A DNA stretch of 62,919 nucleotides, filler included, from Bigelowiella natans CCMP2755 (Eukaryota; Protista; Cercozoa): the NCBI GenBank assembly GCA_000320545.1. It is 7 parts of 7 records of this genome, joined end to end, with 100 filler letters (N's around TTAATTAATTAA, not from the genome) between each part and the next. Parts side by side here need not be neighbours in the genome. Positions count along the whole stretch, not along the records: positions 38,025 to 45,701 come from ADNK01002357.1; 6 more parts are not named here. One strand, 5' to 3'. This document shows, piece by piece, positions 1 through 62,919 of this stretch; the stretch's first letter is position 1; each line of letters starts with the position of its first letter. Position numbers and translations under genes: made by a program. Below the pieces are notes generated by a model, which was not told the DNA's origin, did not search any database, and was given only the letters and a program-made list of their open reading frames with translations.

Positions 1-33
1 CTCATACGTATCTTCGTGATGATATATGATAAC

Positions 34-84
<51 letters not shown>

Positions 85-267
85 CGAGAGGGTGCAACAT
101 CCTTGTTTAATTACGGCGTATAAAGCTGATAGCTTTGCATATAAACATTGCAGCGACATGGCGAAAGATGGCGTCTCTACCAACACCTAGAAGTATGAAT
201 TAGTAGTAGATACAATATACATCTGCTTATCAACCACTGCGCCACAGAGCAATAGAAGTCATCATCT

Positions 268-318
<51 letters not shown>

Positions 319-456
319 CGAGAGAGAGAGCGAGAGCGAGGAGATTTAAGAACACGCAGTGATTCTGGACAATATACTTACATGTGCATGTGCAGCGCCA
401 ATTCTCATTCGTAAATATTGTAGTTTGAAGGAATACACATAAAACACACATATTAC

Positions 457-494
<38 letters not shown>

Positions 495-553
495 TGTGTG
501 TGTGTGTGTGTATTATATTGTATTCTTAATAATTTTTTGCTATCATCGATCAG

Positions 554-1323
554 TACATGCGAAAGCGGTCTTTCTGGACGGCAACGTATATGTGATAGGA
601 GGCTTCAACCAGAGGGTAGCAGCACCACCACCACCAGCAGCAGCAGCAGCAGCAAGATCACCATCCTTAACCAAACCCAACGGCCCGTGTTTACCTAGCC
701 AGCAGGATTTGGTCGAAACGCAGATCACTTTCGCACTGCGACACCGGCGCTCAGGCGTGTTTTCTAGCGCGGCGATAGCCGTGGACTTGCAAGTTGTGCG
801 CGCGCGTGTGTGGTTGCACACTACGCGCAACATGTGCGATGCAACGACCGACACGCGCGCGCGCGCGCGCGCTCTTGTCGCGAAAATAACTCTTTGTATC
901 TGTCACAGGGAACATTGAGCACAGTTGACGTGTACTGCCCAGAAAAGGACGAATGGATTGCCAATCAGGTTGGGAGAGAGAAGTGGAATGATAGCGCGTA
1001 GGAGAAAGATGCTGATGACCATGTTCATAATGAGTAGAACCGACGTGATGATGTTTTCTAAAGATAGAGAGAGATAGATTGATGGGGGGGGGGGAATGGG
1101 GGGCAAGTCCTCGTCAGAAGGAAACTCAAGTAAACAGCCTTAAAGCCGTTGCGTGTTAATACAACGTGATTGACATGGACAATGCCATGAGCGATGAGGA
1201 GAAGAGAAAGAACAACACAGAGCTTTACACGCGCTTCGATGCAAACTCTTAGTCGCGCATGAAGAACGCCCGCCATACCTTTGGAGTATGCACTTGGCTC
1301 GGCAAGATCTTTGTATTCGGTAA

Positions 1324-1362
<39 letters not shown>

Positions 1363-1437
1363 TTAGATAACCACTGCTCGCATCTCTAAGGGAAGAGGAA
1401 ATATTTGCCGTGCCATCCTGTTAATCTATGAGCATAC

Positions 1438-1479
<42 letters not shown>

Positions 1480-1861
1480 GCACATTAAAAACGACTTGAC
1501 AGGGCCGAGAGAACAGTGATGATGCGTGCCAAATGCAACGGCCAAATATTACCTTGTCGCAGAGCGAATACGAATCGTTGATTTTGCTTGGATTATTCGT
1601 AAATCAACACGCTGCTATTTAGAGAGTAAACACCTTTCCACTCACTCCATTTCTCCTATCACCGGTGCGTTCTTCCAGGCGGTTGCAATAATGAGTTTGA
1701 GGCGATGAAGAAGTACGTTCCTGCTGCTATCATTTATTGCTTATACATGCGTCGCTGCATACCTCCCCCTCCCCACCCCAAGTTATTTATCATTATTATT
1801 GCCGTCTGCACCGGACACAAGTTATCTTCCATCTTCGGAACAACGTTTACACACACACACA

Positions 1862-1939
<78 letters not shown>

Positions 1940-2177
1940 TCTTTATATATATGTGTGTAATATTTATACTATGTTGTAATATTCTAGCTGCGAGGTGTAC
2001 GACCCGGAGACGAGAGAGTGGACATCAATCGAGCCGCTGGTATAACGCGCTCTCACAACACGCATAACAGCCCACATACATATCGTAGTAAGTACAGTCG
2101 AGGGCCATTCCGCATAGAGCTTCCCTCCCCCGGGAAAATCACTGTTGTGCAATTCCAAACACAACAAAGAGAGCGAG

Positions 2178-2220
<43 letters not shown>

Positions 2221-3550
2221 AGAGGCGTTGGTATAGATACGAGGAGATGATAGAGGCGACCCACGGTAAGAATACCGAATTGCAGCAGGAGAAGGTTATC
2301 ATGGAACCTCTATGATCGCCGCACCCAACGACGACGTTCCGAGGGAACCGCTTTTGCTGCTTTGAGAAACACTTCGGTGGCTTGTGTTTCTGATGCCATT
2401 TGCCCGGGCTGAACTATCTTCTGTCTGATCAAACCATATTGTTCTTCCTCTGCGGCAATAGGATAAGGAAACAATGGGGGCCTCTAGCGTCGTTGTAAAC
2501 GGACAAATTTTGGTTATCCCCACCCCCCCCCCCACCCCCCCGTCCCCAATATTAGACTGCCAACCCATCGTAGAGAAGTCAATTGTACAGGGAATTTAAA
2601 TATATATATATATATACTATGAAGAATGTTTGTGCGCGCGCTCTCCATTTGCGCGTTGCAGATCAATGGTAGGATGACACATGCTAGGAATCGTTGACTC
2701 GACGTTTTTGTGATCATCATTACAGGTATTAGGCGGGCAGAACTCTCATGCCCCCACGGTCAGTATCGCACTCCATTCCTTTCTTGACGTCGATATTCAT
2801 ATCGTTTTTGTTAAATATTGACGAAGAATATCAACTTGATTGATATATCTCTCCTCTTACCCCCCCCCCCCCCCCCCTAGTCCCCCCTCCCCCCCTTTTT
2901 TTAAAAAAACAAAACTTCTGGTTTCTTAACATAATCTCGAATCGTCATCCTCCCCCTCCCCTCACAATAGCATGTTGTTGTTGTTGTTGCTGCTGCTGCT
3001 ACTCTAATCTTCCAATTATTCTTTCCAGGCGGTCTCGAATGCTGTTCGTACCTACGACCCTCGGTAACACGAAATAAGTGCATCAATGCGTTGTCCCGCC
3101 GCAAACCTTTCGACTACACATTTTCATAATCCTTATATCACCGGCAAAACAGTTTCTCCTGATCATCATTCTCACCCTACCAACGGCGTTTCTATTATTC
3201 CATGACCCCCCCCCACTTTCCCGGGGACCATAAATAGCAACAACTCATGGAGCACTGGAACAGAGATGCTTCACAGCAGGTAGGTGGTGGTGATGGTAGT
3301 AGTGCTGAGAGGCGGAAGAGAGGCGGAAGAGGCGAAAATGACTTTAGAACGCTCTCCCTCAATAGCTTGCTGCTGATTCGACGTTGCATTGACGAAAGAA
3401 CCTAAAGCGTATTTGTAAAGAAAGATAGATGTAGCAGTAGCAGCAGCAGCAACAGCAGTAGTAGTTGTAGTGGTGGTGGTAGCGAGGACCTTCTCGATGA
3501 GATGTTAGAGCCTCCCCCCCTCTCTCCTTTCGGCACGGTGTGTTGATCGA

Positions 3551-3611
<61 letters not shown>

Positions 3612-4148
3612 TCTTCGTGCATTCCCTTCCCGTCCCCCCAGATCGGACTTTGGCTGCGTTGCGCTGCCGCACTCAGTCTTTGCGTTTGCTGGAGATCAGG
3701 GCAATAATGTAAGGATGTAATTAGCTCGAGTGGTAGAAGGGGCCATGGCAGCAGTGGTTGCAGCAGTAGAGCAGCAGTAGTAGGAGTAAGGGGAGGAGAT
3801 GGGAGGAGGAGATGGGAGGAGGAGATGGGAGGAGGAGATTCGAGAAAGTAGCTGACACCCTAATACTCGGCTTCCTAAAGATCAGACTAGAATATCCGCT
3901 TGCTAGTTCCGTCAAACGCTTCAATTCGCGACTTTATTTCCGCCTTATTTGCATAATTAACAATTTCCTTGAGAAGGGGGGCGATGTTTCCAGTGATGGA
4001 GAGATCTCCGTGCTGTTGCGCGCACGTGACTTTTGTTTATTTCTCTAGTATCTGATGTCAGCGGAGCGATTTGACTTTGGTGACAGTAAATGGACTCAGT
4101 TAGGTTAAGTGTGTGCGTGTAATATTCGTGTTATATCACATATGTATC

Positions 4149-4216
<68 letters not shown>

Positions 4217-4741
4217 TGTGTGTGTTGTAAGGTACAAATACTCTGCCATATATTAAGAAGTATTTAAATGTTAAAAATAACTCACTTGTGTGTCAATCAA
4301 ACTAGGCGAATGCGGGACTCCGAGGAGCGGATTTGGCTTTTTTTACTACAAGGGGTCGCTATTTAGAAGATCTTAATTTATACCTATCTTCATTTATATA
4401 GTAGGAAAAACGAATAGCCGAACATATTATATAAGGTTATTAGATGCAATATAACATATGTTTAACTTAATCTGAAAAGGAGTATATATGCGCTGGGCGG
4501 ATACGCGGCTGAGCGTTTGTCAAGTTCGGAAAGATTGGAAATAAGGTTCATATTTACTGTAGTTATACTGGGAAGACATGACCATAGTAAGGATGATGTG
4601 GCGTGGTAGTTCGTTCGGCACAACTTGATGATTAATCACGACGCATGCAACGTTAAAACTGATTCGTGAGATTTCGATCACTCTCCTTACCAACTCGTAA
4701 CAATCGCGCACCAACCCACCCCGCTCTCTCTCTCCCTCTCA

Positions 4742-4789
<48 letters not shown>

Positions 4790-4831
4790 ATGTATGTATG
4801 TATGCATGTCTGTGGTGTGTGTGTCTGTGTG

Positions 4832-4867
<36 letters not shown>

Positions 4868-4958
4868 AAGTGGAAAGTGGTATGATATACCGGACCTTCC
4901 AACCGAGCGCTCCGGGCACTGTTGTGTCTCGTATGAAACGTTATCTTCGAAAGGGTAG
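554..4958 (+). CDS. Kelch-repeat protein (5' end upstream of window or unresolved; about 13 small exons)
   Basis: Spliced exons read in frame as kelch blades: VHAKAVFLDGNVYVIGGFNQR|GTLSTVDVYCPEKDEWIANQ|SRMKNARHTFGVCTWLGKIFVFG|GCNNEFEAMK|NCEVYDPETREWTSIEPL...VLGGQNSHAPT|AVSNAVRTYDPR|...IYALGGYAAERLSSSERLEI|..KWYDIPDLPTERSGHCCVSY. TAG at 4956-4958. Confidence 0.88.
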
Positions 4959-5618
4959 TTGCGGAGCTCAGCAACTAGACAAGAGCTCATTGGTCTAGTA
5001 CAATTCTAGAGTTCGTGCTATGCTAGTATGTATAGAACACTAAAGATGGTGGACACGTACGACAAGACATCAAATCATTTGAATTATTCAGCCGAATCAC
5101 ATTGCTTCGCTTCCACCTTGAATTGAGCAGCACGGGTTCTTTGCAGCCGGCAAAGATCTAGAAATTTTGCATAGCACTAGACATGAGCATGTGCTACTGC
5201 TGTAGATCTCTAGATCTAGAGACATGCTAGCATGCAATGACTCGATGGAAATGCTATATTGGCATTTCTAGCTGTACGAGCCTAGCTAGCTAGTTAGCTT
5301 GCGCTAGCTACACCATCAAAGGCAATCACGTCTCAATGACAATGTAGCAGGCTAGCAGGCTAGCAGGGAACACTAGAACAAAAGGGCGTTCATCACACCA
5401 GTCGCACGCGCAACACATCTAGACATCGCAAGCCACATGGTAGCACGAGTCTGTGCCTGCTCATGAATCCATTGACACTACTTAGTTATCTAGCAATGTC
5501 TAGATGCCACAAGCAACATGAAAATGTCACAAAGCTTGAGGTTGTGCTGCAACAATGGAATTACTTTGTGTAGCTGTGCTTCATCATCAATGGATGTGTG
5601 CGCACATCCATCTAGTCT

Positions 5619-5709
5619 ATGACTAATGGGACCCTGAACTATGGCTAAATCAACTGGTGAACATGACTAATGGGACCCTGAACTATGGCTAAATCAACTG
5701 GTGAACATG
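5619..5709. repeat. Perfect tandem duplication of a 44-bp unit, just downstream of the stop of the minus-strand 7TM-like gene
   Basis: atgactaatgggaccctgaactatggctaaatcaactggtgaac at 5619-5662 and 5663-5706. A small hairpin (atggatgtg/cacatccat) precedes it at 5590-5611. Confidence 0.9.
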
Positions 5710-5767
5710 CTGGTACATCATTCATGATGTTCTCATGTTGAGAGCTTACTTGATTCACATCTCTACT

Positions 5768-7448
5768 TCAGATGTTTGCATTCTGCGTGCATCTGGCAAG
5801 TGACCACGGTCCTCCGAAATTCCATAAAACTAAACCGTTGAAAAGAAGGATTCCCAAGATTGTTGCTGTAACGATTGGGTTCCACACATTGTCCTGATAT
5901 GCTTCATTTCGGCTGTCACTCTGGCGTTTACTGCTTCGAATCAGTGCAAATGCATTGATCCCTGATAGAATGGGGGCTAAAATTCCCAGGATAGTCCAGA
6001 CACATAGAGTTATCTGTAGCTTCCTTACTACAGCCTCTAGCTTTCCCAGCTCGTGTGCTCTCCTCCTCTTGAAAGTCATAACTATTTTAGAACGACTGCT
6101 TTTATAGGAACTGTAAGTGCCTTCATCCTTAATTTTCGCTGCTGTGATCATTGGTAACCTGGAAAGGGTTGAATCAGCGGTAGATGATGCTGCCGCTGCT
6201 GTATCCTCAATGCGAGGCGAATTGCGTCGTTGCTGTGGCTGTTGCTGTTGCTGCTGCATTAACCTCTCTGGATTATTTGCTATTGGATTCGTCGTCATCA
6301 TTGTCGATGCATTGCTAGATCCCAATTCGATGCCATCATTTTTGTTATTCTTATCGTAACTTTCTTTGCTACTATTGTTTGCAAGGGCGGTGGAAGCGGC
6401 ATCTTGTTTATTTTCATCGATTTGGAACTCTTTTGAATCGCACTCGGATTTTTCTCCCTCCTTTTGGGCCATAATAGATAGAGGTCTTGTCGCAAATTGC
6501 GCTCGAAGTGCTCGCAAATGTTCACATACTTTGATGTAGAGGATTATAATCACCCGCATCATGTATGGAGTCAGCCAAAAATGTAGTACAGTGATGGCTG
6601 CAAATAGAATCCCTTGTAATCTGATCTCGTCTGTAATAATAACAGCTGACAACATAGGGAAAACAAATAAGATATTATTAAATCCTGTTTTTTAATGCTG
6701 CCCTCCCGGAGTACTTACTCCTCTTTTGCACTGCGGCCTCCATCAGGACATGTTAAATTTTGTTTGGTCATCAGTTGCTCTTCTATTACCTATTATCTTT
6801 TCAAGTTTTCTATTTTTCACTATCTAGACATCTAGTTACCAAATTACCAATAGAGGAGGTTGTGAAGGCTGCAATCATGTAACCGGTTGCCAAACGGAAG
6901 AGCAAGTGAATGTTCTGGGGAATTTGAGCACTAAGTTTCACTGATGCATAGGCGGCTTCGGCAATTACTCTACCGTAATATCGATTAAAGAAAGTTATAC
7001 TACATCTGCGATCGAATTTTGCGTTTTAAGGAGGACACCTGACATAGGTCAACGCTGTGCACCAGACCGTTGCCTACGTATCGGAACGCGGTTACAAAAG
7101 GAATGAAAGCTACAGTTGATGTTGTATGGAACAAAACAAAATGTAACCTACCCCACATACTCCGAAGAATGCAACCCATACTTTGCGTGAGATCACAACA
7201 AACCCTCTTGGAAGCCCAAGCACCGAAGGAATGTATGTTGCAGATATTAAAAGCGAACACCTACAATCTCAACAACGTGAGTTAATCCTTATTTCAATCT
7301 AGATACTCATGTACCACAGGAAGTTCGTCTTAACTGTGTTCTTGCGACAGGTGAGACCTCCAATTGCATAGAGGCGCGCAACAGCAATCACAGCGAATAG
7401 GAAGGCTACGATGGCCAAAGCAAGATCCAATACGGTGGTTCCCACCAT
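5768..7448 (-). CDS. Multi-pass (about 7TM, GPCR-like topology) membrane protein with a long polar loop before the last two TMs; short introns
   Basis: Hydrophobic segments (LDLALAIVAFLFAVIAV; LQGILFAAITVLHFWLTPYMMRVIIILYI; ITLCVWTILGILAPILSGINAFALI; IVTATILGILLFNGLVLW) with a roughly 170-aa Q/S/N-rich loop ending in basic residues. Introns are about 50 nt. Confidence 0.6.
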
Positions 7449-7948
7449 GACCACGTTTGGGAAAACTCCAAAAATGCAAGATTGGATGAGGGTCCCTCGG
7501 GTCGGCTCTGTTTCTTTTCCTTTGCTGCGCATTAGACGACGGTGAACACTCTCCAACTTAGTGGTGCTGGTCGAGGTATTTCTAAAAATAAAAAGGAACA
7601 ATTTTCCGTAAATCATCTCCGAAAATACATGCGCTGCTCATTCTACGACTTCAACAGTTCGTAGTCTCATCCCAAAAAAGGCATGTCATGGACGCCATCT
7701 TGCGCAGGTTCGGCTGGAGCATAGAGTAATCTGAAAGTTGGGTCAGTGCCGTTGAACGCAACGTGAATCGGGTGGCATTTTTCACTTTAAAATATGAACA
7801 AGACCAATTTCTTGAACAAAATCGGCTTCAATACAATACATGAGCACTGAGAGAGCTTCGAAGTTAGAGCTGAACATTGGTTTTGATGCTAGGGTGATTT
7901 TATCCTTGAGACAACTTCGAGAATCATGTTCCTATTTTTCTGTTATAG

Positions 7949-8930
7949 GATGTCGCACCTCAAGAACGCATTGCATTTATTAAGCTGGGCACGTCGTAAC
8001 TCCCACACTTCTAAAGATTACTGGTGGGGAGCACTTTTTAGGGATGGCTTCGTTGTTAGTGGGGAAATAATTATGCAATGGCCATAGGTCATATGTCCAG
8101 TTGTAGATCAATACTGTTCTTATTGGAGGACCTTATCTTACAGTTTTGTCACATCAATTGCGAAATCTTCAACTTAAAGTAAGGGATAATAAATAAAGGA
8201 GCACATTTACATTGAATTCACATCAGCATTAATTACAGATTAAAAAGTGCTAGCCTAAAAAGTGTAGGGCATAAAATGAATTTTGTTTCTCATCAGAAGA
8301 ATAATGAATAAAGAAACCCTTCTTTCTGATATCAAGTATATTGAGATAATTCTTGATGCGAAGGCCAAAGACTTAGCACATAAAAAAGTTCAAAATGCAT
8401 CTTTAACTCGACAGCTCCATGCGATGCAGACACTACAAAAGGTGAGCAACTCTAGCTGAACATAATGTATTCTCTATTGTAATGTATTCTTAACGATGAA
8501 GCTATGTAATCAGACTCTTCAACTTCAAATTGTGGATTTGAAAAAAGCACTCTGTTCAGCGAAAACCGATTACCAGAAGAAATTAGTGTCGTTGGAAGAC
8601 GAAATAAGGAATTTGAAAAAAGAAATTCAAGGGGTTCGAAAAAGAAAGACGTCGATATCGGCTCATAAAACTGACGAGGTATATCTCCTTATATTCTCTG
8701 GAAATTGAAATCATAACCCAACCTAGCATCAACCCTCACAAATGATTTTTAGAAGGTTTCTCCTAATGACAAATTCGAGGGAGAAGACAATATTAGCAAA
8801 TTTGAAGATAAACAAAAGAGAATCAAGTCGCAGTTTGTATTACCTCATGAAAAAGGCAATATCACAAAGTCTGCTGATAATGCTCGTGAGTGAGATTAGC
8901 ATGCATAGAATTGCCCACACACTATTGTGA
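7949..8930 (+). CDS. Coiled-coil hypothetical protein (short introns; ends approximate)
   Basis: Exons such as LCNQTLQLQIVDLKKALCSAKTDYQKKLVSLEDEIRNLKKEIQGVRKRK are bounded by AG/GT. Confidence 0.45.
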
Positions 8931-9753
8931 AGACTAGAAAATTTTTTACCTCGATATTGTGCCGCTATATTTCATGCATATCACATATCACAGCCTTAAG
9001 TTTGGTACTCCTAAAATAGCAGGATTTTGCTATGTACGAGTTATGTTTTGAGCTGATATGTTTATTAAAGTGTTGCTCTTGATTGAAAGCCTCAGCTAGA
9101 TTAGATATAATTATATGTTGCAGATAAAATGATTAACAAATATTATGAGTAGCTATCATGCATTCCCGAAATTCCTGCGATGGCGATTGATGTTCTCGCC
9201 CATTGCCGCCACAACCAATAGTAGGAGCTACGTCACTGTCATCGCGTTCGCTACTAAAACTATTTTTAGCTCATTGTTGCAGCGATCCCTTGGATAGCAG
9301 TTCATGTGCACTATGCATGGCTATCATTTTATTTCATGAGTGTACACTGTAATGCATTTCTTTGAGTTTGTACCTACTTATTGATAGCTAACTATTTTGA
9401 TTTGCTTGCGCATAGGCCAATCTACGACTGCCAAGCTGTCATCTTCACAGCTATGTGATGTACATCGCCACATCGTTTACAAGTAAATGATACGAAGATA
9501 TAATAGTAATCTAATATGTAGCAAAAAATCATGTGCTGCAGCATGCAGCCAAGGATCATTGCGACTCACACTGATAATAGGATATAGGGTACGGAGAGAA
9601 TAATCACAACGTGCATTTTATTTTTTAAGACAACTGCATTTATGCTGGGTATCATTGTTTACATACTTCAGAGAAACTCTAATTGAGAATTTAATGCAGA
9701 TAAACGGAAGAATCTACGCACAGCTCATAAAATCAAAATGATTTGCCATCATC

Positions 9754-10686
9754 CTAAGTCAACGATTTGTACACACGGAGAATTTGAGCTCTCGTAAGCT
9801 GTCCTGGCGCAGTCCCATTAGCATTGTCGGGAGCAATGAATGTAAAGGGGGCACCTAGTAGAGGTCCAGTGATTCGGCTCAGTTTCCCCTGCGATCCCAT
9901 AGCAATTGCTACAACTGGTTTGTTGCAGTCCATTACTGAAATTACCCGACAAACATCCAAAGGTGTGTGTGCATATACTGCCACCTTAGCAATATCAGCC
10001 CCGTGCTCGAAGCACTTATCACGAAGAGAAAGGAGCTCGGCGGATTTAGGGGTACACGTAAAGTTGTGGTAAGAAATAATGACATTACATCCCTTCATCT
10101 TTGCGGCGCGGATAATCTCTTCACGGTAGTTCTGAGGAGCTTCAACCTCTACATCGACAAAGTTTGCTCCGCACTGAATTGCATCCAGCAATTTTTGTTT
10201 ACGGTTATGTGAAAAATCATCTACATCCTTCGAAATCTTTCTGCATGTTGCAATTATTGGAACAGAGACATTAAAGAGCCAATCCATGCGGCCCGACTCA
10301 TGGATCATATCCAGCCTTAATTCCACCATTTCGTGCCCCTCCATCAGAGCCAGGCACTCTTCAATAGTCTTCGCTCCGATGCTCACACACAATTTTCCTC
10401 GATTCTGCTGTGGGGGTGGACAAGCGGGTTCAAAAGCCGAGGCTGTTCGGGAGGTACGGGAAATGGTGCCTTTAGCCGGTAAAATAAGCTGCAAGTTAGC
10501 CTGATTTATCCACCCTGGGGTTATCAGGGATAGCCCTCTACGGTGCATACTATAATTATAGTGTCTGCGTCCGATGTCTTTTAGGAGTCCTTCTCCTGCA
10601 AAGGCCAAAATTGCAATGACAGCGGCCACTACTGCCACGATATGGAAGCTTCCCCGCATCCCGGAACGATTATTTCCCGACCTCAT
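9754..10686 (-). CDS. aroD: Type I 3-dehydroquinate dehydratase with bipartite (signal + transit) plastid leader; intronless
   Basis: Motifs LCVSI, VELRLD, IIATCR, GANFVDVE, VIISYHNF, GADIAKVA (Schiff-base Lys), AIAMG..GKLSRI and TAPGQL. N-terminal hydrophobic stretch IVAVVAAVIAILAFAG followed by an R/S/T-rich linker. Confidence 0.93.
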   Translation of the reverse strand: MRSGNNRSGMRGSFHIVAVVAAVIAILAFAGEGLLKDIGRRHYNYSMHRRGLSLITPGWINQANLQLILPAKGTISRTSRTASAFEPACPPPQQNRGKLCVSIGAKTIEECLALMEGHEMVELRLDMIHESGRMDWLFNVSVPIIATCRKISKDVDDFSHNRKQKLLDAIQCGANFVDVEVEAPQNYREEIIRAAKMKGCNVIISYHNFTCTPKSAELLSLRDKCFEHGADIAKVAVYAHTPLDVCRVISVMDCNKPVVAIAMGSQGKLSRITGPLLGAPFTFIAPDNANGTAPGQLTRAQILRVYKSLT

Positions 10687-10844
10687 ATTTCTCCCCTAGA
10701 TTGAAAAGGCCTTCTCATTGCACAGCACTGGTGGATGTGCCCGGTGCTTCTATTTTCTTGCGTTTCACTGCTTGGGTTGGCTATCCGACGCTTCTGAACC
10801 CAGGGACGGCCCGATCGCTGGAGACCCCGATTCACTTTAATTTT

Positions 10845-12021
10845 ATGCAAATATCCACGTCGTACCTCAAAAATCCCCTGACAATCTCTTTGTCTCTGCA
10901 GATAAATCGCATGTATTATCGCTGAAATTGGCACGTGAAGGCGCGAAGCTGTATTGTAGAGCACCGCGCCCCCTTCTTCAAAAACCCCACGGAGCACTTC
11001 ACTGCATTTCTTGCTAATCTAGCCTTTTCACTTACTCCTGTAGAATTGCACTGCTGTATTCATTGGGATGGCACAGTTAGCGAGAAATGCCTTAAGTGTC
11101 GCCAATGCTCCAGCTTATAACCCAATCACAGGCACTGAGGTGATCCCCATCTTGACCTCCACAATCATATTCCATTTCAGCAGCTTTGGGAATTTCTTTG
11201 CCATAAAATGCAGCTGATCATCTCTTCAATTTCTAATTAATTTTTGCACCCAGGAGCCGAAATGGTGGGTTATATTGACCCGTACGATCGTGTTCACCAC
11301 ATCTTCCGCCATAATTCTCCATCACATTCTGACGCTGTACAGGAATCAAGCAAGAGGTATCTTCAATTATCAGAAGCTGTTTAATTGCTGTATGTTATGG
11401 TGTGGTATTCAATTCTAGGGTTTGTATATTTACTGGGATTTTCATTCTACTGGAAGGTGAGCCGTAACCACTTCACCGTAATACTTCACCGTGTAATCAA
11501 TTGTCATTAGTAGATTTTTTTTCAGGTGTACTTTGTAATGATCTTCTTCGCCATCTATGGATTGGTCTCTTCCATTTTTATATTCTCCTCATATCTGGTA
11601 TTAAGTTGCTTGTAGTTTCCACTAAAAATAACTTTTTGTAGTATTAACCAAAGCAATTTCGTCCTGTATTGCCGATTACAGATCTAACGATCTTAACAAT
11701 GATGTATGCATGCTGCATGCATACCTAGATTCACCTCCACGGAGAAATTGCAAAAAAGAAAAAAGAAAAAAAAACCCTTGAGAAGGAGGTGGAAAAGTAT
11801 CGAGACAAATACGAAAAGATCCAAAAGGTGAGAATTTTTACTCATCTTTACCCTGCAGCAGCATCTGATGTTTCCTTGTGGACTACATGCAACAGGAAGC
11901 GAACAAAATTCATGTATCATATCCGATGGATAAGCTTGTCGAAAAGTTCACAAATATTGCAGAACACTCTTACGTGCCTGGTGTACTACAAGCCCGGATG
12001 AGGCGGGCGACACCAAGCTAG
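10845..12021 (+). CDS. BAP31/BAP29-like ER membrane protein (TMs followed by a coiled coil); very short introns
   Basis: Exons give IACIIAEIG...NQARGIFNYQKLFNC|WFVYLLGFSFYWK|VYFVMIFFAIYGL...KKEKKTLEKEVEKYRDKYEKIQK|EANKIH. A 29-nt GT-AG intron lies at 11390-11418. Family assigned from architecture only. Confidence 0.45.
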
Positions 12022-13038
12022 CCACGCGCTTCTTGGATTTTGCGATGTGCCATACTTGTCTGCAAGTCGACCCTTGGTCAAATTGCTAATAGAGTGATAA
12101 TGACAGTTGCTGTCGTACTACACAATGTTGTTTACAACTAGCTAACACAGTGAATTAACCCGAGTACGACCACACCAGACTTTGCTGGAACAATTTGGGA
12201 CAATTAGGCGAGTCCATTGTTGTATGATTACTGTGCGAAGAATTGCGGCACTTGTATATTGTTCGTGCTACCTTGCATGTGTGCGTGCAGAAAGAGGACT
12301 CATGCACGAGAATCAGGCAAATCTAGAAATGTCTAGATGTACAAACACGACAGCAATCGCGATCTATCGCTTTAGCGAGGAGCTGTTTCTTCCGCAATAT
12401 GTCTTTTACGCTACACTAGCTTAGTCATTACCTTATTAGGCACGTGCATATCAATGCTACGACGACGCATGCTAGTTCTTGCATACGGTAATGATAAGTT
12501 AGAGGGTAGTAGTGGTGGCGGTGCGTATCAGTCACCATCACGTACGCGTTGCGGTGTCAGCAGGTCAGAGCAGGTACGCTAGTACGGTGTGTGCATGTCC
12601 AGCATGTGATATATTCGTCACATCATTTTGTCACTTTTACATATCAGTTTCATTGTGGCACTTTCGGCATTCACTCATAGCCGTTCATGCGGGCGCTTCG
12701 TTCGATTCAGCAAGGATCTTCAGTCGCTCTGACGATCCCACTCGTCGGAGGCGTAACAACGTAACATCCTCGAATCATCGATTCAATAGCACGGCATAGA
12801 TGTAACTTTGCCATTTAATGTTGATTGTAATTCAAAATTCTGATAACAGAGCTGCACAATGAACAGGACTGGACTACACCCCAATCGCAAACAGTTTGGA
12901 TTGGCATCCTGTGCACAAAAACTAACTTTTGCAAGTGTTTATCTTTACGCTTTGTTGCATAAACCATGTACAGCATATTTCTGCATGTTCTATACATAAA
13001 TTTTTCTGAGCCAAAAGATAGCGCAAGCCATATCTGTC

Positions 13039-13556
13039 TTATCTTTTGCCCTCACGTCTGCAACGATCGCTGCAGTATTTCACCTGTGCATTATAGATAT
13101 CTTTATAAAGAGACAGTGCATGCAAAAGTATGCCAAAAAACTAATTTGGATTTAACTTAAATTGGGGGAAAGACCTCATCCCAGCAACGTTCCCATTTTT
13201 TCCTCCATGTGAAAGGTCGTCCGCAAACAACACAATCCTTTTGAGGCAAATTTGACTTATTTCCTTTCCAGCCGCCCTTCTTTGTCTCTGCTTTCCCCCC
13301 TTTTTTCGCCCATGACATCATGACACTACAGGAAAAATAAAATCTTAACCAAAAAATCGAACCTAGTAGCAGTATACAGCAATAGATACCTTCTCGTTTG
13401 CCGCGGGGCAGTTGCTGGTACTACGAATGGCATTCGAGTAAACAACGAAGTGTTAGCCATCACGGTCAACCTGTGGTTTCTGCGTGCAACGGGAGACGTG
13501 AACAATCCGAAGGATGAAATCATAGCTATGAGTATCCCTATCCAGGGATTGTTCAT
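13039..13556 (-). CDS. DUF2256 Zn-ribbon protein with a signal/transit-like leader (3 exons; start may lie further upstream)
   Basis: Spliced product ...[31 protein letters not shown]|[14 protein letters not shown] matches the DUF2256 consensus. Leader is [29 protein letters not shown]. Confidence 0.85.
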
Positions 13557-15185
13557 TGATATTCGAAGGCTGTGGAGCTCAACGAGTTGCTGGGTGCCTA
13601 GAGAGAAGCTCTTGATCTCGCCTCGACAATTTCGGTCTCAAAGCCCTAGACTCTCCCTCTTCGAAGAACACGATTGAAAAACAAATTTCGATAACCTACT
13701 GACCCCCCCTAACTCCCAAGAGAGCGGCTCGCTCTGCACCAGCGACGGCCACCTGACTAACGACGAGTGGTGCCTGCTTCTCCTCGGGGATACAGGTTCT
13801 TGACGGGGATTCGGGTTCCTTCTGCGATAATTCATTGCCATTGTCGCAGTGTCAAAATTGGATCGAATTCTCTATAGTTTCCAGCATGGCCAGATTTTGG
13901 TAGATCTACCTTAGATCTAATTGACAAAGCACGCTTTTTCCTGGTTTTGCCATCACAGAAATTTGATAACCCTGGTCACTACGTAGCCAGTAGAAAAGTT
14001 GATGGGGTAAGATCCTGCCATGCGGGAAGAAGTCTACGATAGGCTAATAAAGTAGGACCTTTATGTAAATTTTATGACGATGGGTGGAAAAATCATAATA
14101 TTGGGGGTTTAGTTGGTACATTCGCTCATAAATGTGTCTTAGCGAACAACATGGAAATCACCCTAAATCCTGCTTTAACCCAGTGGGTTTATATCCTTGC
14201 GACTTGCTTGGAGGCTCTTCGCTATTCTCATGTTAACCTCTATAAAATTGAAGAAAATCATCAACAAAACTGAAACAACGACTTAAAAGTTTATTTGCCG
14301 TTTCCCGATTTCATCCTATCAACTCACGTTCATCTTGTCACAAGGAGTTTGCAACTTCACACGGTACAGTCAAAGACCCATGAGAAACCAGATGAGCAAT
14401 GGCATTTATTTTCCTTCATATAAAGGCCAATTCTCGACATAATCCGCGAACATGCGGCGAAAGGCTCCCTTTTAACCTCTGTTTTACGGGCAAACTGCGA
14501 AAGTAAGGCACGTTTTCCGAGTCTTAAATACAGGTACCGGTGAGACGGCAAGCGCCACTCTTAACCGAACAACCCGGTGACGGTAGTGAGCGTTCCACTG
14601 TGGACGGTCACTGTGTAGTGTGCACGTGTGTGAAGAAAGAAGAATACTTGCACCCAACGCGAGCAGTGGTAGGAGAACGAGATGTTAATCATGACCCTTC
14701 TGTCATGAGAGGCAACGCTCGCGCGCTATGGGGTGGCCCATGTTTTTGTTGGAAACAGAGGGCAGGCAGGGAAGAGGGAGGGAGGAAGAGCACCCCCTCC
14801 ACCGCCTCATCGGCGTGTGATTGCCGGGGCACCTCCTTCCTCTTCGCCATCCGTTTCCATAGTTCGGAAAGGAATGACCGTATGAGCACGAGCGAGAAAA
14901 AAAACCGAGAGAGCCTTCCAGTAGTTTTGATGGGCTAAACCGCTTTCCAAATTTTGGCATGGAAGTCGTCCCCCCCCCCCCCCCCCATTCCCCCCGTCCT
15001 TCATAACATTCCATAAATGTTTTTCTCCATACGTGACAGATATCCCAAAACCGCATCCCTTTCCCGCTAAATACAATACGCTTTTGGCCAATCTTTGTTG
15101 CTGAACTTGCCGCTCACGAGCGTTGTTGAAGAGCCCCTTCTCAGCCTCCTCCCCAGCAGAGAAAATAAGTGTAGATTCTACATAC

Positions 15186-16660
15186 ATGGAAAGGCAACCT
15201 GGTGTGACAACAAACCCCTCCGCCACCTCCCAACAGCACACCGTGAATCTCCTCGGGAACAGCAACAACCTCGTCCCCGGGGCTCATGGGGGCGATCCCA
15301 TTATGCAAAACGCAGCTGGTCAACAGCAGCATCAGCATCGGCAGAAGCAGCAGCAGCAGCAGCAGCAGCAAAACCAGCAGCAGCAACAGGCAATGTCGAT
15401 CTGTAACTGTATACACTGCGGAACGACGCTGACATACCCAAGCAATTCCGCATACATCCAATGTCCAAAATGCTCCCAAACAATGAATCCCCAGGCCCCA
15501 GAAACAAATTATATCAACTGCCTCGGCTGTGGTACGCTTCTCTCCCATCCACCCTCCTCCCTAACAATACAATGCCCGAAGTGCCTCATGATCATGGAGC
15601 TTCCCGTGAGGGGGGGAGGGACCGGTGGCCGCGGCCAGTCGATGGCCGCGAAGAATGACACTCGCAAACGGCGAAAGGACCCGAACGCCCCCCGGCGTGC
15701 ATCGAACGCATACATGATATTCTGCAAAGAGCGGCGGGCACATCTCAAGCGTGAGCGGCCTGACCTCCCTTTTGGAAAGCTAGGAGCCAAACTGGGGGAA
15801 ATGTGGCGGGACATGAGTGCTGAAGATCGTAAGCCCTTTGAGGTTAAGGCGGCGTCGGACCGAGAGCGATTCAAGCAGGAGATGGAATCATACAACGCGC
15901 AACTAGCGGAACGGCGTAAGAGGATGAAAAGCGACGAGTCGCAGCAGTTACTCAGGGAATATCAGCAGCCTCGAGGAATGCATCCTGGCGTCTCCCCCTT
16001 TCAGCAGCTTGGTGCCGGTGGAGGCATGATGGGTGGCTATGGCGCGGCGAACCATCTGGGAGGGGCGATGGGGGGGGGGTCGAACATGATGCTCCCAAAT
16101 ATGATGGCAACCGGCGGCATGATCCAGATGGGGGGCATGCAAGGGGGGGGGATGCGTGTTGGGGCAATGCCTCAACATTATGGAGGGGCTGGCATGTTCG
16201 CTCAGCAGCAGCAACAGCAGCAGCTTTCGCAGGAGATGAAGGCGATGAGCCAGTTCCTTCCGACAAGCCAACAGAACTTCCAGCAGCAGCAGCAGCAGCA
16301 GCAGCGTACTACTCCGGCTCAGCAACAGGGCCTCGTAGATATACCTGCCCCCCCCCAACTCCCGGGGACTGGAATGCAAGATCGAAAGCTTCCGGGACTC
16401 ATATACAACACGCAGCAGCCGTCCGCGGGTGCGTCTCATATGGGCGTTGGTGGTGCTGGTTATGGCTACGACCAAATGCAGCAGCAGCAGCAGCAGAAGC
16501 AATTCCCTCCAATGCCATCTCTTCCTAATTCATTTGAAGCCCAGCAGCATCAGCAGCTGCTGCTGCAGCAGCAGCAACAACATATTGGTGGAAAACATTT
16601 ATCGCAGCGAGGACAGCCGTATCCGTCTCAACAGCAACCGCAACAACAACAACAACAACT

Positions 16661-16696
<36 letters not shown>

Positions 16697-16946
16697 GTCT
16701 TTGAAAGTAGCAGGGCCGCCCTCATCTGCCGCTACTGGTAGTGCCACAGCTACTGTGAGCGGGGGGGGGCATCCAGATACGACTTCGTCCGTTGGTGGGG
16801 GCTCTGTTAAGACCAACGTTGAAAGTGCTCATAGCGATAGCGTAAAAGATACGCCTGAGCAACAGCAGGGAGAGGAGCAGAAGCGGAAAGAAGCTGCCAA
16901 AGCTGCTGCTGCTGAACCAAAGGAGGAGCAGGCCGACGAAAAGTAG
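15186..16946 (+). CDS. Transcription/chromatin factor with two LSD1-type zinc fingers, an HMG-box and a Q/G/M-rich low-complexity tail; intronless
   Basis: CIHCGTTLTYPSNSAYIQCPKC and CLGCGTLLSHPPSSLTIQCPKC; KDPNAPRRASNAYMIFCKERR...FGKLGAKLGEMWRDMSAEDRKPFEVKAASDRERFKQEMESY; polyQ tracts. Confidence 0.92.
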
Positions 16947-17104
16947 ATTGGTTGTAGTGTGGTGACTGAGTAGAAGCGGCCGCTCTGATACCTAATGGGT
17001 TGCTCAAGCAAGATGCCGTTCTTCTTCGTCGTCATTAAGATTCTACGGTCGATTTTGCAATTTACTTGTGAGGTTTTCCAACTCAATTCGGAGAGGGAGA
17101 AGAA

Positions 17105-17148
<44 letters not shown>

Positions 17149-17738
17149 TTTCTCGCTGAATACAGAGACATTTCTCGTTTTAGATATTGGCCTGAAACGA
17201 CGATCATAGATATATTCTAGAAATTTCGCGTTGGAAGCTCAAACGCGGGTGCAACGCTAATGATTTATTTTAACTCAATACCTCGCTATCGGGGTATTAC
17301 AGCTTCTTTATTATTTTAGTATTATCAACACAACTTGCGATACGATAACAATGCGGTAATGAAACCAAAAGTCACTGGCGTGCGGACATGCGTGTGTGTG
17401 TGTGTATGTTTGTGTGTGTAGCGCTTGTGCGTGTAAGAAAAAGGTCACGTGCGCGTATTTGTTTATTTCAATCATACCAGCGTAGGTAGCGGCTACGAGC
17501 TGATATAAATCGAGTAGTAGCTATTATCCAGTAGATTGAGCTCCTTGTCTAGGGCGAGTAGTGATGATGGTGATGCGAAATGTGCTGCTAGAATGCGTAT
17601 ATAAGTTCTGCTGCGCCGGCGCACATTTGATGACTATAGACACATTGTGATGACGCTTGCTTGCGGCTACGATATATACATGCACTGCCACTACTTCAGC
17701 AACGATGCTGCTGCTTTGTCAATTGCACAGCTAGATCG

Positions 17739-17886
17739 ACAGCTACATCAGGGTGGCCATTTATAACAAATTTAATTTATTCATTACATCCGTCTCAGAC
17801 TCAACATTAGCGCTGTAGTCGCTACATTGCACAGCTACATGAGGATGATCATTGAACAAATTTAATTTGATTCATTACATCCGTCT
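17739..17886 (+). repeat. Two diverged copies of a roughly 57-bp repeat; a third copy lies on another contig
   Basis: acagctacat..gg.tg.....aacaaatttaattt.attcattacatccgtct at 17739-17796 and 17831-17886. Confidence 0.75.
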
Positions 17887-18208
17887 TACATTCGTCTCAC
17901 AACGACACCATCCATCATACGGCACAGGATGTATATGGATAACGATCGGCGGCCTCCATATATTCCATAATAGGCTGGGTGCGCGCACATGCATGTCTAT
18001 ACTGTGCATATATGGCAGCCACGTCTAGCTATGGCTATGTACACTGTGACATCATACGCCGATGGCGACCGAGAATACAATAAAGTGTGTCGATCAATGC
18101 GTGTGCGGGTGACTAGTGTGATTCTATAGATGACTGAATGCGTGTATCACAGCGAGCTGATATTATAATCTTCGATCTATAGAGTATTCCGTATTATCCG
18201 TCGCTGCG

Positions 18209-18842
18209 TCAAGCAACCACATGCGCAGAGGGTTCTACTGAGAGGGAGCTTTGCGAATCAATGCACGCATTTCCACTTTCATCAGAGTCATCAGGTACAC
18301 CTAACTTTGCCTTCAAAGCTTTGTCGTTGTAATCTCTTCGTCGATTCTTCCCCATCTCCTCGTTTGCCAGGCCGCAAAGTCTTGCTTTCCTCTGCTGGGA
18401 ACGTAACTTACGCATGTGTTTTTTAATTTTGGGGGAGCATCTTTTGGCATATCGGTTCACTTTTTCAACTTCCATTAGCCCTCCCGAATTTTCAGCATTT
18501 CGGAGTCGTTTCAGCCTTCTTGCCTCGCGTTGGGCCTCGCGCTCTTTTACGAACGCTGCATTAACCACAGACTTCACCCTGGACTTTTTATGACGGATAG
18601 ATCGTGAAAGTAACCCACTTGTCCCCCATTCACACGACGGGACATGTGGTATGGTTGCAAGAAGGAGTAGAACGAGGCCTGAGCAATTTGGAACGGGCCA
18701 AATGAGTCGAATGATATGACAGCTACAACCTTCATGGAAAAATAGGAAGAGAGAACAGGAAGAATAGAACGCTCAGACCTGCCGTCCCCGCAGCTGCTAC
18801 ACCGATGCATTGCCTTGGAAGGGAAAGTTTTCGTCGCACCAT
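18209..18842 (-). CDS. Hypothetical basic protein with a possible signal-like N-terminus (3 exons)
   Basis: In-frame GT-AG splicing gives MVRRKLSLPRQCIGVAAAGTAG|CSCHIIRLIWPVPNCSGLVLLLLATIPHVPSCEWGT|RVKSVVNAAFVKEREAQREARRLKRLR... Confidence 0.5.
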
Positions 18843-19611
18843 GGAAGCAGCCTTATGAGGCACACATATTTTCCAACGATGATTAATGACTGATGACTAT
18901 TTGGTTTCACCCAGCCATATCACACGAAGGCGCTCGCGAATCAGCACGCCCCTCTCCCCATTCCTCTCGCTGCCGGTAGTCCTGCAGTTACAAACGAAAT
19001 GGAGGACATTTCCCTTGAACATATACAAGCGACAAGAAAACTTAGTATAAATGACAATATAGGGACAATGTCCTGCGAATTTAGATTGCGACAAGGAAAG
19101 AATACCGTCGATACTACGAAATAGAAGTCTTTTTGAGTCGAACGGAAATCGATTTTGTTTCAAGTATTTGAATGAGTTTTGAATTCGTTGCAGAAGAGCA
19201 CCGCCTGCCCCCCTCCCATCAAGCCGTTTGTCGTCGCTAGAAGGCCTGGGAGCCAAAAAATGCTGAATACAAGTCAAGGCTACGATTCTGGCAATTTGGC
19301 CACTCCAGAAACTTCAAGTTCGATAAAGGTGTGGTGAAATAGCATAGGCGTTAAATCCAAAGTAGTTCTCCTCGTTGCAGCTAACATGACACAAGTAGCA
19401 TAACAATTATGGAGGCCCTCAAGATCGTGGGGGAAAATCAGCGCCGTTGAATCACAATTACAATTTTATCCCATTGGCACTAAATGCAGGTAGTAAACGC
19501 GAATAAATCGGGGGAAGTGTCTGTCGAAGCCCCGCCACGCTCGATGCTGAAAAGGGAGCAAAAGAAGAAGAACAACAAGAAGAAAAGAGTAATAACTATT
19601 TGAACAATTCA

Positions 19612-20970
19612 ATGCCTTCGATATGTTATCTTTCAAAACTCTCCCGGCTGTTGCGCCTCTCACAACTCGACGCATCACGGTCAGCCCTCCTGAATCATTT
19701 ACGGATACCGAACGTTCATGCTTTTCGCCAGGCAATCGCGGCAAAACGAGGGGCTGCTAGCATAGCCATTAGAACGGCCCAGATTGGATTGTGGTTGATG
19801 AAGGACATGTGCTGGTTGCTGCTGCTGCCCGCGCTGTCAGCACCCCTGGGAGTTGTTGCTATTTTGCTGCAGATGGCGATCATTTGGCAGGCCAGAAGAG
19901 CAGCGGCTGAGGTACGTTCATGATGGAGAATCATTTCGATCTGGCCACAATGAACTTGTGTTTCCCACTTTTTTAGAACCCCCCCCCCCCCCCCGCTCCC
20001 ACTTCCCCCTTCCTTCCTTCCGCACTATTGTTTATCGCAGGTGCTGCATGAGTTTTGTGTGGGACTATGGCTTCTAGGCAACTACATTTGGATGATTGCG
20101 GAGTCACTGTAATGGACAACTATATGAGGGGGGGAACCAGAAAGATAACAATGCGGGATATACTCGTCTTTCGCCATCATCAGAATCGTCATCAGATCAT
20201 CAATTTATACAAATGCAATCAGTTACGATGACGTGGACGCGGACATTAACCTGGGTGGCGTGCCTTTGCTAGGGGAAAACCACTCACAATACGCACGGTA
20301 AAGAGCGGAGTGGGGGGGGGGGGGGGCGGAGGGGGGCGACGTGTCACTGACACCCGAACAGATGCGAAACAAGGGAATCATCTCTCAATCCTTTTATCTA
20401 TGAAGGACGTGAATTCTCTAGCATATAGTGATAGTTAATAAAAATTGCGGGAGAGCAGCGCTGTCATTATTCCTTCTATGAAGAGAACGGCGCCTCGCCA
20501 CGCCTGCAACAGCCTCAATCCTCCTCCCATGTGGTGCTGCTGCCGGGGTTCGACGAACGTGTTTTGATTGCTAATTGCTGCTGCTGCGGTCTCTCCGTTG
20601 TCATCACAGGTTGATCCGAATCACGAGAGTGCTATTTCTGTCAAGGTAGATGTTGTAGTGTAGTGGTAAATCGAGCCAAACGCCTTCAGTGTGACAGTAA
20701 ACAAATGCACACACGCGCTCAACACCCACACAACGCACGTACATGCACTAAACACTTGCATTATGTATGTTAAGGCAATATGTACGTTGGGGGGGGGGGG
20801 GGGGGGCAGAAGGAGCTTACGTGCGTGCTCGATGTCCTTGCCTGTCATTGGATTGCACTTGCGTAGGAATGATAATTAGTTGCGACAATGATGTATCATC
20901 CTCAGACGGATCTCCGCTGCGGTATTCGGTGTCGGGCTCTGTGCATTTGTGTTTCACGTTTTTGAGCTGA
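19612..20970 (+). CDS. Uncharacterised membrane protein of the 'WLxKDxxW...WxxxNxxWM' type (3' end approximate)
   Basis: AQIGLWLMKDMCWLLLLPALSAPLGVVAILLQMAIIW...AE|VLHEFCVGLWLLGNYIWMIAESL|YDDVDADINLGG, spliced in frame. Confidence 0.55.
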
Positions 20971-21640
20971 TGCGGGGTGGTAGCAGCAGGAAGGCCGCTT
21001 GTAGTAGTTGTACGACAGCGAAACAGGGCGGGAGGGGCAGAAGGGAGAGACGAGAGTTGTAGTGGATGACAAGATCATCCTCACTGCTTAAATAGCGCTG
21101 CCTACACAATGCAAGGCACATGCATTGTATGCAAGTTGAGTTATGAATGTGCTCTTTGCTTCGTCACGCTGCTATACTTTCAGGCACTACGCTGTTCTTA
21201 CTCTTATCATAAACTCAACACCTTGCTCTAGCTATATAGCAATAAGTGCATGTGGCATGGTGTGCTTGCATTTTGTTCGTCCCGACAATCAATGTCCACT
21301 TGTACTTCATGCTGCCCCACTACACATGCATGCACGTTGTCTATAGTTGTGCTGGCGCTAGCATTGCGAGAGCTGTGCTTGCTTTGCAATAGTCACTTAA
21401 TGTGCAACAAAGCGTTGACGTGCCCGCATGCTCACGCGCGCCATCTCTTGTCATTATGATCGAATACGAACGCACATGTACGCACACATAATATAAATCA
21501 CGTGCACGAGTTTATTTGATGGCGCAGAGCAATGTATGCAAGTGCCAACTGTATGTCATCCACAAATAAATACATTCGTGTGTACGCACATAAACGTAGA
21601 TACGACTTACTCAAACGCACACGCTCAAATGGTACATGCT

Positions 21641-21678
<38 letters not shown>

Positions 21679-21975
21679 TGGTGTGCACATACAGAAAACA
21701 CCATAGCAATTTCATGCCGTCGCTCCTTGCCCTTTCTCGTACATCGTACACATCTTCTCAAATTAAAAGACAGCCGCGAACGAGTCGCCACCCGCGTGCA
21801 TGTGCACTCTTTTTATCTTGGCCACACTCCGTCATCCTTGTTACAACTTATTCATACCGACAGTGTTGGACGTTTGCTCTAGGCTAAGAGCCTTCTCGAT
21901 TTCCTACCAGATGATGTGTTGCATGTGAGAGGAAAATCCAGGAAATTGAATGCCGCACACTAGCACTGGCAGCAT

Positions 21976-22031
21976 TCAGCGTCTCGTCTCAGCTGTATGC
22001 ACGTCGCGAAGAAGGTGCAATTTATTCTAAG

Positions 22032-22068
<37 letters not shown>

Positions 22069-22301
22069 TGCGTGCTACATGTGCGAAGTATGGAAGAGCA
22101 ACGCTAACGGCTGTGAAAAGCAGCGCCAGTTGAGCCCCAGATCCGTAAAGACCTACGTGGATCGAAGAAGGTTGTGTGCAGGAAGGAAGAGGGATGAAGG
22201 ACGACGTGGATCACACCACTTTCCACTATGGATTAGAATTATAAAAACCGCCCTCACAGCTTACATGTGCGCATGTGGTATTAGAACCAGATCATATACA
22301 C

Positions 22302-22347
<46 letters not shown>

Positions 22348-22378
22348 TTATATGCTCTTAATAAAAAATTATACATTA

Positions 22379-22419
<41 letters not shown>

Positions 22420-23316
22420 CACTATCTATGTGTGTGTGTGTGTGTGCGTGGTATCAACGCCACCTGGTCCTGCGAGAGCCACTTGCGTCATAACGTGGAA
22501 GCCAAGATACCAACACCACATCAGCACTCCCATACACTTGAGAATGTTGGAACATTCTGGCTTCATCATCGTGACGAACCCCATCAAGCCATACGCGACC
22601 GTCCAAACGCCGCCCATTACTTGCACCTTTGAGCCCACACAGGGGCGACAGGCAGTTGTCATCGTTCAATCTTACAGATTCTATTCCATCCCCCCCCCCC
22701 CCCCCAAAAAAAAAAAAAAAACTTTTAATTTGGGCGGGTTGCCAGAGGTGATTTAGGCAGCAATTTCGTCCACGGAGCACGGCGTGTGCAGGGAATTGTG
22801 TCTGGCAACACTCACAGCACGTGCGCGGTACAACAAACAAAGAAAGAATGAACGAAGACGCTCCCCTCGATACACGTGTTTGGCTCTCGAGAGACGTACA
22901 TCAGGGTACACGATGACGTTGGGGGGGTAGATCACTGGAGAGGCGAGCCTGCCAGGTCCTAATTCGCAAGACATATAAGTACACAGAATGAAAGCACCAT
23001 GTAAGCTGTATTCACACAAGAAAAATGACTTTCTTCTTCTTCTTCTTCTTCTTCTTCTTCTTCTTCTCTCGGGTTGATCAATGCTGATGAAACCACCCGC
23101 CCTCTCTCCCTCCCTCCCTCCCTCCCTCCATCATCAGCGCACAACGCACCTTCCTGCACCCTAACCCAACACGATACGCCGAGCATTCCGACACCGAGGA
23201 CAGTCACGAGGAAGCTGTAGTATGCAAGTCTCGTCCTGAAAACGCATGGCCATTACAGGGATATCATGTTCCCAGTATCTGTGTTTTGTATGTGTGTTCT
23301 CTCTCTCTCTCTTTCT

Positions 23317-23347
<31 letters not shown>

Positions 23348-24093
23348 TGTAAAAGATTCAGGCGGGACGTGCGATGCCGCTTACCTGTGTTTAGAGACGT
23401 TCGCTGGCTCATCAGTGCCTGTCTGTACTTTGTACAGGTTCAGTACGGAGAAAAACTGGAGTCTACGAAGAGGGGGGGAGGGGGGGGTTATCATTGCATT
23501 TGCTTGTGAGTGTGTGCGTGTGTGCGTGTGTGCGTGTGTGCGTGTGTGCGTGTGTGCGTGTGTGCGTGTGTGCGTGTGTGTCTATATGAACTCTTCGATC
23601 CGTGCGTGTGTGCGTGTGTGTCTAAATGAACTCTTCGATCCAAGCTAGTTGCGTGCGAGTAAGCACTCTACGGTTTTTGCAATTTTATCAGTCAAATTAT
23701 TCGGCGTGTTCCCGACCCGAGTGCCAAGCCGCAAAGAGCCATACTCGACATCAAATATCCCATGTAGAACGCAACTTCCTCTCGAAACCTAGCGATCAAC
23801 GCGAATCGTGAGGCTACAACAGACTATGCTATGATTCCCATTGCTTTGCAAAGCTGCAGCGCGCTCCGCATGACAATCGCTGCGCCATTTGCATTCGGAT
23901 TGTAATCACGCATCGTTCAAACTAACTTGGTCGCCCATCCATCGGCGGGCGGGACCGGGGGGGCGGCGTCGTGCCTAAAGTTGAAAATCTTCCGGGAAGC
24001 AAATCCCGGAGAGTGGCGAAAGACGTACACTGTTAATGCTGCCCATTCACCGTTCTATGGAATAGATATGCGTGTACCCATACGCGAGCGCGC

Positions 24094-24137
<44 letters not shown>

Positions 24138-24301
24138 CGCGCGCGAACATACACTCTTGCTTCACGCCTCTTCCCCCCGCGTTGGCATCCCCTACCTCCC
24201 CTTCTACCGCAATGTCAGGACTGCACACCAAAAGCTGAACGCTGAAGCGTTGATCTGTTGTTTTTCAAAGGATACACATTCGTCACCACATTTCATATGT
24301 G

Positions 24302-24346
<45 letters not shown>

Positions 24347-25405
24347 GCTGAGGAAGGAAGGAGAACATACGTGCATATTGAGATTATGGTGTGGGGTGCA
24401 CGGGTAGAGAGGCAGGTGGAAAGCCCGTAGGTTGTGGATAACTCGTGATCAGGGCATCTCAACACTCACCTCGAACAGTAAGGAACCCAACCCCAGACTA
24501 AGGCCGAGGAAGACGAGAACAACCTCTGCGGCTCCTGCGCCCAACAAAACGCCAGCCGGAAATACCTAGAAAGCCATTGCTACATGAGTCTAGTGTCCGG
24601 CTCGTTTACGATATTTTAGGAAAATGCTTCATCTTATTACATCTGAAGTCCCATCAAGCTGATCTGTTGGTATGTTGACGCCGTTGCAGGAAATCCAATA
24701 CTTCACGCGCATGGGAGGGGGGGGGGGAGAAAGGAGCAAAACGATAAATCCGACGGAATCTCCCCCGTGGGAAATCAATGTTGGTTAATCTCAATGTCAT
24801 GCTGGCTCTACCACAATAGCCTCAGGCAGCATGATCAGCGACGAAGCTACGACGAGGCCAGCAGCACGATAGATTTTTGCTGGGTTAACTTGAATGGAGA
24901 TAAAGCATGAATGAACGACGGTATAGAGTGCGGTTGGCCACTAGGGTCAGGTCGCTATCTTCACACGAAACAAGTTGAAATAGCGATATCAGACGATCTA
25001 CCAGCTGCAGGAATTCCCTTCTTTTCAACGTCCATCATGTAAGTGCTGTCACAATGTAAGAGCTGATGGACTATGAAGTACACACACAACGAGGTTCCCT
25101 TCCGGAAAGTGGGATATCTAGGAGCAGTAACCGCCTGATCAAGCTAGGATTTGCAATATTCAACCTGCGGCAATCGTAAATCATTGTCGCAGATGGTAAA
25201 CAGAACTCAATTCCAGTGCTTTTGAAACAACTGTTCCGTGGGACGCACCGTAAATACCGGTACGAAGTCCTGCAAGTCGCTGCTCTTTTTTATTGTCGCA
25301 CATGTTTTATACCTTGAGTTTCCATGCTGCAATGTGTGAATCCCGGTTTTTGCTGTCCTCGTGTTTACCCCTGTTTTTACGATTGTCGCAGGATAAAAAT
25401 CCCAT
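21976..25405 (-). CDS. Multi-pass membrane protein, DMT/EamA-like transporter; many exons including micro-exons
   Basis: Reconstructed frame: MGFLSCDNRKNRG|LRTGIYGASHGTVVSK|VEY|YIPL...AKIYRAAGLVVASSLIMLPEAIV|YWISC...|VFPAGVLLGAGAAEVVLVFLGLSLGLGSLLFE|INASAFSFWCAVLTLR|T|IFNFR|FREEVAFYMGYLMSSMALCGL|...LAYYSFLVTVLGVGMLGVSCW...VMGGVWTVAYGLMGF...GLYGSGAQLALLFTAVSVALPYFAH|NKLHLLRDVHTAETRR*. The junction at about 22620-22960 is unresolved. Confidence 0.55.
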
Positions 25406-25486
25406 CGATTTTCATTATTTCTATAGTCGATCTCGGGTGTGCGTTCTCCTCCTCCTCCCCCTCCCGAGAGATCAAAGCCCCTGTGC

Positions 25487-26201
25487 ATGGTGCTGCTGGC
25501 GAAGACACGCTCTTTGGTCTTTCTTGGCTGCATCACCTGCCTCACAATCATCTCTCTGGGAAGGATGCGGGCGACGAGAGGAGGATGGTTGATGCAAGGA
25601 AGGCTTAGGCCTCTGCTGTCTCGAAGGCTCATCAATCTTTCTGGAGGGGGGGGCGACGGGGTGCTCGCCAGCGCGTATGCAGCAGGGCGACTGGGGACCT
25701 CTGTTCGGACGAATCGGCGACTTGTAAGTGTACCGAAACGCCTGACTGAAAAATCTATTCCACCACCACTAATGAGGTGGAAATAATGCCTTTAGCTTAC
25801 AGTGGCAGCACACACGATGCTGGCCGTGGGGGGGGGTTAGTTCGTAGGGGTCGGGTTTTAAGTTATATTGACTTAGAACAGGAGATAGAAATTGCGTGCC
25901 TTGTCTTTCATTACGTGCCAAATAAGTCCGCAATCCTGCACTCCCCTTTTTAGAAGTCAACCCTGCATTTTTCGACTCAAGGTGCATGTTCGCACGGAAA
26001 AGATGATATCTATGGAGAGAGGAGACCCTCCGCAAGGAAAGGGAGACAATCCAAAGCGACGCGTTGAAAGCGTGTTGATCATCGGGGGGGGGCTGGCTGG
26101 CTTGGGGGTGGCTGCCAATCTTCTTAGGTGATATGGGATCCTGTGATGTCTACAACATCGATTTTCACAAAGATTGATCGTGGTGTCCTTCTGCCTTCTA
26201 A

Positions 26202-26232
<31 letters not shown>

Positions 26233-26265
26233 CACACACACCCACACACACACACACACACACAC

Positions 26266-26304
<39 letters not shown>

Positions 26305-27226
26305 AGGGAAAACCCCGAGATGAGAATTCAAATATGGGATGAGAACGCAGGTTGCTTGGAACATGAGAAAGAATGATAGCTTTTTTGGTGGATATCTTCG
26401 CATAAAAAGTCTTTAGCCTTGTGTCAGAAAATTAAGGGAAAAACCATCGCTATTATTCGCATGATCATCTCGATAACGAAGGAGGAAAGGGAGGAGGGGG
26501 GGGGGAGGGGGGGGGGGGGGCTGGAGGAATAGCGACTGCATTAATAACTACCACCACCGCTATCACTACATGATTCTTGCTAAAAATACGAAATTCCAAA
26601 ATTTGAGACCTCCAAGGCAATCGCAATTGAATAAGACAAGAATGCTACGCTGAAGAAACACCTGTGGCGGCCTCTCGAGTTTGAAAAACTAATTATTGAA
26701 TTCGATGTAGGTCCTGGCGAGGGAGGGGCGTCCGCAGCAGCCGCCGGATTGCTGCATCCTTTCAATCCGAGGGGGGGGAAGCTGTGGTGTGGGGACGAGA
26801 GCTTCTTCGAGGCCAAAACTATGCTTGATATGGTGCGTCTTTCAGCCGATTTTCCCACCCCGACCTAAGACTGTTGGCGGTAGGAGTCGAGAATGTGCTG
26901 GGGAGGAGGGGGGTAACCTTCTCTTCGCTTTTCCTTTTGTTATATACCAGATTGGGAAGGAGACTGGTGTGGACGCGGTGTTAAATCGAGGGAGAGAAGG
27001 TAAGTCGTTTGCTATTCATTACGTCGCATGTGCGCGGGAGAATTGATCCAAGGAAGATTCGGATACTGCGCAACTGCTGTCTACCCCCACCCCCCCCTCC
27101 TCCTATTTGATAGTTGGGTAATGGTGACGATGATTCTTGTTATGGAACGTATTGTGATGACACATAGGGATTTTCCGGCTGGCGCTCAATGCTAAGCAGG
27201 TTCATTTGAGGATAAATCGATTGCTG

Positions 27227-27263
<37 letters not shown>

Positions 27264-28008
27264 CACGTCGGTAAGATGAGCTGCCAGTTGGGATGACATC
27301 TGCTCACTTCTCTTATCTGTAATCAGGAGAAGGACTATAGGCGGTCTGCCTCAAAGAACACCGGTTGCACACTCTTCGCGCAAACAACGATACAAGCCCA
27401 TGCATATGAATGCATTGTATTCAATCCTAAATACAGTTTGGCGTGCGCGCGCGTGTGCATGATTTGTGGGGGGGGAGGGTCGTGCAAAGATATATAAAAT
27501 GCGAATATGAATGACATTATCCTTTAGCAGCAAAACCATTCACACTATGGGGGGTTGAGTACCGACCAACAAGCACACACGCAATAGCCTATGAGCAAGA
27601 GCCTATCCCGTAATTCAGATACGAAGTTTATCGAGCCCGCTGATTTGAGCGATACGTGGTCTCCGTCCCTGAAACTGCCCTCGGCGGCCTCTTCCTAAAG
27701 GCAGCGTACACATCCATCCCCCCCCCCCAAACCTGCGTCAACCATTATATACAGCAGCGTCCTCATCATTGTTGTTTTCATGTGCTATGAGCGATGGACC
27801 CCTCCCCCCCCTCCCTTCACATTTGCCTTTCTTCCACCCCCCTCTGATAGGATGGCCTGACGGTGGATCCAAGGAAATACCTGAGGGCTTTATGGGAGGT
27901 AGAGCGAGGCAGATATATGCATAAATGCATACAGAAGAACACATCATGTGCTGCATGCGCTGCAAGAAGCGCGCGCGGGGGCGCACAAACGCAAACACGC
28001 AAATGTGT

Positions 28009-28082
<74 letters not shown>

Positions 28083-28742
28083 CCTATATATATATATATA
28101 TATAATATAGCCCGCATTTATTTTTTCACACACGCATACATCAATAAGTAACCCGCAAACGAAAAGCCATGAGGGATGGACACTATTGTGCTCATCATCA
28201 CGTGCTGCCTCTCTAATCGTACGCCTCTCCCCCCCCTCCAATATGCGCAGTGGTGTGTAGCAATGGGGCCTAATGTGTCGTGGGAACACAGAAAGGTATG
28301 CTCACACACACGCACACACGCACAGAGAAAGAGAGAGAGAGGGGGGGACGGGGGGGGAGGGGGGGGAGTCGAGGGATGTGGGATCGATACGAGAAGAATT
28401 TCGGGGGAAAAAGGCTTGTTCTTATCAGTTTACGCTCACACTGAAAGATGCACAGAGATGGCGGATATCGATTAAGTTCCCCATGTCCGCATGGATCATT
28501 GTGTACATTTAATACTACTGTGTGTTGTCTTAGATTGAAGACATTGCTGCACATTTGCCTATCCATCGGTCCCCTCCCTCCTCCTCCTCCTCCTCCTCCT
28601 CCTCCTCCTCATCATCATCATCATCATCGATATTCTCTGATGACTTCGATGCCATTGTTCTAGCAGCAGGAGCAGGCAAGACATACCAATAATACTACCC
28701 GTTGTGTGTATATCTTTATATGTGTGTGTGTTCATATTTATG

Positions 28743-28823
<81 letters not shown>

Positions 28824-29433
28824 AGAAAAATGCAGGGATAGTCTCTTGTTTGGCAGGTGTTTTCAAGAACACCAACCGCCCCTTTCGATCCACCTCGTAT
28901 TGGGTGTCGTATGACCACGTGCACCCCCCTCCCCACTCTGGTTTTTCACAGCTGTTGTTGTTTGCCCCCGATGTTGCTCGTAGGCATATCACGCCTGAGA
29001 TCTCTGCCCGTCAAAATCCCAATCACACCGTAAGAAGAACGCAACACAAACTCATGGCTAAAATCAACCCGAAAAAAACAAAAAAGAGAAAAGAGGCAGC
29101 GACCCTCCATGCATGCGACGTTTGCTAAGAGCTTATCAGACGAGAGCCGTTTGGCTGGTGGACAGTAACCCATCGGGCATGTTTTTTATTTTCTGCGTCT
29201 CTGAATGAGCGCGTGATGCTGCGTGTGCGTGCGCTTTATTTCAATAGATGCAAAGGCCAAAATATAGAATATCGCCTTTTGGATGGCAAAGACGCTGGCC
29301 AGGAGCGGAAAGGTGTGAAGTACCCCGTGATCTCTGGAAGGTAACATCTTCCTCGCACTTGTGTTGTTGGTATGCTCGCGCAAACGAATTCAAACACGCT
29401 CGTTAAGCACGTGTATAGGCTAATCCACGCTTG

Positions 29434-29472
<39 letters not shown>

Positions 29473-29581
29473 TGTGTTGATCGCCGGAGTAAACGGCGAT
29501 TGCCGCTTCCTCCTCACCAAATAGCCAAACATGGGAAATGCAATGTAGGTATTTGGTGCCGACAACATCTGGAGGAGAAAG
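25487..29581 (+). CDS. Plastid-targeted FAD-dependent oxidoreductase (DAO/MnmC-C-terminal-like), truncated by contig end
   Basis: Leader MVLLAKTRSLVFLGCITCLTIISLGRMRATR; VLIIGGGLAGLGVAANLL; GPGEGGASAAAAGLLHPFNPRGGKLW; DGLTVDPRKYLRALWE; CKGQNIEY; YLVP. Confidence 0.82.
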
Positions 29582-29946
29582 GTGAAATCTCTCTCCTTCT
29601 TCCCCCCCCCCCCCCCCCCCCTCTCTCCCCCTTTAAAAATTTATATATTTATATAATTATTTTTATATATTTTCATTTTGATATATTATGAAATTTAAAA
29701 TTGAATTTTTAAAAATCCCTGGTTTTCTTATACCTCAAACCTATTTCATTTTCCTGAAAAAAAAAAAAAAAAAAAAAAAAAAGGAGGGGGGGAGTAAAGG
29801 GAGGGGGGGGGGGGGGGGAAATTTTTATTTTCCTTAAATTTTTTTTTAAAAAGACGCCCCCACACCCCCCTTTTTTCCCCCCCCCCTTTCTCCCCAAAAA
29901 AAAATATTCCACCCATTGTTAAGGGGAATTCCGGGCCCCCCCCTCA

Positions 29947-30046
29947 NNNNNNNNNNNNNNNNNNNNNNNNNNNNNNNNNNNNNNNNNNNNTTAATTAATT
30001 AANNNNNNNNNNNNNNNNNNNNNNNNNNNNNNNNNNNNNNNNNNNN
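29947..30046. other. Artificial contig spacer (N44-TTAATTAATTAA-N44)
   Basis: An identical 100-nt six-frame-stop linker recurs six times in the window. Confidence 0.97.
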
Positions 30047-30217
30047 CCTTCTAGCCCTCTCTACCCCCGCGTGTAAATAAATACACAAGAGTATGTTTGT
30101 GTTAGGTCTCGCGCGCCCGCACACACGCGCTCGCACCCACACCCCCCCCCACCCCCCCCCACCCCCCTCTCTCTCTCTCACACATTATCTCATATATAAT
30201 TTAAATGTGTGTGGCGT

Positions 30218-30263
<46 letters not shown>

Positions 30264-30299
30264 GTGTGTGCGTGCGCGCGCGTGTATGCAACACAACAC

Positions 30300-30855
30300 A
30301 CCTCTGCTATTCTCCACCCTCTCTGCACGCCCATCAAATCGGCTTGGCCTCCCGCGCGGACCTGCGACAACACGAGGATTATGATGATGATGCGACCACG
30401 ATGATGATGCAGCATACAAACGGTGTGTGCGAGGCACGCCCCAACTCCGCTCCCCCCCCCCCTCTCGACGCCTGCTCCTGCTAAATTTCATGGTTTGGCA
30501 CTGATGCTACCTTCTTAACAATGGTATCTGCGAAAACCATCCCAAGCGGCCGTGACGGGTCAATACGACGCGCATTCTACGGGCTAATGGCGGGTCTCTC
30601 ACACCTGGATTGTGGAGAGCGACGTTCGGAAAATCATGAAGGAAAAAAAAAAAGAGAAGAATGGGAGCTGCACTAGGTGAGTAGAGACCGCAGAAAAGTC
30701 GTGATTGATCTTACCAGAAGGCCTCTTCAGAATCTTGAAGTCTCCGTTGTGTTTATGGCGCGCGCCACTGTCGCGTTTCTCCGTCGTCATCTAGCGAAAA
30801 TGCGTGATTATTATTTATTATTGCATATCGTGTCATACGCAGATATGAGCTGTGC

Positions 30856-30894
<39 letters not shown>

Positions 30895-31763
30895 ACTTCA
30901 CACTCACCTCCATTCCTACATGAGGAAGCTCATCTCCCCCTTCATGCTGTCCTTCATGCTGTCTTTCATGTCCTTCCTCGGTACCTGCAGTGCGACTCCC
31001 ACTACCGGCATCTTCGCCTCCCCCGTCTTGACTTTCACGTCGGAGCTCCTCCATCGTGTCAGTTGTCCCCTCCCCCCCATTCTCCCGAGCCCTCTTTAAT
31101 TGTTTCAGCGCCCGCTTCAAAGCTCGCGTGCCTATCATCCATAAATTGCTCTCAAATGGCGTTTTTGGGAAAACCGCATTAAAAGATTTACACACAACAC
31201 GAGCACATACACACATATGCACATGCTATATATTATGTATATTATATACCCTGAAACCTGATTCTACACTACCCCAACCCTCCCAAATGGCGACGAATCG
31301 AATTTGCATACATCGATCTGCGTCGAGTCCCGGTGCCTTATTCCTCTTCGCATGTAGCCTCGTATGCACAGCGAGAGACGCCAGCACATGTGTTCTGAAT
31401 GCCTCGGCGGAGATTTGAATGCGGATGGCGTTTTTCTCTTTGTCGCTCCCTGCGTGGCAGGCAGCAGCATGAAGTGCAAGACCAATCTCTGACAACGTGG
31501 AGAGGGAGAAGGATGATGAGGAAGGGGCGCGGTGCGGTATTCTATCTTCGTTGTTCGCTGTTCTGGCCTCCCCCTTCACTTTCGTATCGCTATCAAGCTG
31601 CTCGTCGCCGTTGTCCCCGTCCGGCGTTGACCCGAAGTCGTATCTGGTTTTTGTCAGTCGAGGGGCGGGGGAGAATGGTGAAATAGATGGCCCCACATGT
31701 GTGATGATATCTATGTGCGCAATTCGACGTTGGAATCACAAGCCCAAGCTCATAATCACACAC

Positions 31764-31801
<38 letters not shown>

Positions 31802-32210
31802 TTGCATTCTCACAGAAACTCCAGCACTATTCCTCGACATATCTCTCCTTTCTCCCCCCCTGTGCCTTTCTTTATTTTGGAAAAGTGAATAGATATGTCT
31901 TTTTGCGGATACGGGATCCAACTTCGGGTTATTATTACAGTGCTTCGATGGCATTGGATAAGGCCGACATGTTATTCCCCTCCCGGCCCTGTACTCGAAG
32001 ATATTCAAAAGAGAGAGAAGATGATGGAGGTTGGGGGGAAGCGAGGAGAATGTAAGGACTACGAATCAAATCGCAAGTAAACGTAGCAGCGCTCACCGTT
32101 CCAAGGTCTCCTGGCCTCCTTTCTCTAACAAATCCTTTCAATGATTACTCAGACGTCCAAAGTGTGAAGTCGATTTCTCTGCCAAAGATCGCCTGAACTC
32201 GCCAATATGC
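30300..32210 (-). CDS. PDZ-domain-containing hypothetical protein (boundaries approximate, 3' truncated)
   Basis: RIDPSRPLGMVFADTIVKK|VRAGGQADLMGVQRGWRIAE is PDZ-like (GLGF-like loop, GxAxxxGxxxG). Upstream exons lie at about 30910-31700. Confidence 0.55.
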
Positions 32211-33164
32211 ACAACCCCCAAGGATAGATATACCCGTATTGGACTCAGGGGAGGCGTGAATGCAAGCGAGCCTAAAAATTCCTTAGCGGAGAGGCGAGGG
32301 AACGGGGAGGGCGACCTTTCTTCCGGCTGCTCCTCCTCTTTTGTTTTGGAAAATATTTATAGCAGGATATTTCGTAATCCCTTTCCATTTGTTTTCACGA
32401 AAATTAGGAATCTATTTTCCGGATTCCCGATGGCGCCCTATTCTGAGGGCTACACCCGAGAACATCTTGTAATTCTTGTCGAACACCTCGCAACAAGGCC
32501 GATTTTTTAAAAACAGGCTAAAAAACCCTGGAAAGCCAGACCAAAAGACAATGAAGCCTTTATTTTAAGGAAGAGAATTCCAACATATTAGGAATGAATG
32601 GGCTTCCTTTTCATCTTTTTGTTGATTAATGCCATTCAAAAATATATATTTATAGTTTTCTTGTGTACAATACTATATCTTAGAAGACTGAGCGAGATTT
32701 TATCTAGACTGGAAGTCTCGATGTCGTTGCCGAATATTCGATGTCGTAGTATTGAAATTCCCTGTGTTACATTCCTTAACATCCTACTCAACCCAAACAA
32801 CGCAAGACTATGGTGCGTTCCCTCCCCCCCTCACTACTAAGATTTTCCCCAACTATCTGGCGCATAACGAAGCCCATTTATAAGAGAAAGAAGGGAACGA
32901 AGTGGCCGTTTCAATAAAAATAATTATGTTTTCCCTATGCGTAACGAAGCCTTTTGGGGGTGGGTTCATCGCTTGGCTCATTCTGAGTGAGACTCTCCTG
33001 CGGTCAACGCTCGATCTAGCGAAAACGAAAGCGGAAGCAGCTACTTTGCAGCCTTTGAGCATATGATGATATAATACCTGAGAGATAAATCCTGTTTTTT
33101 TGTTCACGGGCTCTGTAGAACCTTCAAATAATCTCTAATTTCGCCTTCCTCTCAGAGCATCGCA

Positions 33165-34008
33165 ATGCAGCGAAGCGTTCGGCGCCTTTATAAGAATATT
33201 ATGAAATCAGTCCCTCGTGTTCTTGATGTAAGCAATTATTTCAGATTAATGAGATCGCTAATTATCTAACATTCGTATCCACACCTAAAATTCGATTCGC
33301 GCACTCATCTTCGTCATAGAGTTTGCTTCATATCCTTTAAAATTCTCATTTTCTGATGATCACACACGTTCACGCACAGATTTGCATGATGCTTTTAAAA
33401 TTATCTGTGACCCCTTCTTACCCAACCAATTCTCCCTTTGATTCTCACAGCAATACGAGTTCACCTACATGGAGGAAAATGCTGTCAGGACTAATCTGAA
33501 GAAGCATTTCACTAAGCACTTTAACGAAAGCAACCCTGTTGTAATTGACATGCTCAGGATCAAGGGAGAGATGGTAATTTATTTAGTCAGAAGAATGGGG
33601 TGGGGCTTAGAAAGAATTAGCATGGTTCCAATGCGAAACAACCAGCTTCAGATGATATAAACACACCAGAGGCAAAGCCGTCACGCGTGTAATCATTCGC
33701 GCACAGTCGCCCTTCATAATCCTCATAAAAGAACTCATAGAAATGTGAGTGTATGCGTGCGTGCATCTCCCTCTGTGTGTGTTTTATGTACGATGGACAA
33801 GACACTGTCACCCCATGGATAACATCACTATTAATCACAGGAACTCGACGAAACTCTGCGTATGTTCAAGACCCCCTGCCATATCGAAAAGATCCTGACT
33901 ACGGATATCGATGACGTTGGATTCCTTGAGTCAAAGGCTGTTACCAAGGAGTATCAAAAAATAGGAGGTGGAAGTGAATTCATGGCGAGCTTCTACCAAG
34001 GCTCATAG
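33165..34008 (+). CDS. NDUFA6: Mitochondrial complex I accessory subunit NDUFA6/B14 (LYR family), 3 exons
   Basis: MQRSVRRLYKNIMKSVPRVLD|QYEFTYMEENAVRTNLKKHFTKHFNESNPVVIDMLRIKGEM|ELDETLRMFKTPCHI...SEFMASFYQGS*. Confidence 0.85.
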
Positions 34009-34502
34009 TCATTTTTGGCCCCTCTCTTTCTAGAAGTGGTAGCAATGAAGATAAAGGGGTTTTATCGATCGCAAGTCATATGCTGAGTCGATTGGGAACA
34101 TCATTAATCTTGCGATAAAATATTCGTGCCTATGAAAAGGATTGAAGTTAAAGGTAAGGCGCATTGTACCTCTTCAGCAGCTCTCGCCTCGGCACTCCCC
34201 CCAAAAACTGCATGCGCTCTAGCTCGGCTACATATGCAAATAAAATTAACAAAGCAGTACTGAACGAACATTCAGGTAGCAATTAGCATGTTGTGAAGGA
34301 GCATGCGCATGGAATCGAAAGCAGTCCAATCTAGCAATATGAGCAATGCTAGAATGCTATAGAATGCGTGCGCACGCTTCAGCTAAATAAGTAGTAGCGC
34401 CTATCTAGCTATCTCACAGATCTGGTGATAGCTGCTAGACAGCACATATTTGGACAGCAACATGTTCTCCTGCAGGAATGTACATATCTAGATATATATC
34501 AT

Positions 34503-34585
34503 GAGACGGATGTCATTAAACAAGTTAAACATGTTCAATTGTCATCCTAACGTGTATAGCTATGCAAAGAGCAGCGACACAGCGC
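34503..34585 (-). repeat. Third diverged copy of the 17.8-kb repeat
   Basis: The reverse complement gcgctgtgtcgctgctctttgcatagcta..ggatgacaattgaacatgtttaacttgtttaatgacatccgtctc aligns with 17810-17886. Confidence 0.65.
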
Positions 34586-34689
34586 TTAAGTTGTACTTGT
34601 TTGTTTCTGCTATGATCTAGTATTGTCAAGCATGCATGTGAATATTATGCATATACAATCTATAGCTAGATAGTTTATCTTATGAAAAG

Positions 34690-34733
<44 letters not shown>

Positions 34734-35042
34734 CGGGGGATGCCTGGTGGGAAGCATGCAGTCGACGAATATTTTGCTTATGATAACGTCGCAATGTTTC
34801 GTTTCAGAATAACCCAGAAATGCAAACTTCTCCTAGGAATACACACACTAGCTGTACATTAATATGATGAAAGCTAGAATCACAGCCCATCTCATTAAAT
34901 CGACAGCTACGCATCAGGAGGCACTTTTAGAAAAAGGGTTACGGCCGGCTAGCCGTATGTGTGAGATAGTTCTTATTTAACTAGAGATTCTTGGAAGCGG
35001 TCTGCTGATGAGGCGGCATATGAAGCCTGCATCGGATCCTCT

Positions 35043-36025
35043 CTAGTTCTGGTCGCACTGAATAACAGTGAAAGTGGAGTCGCCTTTCATTGTAATCTGG
35101 CATCCTACAACTGTCTTCTCGAAGTGTCCCTCAGACGACATCACAACCTGAAGGTTGAGCCCCCCGATCGGATTGTCAGCAGTGCCGTAGTTGAAAGGCT
35201 TCGAACCCTTTGCGGAAACTTGGACTTGTTCTCCATACAGCCCATACGCGTATATCTCATTGATGGAGGCCCCGCAGAGCGTGAGGTATTTGCCGGCGCC
35301 GTTGTATTTGCCCCCGTACTGGCACGTATACTTCCATTTGAATTCCGAGAGCTTCTGCCCAAGGAAGTTCTTAAACTCGAATTTGTACATGCTAGATTTC
35401 CACGTTGTCCACTCGGTCAGCTGTGTCCAGTCGGTGACATTCTCTGGCACAGCTCCTGCCCAGTCTGTAGTGTAGTCAACGACAGCCTTGTTGTTCTTGA
35501 CAAGGTCCCAGATAGCCTTTCCGATCTGAGTAAGGAGGAGGGAGGGAGTTAGGAAAAGTGGGAGGGAGGCAGAATACTGAAATCTCTTGCACCAAAACTA
35601 TTGTAACAGACTCAACGATTCTTCGCCAAATAGTGCTGTATCTAACAAACTGCGATTGAAGGCTAAAAATATCTGGGTTGTAATAATACCTGCCAAATAA
35701 CGGCGGGGTTGATTGTGACATTTCCAGCAGCAGCAGGTGCGACTTCTGCGGCTCGTGCCCGTTCTAAATCTTTTCCAAAGAGCACATCCTTCTCAATAGT
35801 TTGACCATCAAATGTGATTGCAAACTTCGATGGTACTGTCAGCATGCGTAGAGCCTCACGGGTGACATTGTTGGCCATGATTTCCTTTAAGAGCGAATCC
35901 GGCATGTTTCTTCCATACTTCTCTAATGAGGCCTTCACGAAATCGTGCTGCCTTGTATCGTGAGCAGTTTTGGCAGTTACGTGAGGTGCAAGGGCCAGAA
36001 GGAGGCCTACAAGGGTTGCCATCAT
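35043..36025 (-). CDS. Secreted protein: signal peptide, pro-region, amphipathic helix and beta-rich domain (2 exons, intron 35526-35689)
   Basis: MATLVGLLLALAPHVTA...INPAVIWQ|IGKAIWDLVKNNKAVVDYTTDWAGAVPENVTDWTQLTEW...KNFLGQKLSEFKWKYTCQYGGKYNGAGKYLT...NYGTADNPIGGLNLQV. Confidence 0.85.
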
Positions 36026-36060
36026 GATGATGATGTGATGATGATGGGATTGCTTTGTGT

Positions 36061-36083
36061 GGGGTTAGGGTTTGGGTGAGGGG
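36061..36083. promoter_or_regulatory. Telo-box / G-quadruplex-capable motif about 35 nt upstream of the secreted-protein ATG
   Basis: GGGGTTAGGGTTTGGGTGAGGGG (four G-runs); the minus strand contains AAACCCTAA. Confidence 0.4.
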
Positions 36084-36372
36084 TGTAGCGACATGGGCGG
36101 TTATTTTCGAGCAAATTTACACTTGCGACAATCTAGTTGGTCATGTCGTAGGTACATATTCAAGCCATTATTTCCGAGTCGTACGACTTCAAGGGTTCTA
36201 ACATGGCACCCTTTTCCGGTGTAATGTAGGCCATTTTTCTTAAAATTTAAAGATGGACACCGGTTTTCGCGCGAAATGGCGGCCGCTTGGAGAAAAGCGT
36301 AGCATCCCGTCGGAAATCCGTCGGAAAGCACTTGATGCCCGACGGCACCCACGCTCTTTTGCGCACTAGCGA

Positions 36373-36974
36373 ATGATGGCGTTCAGGCCAGCACGCTTGT
36401 TCTACCCGCCCCCTTTGGAGAACGAGGACGCTTTTGTCGACGTGGAGGACCGAAGCTGCCAGAATGAGTTCGTGCACTTTCCGCGCCGCATTCGCCAAAT
36501 GCGCACAACATCAAGTGCTTCGCTTTCGGCCGTTGACTGTGAGCGCAAAGGTCACATTCGTTCGATTTGACCCCTCTCTCGTTGTAGGCACCCGGAGCTG
36601 TTTACGAAGTGCAAAGAGGGCGCCCTGGGTTTTGTCCGAGACGCTATCAAAACGGAGGAAGAGGAATATCGCAGGAGTGTGGCGGAAAGAGGGGACTGGC
36701 AACTTACTCTCCGAAAGCTCTGCACCGTAGCCATCCGTTACGGGCATCTTGATATCGTCAAGTACCTCGTTGTCTCAAAGCGCGTCCCCGTTACAATCAG
36801 ATCACCAACCGCGGCTGGGGAAACGAAGATCGCTATCGGGAAGAGGAAGAAGAAGAAGAAGAAGAAGAAGAAGAAGAAGGGAGATCTTGGAACACAGAGT
36901 ATCTCCAATTTGATTCCTCTGGTAGGGTACCAACCGAATGGGAGAATAGAGAGGGCGACTTATGTCTTCGCCGA

Positions 36975-37016
<42 letters not shown>

Positions 37017-37870
37017 GCTTTCCCATCATCCCCTCTGCCCCCCCCTTCCCCGCCTCTCTTTTCCCCATTAGCTGGCATGTACAACTTCTACGACACTGAT
37101 CACTACCCAAAACCCTGCGCTCTCTTCCATGTACCCTGCCAGCACGAGGCTATTGAAGCGCACCGGTTGGATATCGTCCAATATCTGCTGAAAGAGAAAA
37201 GCTGCGTGAACGAAACGAACATGTACGGTGATCACGCGCTTCTCTGTGCAGTGAAGTCGCACGCTCCCATCAGCATACTCGAGTCTCTTCTCAAGGCCAA
37301 GGTATACAATTTGATATCGATAGTTCGGGTGAAATGAAGCAGGGGAGAGAGGGTCTAGGGGAGGGAGGTCAGGGCTCTCTTCAGTTGTAGTTACCAAGAG
37401 CGCATATTATCCACACGCGAAGAGTTGAACACTGCTGAAGGAGCAATAAACGATGGTGGTCTATGCACAAATAAAAACACGCACGACAAGGGTATTTCCG
37501 ATGGGGTGGAAATAATGGCACCTGAGGCCTGCATCGCATCGTAGGCTGACATTATGCATACCGGAGGCTATAACCGTTGGAACGCCTTCGCATGCGCTGC
37601 AGCTAGGTAGAAAGAAGAGCGGTAACTATCGACTGCAAGATACAAATCACATCCAAAAACCACCAGCAAAAGGGCGAATCACTCAATTACGACCAACCGC
37701 CTGACAGAGCATTAATTATCTTTCCGCTTTGAGGGCGCGGATTACTCGAATCAATACCATAATCTGCCTCGAGAGATGTTTGCGTGTTTCGCGGCAGCAT
37801 ACCACTTCCTTTCTCTCTAGGTCCAATGTGAAGGCCATGACTCTCATTCTCTCTTATCATCGTCTGGTAT
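36373..37870 (+). CDS. Ankyrin-repeat protein (3' truncated)
   Basis: LCTVAIRYGHLDIVKYLV; HEAIEAHRLDIVQYLLKEKSCVNETNMYGDHALLCAVKSHAPISILESLLKAK|ADIMHTGGYNRWNAFACAAA. Confidence 0.8.
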
Positions 37871-37924
37871 GCTGTGCCGTTGATGTCGATTCTCCGCGTC
37901 TATCAAGCCCCCCCCCCCCCTCCC

Positions 37925-38024
37925 NNNNNNNNNNNNNNNNNNNNNNNNNNNNNNNNNNNNNNNNNNNNTTAATTAATTAANNNNNNNNNNNNNNNNNNNN
38001 NNNNNNNNNNNNNNNNNNNNNNNN
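37925..38024. other. Artificial contig spacer
   Basis: N44-TTAATTAATTAA-N44. Confidence 0.97.
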
Positions 38025-38139
38025 GGGCACGATGGACAACACACACATAATTCCACATAGCTATAGGCGCATAGCATAGGAGAAGGAAATGGTGGGAGAA
38101 ATCACTAAAATGTGTGCGTGTTCTCGCGTGCTGATGCGA

Positions 38140-38334
38140 GTATTACTCCGCGCCGTTGGGGGGGGTGACTATGAGGAGCTTCTCCACACGCTTCTGCACG
38201 GCCTTCAGCTTGTTTTTCTCCTGAAAGAAGAAGATGAAGAAGAAGATGATGATGATGGTTGGCATTATGGTAGAGCGGGTGAATTATCGAAGAAGGGAGG
38301 ACTTTATGGATATGAATAAATAAATAAATAAATA

Positions 38335-38378
<44 letters not shown>

Positions 38379-38929
38379 CGAGATCTAAATCTCATAATTA
38401 TAACGAGGCCGGGCCGACCGAGAGGTTGAGGCGCGGCTGCATCCTCTGCGCGGCCTTCTTTGCCACCTCCATGTTAGCGAAGGAGAAGAGGAGGAAGCAT
38501 TGAGTCAGGACCGTGCGGCGGAAGTTGGCGTCCTGTCGGAATTTACGGCATGAAGTGGTTGTGATAGGAGGATGGGGGGGGGGGGGAGGAGTTAAACACA
38601 GCAGCAGCAGCGGCAGCAACAACGATGTGTTCCAAAGACTCTCCGCTCTCTGTGTAATGTAGGGAGACGGCCGGCAGCAAAACAAGTGTTGTTTGTTGAT
38701 GCCTCTATGACCCAAAACCATTATACCACCCCTCCTTCTCCCCTCTGCTGCTGCGCCGCATCGGGGATGTGCCCCCCCCCCCCCACCCCCAGCCGCCCAG
38801 CCGCCCAGCCGCCCGCCCACCTCCAGCTGCAGGCTGAGGAGTCGGATCCCGGTGAGGAACTTGGGGTAATAGGTGTCGGGCTCTGAGGCACTCTCGGCCA
38901 CGTGCTCAACCTGGGGAAAATGGTGATGG

Positions 38930-38961
<32 letters not shown>

Positions 38962-39576
38962 GTGATGATGGTGATGATGAAGGTGAGAGTGTATGGCGGT
39001 GATGGTGGCCCGGGGGAAGGGGGGAGGGGTGGAAGAAGATGTAAGAATCCCGATTGGTGCTTGAGGGCGATGATGATGATGATGATGATGATAGTGGTGG
39101 TGGTGATGGTGATACAAGCAGGCAAAAGCAGAAGAAGAAGCAGAAGGCAAAAGAGAGAGAGAGGCCAACAAAAAACAACCTTGGACCCCTCGAAAACTTC
39201 CAAGAGGGCGCTCAGAGTCTGCACAAACTCGTCGCACTTGTCGGTGAGCGTGGCCGGGTTTTGAAAGAACTGCTGCAAGTTCCATACCGACTTGTAGAAA
39301 GCGTAATCGACGCCGCCCCCCTCCTCGTCATCCTCCTTCTTCTCGTCGCCCTTCGCCTCTACCTCCATCATGCTGCTCTCTCCCCCTTCTTGGAGGATAT
39401 GGTAAACAACATTCGTTGGTTGTGTGAGGATGTGTGTGTGTGTGTGTGTGTGTGTGATGTAGCAAGTCCAACAATACGTACCAGGAGGAGGAGGGGAGGA
39501 GGAGATGGTGGTGGTAGTGGTGGTGGGAGGGGGGAAGAAATGGTTTTGCACACCGACACACACAAAGTATAATATA

Positions 39577-39616
<40 letters not shown>

Positions 39617-39709
39617 ATATGACCCTGCGTGTGTGTGTACATGTGTTGTCGGCAACTATCATCGCCATCACGATCATCGTTATGCTGCCCCACCATCACC
39701 ATTGTCACT

Positions 39710-39740
<31 letters not shown>

Positions 39741-39924
39741 CTTAACTTACCAGCCTTGGAGGAGCCTCCTTTGCTACTACCTTCGTTGCTGCTGCTGTCG
39801 TCCGGCTGAATAGACGTGTTATTGTTTGGATTGAATGCCCCGGAGATGTTCAGACCACTCGGCTCGCTCAGCGGCAACGACTTCGCGAGAAGCAAAGATA
39901 CCTATAATCGTAGCACTGCTTTAG

Positions 39925-39961
<37 letters not shown>

Positions 39962-41442
39962 TGGTGACTCGAATCGCCTTGACAGCTCAAATCTTGCAGT
40001 TACCCATTTCACGATAGCAAAGCTGCCACTTCAATTGACCCCCCCTCCCCCCCTCCTCCCCATCCCTCTTCGTGTTGTTTGAATTTCAAATGAGTAAGAG
40101 GGAAAATCCCGGAGGCATGCCCTAGCTTCTCCATGAAGGCGCGATTTCGGAACGTTCGGAATGAATTTATTGGCGAAGCTGGCAATCTACTGGAAGATAA
40201 ACCGACCTGTCCGCAAAAAGCCGTGTTCGTAGTCTTCGACAGCCGATTCTTCAGCATATTGCAGATCTTGAGCAAAGCTGATCATCAGAAGAAGTATATC
40301 CGTCAGGAAAGGAGAACACGTCCACACGTCCTCACCCAGTGGAGTCAATGGATGCAAGCAACAACTGTTCATTGGCCCTGTGTGTATGATCATGCAGCTG
40401 CTAATTACTATGGTCGATGGCTCTACCGAATTTGGTGCGTGTGACGAATAGCGAAGGCGACTTAATGACAAGCTGCAGGTTTCTCTCCACAAACGGGAAG
40501 ATCCTTTCACAGCCCTTGATGGTTTGGCAGTCGAGGATGTCTTCCAGGAACCTCACAACCTGCGTTGCGTGAGTGCGAGTGATGTCGCCATTTGAAAAAC
40601 GCCGGGGGGGGGATAGAAGGAATGGGGGAGGAGTGCGGGGGGGTGGAGGGGGGAGAGCAGCACGTGCGGACTGTGATCAATGTTGAAACAGCAGTTCGTG
40701 CATACCGCGGCCTCGTCGAGGAGTTTGTGCTCAGAGCACCAACGGCCGAGGGAGATGAGCTTTTCAACCACTGGGGTTTCAATTGATCCACCACCGGCGG
40801 ATCTTATCTGGCCCTATGATGAGTGGAGGTTGGGGTTTATATCAGCTGAGAATGCCTCTCCAGCGTGCACACTCGCAAGGGCAACACGGCGAACTCCCTT
40901 ATTCATTCCTCAGGTTGGGGAAATGTACCTCAAGGACTTCGCGGAAGGCAAGCTCGAGAAGTGGTCTGTTTGTGACGGGGCCGGGGGGGGGGGGGGTTGA
41001 CGGGGGATGTCAGAAGCGATACGTTCAATGCATGAGTCCGATTCGCCACCAATAACTTTTTGATGACTACACATAGCCAGCATAATTTTCTTACTTATCA
41101 TGGACTTCTCCATCTCCCAGAGTGGCCTGAAAATAATAGAGCATGCGTTGATGACATCGCTTCAAAAAGAAGGCTAAGTTCGTCACACTCACCGTGAGAG
41201 CCTTCTGGAACTGCTCAGCAGTTTGAGTGCTCCTCACCGCATTCTCCACTAAACCCTGTATACACACACAGCCAAGCACAAGGCTTTGTCATCTTTGTCT
41301 TTTCGGGGCCCAGTTCGTGAATTGGAACCTTCTGTGTGGCTCTCCTTGTCTCAAAGGACGTGGAAGACGCCGTGGCCGCCATTCTGAAGGTGCGTTGAGT
41401 TCGGGCCAGTGATTTCGATCTTGCGACAAGAGTACGGACCAT
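38140..41442 (-). CDS. THOC1: THO complex subunit 1 (3' truncated)
   Basis: LKICNMLKNRLSKTTNTAFCGQV|..LLAKSLPLSEPSGLNISGAFNPNN; FYKSVWNLQQFFQNP; YYPKFLTGIRLLSLQLE|DANFRRTVLTQCFLLF; TPPNG. Confidence 0.9.
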
Positions 41443-41775
41443 GTCGCAAGTAAAGAATGCTGTGAAATCACATTCTAATGGAAAGAGCGGCTCGGTCAGC
41501 TTTCCATCGGAAAGACATCGAAGATCGATGGATGATGAAGGATTTCAAACGCACAGTTTGCTCATGCGATTTTGCTCGGGACTGAAAATCCAGGCAGAAT
41601 TCTCATGGCGTCAAGTCAGTAAGATTTGTCGCATGGAAATAATTATAGTCATACTCCATTTTTTCGTTTAGCGATTAGCTATTTTTAGTTCTTAAGGCTT
41701 GGAAAGTTGGGAACTCATATCATCATTTTAGCCCTAGCGACGTCACTCCGCTCGAGGCCATAGTGAGGAGATTCG

Positions 41776-42838
41776 ATGGCTTCTTTGCGTCCCAGCTTGC
41801 TGTTGGGTATCGTTCTATCCCTCCTCTGTGCGGTTTACACCGTCCTCCGGCCATGTTCTTCGCTTTCTCTGCCTCAACGAAGCGTTGGCATTGCAAGGAC
41901 CCGGGCTCTAGCAATCAATGTCGGTGATTTCGTTGATTGCTCGTTCGGGAGTGCCAGCGTCTGATGTATTCCTCGGATCAGGGAAAAGTAATCGATAGGA
42001 GAAGAAACTTCTTCAGAGGAGCTTTATCCTCTGTGCTTTTATCCGGAATGCACCCATCGTCCAGCTGTAAGAGATTGTTCATGCATTGTAAACCAATCGT
42101 TGGTGACTTATTTTCTGTGAATCAGCAGCAGCTTCAGAATCTCCTCAACCTGGAGGTCGTTTTTACAATATCTTTCGATATTTAGAAAGACTGTGTCTCC
42201 CCCCCCTGCATATTTAAAATCACATGTTCGCATGATTGTGTTTGTATTGTGCAACGTGTATATGAATGTGCACTTTGCCAATCAGGACCCGGAATCTCGG
42301 ACGAATACATTGCTGAATTGAAGAGACGGAAAGAAGAACGCTGTAAATATAAGTAGGGTCCCTTGAATAACAGCAGAAATTGCATCAGAAAGAATTTCTC
42401 GACAAACAAATGAAGTTTTACAAAACTTTCACGCAAAATTTAGGGGCGGTTGTCCTGATTCGGGGCGAATTTTCATGGAAAGGGGATATGTGGAATACTT
42501 TCACACATTAAACAAGGAGGTTCGTGTAATAGCATCCGAAAGCAAACCGGGATCCTTGCTGTGATAATGAATTGAATGTCTGTCTTTCATTCAGATTGTT
42601 CGGAATCTTGATGGCAGCTATGAAATCATCACGATGAAAGAAGTTGGCTCAGAAATCTAATCTATAATTACTCTTAACCTTACAGACCTTCGTTAAAATA
42701 AATTAGCTTAAATTAATTGGTTCGCAAATCTTGATGTATTTGCAGGCACGGCAGTTAAAACGAGAGGGGAAGCTACGATCAGAGAAGGTTGGGTGGCTCC
42801 CGTTTGGTGATGCTGAAATACTCGTAAAAGTTGAGTAA
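41776..42838 (+). CDS. Small unknown plastid protein with signal peptide, transit peptide and twin-Arg (thylakoid lumen-like) leader; short introns
   Basis: MASLRPSLLLGIVLSLLCAVYTVLRPCSSLSLPQRSVGIARTRALA..|GKVIDRRRNFFRGALSSVLLSG..AAASE..|DEYIAELKRRKEERCKYK|FRGGCPDSGRIF..|IVRNLDGSYEIITMKE|ARQLKREGKL...VKVE*. Confidence 0.65.
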
Positions 42839-43532
42839 GACGGCGACTTAGACAAACATATTCGTTCTATCGTATCGCGCTGTGCATGTGGCGATCTAAC
42901 TGATGATGGATGGGCTTGTGATGAAGTTAAGTGTTACATCATCTGCATTCAAATTTCACAGTATTCAATTGTTACTGTGCATACTTCGGGGAACACTATC
43001 TACATGTGCACATAGGAGCTTAGTCACTTCGCACTAGCTAGAAAAGGGAACTGCGGGCTTTGAGGATGATATAAATTTCTTTCAACAACGCATTTCACAA
43101 AAACGTCGACTGTGGACATAAGCTAGTACACATTGTTCTTGTTAGATATGTTGGGCGTAATGACATGTCTGTTGATGATTTAAGTTCCAGCAGCATGCAA
43201 TGCTTAAAAAATGTATGTTATTAGACAAGGTAACTGCTAGCTAGCCAGCAAGTCGTAGTCACACTTTTTGTTGCTCCTCATGCAGTGGCTATACGTACTG
43301 TGTAAGTTTCGCTTGAATGTTACCACTGCATCATCATGTGCACATGTCACCATCGATGGTTATAGAACGCGTGCATATGCATTGGTATTTTGTAGAAAAT
43401 CGTCGTCTGTAGTTTCGGACAAGCTCCAGCGGAAATATATAAATGGCAACTAGCAGACATTGCATGGTCAACAATTAATGACAGCACGACTGTATCGTGT
43501 GCTACGGATTTATTATTTGTAAACGTGCATAG

Positions 43533-43603
43533 GTATTGACTCAACTCTTAAGCATTTCTCTGCTTAGACTTTACGCGTTAGAGCTTCATATTATTCCAAG
43601 TAC
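43533..43603 (-). promoter_or_regulatory. Type II SECIS element in the MGMT 3' UTR
   Basis: mRNA sense: GUACUUGG-aauaau-AUGAA-GCUCUAACGCGU-AAA-g-UCU-aagc-AGA-gaa-AUGCUUAAGAGU-UGAG-UCAAUAC. It has the UGAN/NGAN core, a 12-bp helix II (2 mismatches), apical AAA, a ministem and helix I. Confidence 0.8.
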
Positions 43604-43654
43604 GCTTACCATAACTAATATAATCTCTTCAAATGTAATTTCCCATATCTGAAT

Positions 43655-44128
43655 TTACTTCTTTTCAAGTATCTGGAAGTATTTGGAAAGCCTTTTTTGG
43701 CGTTTGGCGGGTTGTTTTCTTTTCTCACTCTCTTCATTGTCTATCAAAAAGCTATGCATGCACTCTAAGAGTACACGCCCATGCGGATCGATTAGCACGC
43801 CTTCGCCCTCCAAGAGTTTCCTTTTCTTGATAACTTTTGGTTTGCCAGCGCCCCACTCCCCCGAAAATCCTCCCAGACTCCGATCCGATGATATGATACG
43901 ATGTCACGGAACCTCGGGGAAGTAAGGGTTATTTCGCATTGCCTGGCCCACAGCTCTGGCGCATGATTTGGGTTTTAGTGCAGCTGCAATTGAGCCGTAG
44001 GTGGCGACCTTGCCCTTTGGGATGGTTTTGACGAGCGCGTACACACGTCTTTGAAAATCGGTGGGATCTTTCTTCTTCTTCTTTTCACCACCCTCCTCGG
44101 GAGACTTTCGCTTCTTCCTCCCCGACAT
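43655..44128 (-). CDS. MGMT: O6-methylguanine-DNA methyltransferase (Ogt/MGMT C-terminal domain), predicted selenoprotein with U at the catalytic site, NLS and PIP box; 157 aa, intronless
   Basis: TDFQRRVYALVKTIPKGKVATYGSIAAAL..SCARAVGQAMRNNPYFPEVP[TGA]HRIISSDRSLGGFSGEWG..KKRKLLEGEG...QKRLSKYFQILEKK-TAA. Confidence 0.9.
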
Positions 44129-44767
44129 GGTGCCTCCCCCACGTCCGTGATGACGACGGATTTTGCGGGAAGAGCTTCCCACTGATTGAGTGCTTTTTCC
44201 CACCGGGTTTTCCAAGAATTCACATGCGATTTTCGCCGTGCGTCACGTGTATCGGCACAAACTAGGAACGGAATTCCGCTGTTGTCGCTGCTGTTCTGGG
44301 CTTTGGCTGACCACCTTTTTCACTATGATGTTCTTGGCTGAAAATGCGATCAGTTCGGCGGGAGGAAGAGCTAGGTTTCCGGCCTCCAATTGTAAAATAT
44401 AATTATTAGATGTTTTCGGTGTATATTTTTGTCTAAGTGGTCTATCAAACCGACAGGTCTGCAACAAGAGTAGATCATCGTTAAGCCCCCGAGCCGACCC
44501 TCCCCAGCCATCCTCTTCTTAGTTCCTGGTGCGTGCAAAAAGGGCCTACTAGCGTCGTAGGGAGTGTGTTCCTGGCGTTTGGAGTGGTACGGCGTCGCCG
44601 GGGAGCTACCCAGCGTGAGAGCATCAATCGCCGACGGTGCGCGACGTCTCAGCCCCGGGGTAGGAGTCGTGTGTGGGGTCGGCAGCTAATGTAAGCTTTG
44701 TCCGAACTTAGTGAGACTTCTTCGATCTTTGTTTCGCGTTGCTACGAATGGATAGATGAGCACTAGC

Positions 44768-44805
<38 letters not shown>

Positions 44806-44949
44806 ATCCTTTCGTCCACCTCCCACACGTTGTGTTAGATGGGCGGAGCACGATGGCAACGACGGCTGTTGACGATAGCCTTTTTGATGGGGGGGCCTTT
44901 CCGCCCCTATGCTTCCTCCTCATCTCGCTACTCTCCTCCTTCTTCCCCA

Positions 44950-45412
44950 ATATGGTTTGGGGAGGCGTCTTCCTTCATCAAGCCCGAACACGTGGAGGAG
45001 CTAATGCAGGTTGCTTCTTAGGCCTTAAGCCTTCACACAGACGCACGCGAGCGAAAGCTATTCCACTCGACTTCGCACGCCCTCGTATTTACGCGTGCAC
45101 GCATGTCGTACATAGGCAGCAACATCAAGGATGGAGTCTTCTAAGATGTTCGATACCACGTACGCCGCCCTTCCGGCCGCGGCTCTATCATTTCCGCAGC
45201 ATAGCGAATGAATAATAATCACGCCGAGAGAGAGATATAGGGAGAGGGAGGAAGGGACGACGGGAAAGAGGGGGAGAGAAGGTTCAGAGCGAGAGAAAGT
45301 GAATAGAGGCCTTTCGACGGATTCGTCAATGCACTTAGTACTTATCGCCATCTTCGCCGTTGTATATAGCGGTACCTGCTTTACACGAAAGTTATCTTAG
45401 CAGCTTCGACTT

Positions 45413-45476
<64 letters not shown>

Positions 45477-45566
45477 ACAAACAGGTCATCCTCAAACTCA
45501 GCCTCAGAGTCAGTCTCTGACCACTACTTCGACGCCCCGAACTCCACGTATCAGCAGTTACCACCG
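44950..45566 (+). CDS. Hypothetical protein fragment (start unresolved, 3' truncated)
   Basis: AG/GT-bounded segments WFGEASSFIKPEHVEELMQ|AATSRMESSKMFDTTYAALP.. separated by microsatellite introns. Confidence 0.3.
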
Positions 45567-45701
45567 GTCGCTTGCGTCAAAAAAGAGCGGGGGGGGGATG
45601 GGGGGTGGGGATGGGGGGAGGAGGAATAAGGTTGAGAGAAGAGGGGGGCCACAGATCCTTTCCTATACAAGCGAGTGGGGGGTGGAGGGAAGATATCTCT
45701 G

Positions 45702-45801
45702 NNNNNNNNNNNNNNNNNNNNNNNNNNNNNNNNNNNNNNNNNNNNTTAATTAATTAANNNNNNNNNNNNNNNNNNNNNNNNNNNNNNNNNNNNNNNNNNN
45801 N
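45702..45801. other. Artificial contig spacer
   Basis: N44-TTAATTAATTAA-N44. Confidence 0.97.
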
Positions 45802-45999
45802 CTTACTCTACTTTTCGTCTTACTTCCTACTTTCCCTCCTCTCCCCCCCTCCTCCCCCCCCCCCTCCCCTCTCCTCGTACGCCTTTCCCTACAACACACC
45901 ACCGCCATCTCCACCACCCCTACTACACCCTGCTACCTTCGCCACATCCCGCCCCGTCGCAGAAGTACCGCTTTGCCCTGTTATTGAGCACATAACAAA

Positions 46000-46640
46000 T
46001 ATGTAGGTGCGTATATCAGAGCTGCCTTCTTCCACCTCCCAGTGTGGGAGGATGTTCTTCCAGACGCAAAACCACACCACACATAAACATAACTATCTCT
46101 CGCTGAAGCAGTACCCATGCTCGATGTTACGGTGCCTCCTGAGTTCGGATTGGGTGCGAAACTTCATGCTGCAACCGTCGGAGCTGCATCGAAATGGGAG
46201 CCCTTTTGACATCACGACCGAGAGAGCTCGTCAGGTCAGACACGCGCAAGCACCACAGGGGTAATTGTGCGGGGAGAAAGAAAGCATGGAATACATCGAT
46301 GCTTTCTGTTGGGCAAAGAATAGGTGAAGTCTCATTGGTGTGATGCGGCTGCTGCGGGCAGAGAGAAGCTCGAAACAAGAATAGCAGCAACACGTGTATA
46401 CATGAGTCCTTCAAAATTTACCACACTCCTCTCGAGAATACACGCGCGTAAGCAAACGCAAAGCCCAGGAAGGGGCAAATAATGTGTTTGGAAAGGTTGT
46501 GATGGTGAAAGGTAACCTCCATCATGCGCCTCGCACTCATGGCTCCGAAGCTGATTCTGTCGGAGATTGAGAGTAGCATTTTAGATTTACTTGCACACAC
46601 ACAAACACACGCACGCACGCACATTTCTATCTGTATACGT

Positions 46641-46683
<43 letters not shown>

Positions 46684-47799
46684 TTTACACTCTATACACT
46701 CGCAGAGAAATGTGTCCCCATCCCCACGTAGCCATGTGCATTAGTCTAAACCCCTCCCTCAACGGTACCTTTTTTGCGAATTTGGCCTGGCACTGAGTGT
46801 GTGTGCATACGTATGGTAAGGGGTTCTCGTGCATTTTCAAGTGTCTTCTCAGCTTTCGATTCGTGTTGAAGGCGTGCGCGCAACCGGGATGCGTGCATCT
46901 TTTAGAGGAGAGAAAGAAGAAAGATAAGCAGGTGCTTTCTACGAGTAAAAGTCACAAAAAACGATCGTTTATTATCTGTGTGCGAAACCCCCTCGTGGTA
47001 ATTATTGATAGTTGTAGCGGGTCCTCTTCACCGCAAGCATGTACACACCACACACACACACACACACTAGGGTTTTACTTGCAATTCGTTATTCGTTCAG
47101 GACTTACTTGTAATCACGCGCGTCTGTATGAATTAACTGGTGGCGCTTAAGGTGATCCTTGCGAGAAAACGACATCGCACATCCAGGCCTGAAATTCCAT
47201 CCCCCCCATCGCATCGCCAAATCGGAAGTAATAAGAACAACGTTTATATCACTGTGAATGATGTCTTCTTACCACAAGCAATGGAAGGGGCGTTTCTTGT
47301 CGTGGGTGCGCATATGACGTTCAAGTTTGAATTGCTTGATGAACGACATGCCACAACCAGGAACCGCACATTTGAAGCGTTTGGCAATATCCACACAGTC
47401 CTCCTTCTCCTCCTCGAGTTGCTTAGTCTGTTCTTTCTCTTCGCTACTCTCTGCTGTCCTCCTTCGCTTTCTCGGTTGCTTCTCCTTCTGCAGAATCGTA
47501 GGAACAGTAACAGGAAGAAGCAAAATAGAACGACCGAGGCTGCTGGAAGCTTCATTTGTTATGGGCAGCGGGTCACTAGCTTCCATGTCCTTTCTTTTCT
47601 TCTGCGACACATAATTCGAAGCCAGAGAGATATATCAAGGATTGGAATCGGAGCGGAAAAGGCACCATCGTGTGACGACCACAACGATGGAAACTTCAAG
47701 ATAATTGTCCACCTTTATCCCACCCGCCTGGGGCTTCGGGTCCTCCTGAGCCTCCTCATTTTCCTTTTCCGATGGTGGCCGGAACGACTTCGCAGCCAT
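46000..47799 (-). CDS. Multi-C2H2 zinc-finger protein, TFIIIA-like (3' truncated)
   Basis: FKCAVPGCGMSFIKQFKLERHMRTHDKKRPFHC; CTHPGCAHAFNTNRKLRRHLKMHENPLPYVCTHTQCQAKFAKK|NQLRSHECEAH; LPFRCSSDGCSMKFRTQSELRRHRNIEH. Confidence 0.75.
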
Positions 47800-47958
47800 C
47801 GTCTCTGGGACCGCTTGAGGAATATATTCAAATTTTTATGTCGCAGATGTTAAATTCCCTTTGTTTTATTTATGAATAATTCGGAGACATTAACTAATAT
47901 TCTCCGGATATGAATTGAGGATATTTTCTCTCTGCGACATCCAAATCCTTCTCTTAAC

Positions 47959-50184
47959 ATGGTCGCTACCAAGCTCGTAAGTTTCACCAAAACCTACAGG
48001 TTTATTGTTGCCGATGGGTAAGCATTTATGCATGTGTATCATAAATTACGACAACAAATGGATTATGTCTTAGATTTGGAATTCCATCTAAACATCATAA
48101 TGTTTTCGTAACGACGATCTGCACTACTCTGAATTTTCCTACTCGTGACATTTTCGTCGGTTCTTTACATCCCATTTCCACAATAACCTTCCTAGGGGAG
48201 GGAGAGTCTCTTCAATAACAGGCCCAGGACACTCGGAAGGAGAAGAACCATTCACGTGGAGGAAGAAAAAATATTCTGACAGAAAGACCAAGCAATGAAA
48301 AGGTGGATCTCACTCAGGGTTGAAAGGTATCTACCACAACCTAACTACCCAACAGGAAAAGGAAGACAAACGATTCGAATGGGAATTTCATCAGAGTATA
48401 CTATAGCTTTTTTCATTTCACTACTATCGTCGTAACTATATCGAATTGCTTTTTACGTATCACCGTTGTCTGCGTAACCATGATACCAAATTCGGCGCTC
48501 GGAATCACGATGAGTTGTACTTCCTTCGTGATCTGTTTTCCAGCATTGTCGAGGATGTGGCCTTGAAAATCCGAAAAGGCGAGGTCGTAATGGACGATAG
48601 TAAGTATCAGCTCAACCGAGCGGCACGTTTACAGGCAGACGTGGCTGCAAGAAGGAGAGAAAGAAAGGAGCGGGAGGAGCAGGAGAGGAGAAGGGCAGAG
48701 ATGCTCGAAGCCGCAGAGAAGGAGGCCCTGGAGAAGACATTATTGGAGGAACAGGCAATTCGAACAAAGCAGCAGCGGGATGAACAACGGCGGCTTCGCC
48801 TACAAAGGCGGCAAGAAGAGAGGGACCACCATAAGGCGGCATTGGAGAAGGTAAAGAAAACTCTCAGCCGAGTCAAGAAGGACAAGCCCCTGTATCAGAA
48901 AATGCAGGAGCGTTACGAGAAACGAAGAACTGAGGTCAGGAAAAAAGAGACTGATTGGCTGGAGGAGAGAAAATCGAGACCCCTGAACATCGAGGAACTC
49001 CGTGAAAACGAGCGCAAATATACTGAAATGGCGGAGCTTAAGGCTCGAGAAATGAAGAAGATTGCACAGATGCGTATCATGAAACGCGAGCAGTCTAATC
49101 AGAGAAAAAGATACTATCGTGGCAATGCCTACAGAAGGATTTTAGATGAAGATACGCAGATGAGACTTGTACGCAAGAGGGAGAAGCAGGTGAAACAGAT
49201 GATTGACCGGAAGAGAGAGTATGGGAAGCTCATCAGAGAGATGTTTAAGCCCGCCGGACCAAAGGGCGGTCGGAGCGAGATCATGGCTAAAATGGAGCAG
49301 GAAAAAGAGAGGAAGGAGTGGATTGAAAAAATCAGGGCTCAGACAGTCGACAAAAACACCCGTGGATGGCGCATAGAGAATGAGGTACACCACGACACAG
49401 CTGTGACAATCAAAATGTTATGTTTTGTTAAGAGGGGTATTACTTCTTTAGGATGATCTAGCTGCGGAAAGGAGGAGAATACGTCTGAAGAAAAAGAAAG
49501 AAAGAGAGGTGGGTATGCTTAACATGAGAGATTTCTGCGTCTCCATCGGAGTTGCTCAAAGCATCATTTGATTAGCATCTTCTTAAATGCGTTTGGAGAT
49601 ATCTCATACAATCAACATCTTGATAGGAGGAAGAAAGGAGGAAAAAGGAAAGATCTAAATCAGCTCCGAACTACTTGGATTATTGCAAGAAGAGAGGGCG
49701 GAAGGCATCGCGAAGAAGACCACCCAGGCCTCAGCTTGAGGACTTAGGAGCAATAAACCGAGATGTAGAGAAGTTGGAGAGAGAGACGCAACAGCGTACA
49801 AGGGTACCTTTCTGCGTGGGGTTGTGTTTGTGAGTGGGTGAGTGTGTGTGTGTGTGTGTGTGTTGATCGAAGTGGTAAAGGTGCTAATAGCACATGAAAC
49901 ACGGAGTAACCCTTATGTATCCTTTGCACATGTGAAGGCCCTGCGAAAAAGTGCTGAAGGCATCGATGATGTCGAGGCTGCCGAGGAAGAGACAGATGTA
50001 CAATTAACCAATAACTAGTCTAACACCCACTCACGAAAGAAAAAGAAATAATTCATGCTATGTTATGACGTCAAGGCGCACACACGAACAAATTCACACA
50101 TACAACTAAAACAATCAGATGTTCATTCGCCTGGCCAAGGAGAAAATGCGATTACTTCATCGTGTACGACAAAACTCTAGGTAG
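47959..50184 (+). CDS. Long charged coiled-coil protein (possibly cilium/basal-body associated)
   Basis: 336-aa E/K/R-rich ORF at 48446-49456 plus downstream exons ending MFIRLAKEKMRLLHRVRQNSR*. Confidence 0.7.
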
Positions 50185-50775
50185 CACAGCATTCTCGTAC
50201 AGCTCCATTTCACAAGCTCAATGCAACGACGTGCACACCAGCTGTACCAAGCCTGAGTGGTGCGTGATCAATGCAGAGCTGTCTCCTAGGCTCGCTAGCA
50301 TGTCGATGAGCCTTGCGATTTGAAGCTGAATGTGCAGAAGGATGTAATAAAACGGTCACATTTTTTCAATTGTCGTCCTGAAGTAGCTGTGCAAAGCGGC
50401 GGCTACAGCGCTGAGATTGTGTTTGTTTGTTTCAGCAATTGTGTGCTTATGTCTGAAATATGAACGTGCCACGTACAAGTGTCTGTGCGCTGATATCTGT
50501 TTAGAGTTGCAGTAATTACTGCACGCACGAGCTGGCATTGTTTGTACAACATCTGTCAGATGTGGTTAGCTTCGGCAGTACTAGAGTACTATTCATTCGT
50601 TGCAACCGTTACATCTGTATTTTGGTCTCATGTGCAGCATTATAGCAGCAACTATGCAACTCCACGCATACCTCGTCATCAAGAACATGGACCACTGGCT
50701 ACTATATACTGCCCTGTTTCATTGTTGCGCGTAAGGTGTTTGTAGCGCGTACCACTACGCGGGCACAAGTCACGT

Positions 50776-50925
50776 GCGACAACAAAGGGGTTGTCGCGGA
50801 TATAGAATATAGATAACGTAGATATTAATACAGCATAGGCACGTGGGTTCCCGGCGGGACTCATGGCAGCACACCGGAAGTGTGCTGCCCCACGTGCGGC
50901 GGCATTCGCGAAAGCTTCGCGAATG
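50776..50925. other. Cluster of near-perfect hairpins, including a nested three-way junction
   Basis: gcgacaac/gttgtcgc; gcacgtgg...ccacgtgc enclosing gttccc/gggac and ggcagcacac/gtgtgctgcc; cattcgcgaa/ttcgcgaatg. Confidence 0.6.
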
Positions 50926-51012
50926 ATTACGCAGTGCACGATTTACAAAAATAATCTTTAATAAAAATAAACAAAACTCTTCAAAGGAAGCAAACGTGCC
51001 TTCCCCCCCCTG

Positions 51013-51112
51013 NNNNNNNNNNNNNNNNNNNNNNNNNNNNNNNNNNNNNNNNNNNNTTAATTAATTAANNNNNNNNNNNNNNNNNNNNNNNNNNNNNNNN
51101 NNNNNNNNNNNN
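51013..51112. other. Artificial contig spacer
   Basis: N44-TTAATTAATTAA-N44. Confidence 0.97.
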
Positions 51113-51228
51113 AGAAATAAAAAGGAGGGAGAAAGAGCACTACACTCACATTATCTCTCTCACACACACACACACACACACACCGCGATCGCACGCGCAT
51201 ACACTCCCAGATTGAAACGTTAATATGC

Positions 51229-51363
51229 CTTTCTTCGTGAGTTCTGCTGTTCGGGCCGCCCCCTCCTTTACGACGTGGACTCCCTGTAGATTGAGTAATA
51301 TTAAATATCGTCTAATTACGTCCATCCCACATAATTGCACCATCACGCTATCAGTGCTTGTTC

Positions 51364-51399
<36 letters not shown>

Positions 51400-51576
51400 T
51401 AATATACATGTGTATATTATGTGTGTGTTTGTAGATATTATGCAAGTATTTAACATAAATCATACAATCATTATAGTCGTCATCATGCCTGTTTTCCAAA
51501 AGCGATGGCCAAGTCCTTAGGGGATAGGTTTCCTATTGCCGCCATTTTTCATCCGTGTGAATTTGTGCATGCGTGC

Positions 51577-51607
<31 letters not shown>

Positions 51608-52285
51608 TGTGTGTGAGTGCATGTAACCATGATAATGATGAGAAGGGTGCTGTGCATTCAATAGTAGGGAGAAAGCCGTTGAGGATGGCGAGAGTGGGAA
51701 TATACAAATAATGACCACCTTCTTCGTCGCGGCTTTTCTCCACGAGCTCATCAACCTTTTCTCTCACGTCTTTCGAAAGAGTCATGGCCGTTTCCCCCGC
51801 GCTCCCTGATCAGTCAGGACAATAAGTAATAAACGCAGGAGAAAGAGAGAGAGGGGGAGGGGTGGGGCTAACAGCAAAAACATTTATTAGATCTCTGTAA
51901 GAGGAGAGAAGCAATACACCATCCGTACCCGCAACACTAGCTGCCTTCTTCGTTATCACCTGCAGGTTTAATGAGCACATCATCACCATCTGCCCACCAG
52001 CTAAAAAGCCACGTGTATGCAATACGCACGGTGCACAAGGAAGCTACTACCGTCGCTACGGCTGAGGTGTAGGTAGAATCTTCGCTTTGTTCCTTCTGCT
52101 TTCGGATGTCGTCTTTGAGCACGTTGACGCTTTTTTTGATCTCCGTGGACACGTCACTTGCGAACTCCACCGCACGCGATCCGACCTGATGCCCAGCTGA
52201 CATTTGTGCAGCGGGTGCATCCCAAAATGATGAGGAGGGAGGTGATTGTGCAGTGGAAGGGAGGGGCAGGGGAGAAGGCGGGGAC

Positions 52286-52331
<46 letters not shown>

Positions 52332-52624
52332 GGGGGGAATAGGATGAAGATCCGATACGTGGATGAAACGACTCAAAAGAAACACAGAAAGCAAGATGTA
52401 ACACACGGCGCACGCCTCCGCCCCGCGTCAATCTCACCCTTCAGTACAAGCTGCACTAATTCGCTCTCCTTAACCTGATGGATGAATTGAATTTCACGGC
52501 ATAGCAGAAGGGAAGATCTCTTACGATGTAAACGAAAAAACACAAACGAAGGGAAAGACCGGCCGTTCGGTGCTACATCGCAGACACAGACGCGTCATCA
52601 TTGAACACACAGCGCCTTTGTGCT

Positions 52625-52661
<37 letters not shown>

Positions 52662-54210
52662 AACGGATCAGATCCGAATCGGGTTTTAAACGAAAGCGAT
52701 TGCTGCACCTCGCCTCCCGCCCGTTGCGCTCTGACGAGGAAGTCATAGGCCTGGGCTTTGAACACGTCCATCATCCCTGATGTCGCCATCGGCATTGAAA
52801 TGAAGTTAATTGTTTATGATCATTACTCATCCTCAAGCACAATCATGTGGTAAGTTTTGCTTGCCTCACTTCGTCTCTCGCAGATAATCTCGTATATTAT
52901 GTTTAAGCACACCTCCATTCTCGCCCTGAGTGGTCAACCCCTTCTCCCCGTCCTCCTCCCCCTTCGTTGTCTGTGACTCGGGGCCCACGTTGAGAAGCGC
53001 ATGGCCTTCAAGTATTTCTTTGAGTGCAGTCAGAAGCCCTTCCGACGTGCTCGCCGGCAGAGCGATCCCGAAGTAGCTACCGTCCTCCTTTCCCTAGGAG
53101 GAGAGAGAGGGGGAGAGAGCGAGCGAACAGAATTAGTGCACCGAGAAAGATTATTTAAATTGCTGCTTGTTTATCCGCAACATCACTATCGCTTTTGCAT
53201 TTACCTACCGGAATAACCAGGTGTCTTCGTTGATGGATGACGACAGGGAGCATAGCGTGCGAAGCTAAACTGAGCCCCTTCTCTTCCCCCTCCGTCCTTT
53301 CCTCTGCCTCCTCTCCACCTTCCGCTTTTGTAGCTTCTTTGCCATCATGATTCTTCTCTCCGTTCTTAATTTTAACTGCACCTTCGTCGTCCTTTTTGTC
53401 TCCATTCTCCTTGTCTCCCTCCCCTCCTTCCTTGCTGTCAGCCTTCTTCAAATCTGACTCCAGCTTGGCCCCACTTCCATGGCTAGTACCGTCCGCCCTT
53501 GCATTGAGAGAGTACAAGAAACTCTCTCCCACGCGCAGGAAAAGGTGTGGAACTTCATTGTTCTTCTCTGAGAAGATGAAAACGGATTAAAAGGGAACGT
53601 TAGTTTCCAGATAAAGCGATTGAAGTGAAGAAATGATATATGTAGATATGAAAACATGCAGATAATATTTGCGTATTTCGAGGAACAGAGAAGATCAGAT
53701 TGGATGTTTTTCTAAACCCGTCGGGACAAGAAGCAGCTCAAGATTCCCTGACGTCAATGGGGTATTCTTGCCATCTGATAAACAGTCACAGTATTGCATC
53801 AAGTTATCGCACTATATGCATGTATATATGCGCGCGCGTGTGTGTGTGTGTAGTGTGCGGGAAGATCGGTTGTCATGTCAAGCGAATACCTTTAATTGAG
53901 AAGCACTTCGCGTTGGGAATGGTAAGGACAATGTCTGCGTCGCGCTTCTGAAAAGTATCGCTAGATCACTTTTCACGATAAACAACTTACAGCATAAACA
54001 TCTTACAGCATGCTCAAGAATATCGCGCAAATATAGCAGTTTGCCATGTTTCGAAATGAAATGTTCATGAGCGCAGTCCGCTCTGTGAGTAACCCGCACT
54101 GGTTTGAAGAAAATCTTATCGCCTGGCATCACTTCTTCCGTATCCGTGATCACCGCCTGTTTGACAAATGACGACACACCCAAATGCACTTGTTCAGAAA
54201 TATCACATGT

Positions 54211-54246
<36 letters not shown>

Positions 54247-55030
54247 CCACAAATATGTGTTGATAACTGAGCAACTTGTCCAAATATGTACATGTAAGCG
54301 GCTGTGTGCTATACATATCCTTCAATGAGCACGGGATAAATTTCCCCAAGGTACTGTATTATCTAGGGAGATGTACGTTATGGGTGCTCTCGATAGCCTC
54401 TTCCACCTCCTGTAGAAATCAAAGTCACAGCAGGAGTTTCAAGAAGATTAAAGAGAGAAAGAACAGGTTAGGGAAGGGAAAAGGTAGAGAAAAGAAGGGC
54501 GGTGGGAAGATAGAGAAAACAGTTCACCGTTCCAAGAATCACGCTGGCTTTTTCCAGAAGTCTCTCGAGGCCATCTTCTTCCCTGTACGAAGTTTTCCCC
54601 ACTTAAACACACCCTCAAAGGATCGCAATCCTCATGATTTTTTGTTGTCTATTAGGTTCACCGAATCGTCATCTTGGAGAAGGACGGGTCATCCCTCTTG
54701 GCCTCCTCTAGCAACGCGACCGAGATCTCCATTCCCCAAGGCTTGCAATGGGGGCTCCTTGCTCGGAGATTCTTTATTTAAGAGCTAAATGACCTTAATC
54801 GCGACTGCAAATCATCCTAAAAAAATGCGAAATGCTTTATTAATTGATGTCGCAGGAAAACATATACAGTATATTTTTCCTGCTTTAGAAAGCAAATGAG
54901 AGAGCACTAGGCTCATTGGGGAGCTGCTATTTGGAAGCTGTCCGCTTTCCTTCCTGTGCGGAGATTTGCTACGATAAATCCTGCACGAATTCTTTCCTTG
55001 ATGACCGTTCAACTCCTCGTATCTACGCAT
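51229..55030 (-). CDS. Spartin/ERD7-like (senescence-domain) protein, multi-exon, 3' truncated; may be two genes
   Basis: VPHLFLRVGESFLYSL...RKEDGSYFGIALPASTSEGLLTALKEILEGH resembles the spartin middle domain. It is followed by amphipathic A/G/K/S-rich helices (TSAVATVVASL|VITKKAASVAG..GVHVVKEGAARTAELTKK). Confidence 0.45.
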
Positions 55031-55278
55031 ATGTCGCAGCCATCATTTGGCCTTCTATCCGTAAACTTGGAAAATGGCATGTGTTTGTGTGGTATTTTAG
55101 ATTGAAATGGGCTGAAGAAGGGAAAATCCCCTATGGGAATTGTAATTGTTCGGCTCGCATTTGACACCAGAACACGAGTACGGAACGATCCAGGCAGGGA
55201 AGGGAAAGAGATGATGGAGCCACCCGTGCCGACCGCGCCTCTAATTTAAGGCAAGATCGAATTACTTCGTGGGCATCG

Positions 55279-55647
55279 ATGGTAGAAGGAAACAAAGGCA
55301 AGCTTGAGGCGAAGGCCTCGAGCACGGCCGGGTCTTCATCGAGTGTCACGAAGAAACGCCGACGTGTAGTAGCTCCGACGTTGTTGGAAACGAGCTCTTC
55401 GATATTCGATGCCACGAACAATGAACGTTGGGAAGGGGGGGGGCTCCTCACGGAAAGTAGCAGGGAAATAGAGTGGAGTAGCGAGGGGGACGAGGAGGAG
55501 GATGAGGAGAAGGATGAGAAGATGGGGCGATTTCGTCTCGGAAGCTATCTTCTGAGTGTTGAAGAGCTAGTGGGGAAGACCACGAAGAACATTCGAAAGG
55601 GGATGAGCAAGGAACGCCTGGAGCTGCGCAACCTCGAGATTCAGCAA
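55279..55647 (+). CDS. 5' fragment of a hypothetical nuclear protein, interrupted by the fold-back
   Basis: MVEGNKGK...KKRRRVVAPTLL...acidic tract...KERLELRNLEIQQ. Confidence 0.4.
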
Positions 55648-55904
55648 GTGCATAGTTCATCCCCTTTCGAATGTTCTTCGTGGTCTTCCCCACTAGCTCT
55701 TCAACACTCAGAAGATAGCTTCCGAGACGAAATCGCCCCATCTTCTCATCCTTCTCCTCATCCTCCTCCTCGTCCCCCTCGCTACTCCACTCTATTTCCC
55801 TGCTACTTTCCGTGAGGAGCCCCCCCCCTTCCCCAACGTTCATTGTTCGTGGCATCGAATATCGAAGAGCTCGTTTCCACAACGTCGGAGCTACTACACG
55901 TCGG
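55359..55904. repeat. 248-bp inverted duplication (fold-back) at the contig end
   Basis: Arm 55359-55606 is the reverse complement of 55657-55904 except for about 2 single-base indels; the spacer is 50 nt. Confidence 0.92.
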
Positions 55905-56004
55905 NNNNNNNNNNNNNNNNNNNNNNNNNNNNNNNNNNNNNNNNNNNNTTAATTAATTAANNNNNNNNNNNNNNNNNNNNNNNNNNNNNNNNNNNNNNNN
56001 NNNN
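55905..56004. other. Artificial contig spacer
   Basis: N44-TTAATTAATTAA-N44. Confidence 0.97.
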
Positions 56005-56362
56005 TATCTCTTCCCACACACACACTACACACACACGGACAGAGGTAGAGAGAGATACATACACACACACATACTGAGACACACATGAGAGAGACGCAGA
56101 GAGTGAGACCCCCCCCCCCCCCCCCCTCTTTTTTGTGTTGTGTTTTTATCGATTATCAGCGCCTTTGTCAAGGGCAGAGTGAGTCCTCACCCTTCCTCTT
56201 TAACCACCGTGTGGGGGCGCTAAAAAACACACACTCATTTGTGCAAGCTCTTTTCCGACATAAACATGTGTAGAAACATTTTGATTTTTGGGGGGGGGGG
56301 GGGGGGAGGAGTATGCTAATGGATATGAATGATGCAGTGTATATACTGAGTAATGATAATAT

Positions 56363-56410
<48 letters not shown>

Positions 56411-56468
56411 AATATGTGTCTGTGTGTGTGTGTGTGTGTGCGTGTGTGCGTGTGTGCGTGTGTGCAGG

Positions 56469-56647
56469 CCGATGTTGATGCTGCGACGAAGGGAGGCTAC
56501 ACCGCTCTCCACATAGCTGCCAAGCAGGGAGATGTATGCACAGCAATCAGCACCACATCGTCATCACTGAATTCATTAGAATGGTCATATACCCAATAGC
56601 TGCAAGAGGAGAATGCTAATACCTCCTCTGTGTATTTGTGTATTTGC

Positions 56648-56702
<55 letters not shown>

Positions 56703-56993
56703 TGTGTGTGCGTGCGTGTAGATTCCAACGATGAAGGCGTTGCTCGATAAAGGTAGTCGTGGTAGCCAAAAATAGGAGTGCAAGAAGCAGCGAGGGCCGG
56801 CCTTCACCCCATTTGGCACCGCCTGATATTGCGCAGAATTGACGCAGCTAGCGGTGACTCGAAGCTGCTAATATTAGTGCTTTTGGCTTGTGTGTTTCCC
56901 AGGGGCAAATGTGCGCGCGCGCTCTGGCGACGGGGTGACGCCGTTTGACCTGCTGCTCTCGCATCCTGACCATAGGTATCATGCATGGATATA

Positions 56994-57036
<43 letters not shown>

Positions 57037-57415
57037 ATCGATGTATGTGTGTATGCGTGTGTACGTAATAGAAACCCTGCAGAGGGCTATGCGCTACTTC
57101 ACTCACGTTCTCTGACCGCCTAACGTCTCCACTTGCGTCTCACATTTAGTCCTGGAAGCTCTTCCACGTCGCTGCAGCTGCTTGCCGGCGACTGCTCGAG
57201 TAAGGCGGTTTTTGGCCTCTTTCCTCGCTTTTCTTTTGTTTTTGTTTTATTTTTTGAAATGGGGAACTGAAACTGATGAGGGCATGCTATACTCATGTAC
57301 CGCATGCTTGGAATCTTCCTCACCCCTCTCTCTCCCCGTCCTCCTCGCTGTGTTTGCCAATCAGCCATTCCAAGCGCCTCCCGGTTTTGCAATATCGATC
57401 GACTCAAGCAGCTGT

Positions 57416-57449
<34 letters not shown>

Positions 57450-57504
57450 ATGTTATATATAGTTAATATAAGATCATTTTTTATATTTTTTTTAAAAACA
57501 TGTG

Positions 57505-57540
<36 letters not shown>

Positions 57541-58162
57541 TATAGTATATAGTATAAATCAACGTCAGTGATTGCTTTTTGGGTCGTCCTTTCTATTTCT
57601 CTTCCGATTAGTTCTTCCTCATCCTCAAACACCAAACCATGTGCAAAACAGCTTGAAAAGCAATGGCGCTGAAGCCGTGCTGACCAAAGATCCAGCAGGT
57701 GATACAGTAGAAGATAATCGAGAGGCGATGCGAGGACGCGCGGATATGCGAATACTAACAAATCCGCGTAGCAGCCTTTGTGTGAGAGTACTAGTCATTA
57801 GCATACGATGAAGCGGTCAGCAATGAGTAGTGTAGTGTACATACACCGCTACCGTTGGCTCCGCCGTAAAGGCTGGACAGCTACTTTCTCCCTACACACA
57901 ATGAGCATCATCATCGTCGTCATCATTGCCATTATCACTACCATCGTCATCATCATCATCTTCTTCATAATCGTTTCGCGTGAATGGATTTGCAGGGATG
58001 ACCGCGTTACACTGGGCTGCTCGCCAAAACGACGCGCCAATCGCTAAGCTGCTCTTCCAGGTGCGGGTAGTAGCAGTCGCTGTATCAGCAGCACTAGTGG
58101 CAATAATAGTAGAAATGGTTATGGTAATTGTAATAGTCAGAATAAAAGTCGCAGTAGTAGTC

Positions 58163-58193
<31 letters not shown>

Positions 58194-58310
58194 CAATAGT
58201 AGTAATGCGAGAAGTAGCACTGAAATGTGATAATAAACAATTCAATGTGTGTGTGTTTTGTTGTTTGTTGTTTGTGTATGGTAGTCGGCGTTGGACTCTG
58301 GCTCTGCGGA
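56469..58310 (+). CDS. Ankyrin-repeat protein, internal fragment
   Basis: ADVDAATKGGYTALHIAAKQGD|IPTMKALLDK|GANV...GMTALHWAARQNDAPIAKLLFQ. Confidence 0.8.
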
Positions 58311-58368
58311 TATGGTAGTAGCACGTAAAAGCATCAGCATATAGATATGAATCAACATGGATGTGAAA

Positions 58369-58422
<54 letters not shown>

Positions 58423-58450
58423 TATTATTATTATTATTATTTATAGTGTG

Positions 58451-58485
<35 letters not shown>

Positions 58486-58584
58486 TTCCGAGGGTACATA
58501 TATACATATACATATATACAATAAATTAAAACCCCCCCCCCTTTACTTAATTTTGGAGATTTGGTCGAAAACCCCGTTTGCTTG

Positions 58585-58684
58585 NNNNNNNNNNNNNNNN
58601 NNNNNNNNNNNNNNNNNNNNNNNNNNNNTTAATTAATTAANNNNNNNNNNNNNNNNNNNNNNNNNNNNNNNNNNNNNNNNNNNN
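58585..58684. other. Artificial contig spacer
   Basis: N44-TTAATTAATTAA-N44. Confidence 0.97.
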
Positions 58685-58898
58685 GGTCCTCTCCCCTTTT
58701 TTTGACCTTTATTTTCCCCCCCCCCCCCTTAGTTTTTTTTAAGACCAGATTTTTCCCCCTTCCCTTTTATTTTTTCGCCGGGGGGAAAAACCGGGGGGGA
58801 CCAGGGGGGGCGGGAAGGCCCTTGGGACCTTTTTGGGGTTTAAAATTTTTTTTTTTTATAAAAGGGGAAAAATAAAAAACCGGGGGGGGGGGGGGGGT

Positions 58899-58940
<42 letters not shown>

Positions 58941-58999
58941 CGTGCGTGTAATTAAAAGGGTGGGGGGAGGTGGCAAACATTCACTCTCTCTCATTGACT

Positions 59000-59440
59000 C
59001 ACCAGGAAGCTTCGTGACGACAATTGGGACGATATTCAGGACATGGCTCTCCCATTTTTTCGCCGAATCTTCCTCCTCCCCCCCCTGCCCCCCCCCCCTC
59101 CTCCGTGAGGTGTCGCCGACGATGCTGAGCGGAGTCGGCAGCAGAGGGTCGTTGGCACGCTGAAGATCTGCACCGTCCCGTCCGTCATTCCCGCTGCCAA
59201 CAAGCCAAGTCTCTCCCCCCTCTCGCGCTCGGTGCGGTAGGCGTGTGCGCACCATTTGATGGCCAGCGCGGTCCCCCCCTGATGCATTGCCGACGCCGTG
59301 ATGATGGGGGGGCAGGTTGCGCTCATCGCCCAGATCTGAATGCATCCCGTAGGCTCCCTGCTGGTATTATTGCTGCTGCTGCTGCTGCTGCTTGGGTACC
59401 TGATGATGGTAACGACGACGATAAATGATGAATGATGATG

Positions 59441-59504
<64 letters not shown>

Positions 59505-59547
59505 ATGAGGCAGCTAAATTATGATTTTTGTGAGGAAGGAGAAGGGG

Positions 59548-59595
<48 letters not shown>

Positions 59596-59711
59596 AGAGA
59601 TGGAGAGAGAAGGGAGAAGGGTAGATTTGAGGCTGGCCAGCAGGAGATGACCTTTTATTAACAACGTGCGCCTTGGGACCGAAGGAGGCGGAGATCGCAA
59701 GAAAGTGCGCA

Positions 59712-59745
<34 letters not shown>

Positions 59746-60788
59746 TGGTGGTGGTGGTGGTAGCAGCATTAGCAGAAGAAGAAGCAGGCGGCTTTAGGGA
59801 CATCGGGCACCAATCCATTGAAGCTACGGGGCCCTTTGTTTGTATGGAAGAAAACGTACAGAAGATGGGTGATGAGAGGGACGGACGAATGAACATCATT
59901 TCCACAATATATACGTGTACGACTTCTACCTACTGACTCTAAATGTTGATTGTGCGAGAAATTTTCTCTTCTCCCCCCCCCCCCCCCCCCGTTCCACCAC
60001 ACATACTCCGGCATTTAAGAAGGCGTCGCAGAGGGAGGATCCCGCCGTTGCTGCCGCCCCGGGTGGGGTCGGCACGTGTGCTGGAGGGGGGGGGCTACTA
60101 GGGTCTCTCACGGATTCGAATGCCTGACGACGAAGAGTGAGGATGATGATGGTGATGATGATGATGATGGATATTGAATGATGCCCCAACCCCATCCTAA
60201 ACCACCTGCCCGTTCTCTTCCTCCTTCCCACCTTTATCAGCGCCTCCCTGCTGCTGCTGCCCTCTCCCTTGCCGTCGATGGCAATACGGATTCTCAAGGT
60301 TTCAAAGCCTGCTCCTGGTGACGGAAGCTGCAGCAGCTCCCTTGCCCCTCCCACTTGCTGATGCTCGACTGCTGTCGCTGTCTGCTGCGGCTGCTGAAAG
60401 CTCTGGGGGGAGAGGGAGCCATTCGTCCGCACCGAACAACGCAAAATGCTGCTGCTGCTGCCCGGCAGGAGAAGCAATGGTGGAGAGATACAAGGACGGG
60501 TCCGATGACTCCGACAGGAGCCATTCCAAGTCATCATTATCATCGAAGCCATCGTTATTGTTATCGTTGCACCCGCTCTCCATGCCGACTTTGGCATCAT
60601 GATCTCCTCCTCTACCGTCGTTCTTACCAACGCCAGGGGAGGAGGAGGAGGAGAAGGAGGAGGAGGAGGAGGAAGAAGGCATTGTAGGCTGTGGTGGAGC
60701 CGATGTCATTCGTACTGTGGTGGTTCGCCCCCGTGCTGATTCTACGACTCCATGGGAGGACAGAAAAAAGGGGGGGGGAGGAGGAGGA

Positions 60789-60820
<32 letters not shown>

Positions 60821-60982
60821 GAACAAAAATAGGAACAAAAATAAAAAAAAACGGCCGACAACATGCTAGCATGCGCAGACGGTTTGGTTGTAATTCTCTC
60901 GATCGATCGAACGCGCTTGCTTTTTGCTAAGTTAGAAGAAGCGGGATAATTACCAGCTACGACAATCACTGGAATACTTATT

Positions 60983-61017
<35 letters not shown>

Positions 61018-62585
61018 TGTTTCTTTACAGAGAAGACAAATATGCAGCAGAACGATGCTCATTGAAGGAGGGGAGGGAAGAGGGGCTGGGTAAAAGGTGG
61101 GGAGATCACAGCTTCGGCAATGTAATGCGGCCGCAATCTATTGAGGCAGCAATAAACATCTCCCAAAGGCGCATAGGTTTGTAACGATTGTACGGGTGTA
61201 TTGGGTGTATTTAAATATTTTACATCTTCCATCATCTATAACGGCTCAATCATTTTTCATTTTTGCCTAGGAGAGACAGCGGGCCATAGAGTGGCGGAAG
61301 GAGGGAGTGGGGGGGAGGGTGGGGGGAGGCATGGTACTACAATACTAAGTATTTAGTTATATCAGCTGCTTTTGCAACTAGCAGTTAATGATAAGTGAGG
61401 AGAAAATAACACTCACTAGTATAACTGGCTTTTTCTGTACCTCCCCAAAAGCAAAAATTATGGTCTACACAGCTAAAAAGAGGGCTGCAGGGAGGGAGGG
61501 GGGTGAGGGGTGGGGGGGGGTAAAATAAAGCCCCGTCGTCCACTCTACGTCTCTATCGAAAGAAGAACAACTACTCTTTTAAGAGCAGGCGGATATGGAA
61601 ATGCTACTACTACTTGTTTGTTTGGTCGCTAGGTGTTGATTCTCTACAAGAAGCTTTAGAGATGTCCTTCTTCTCTCTTTTATTCTCATTGTTCGTGTTG
61701 TTGTTGTTGTTGTTGTTGATGATGTTATCATTGTTGCTGTCGTTGTTTTTATGGTGGTGGTGATTCTCTCCACCGTGCTGCTCGCCGCTGTCGCCTTCGG
61801 CATTGCCGCCTCTCTCCCTAGCAGTCTCTCCTCCCCCAGTCGGTTGTTGTTCTTGTTGTTGTTGCTGCTGCTGCTCTGAGAGCTCCGTTATCTTCGTGTC
61901 GTCGTTCTTGTTGTTGTTGTTGTCGGTGGTGGTGGTGGTGGTGGTTTGTTTCCGAGTGGTAGCGGATGTGCTCCCAGGGCCGTCCCCTTCCCTCCCCCCC
62001 CCCTTCTCCTTCGCATCGGATATCGCCTTTCGCTCCTCCCCGCCCCCTTGGTCGTTATTCGATCCAGCACCATCATCGTGCCGTTGGGGGGGGGGTGGCT
62101 GCTCCTGCTGCTTTTCGATCTGCATGTTGTTCGATACTCGTGCGTCGTCGGCAGGGCCGTTGTCTCCTTTTTCTCCTTCTCCTTCTTCTTCTTCTTCTTC
62201 TTCTTCTTCTTCTTCCCTCGATCGTTTCTTTGGTCGCGATGATGATGATGATGATGACGATGATGATGGGGAGCTACGACGTCCTCCTCCTCCTCCTCCT
62301 GCTGCTGCCTCCTTGCTGTTAGGTTCTCCGGATTCCCCATGAACCCCCTCCTTCAGTAACTTGACCGGGGCAGAGGCAGAGGCAGAGGTAGGAGCGGCGG
62401 TAGACTTAGGTTTCTTTGTAGCTCCTCCTCCTCCTCCTCCTCCTCCCCCTCTGCTGCGCTTGTTATTCCTTCGCATCTCTTTGAATCTGTTGTTGGCCCT
62501 CTTCGAGGCTGGCTTGTTGAGCCACGTGGCGATGCGGTGATCTGCCTTAGTGCGCTGCTCGGGCTTCAGCTGCAACGTCCGCCTG
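59000..62585 (-). CDS. GTF3C2: TFIIIC subunit GTF3C2/Tfc6-like WD40 protein with a low-complexity N-terminal region (both ends truncated)
   Basis: KGPVASMDWCP...HFLAISA...PQIY and MHQGGTALAIKWC...RLGLLAAGMTDGTVQIFSVP match recalled Tfc6/GTF3C2 motifs. Linkage of the 61610-62585 exon to this gene is inferred. Confidence 0.65.
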
Positions 62586-62919
62586 CAGGAAGGAAGAGGA
62601 GGAACGATGATGAGGATGAGGGGGGGGGGGGGGGGGGGGGTTTGACCCCCCAAACCAAAAAAGTGCGGGTTTCCCCCCCGAAAGGCATGGCATGGCGCTT
62701 ATGGCCCCTTCCCAACCGCACGGGCCTGGCCCCCCACCCGCCCTCTCTACCATTTTTCGAAATCCTTGGGGGAGAACGGGGGGGGGAGGGAAATCTTCTT
62801 CTTCCCCCAGGGACCCCAAAAAACCCACCAATCCCTTTTCTGTGGTTCCTTTCTAATGCTGGTGAAAAAAAAACCACCGGGGAAAAGGAAGGGAAAAGGA
62901 AAGGGAAAAAAAAAAAAAA

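What the first reader, a model, noticed from the sequence alone, without database searches (positions are those of the whole stretch)
43533..44128. Selenocysteine-containing MGMT DNA-repair enzyme (PCHR to PUHR) with a SECIS element
Seen: the ORF track stops at 43904, but that TGA sits exactly at the catalytic Cys of the invariant PCHR motif (NPYFPEVP-TGA-HRIISSDRSLGGF). The frame continues for 82 more codons, with intact family motifs (LGGF, KRKLLEGEG), to TAA at 43655. A canonical SECIS fold follows about 50 nt later. Established: Sec replaces catalytic Cys via UGA plus a 3'-UTR SECIS, and MGMT is a stoichiometric suicide alkyl acceptor. Inference: this alga spends one Sec per repaired lesion, forming Se-alkyl-Sec; this could mean faster or broader dealkylation, a regenerable site, or Se-dependent control of DNA repair. 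I recall Sec forms of this family being predicted in a few bacteria and algae, so novelty for this lineage needs checking. Standard annotation would call the gene truncated or a pseudogene.
Basis: partly seen in the sequence, partly recalled or inferred. Interest (0 to 1): 0.95.

Follow-up and report, generated by a model that had tools for sequence, protein, structure and literature searches.

The report
Selenocysteine MGMT DNA-repair gene, known family
This is a real, expressed algal-type gene for a small DNA-alkylation-repair protein whose catalytic cysteine is replaced by selenocysteine (UGA plus a 3'-UTR SECIS hairpin), but this selenoprotein family ("MDP") is already catalogued in algae and prokaryotes.

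Summary
On the minus strand, an ATG (44128) opens a 157-codon frame with one in-frame TGA (43906-43904). Pfam PF01035 matches profile positions 1-51 before the TGA and 53-81 after it, so the TGA sits on the Cys of PCHR. One independent DNA run and three probable RNA runs from three studies reproduce the sequence without a difference. They show one unspliced ~670-nt transcript that includes the 3' UTR. Five other lineages (L001-L006) carry TGA at the same codon. Downstream sequence is under purifying selection (window vs L001: pN 0.22, pS 0.73). The closest Cys homologue has Cys exactly in the one-residue gap. A form-2 SECIS (43609-43519) lies 45 nt after the TAA. Only 9 of 5000 shuffles score 8 or more (the site scores 9), and L001 has the same architecture. 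About 25 of the 150 best relative clusters end at this Pro. It is not new: Sec-MGMT is listed for prokaryotes (2007-2008) and as algal family "MDP" (Jiang 2020), and engineered human AGT C145U is active. In passing: some relatives are MGMT-DUF3253 fusions with a second TGA on DUF3253's conserved Cys.

The parts
43480..44155 (-). Mono-exonic mRNA of about 670 nt (5' end about 44151-44155, 3' end about 43480-43494)
   Evidence: one contig in each of RNA runs X15, X17 and X18 (three studies). There are 0 differences and no joints, and the flanks are silent (43156-43475 and 44180-44435). X15's contig runs into adapter-like letters at 44153.
43907..44128 (-). CDS part 1, 74 codons: a basic NLS-like N-terminus (residues 1-23), then MGMT domain positions 1-51, ending ...NNPYFPEVP
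   Evidence: PF01035 E 1.3e-16. TIGR00589 scores 47.3 bits against a cutoff of 46.4.
43904..43906 (-). In-frame TGA at the catalytic Cys position of PCHR; inferred selenocysteine codon (residue 75)
   Evidence: the N piece aligns to P0012 residues 40-98, the C piece to 100-116, and residue 99 of P0012 is Cys. TGA is at the same codon in L001-L006.
43658..43903 (-). CDS part 2, 82 codons: HRIISSDRSLGGFSGEWG...KKRKLLEGEG (MGMT domain positions 53-81), then a Lys-rich tail
   Evidence: PF01035 53-81, E 0.005; window vs L001 pN 0.22, pS 0.73. The other two frames each hold 4 stops.
43655..43657 (-). True stop codon, TAA
43519..43609 (-). Form-2 SECIS element. Helix I is 43609-43596 paired with 43532-43519. 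AUGA is at 43589-43586. Helix II is 43585-43573 paired with 43555-43543 (13 positions, 11 pairs). The apical part is 43572-43556: unpaired AAA, a UCU/AGA mini-stem and a 4-nt loop. The GA partner is at 43542-43541.
   Evidence: It is the only hit on the minus strand of the 7.7-kb piece. 9 of 5000 UTR shuffles score 8 or more; the real site scores 9. L001 has the same architecture, and Rfam SECIS_1 aligns there full-length at 18.1 bits.
43509..43514 (-). AAUAAA poly(A) signal, 15-30 nt upstream of the RNA contig ends

Best explanation
The locus is an expressed, intron-less nuclear gene for a 157-residue single-domain O6-alkylguanine-DNA alkyltransferase (MGMT/AGT, Pfam PF01035). It belongs to the algal selenoprotein family called MDP. 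The codon for the alkyl-accepting active-site residue is UGA instead of a Cys codon. A form-2 SECIS hairpin in the 3' UTR directs the ribosome to insert selenocysteine there, giving a P-U-H-R active site (inferred). The other active-site residues keep the spacing of human AGT: Tyr at -31, the Arg finger at -17 and the Asn hinge at -8 relative to the acceptor. The Glu of the LL..EG motif also follows; its offset differs because of a short insertion. The basic N- and C-terminal tails look like nuclear localisation signals. The inferred mechanism is as follows. The protein flips out O6-alkylguanine, and the selenolate, which is already deprotonated at physiological pH, takes the alkyl group in a single-turnover reaction. 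This leaves Se-alkyl-selenocysteine, so one Sec is spent per lesion. Likely advantages of Sec are that it does not depend on the thiol-activating network and that it resists irreversible oxidative inactivation. Shown here: the TGA, its transcription, its conservation, the coding constraint after it, and the SECIS architecture. Inferred: actual Sec insertion, alkyl-transfer activity, and the advantage of Sec.
For: Both halves match one PF01035 profile with exactly one position skipped. The TGA is confirmed in DNA and in RNA contigs of three studies, in an unspliced transcript that contains the SECIS and a poly(A) signal. TGA sits at the same codon in L001, L002-L004, L005 and L006, which differ widely in GC content (41-64% where measured), and conserved in-frame motifs follow it. 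After the TGA, pS is 0.73-0.83 against pN 0.21-0.31, the same regime as upstream. The closest full-length Cys homologue, P0012, has Cys in the one-residue gap. The SECIS architecture is significant against shuffles in the window (9/5000) and in L001 (5/5000), and Rfam SECIS_1 aligns full-length at the L001 site (18.1 bits, E 0.43). In all five lineages Trp is always TGG (10 codons), ordinary Cys is TGC or TGT, TGA occurs only at catalytic-Cys-aligned positions, and complete genes end in TAA or TAG. About 25 of the 150 best representative clusters end at this Pro. Literature: MDP is a listed algal selenoprotein family (PMC7539508), a prokaryotic Sec form is known, and engineered human AGT C145U protects E. 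coli from MNNG and stays active with N137A, which kills the Cys enzyme (PMC4150793).
Against: Rfam's SECIS models give no hit on the window's element, even in a 181-nt search. The unconstrained MFE fold of the UTR is unremarkable (z = -0.33), so the SECIS call rests on my own pattern scanner, its controls and comparison with L001. The Sec machinery (tRNA-Sec, eEFSec, SBP2, SecS, PSTK, SPS) could not be checked: only 7.7 kb is available and it holds no tRNA. There is no protein-level evidence. The protein lacks the N-terminal domain of canonical AGTs, as do all ten longer Cys-form relatives that I scanned. Alkyl-transfer activity of this single-domain subfamily is therefore assumed, not shown. 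The RNA status of runs X15-X19 is the tool's guess, although the silent flanks support it.
Confidence: 0.85

Rival explanations
1. The gene makes a genuine selenoprotein, but it is not a suicide alkyltransferase. As a single-domain protein it would act like the alkyltransferase-like (ATL) damage sensors, or it would have a redox or other role, with Sec serving something other than alkyl acceptance.
For: There is no AGT N-terminal domain. The N piece matches the single-domain proteins Atl1 (3gva, E 4.5e-6) and 2kif (E 9.5e-6) almost as well as true AGTs. Most known selenoproteins are oxidoreductases (PMC2398784).
Against: ATLs are defined by loss of the nucleophile (Trp or Ala in place of Cys). 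Here the position holds the strongest biological nucleophile, and the closest relatives have Cys. The Tyr, Arg-finger and Asn-hinge residues keep human-AGT spacing and the Glu motif follows (sequence). Human AGT with Sec is an active alkyltransferase (PMC4150793).
Confidence: 0.08
2. The UGA is decoded by something other than Sec. It could be read as Trp, which would give the ATL motif PWHR, or as Cys or Arg, through codon reassignment or SECIS-independent read-through.
For: UGA-to-Trp and UGA-to-Cys reassignments exist in some protists (my own knowledge). None of the complete genes examined uses TGA as its terminator. Rfam does not recognise the window's SECIS.
Against: All 10 Trp codons are TGG and ordinary Cys residues use TGC or TGT. 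TGA appears only at positions aligned with catalytic or conserved Cys, in two unrelated domains (PCHR, and CPSE of DUF3253). A significant SECIS architecture sits in the 3' UTR of the window and of L001. The pattern recurs in lineages of very different base composition.
Confidence: 0.04
3. The TGA is a real stop. The gene would be truncated or a pseudogene, or would make a 74-residue fragment, and everything downstream would be 3' UTR.
For: This is how automatic gene callers read it (the ORF ends at 43904; database proteins P0001-P0003 are truncated).
Against: The same TGA is kept in at least five divergent lineages. The downstream frame stays open for 78-112 further codons or more, under strong purifying selection, and completes the Pfam domain. 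A 74-residue product would lack the acceptor residue and the C-terminal helix of the fold.
Confidence: 0.03

Closest known systems
[quoted passage not shown] 2020, 'The algal selenoproteomes', PMC7539508)
   Same: A eukaryotic algal PF01035 protein with Sec in place of the active-site Cys, recoded through a 3'-UTR SECIS, with Cys-form homologues in other species. This is the family I file the gene under.
   Different: I could not check whether this particular gene or species is in their database. The organism is masked, and their figures and the SPDB website are not readable here. The paper gives no biochemical characterisation.
Prokaryotic Sec-containing methylated-DNA-protein-cysteine methyltransferase (Carboxydothermus hydrogenoformans ABB14497.1; Olavius symbiont and GOS metagenomes; PMC1976440, PMC2398784, PMC13188914)
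   Same: The same Pfam family (PF01035) and the same Cys-to-Sec substitution.
   Different: Bacterial recoding uses a SECIS hairpin immediately downstream of the UGA, inside the coding region, and SelB. Here the SECIS is a eukaryotic-type kink-turn element in the 3' UTR, about 310 nt from the UGA.
Human MGMT/AGT and its engineered C145U variant (PMC4150793)
   Same: The catalytic domain, with Tyr, Arg finger and Asn hinge at the same spacing from the acceptor, and the Glu motif after it. The engineered Sec enzyme repairs O6-methylguanine in vivo, which shows the chemistry works.
   Different: Human AGT has an extra N-terminal zinc-binding domain and naturally uses Cys. The window protein is the catalytic domain alone, with basic tails and a roughly 7-residue insertion before the LL..EG motif.
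Alkyltransferase-like proteins (ATL: S. pombe Atl1, PDB 3gva; E. coli YbaZ; Vibrio ATL 2kif)
   Same: Single-domain architecture of about 100-150 residues. The N piece matches them at E around 1e-5 to 1e-6.
   Different: ATLs have lost the nucleophile (PWHR or PAHR) and only bind the damage. This protein and its closest relatives keep a nucleophile (Sec or Cys).

Membership tests
MGMT/AGT alkyltransferase (Pfam PF01035, TIGR00589) | Significant match to the catalytic/DNA-binding domain profile across the active site | tested here: met
   profile positions 1-51 (E 1.3e-16) and 53-81 (E 0.005), contiguous in one frame. TIGR00589 scores 47.3 bits against a cutoff of 46.4 on the N piece alone.
MGMT/AGT alkyltransferase (Pfam PF01035, TIGR00589) | P-C-H-R motif with a nucleophilic alkyl acceptor | tested here: inconclusive
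   The sequence reads P-[TGA]-H-R. The acceptor is present only if UGA is read as Sec. That is strongly indicated but not shown at protein level.
MGMT/AGT alkyltransferase (Pfam PF01035, TIGR00589) | Supporting active-site residues: Tyr (-31), Arg finger (-17) and Asn hinge (-8) relative to the acceptor, and the Glu of the LL..EG motif after it | tested here: met
   Read directly from the translation: Y44, R58, N67 and U75, then E109 in LLEGEG. The human AGT numbering (Y114, R128, N137, C145, E172) comes from my own knowledge plus PMC4150793.
MGMT/AGT alkyltransferase (Pfam PF01035, TIGR00589) | N-terminal AGT domain (PF02870), typical of canonical Ogt/Ada-C/MGMT | tested here: not met
   Only 23 basic residues precede the domain, and there is no other Pfam hit. 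The ten longer Cys-form relatives scanned also lack it. The gene therefore belongs to a single-domain subfamily.
MGMT/AGT alkyltransferase (Pfam PF01035, TIGR00589) | Stoichiometric alkyl transfer from O6-alkylguanine | not testable with these tools
   Needs a biochemical assay.
Eukaryotic selenoprotein (algal MDP family) | In-frame UGA aligned with Cys in homologues (a Sec/Cys pair) | tested here: met
   (P0012 residue 99 is Cys). 122 of the 158 proteins held, nearly all of them from the best 150 clusters, read PCHR.
Eukaryotic selenoprotein (algal MDP family) | UGA and the downstream coding sequence conserved in orthologues | tested here: met
   L001-L006; after the TGA, pN 0.21-0.31 against pS 0.73-0.83.
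Eukaryotic selenoprotein (algal MDP family) | SECIS element (AUGA, helix II of about 12 bp, unpaired AA, GA partner) in the 3' UTR of the mRNA | tested here: met
   My own scanner with shuffles and a constrained fold. The element lies inside the transcribed region. L001 has the same form-2 architecture.
Eukaryotic selenoprotein (algal MDP family) | Recognition by the curated SECIS covariance model (Rfam RF00031) | tested here: not met
   No hit for the window at E up to 10. The L001 orthologue's element scores 18.1 bits against a gathering score of 35. SECISearch3 is not available here.
Eukaryotic selenoprotein (algal MDP family) | The genome encodes tRNA-Sec, eEFSec, SBP2, SecS, PSTK and SPS | not testable with these tools
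   Only 7.7 kb of the genome is available, and it holds no tRNA.
Alkyltransferase-like (ATL) proteins | Active-site Cys replaced by a non-nucleophile (Trp or Ala) | tested here: not met
   The position is TGA, not TGG. Trp is TGG at all 10 Trp codons of the five lineages. Not filed as an ATL.

The most novel reading that the evidence does not exclude
Natural Sec-MGMT may be more than a like-for-like Cys-to-Sec swap. It may be a selenium-consuming, oxidation-resistant suicide repair module whose capacity is tied to selenium supply in marine protists. In sister lineages (L003, L004, L006) the same gene is fused to a DUF3253 domain whose single conserved Cys (CPSE) is also encoded by TGA. That marks DUF3253, a family with no known function, as carrying a second catalytic nucleophile. 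It could be a second alkyl acceptor for another lesion, by analogy with the two acceptor sites of Ada. The window gene would then be the minimal, one-Sec version of this system.
Probability: 0.2. Interest if true: 0.65.

Novelty: already known. Interest (0 to 1): 0.3.

Why it matters
As a discovery it adds little. Sec-containing MGMT is already on the lists of prokaryotic selenoproteins (2007-2008) and algal ones (2020, family MDP). Its value is practical and confirmatory. It is a clean, fully documented example, covering transcript, UGA, Sec/Cys pair, SECIS and purifying selection. Standard gene callers truncate this gene at residue 74, and the same mis-annotation affects about one in six of its closest relative clusters in public protein databases. 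I found no paper on the biochemistry of a natural Sec-MGMT. A suicide enzyme that spends one selenocysteine per repaired base is an unusual use of a costly residue. It would link alkylation-damage tolerance to selenium availability in marine phytoplankton, which is easy to test in culture. The side observation gives a concrete functional lead for an uncharacterised domain family: a second Sec on the conserved Cys of a fused DUF3253 domain.

Tried and rejected
1. Rfam SECIS models gave no hit on the window, either in the 7.7-kb piece or in a 181-nt stretch. The miRNA-family hits lie in simple TA/GA repeats and are not meaningful.
2. The unconstrained MFE fold of the UTR is not distinctive (z = -0.33). 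SECIS cores use non-Watson-Crick pairs, so I switched to a pattern scanner and a constrained fold.
3. A second SECIS-like hit on the + strand (40579-40632, score 7) lies in G-rich low-complexity sequence. It is at chance level (0.7 expected per piece), and the nearby ORFs have no Pfam match. Rejected.
4. Sequencing error is rejected by the reads. An intron or splicing artefact is rejected because the RNA contigs show no joints.
5. A general UGA reassignment is rejected by codon usage.
7. The organism's identity is masked: run names are coded, and window proteins are shown without source. I could not check whether this species' MDP gene is already listed, nor cite its Sec machinery.
8. The Aureococcus selenoproteome papers (PMC3695291, PMC3060233), which probably hold the first eukaryotic report, are not held. 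The 2007 Ostreococcus/Thalassiosira 'methyltransferase' selenoprotein is described for Thalassiosira as a predicted SAM-dependent enzyme, a different family.
9. No DNA was available for P0001 (MMETSP), P0013 or P0034.
10. The word-index search with the DUF3253 piece found nothing. A genome-contig scan replaced it.
11. The full read-through protein was not folded or searched as one chain, because the tools do not accept it. The two pieces were searched apart.
12. The C piece alone against the PDB gave only spurious antibody and deaminase matches.

Full report
**1. What is in the sequence.**

On the minus strand an ATG at 44128 opens a frame of 74 codons. The frame ends ...NNPYFPEVP and reaches TGA at 43906-43904. 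It then continues for 82 codons (HRIISSDRSLGGFSGEWG...KKRKLLEGEG..., then a Lys-rich tail) to TAA at 43657-43655.

Pfam PF01035, the MGMT catalytic/DNA-binding domain, matches the upstream piece at profile positions 1-51 (E 1.3e-16). It matches the downstream piece at positions 53-81 (E 0.005). The single skipped position is the TGA, which is the Cys of the PCHR motif. NCBIfam TIGR00589 (ogt) passes its cutoff on the upstream piece alone.

**2. The TGA is real and transcribed.**

Twenty public runs hold the stretch or a part of it. I laid four of them on 42900-44800.
- An independent DNA run (X2) covers the region (42900-44754) with no differences.
- Three probable RNA runs from three studies (X15, X17, X18) each give one contig, covering 43480/43484/43494 to 44151/44155/44153.
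- These contigs have no differences and no joints.
- Depth is zero in the flanking DNA (43156-43475 and 44180-44435).

The gene is therefore intron-less. The mRNA is about 670 nt, with a 5' leader of about 25 nt and a 3' UTR of about 160-175 nt. An AAUAAA signal at 43514-43509 lies 15-30 nt before the contig ends.

These are assembled contigs, so the ends are approximate, and the 'RNA' label is the tool's guess. The silent flanks and the neighbouring discrete contigs argue for RNA.

**3. Comparative evidence.**

The word-index search found that the three closest database proteins all end exactly at the Pro before the catalytic position. They are P0001 (an MMETSP transcript, 96% identical), P0002 (72%) and P0003 (54%).

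The DNA of P0002 (L001), of P0003 and its cluster-mates (L002-L004), and of two further truncated relatives (L005 at 64% GC, L006 at 41% GC) shows TGA at that codon every time. Conserved in-frame motifs follow it: HRV..., GGF.GQWG, KRK..LL..EG.

Over the 35 codons after the TGA, synonymous sites are near saturation (pS 0.73-0.83) while non-synonymous change is low (pN 0.21-0.31). For window vs L001 this gives dN/dS of about 0.1. The 30 codons upstream behave the same way. The other two frames contain several stops.

Against the closest full-length Cys homologue (P0012), the N piece aligns to residues 40-98 and the C piece to residues 100-116. Residue 99 is Cys. This is the classical Sec/Cys pair.

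In the exhaustive search of 1.84 billion representatives there are 2276 hits. Among the 158 proteins held, nearly all of them from the best 150 clusters, 122 read PCHR. About 25 of the best 150 clusters end exactly at the Pro. The Sec form is therefore a sizeable environmental clade that gene callers truncate as a matter of routine.

**4. The SECIS.**

Rfam's SECIS models do not detect the window's element, and the unconstrained fold is unremarkable. I therefore wrote a scanner for the eukaryotic SECIS architecture. It looks for [A/G]UGA, a helix II of at least 9 positions with at most 2 mismatches, unpaired AA 9-14 nt after the core, and a GA partner.
- In the window's UTR it finds one hit, with AUGA at 43589-43586, GA at 43542-43541 and a helix II of 13 positions with 11 pairs.
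- In L001's UTR it finds one hit.
- It is the only hit on the minus strand of the whole 7.7-kb piece.
- In dinucleotide shuffles, 9 of 5000 (window UTR) and 5 of 5000 (L001 UTR) score 8 or more. The real sites score 9 and 8.

With the quartet held unpaired, both fold into the same form-2 SECIS:
- an outer helix I (window 43609-43596 with 43532-43519);
- an internal loop carrying AUGA and GA;
- helix II;
- unpaired A's;
- a mini-stem of 3-4 bp with a 4-nt loop.

Rfam SECIS_1 aligns full-length at exactly the L001 site, but below threshold (18.1 bits, E 0.43). L006 has a similar element 64 nt after its true stop, but it lacks the apical AA.

The SECIS call is well supported by architecture, position, controls and one orthologue. 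A curated model does not certify it.

**5. Rivals.**

*A general reassignment of UGA.* If UGA meant Trp, the motif would be PWHR, the signature of the non-catalytic ATL proteins. Codon usage excludes this. In five lineages all 10 Trp codons are TGG, and ordinary Cys residues are TGC or TGT. TGA occurs only at positions aligned with catalytic or conserved Cys, and complete genes end in TAA or TAG.

*Pseudogene, sequencing error, intron.* A pseudogene or truncation is excluded by the conservation, a sequencing error by the reads, and an intron by the absence of joints.

*A non-alkyltransferase selenoprotein.* What remains open is whether this single-domain protein is an active alkyltransferase. 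It has no AGT N-terminal domain, and neither do the ten longer Cys relatives I scanned. The nucleophile is retained, and the active-site residues keep human-AGT spacing: Y44, R58 and N67 against U75, with E109 following in LLEGEG. This argues that it is active.

**6. Mechanism.**

*Shown:* the gene, the mRNA, the UGA at the acceptor codon, the SECIS-type element, and the coding constraint.

*Inferred from established knowledge of AGTs and of Sec recoding:* SBP2 and eEFSec insert Sec at residue 75. The protein, probably nuclear because of its basic tails, flips out O6-alkylguanine. The selenolate takes the alkyl group irreversibly.

Experimental precedent comes from PMC4150793. Human AGT C145U protects E. 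coli lacking ada and ogt from MNNG, and it stays active with N137A, which inactivates the Cys enzyme. Sec therefore removes the need for the thiol-activating environment.

Resistance to irreversible oxidation of a hyper-reactive active site is my favoured explanation for the advantage of Sec in a photosynthetic cell. It is untested.

**7. Comparison with what is known.**

Sec-containing methylated-DNA-protein-cysteine methyltransferase is listed:
- among the selenoproteins of Olavius symbionts (PMC1976440);
- in the GOS metagenome (PMC2398784);
- in a 2026 review, with the Carboxydothermus protein ABB14497.1 as reference (PMC13188914).

For eukaryotes, Jiang et al. [quoted passage not shown] They do not count it among their three new ones (PMC7539508). 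The kind is therefore already known.

I could not determine whether this very gene is in their database, because the organism is masked. A close relative (96% identical) is in MMETSP, and a 2011 DNA run holds the locus. This suggests a well-studied marine alga whose genome was probably surveyed. I found no paper that characterises a natural Sec-MGMT biochemically.

**8. Noticed in passing.**

In L003, L004 and L006 the apparent second stop is again TGA, in the conserved context ...GKTC-TGA-PSEIPR.... The frame continues into a DUF3253 domain (PF11625, from profile position 23; E 7.5e-13 and 1.1e-9). PDB 2ns0 also matches.

Seven bacterial DUF3253 genes all read ...S(T/I)-C-PS(D/E)AAR..., so the TGA falls on their conserved Cys.

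These relatives are therefore MGMT-DUF3253 fusions with two predicted Sec residues. This explains why no SECIS was seen right after the apparent stop in L003 and L004. By the Sec/Cys-pair logic, it also marks the DUF3253 Cys as a functional nucleophile linked to alkylation repair. 'DUF3253' occurs in no paper of the library. The window's gene has no DUF3253 part.

**9. Verdict.**

The locus is a real, expressed Sec-MGMT gene with a 3'-UTR SECIS, and annotation pipelines mis-call it. It belongs to an already described selenoprotein family, so interest is modest (0.3). The open questions are biochemical, and the DUF3253 lead is the most original by-product.

Noticed in passing
L006:1272-2357, L004:230-907, L003:705-1353 (related loci, not the window): These relatives are MGMT-DUF3253 fusion genes with two in-frame TGAs. 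The second (...GKTC-TGA-PSEIPR...) falls exactly on the conserved Cys of the CPS(E/D) motif of DUF3253 (PF11625; PDB 2ns0). It predicts a two-selenocysteine protein and marks that Cys of an uncharacterised domain as a functional nucleophile linked to alkylation repair. No paper in the library mentions DUF3253.
   Followed up: partly
proteins P0001-P0003, P0013, P0021, P0027, P0032-P0034, P0037, P0041, P0052, P0058, P0060, P0077, P0094, P0096, P0097, P0104, P0107, P0114, P0123, P0124, P0139, P0157: About 25 of the 150 best representative clusters related to the window protein end exactly at the Pro before the catalytic residue. Four of these clusters were checked at DNA level, on six loci (L001-L006), and all have TGA there. 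This points to systematic truncation of Sec-MGMT genes in public protein collections. A subgroup has a longer loop with an extra Cys (...NPYGC..MP).
   Followed up: partly
L006:2421-2474: A SECIS-like element lies 64 nt after the true TAG stop of the two-Sec fusion gene. It has AUGA, a 12-position helix II with 11 pairs and a GA partner, but its apical part starts UACC instead of the canonical AA. It could be a variant SECIS serving two UGA codons.
   Followed up: partly
window 40579-40632 (+): A second hit of my SECIS pattern scanner (score 7) in G-rich low-complexity sequence. The score is at chance level (0.7 hits expected per piece), and the surrounding ORFs have no Pfam match. I judge it to be noise.
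   Followed up: yes
window 38100-39820 and 44740-44830, 45230-45470: Long simple repeats (TA, CA/TG and GA runs; His- and Ile-rich pseudo-ORFs) produce spurious Rfam microRNA-family matches (mir-3149, MIR2118 and others) far below their gathering scores.
   Followed up: no
window 42900-43107 and 44463-44690: Two neighbouring transcribed regions flank the gene. At 44690 all three RNA runs continue for 255 letters that do not match the window there, which is consistent with an exon boundary of a spliced neighbour. ORFs of 90 aa or more elsewhere in the piece gave no Pfam match, and these two regions were not searched.
   Followed up: no
L001:408-2444 (-): The neighbour of the L001 orthologue is a UBA/PUB-domain protein. 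'PUB domain-containing protein' is itself listed as an algal selenoprotein family in PMC7539508. I did not check whether this copy has a Sec codon.
   Followed up: no
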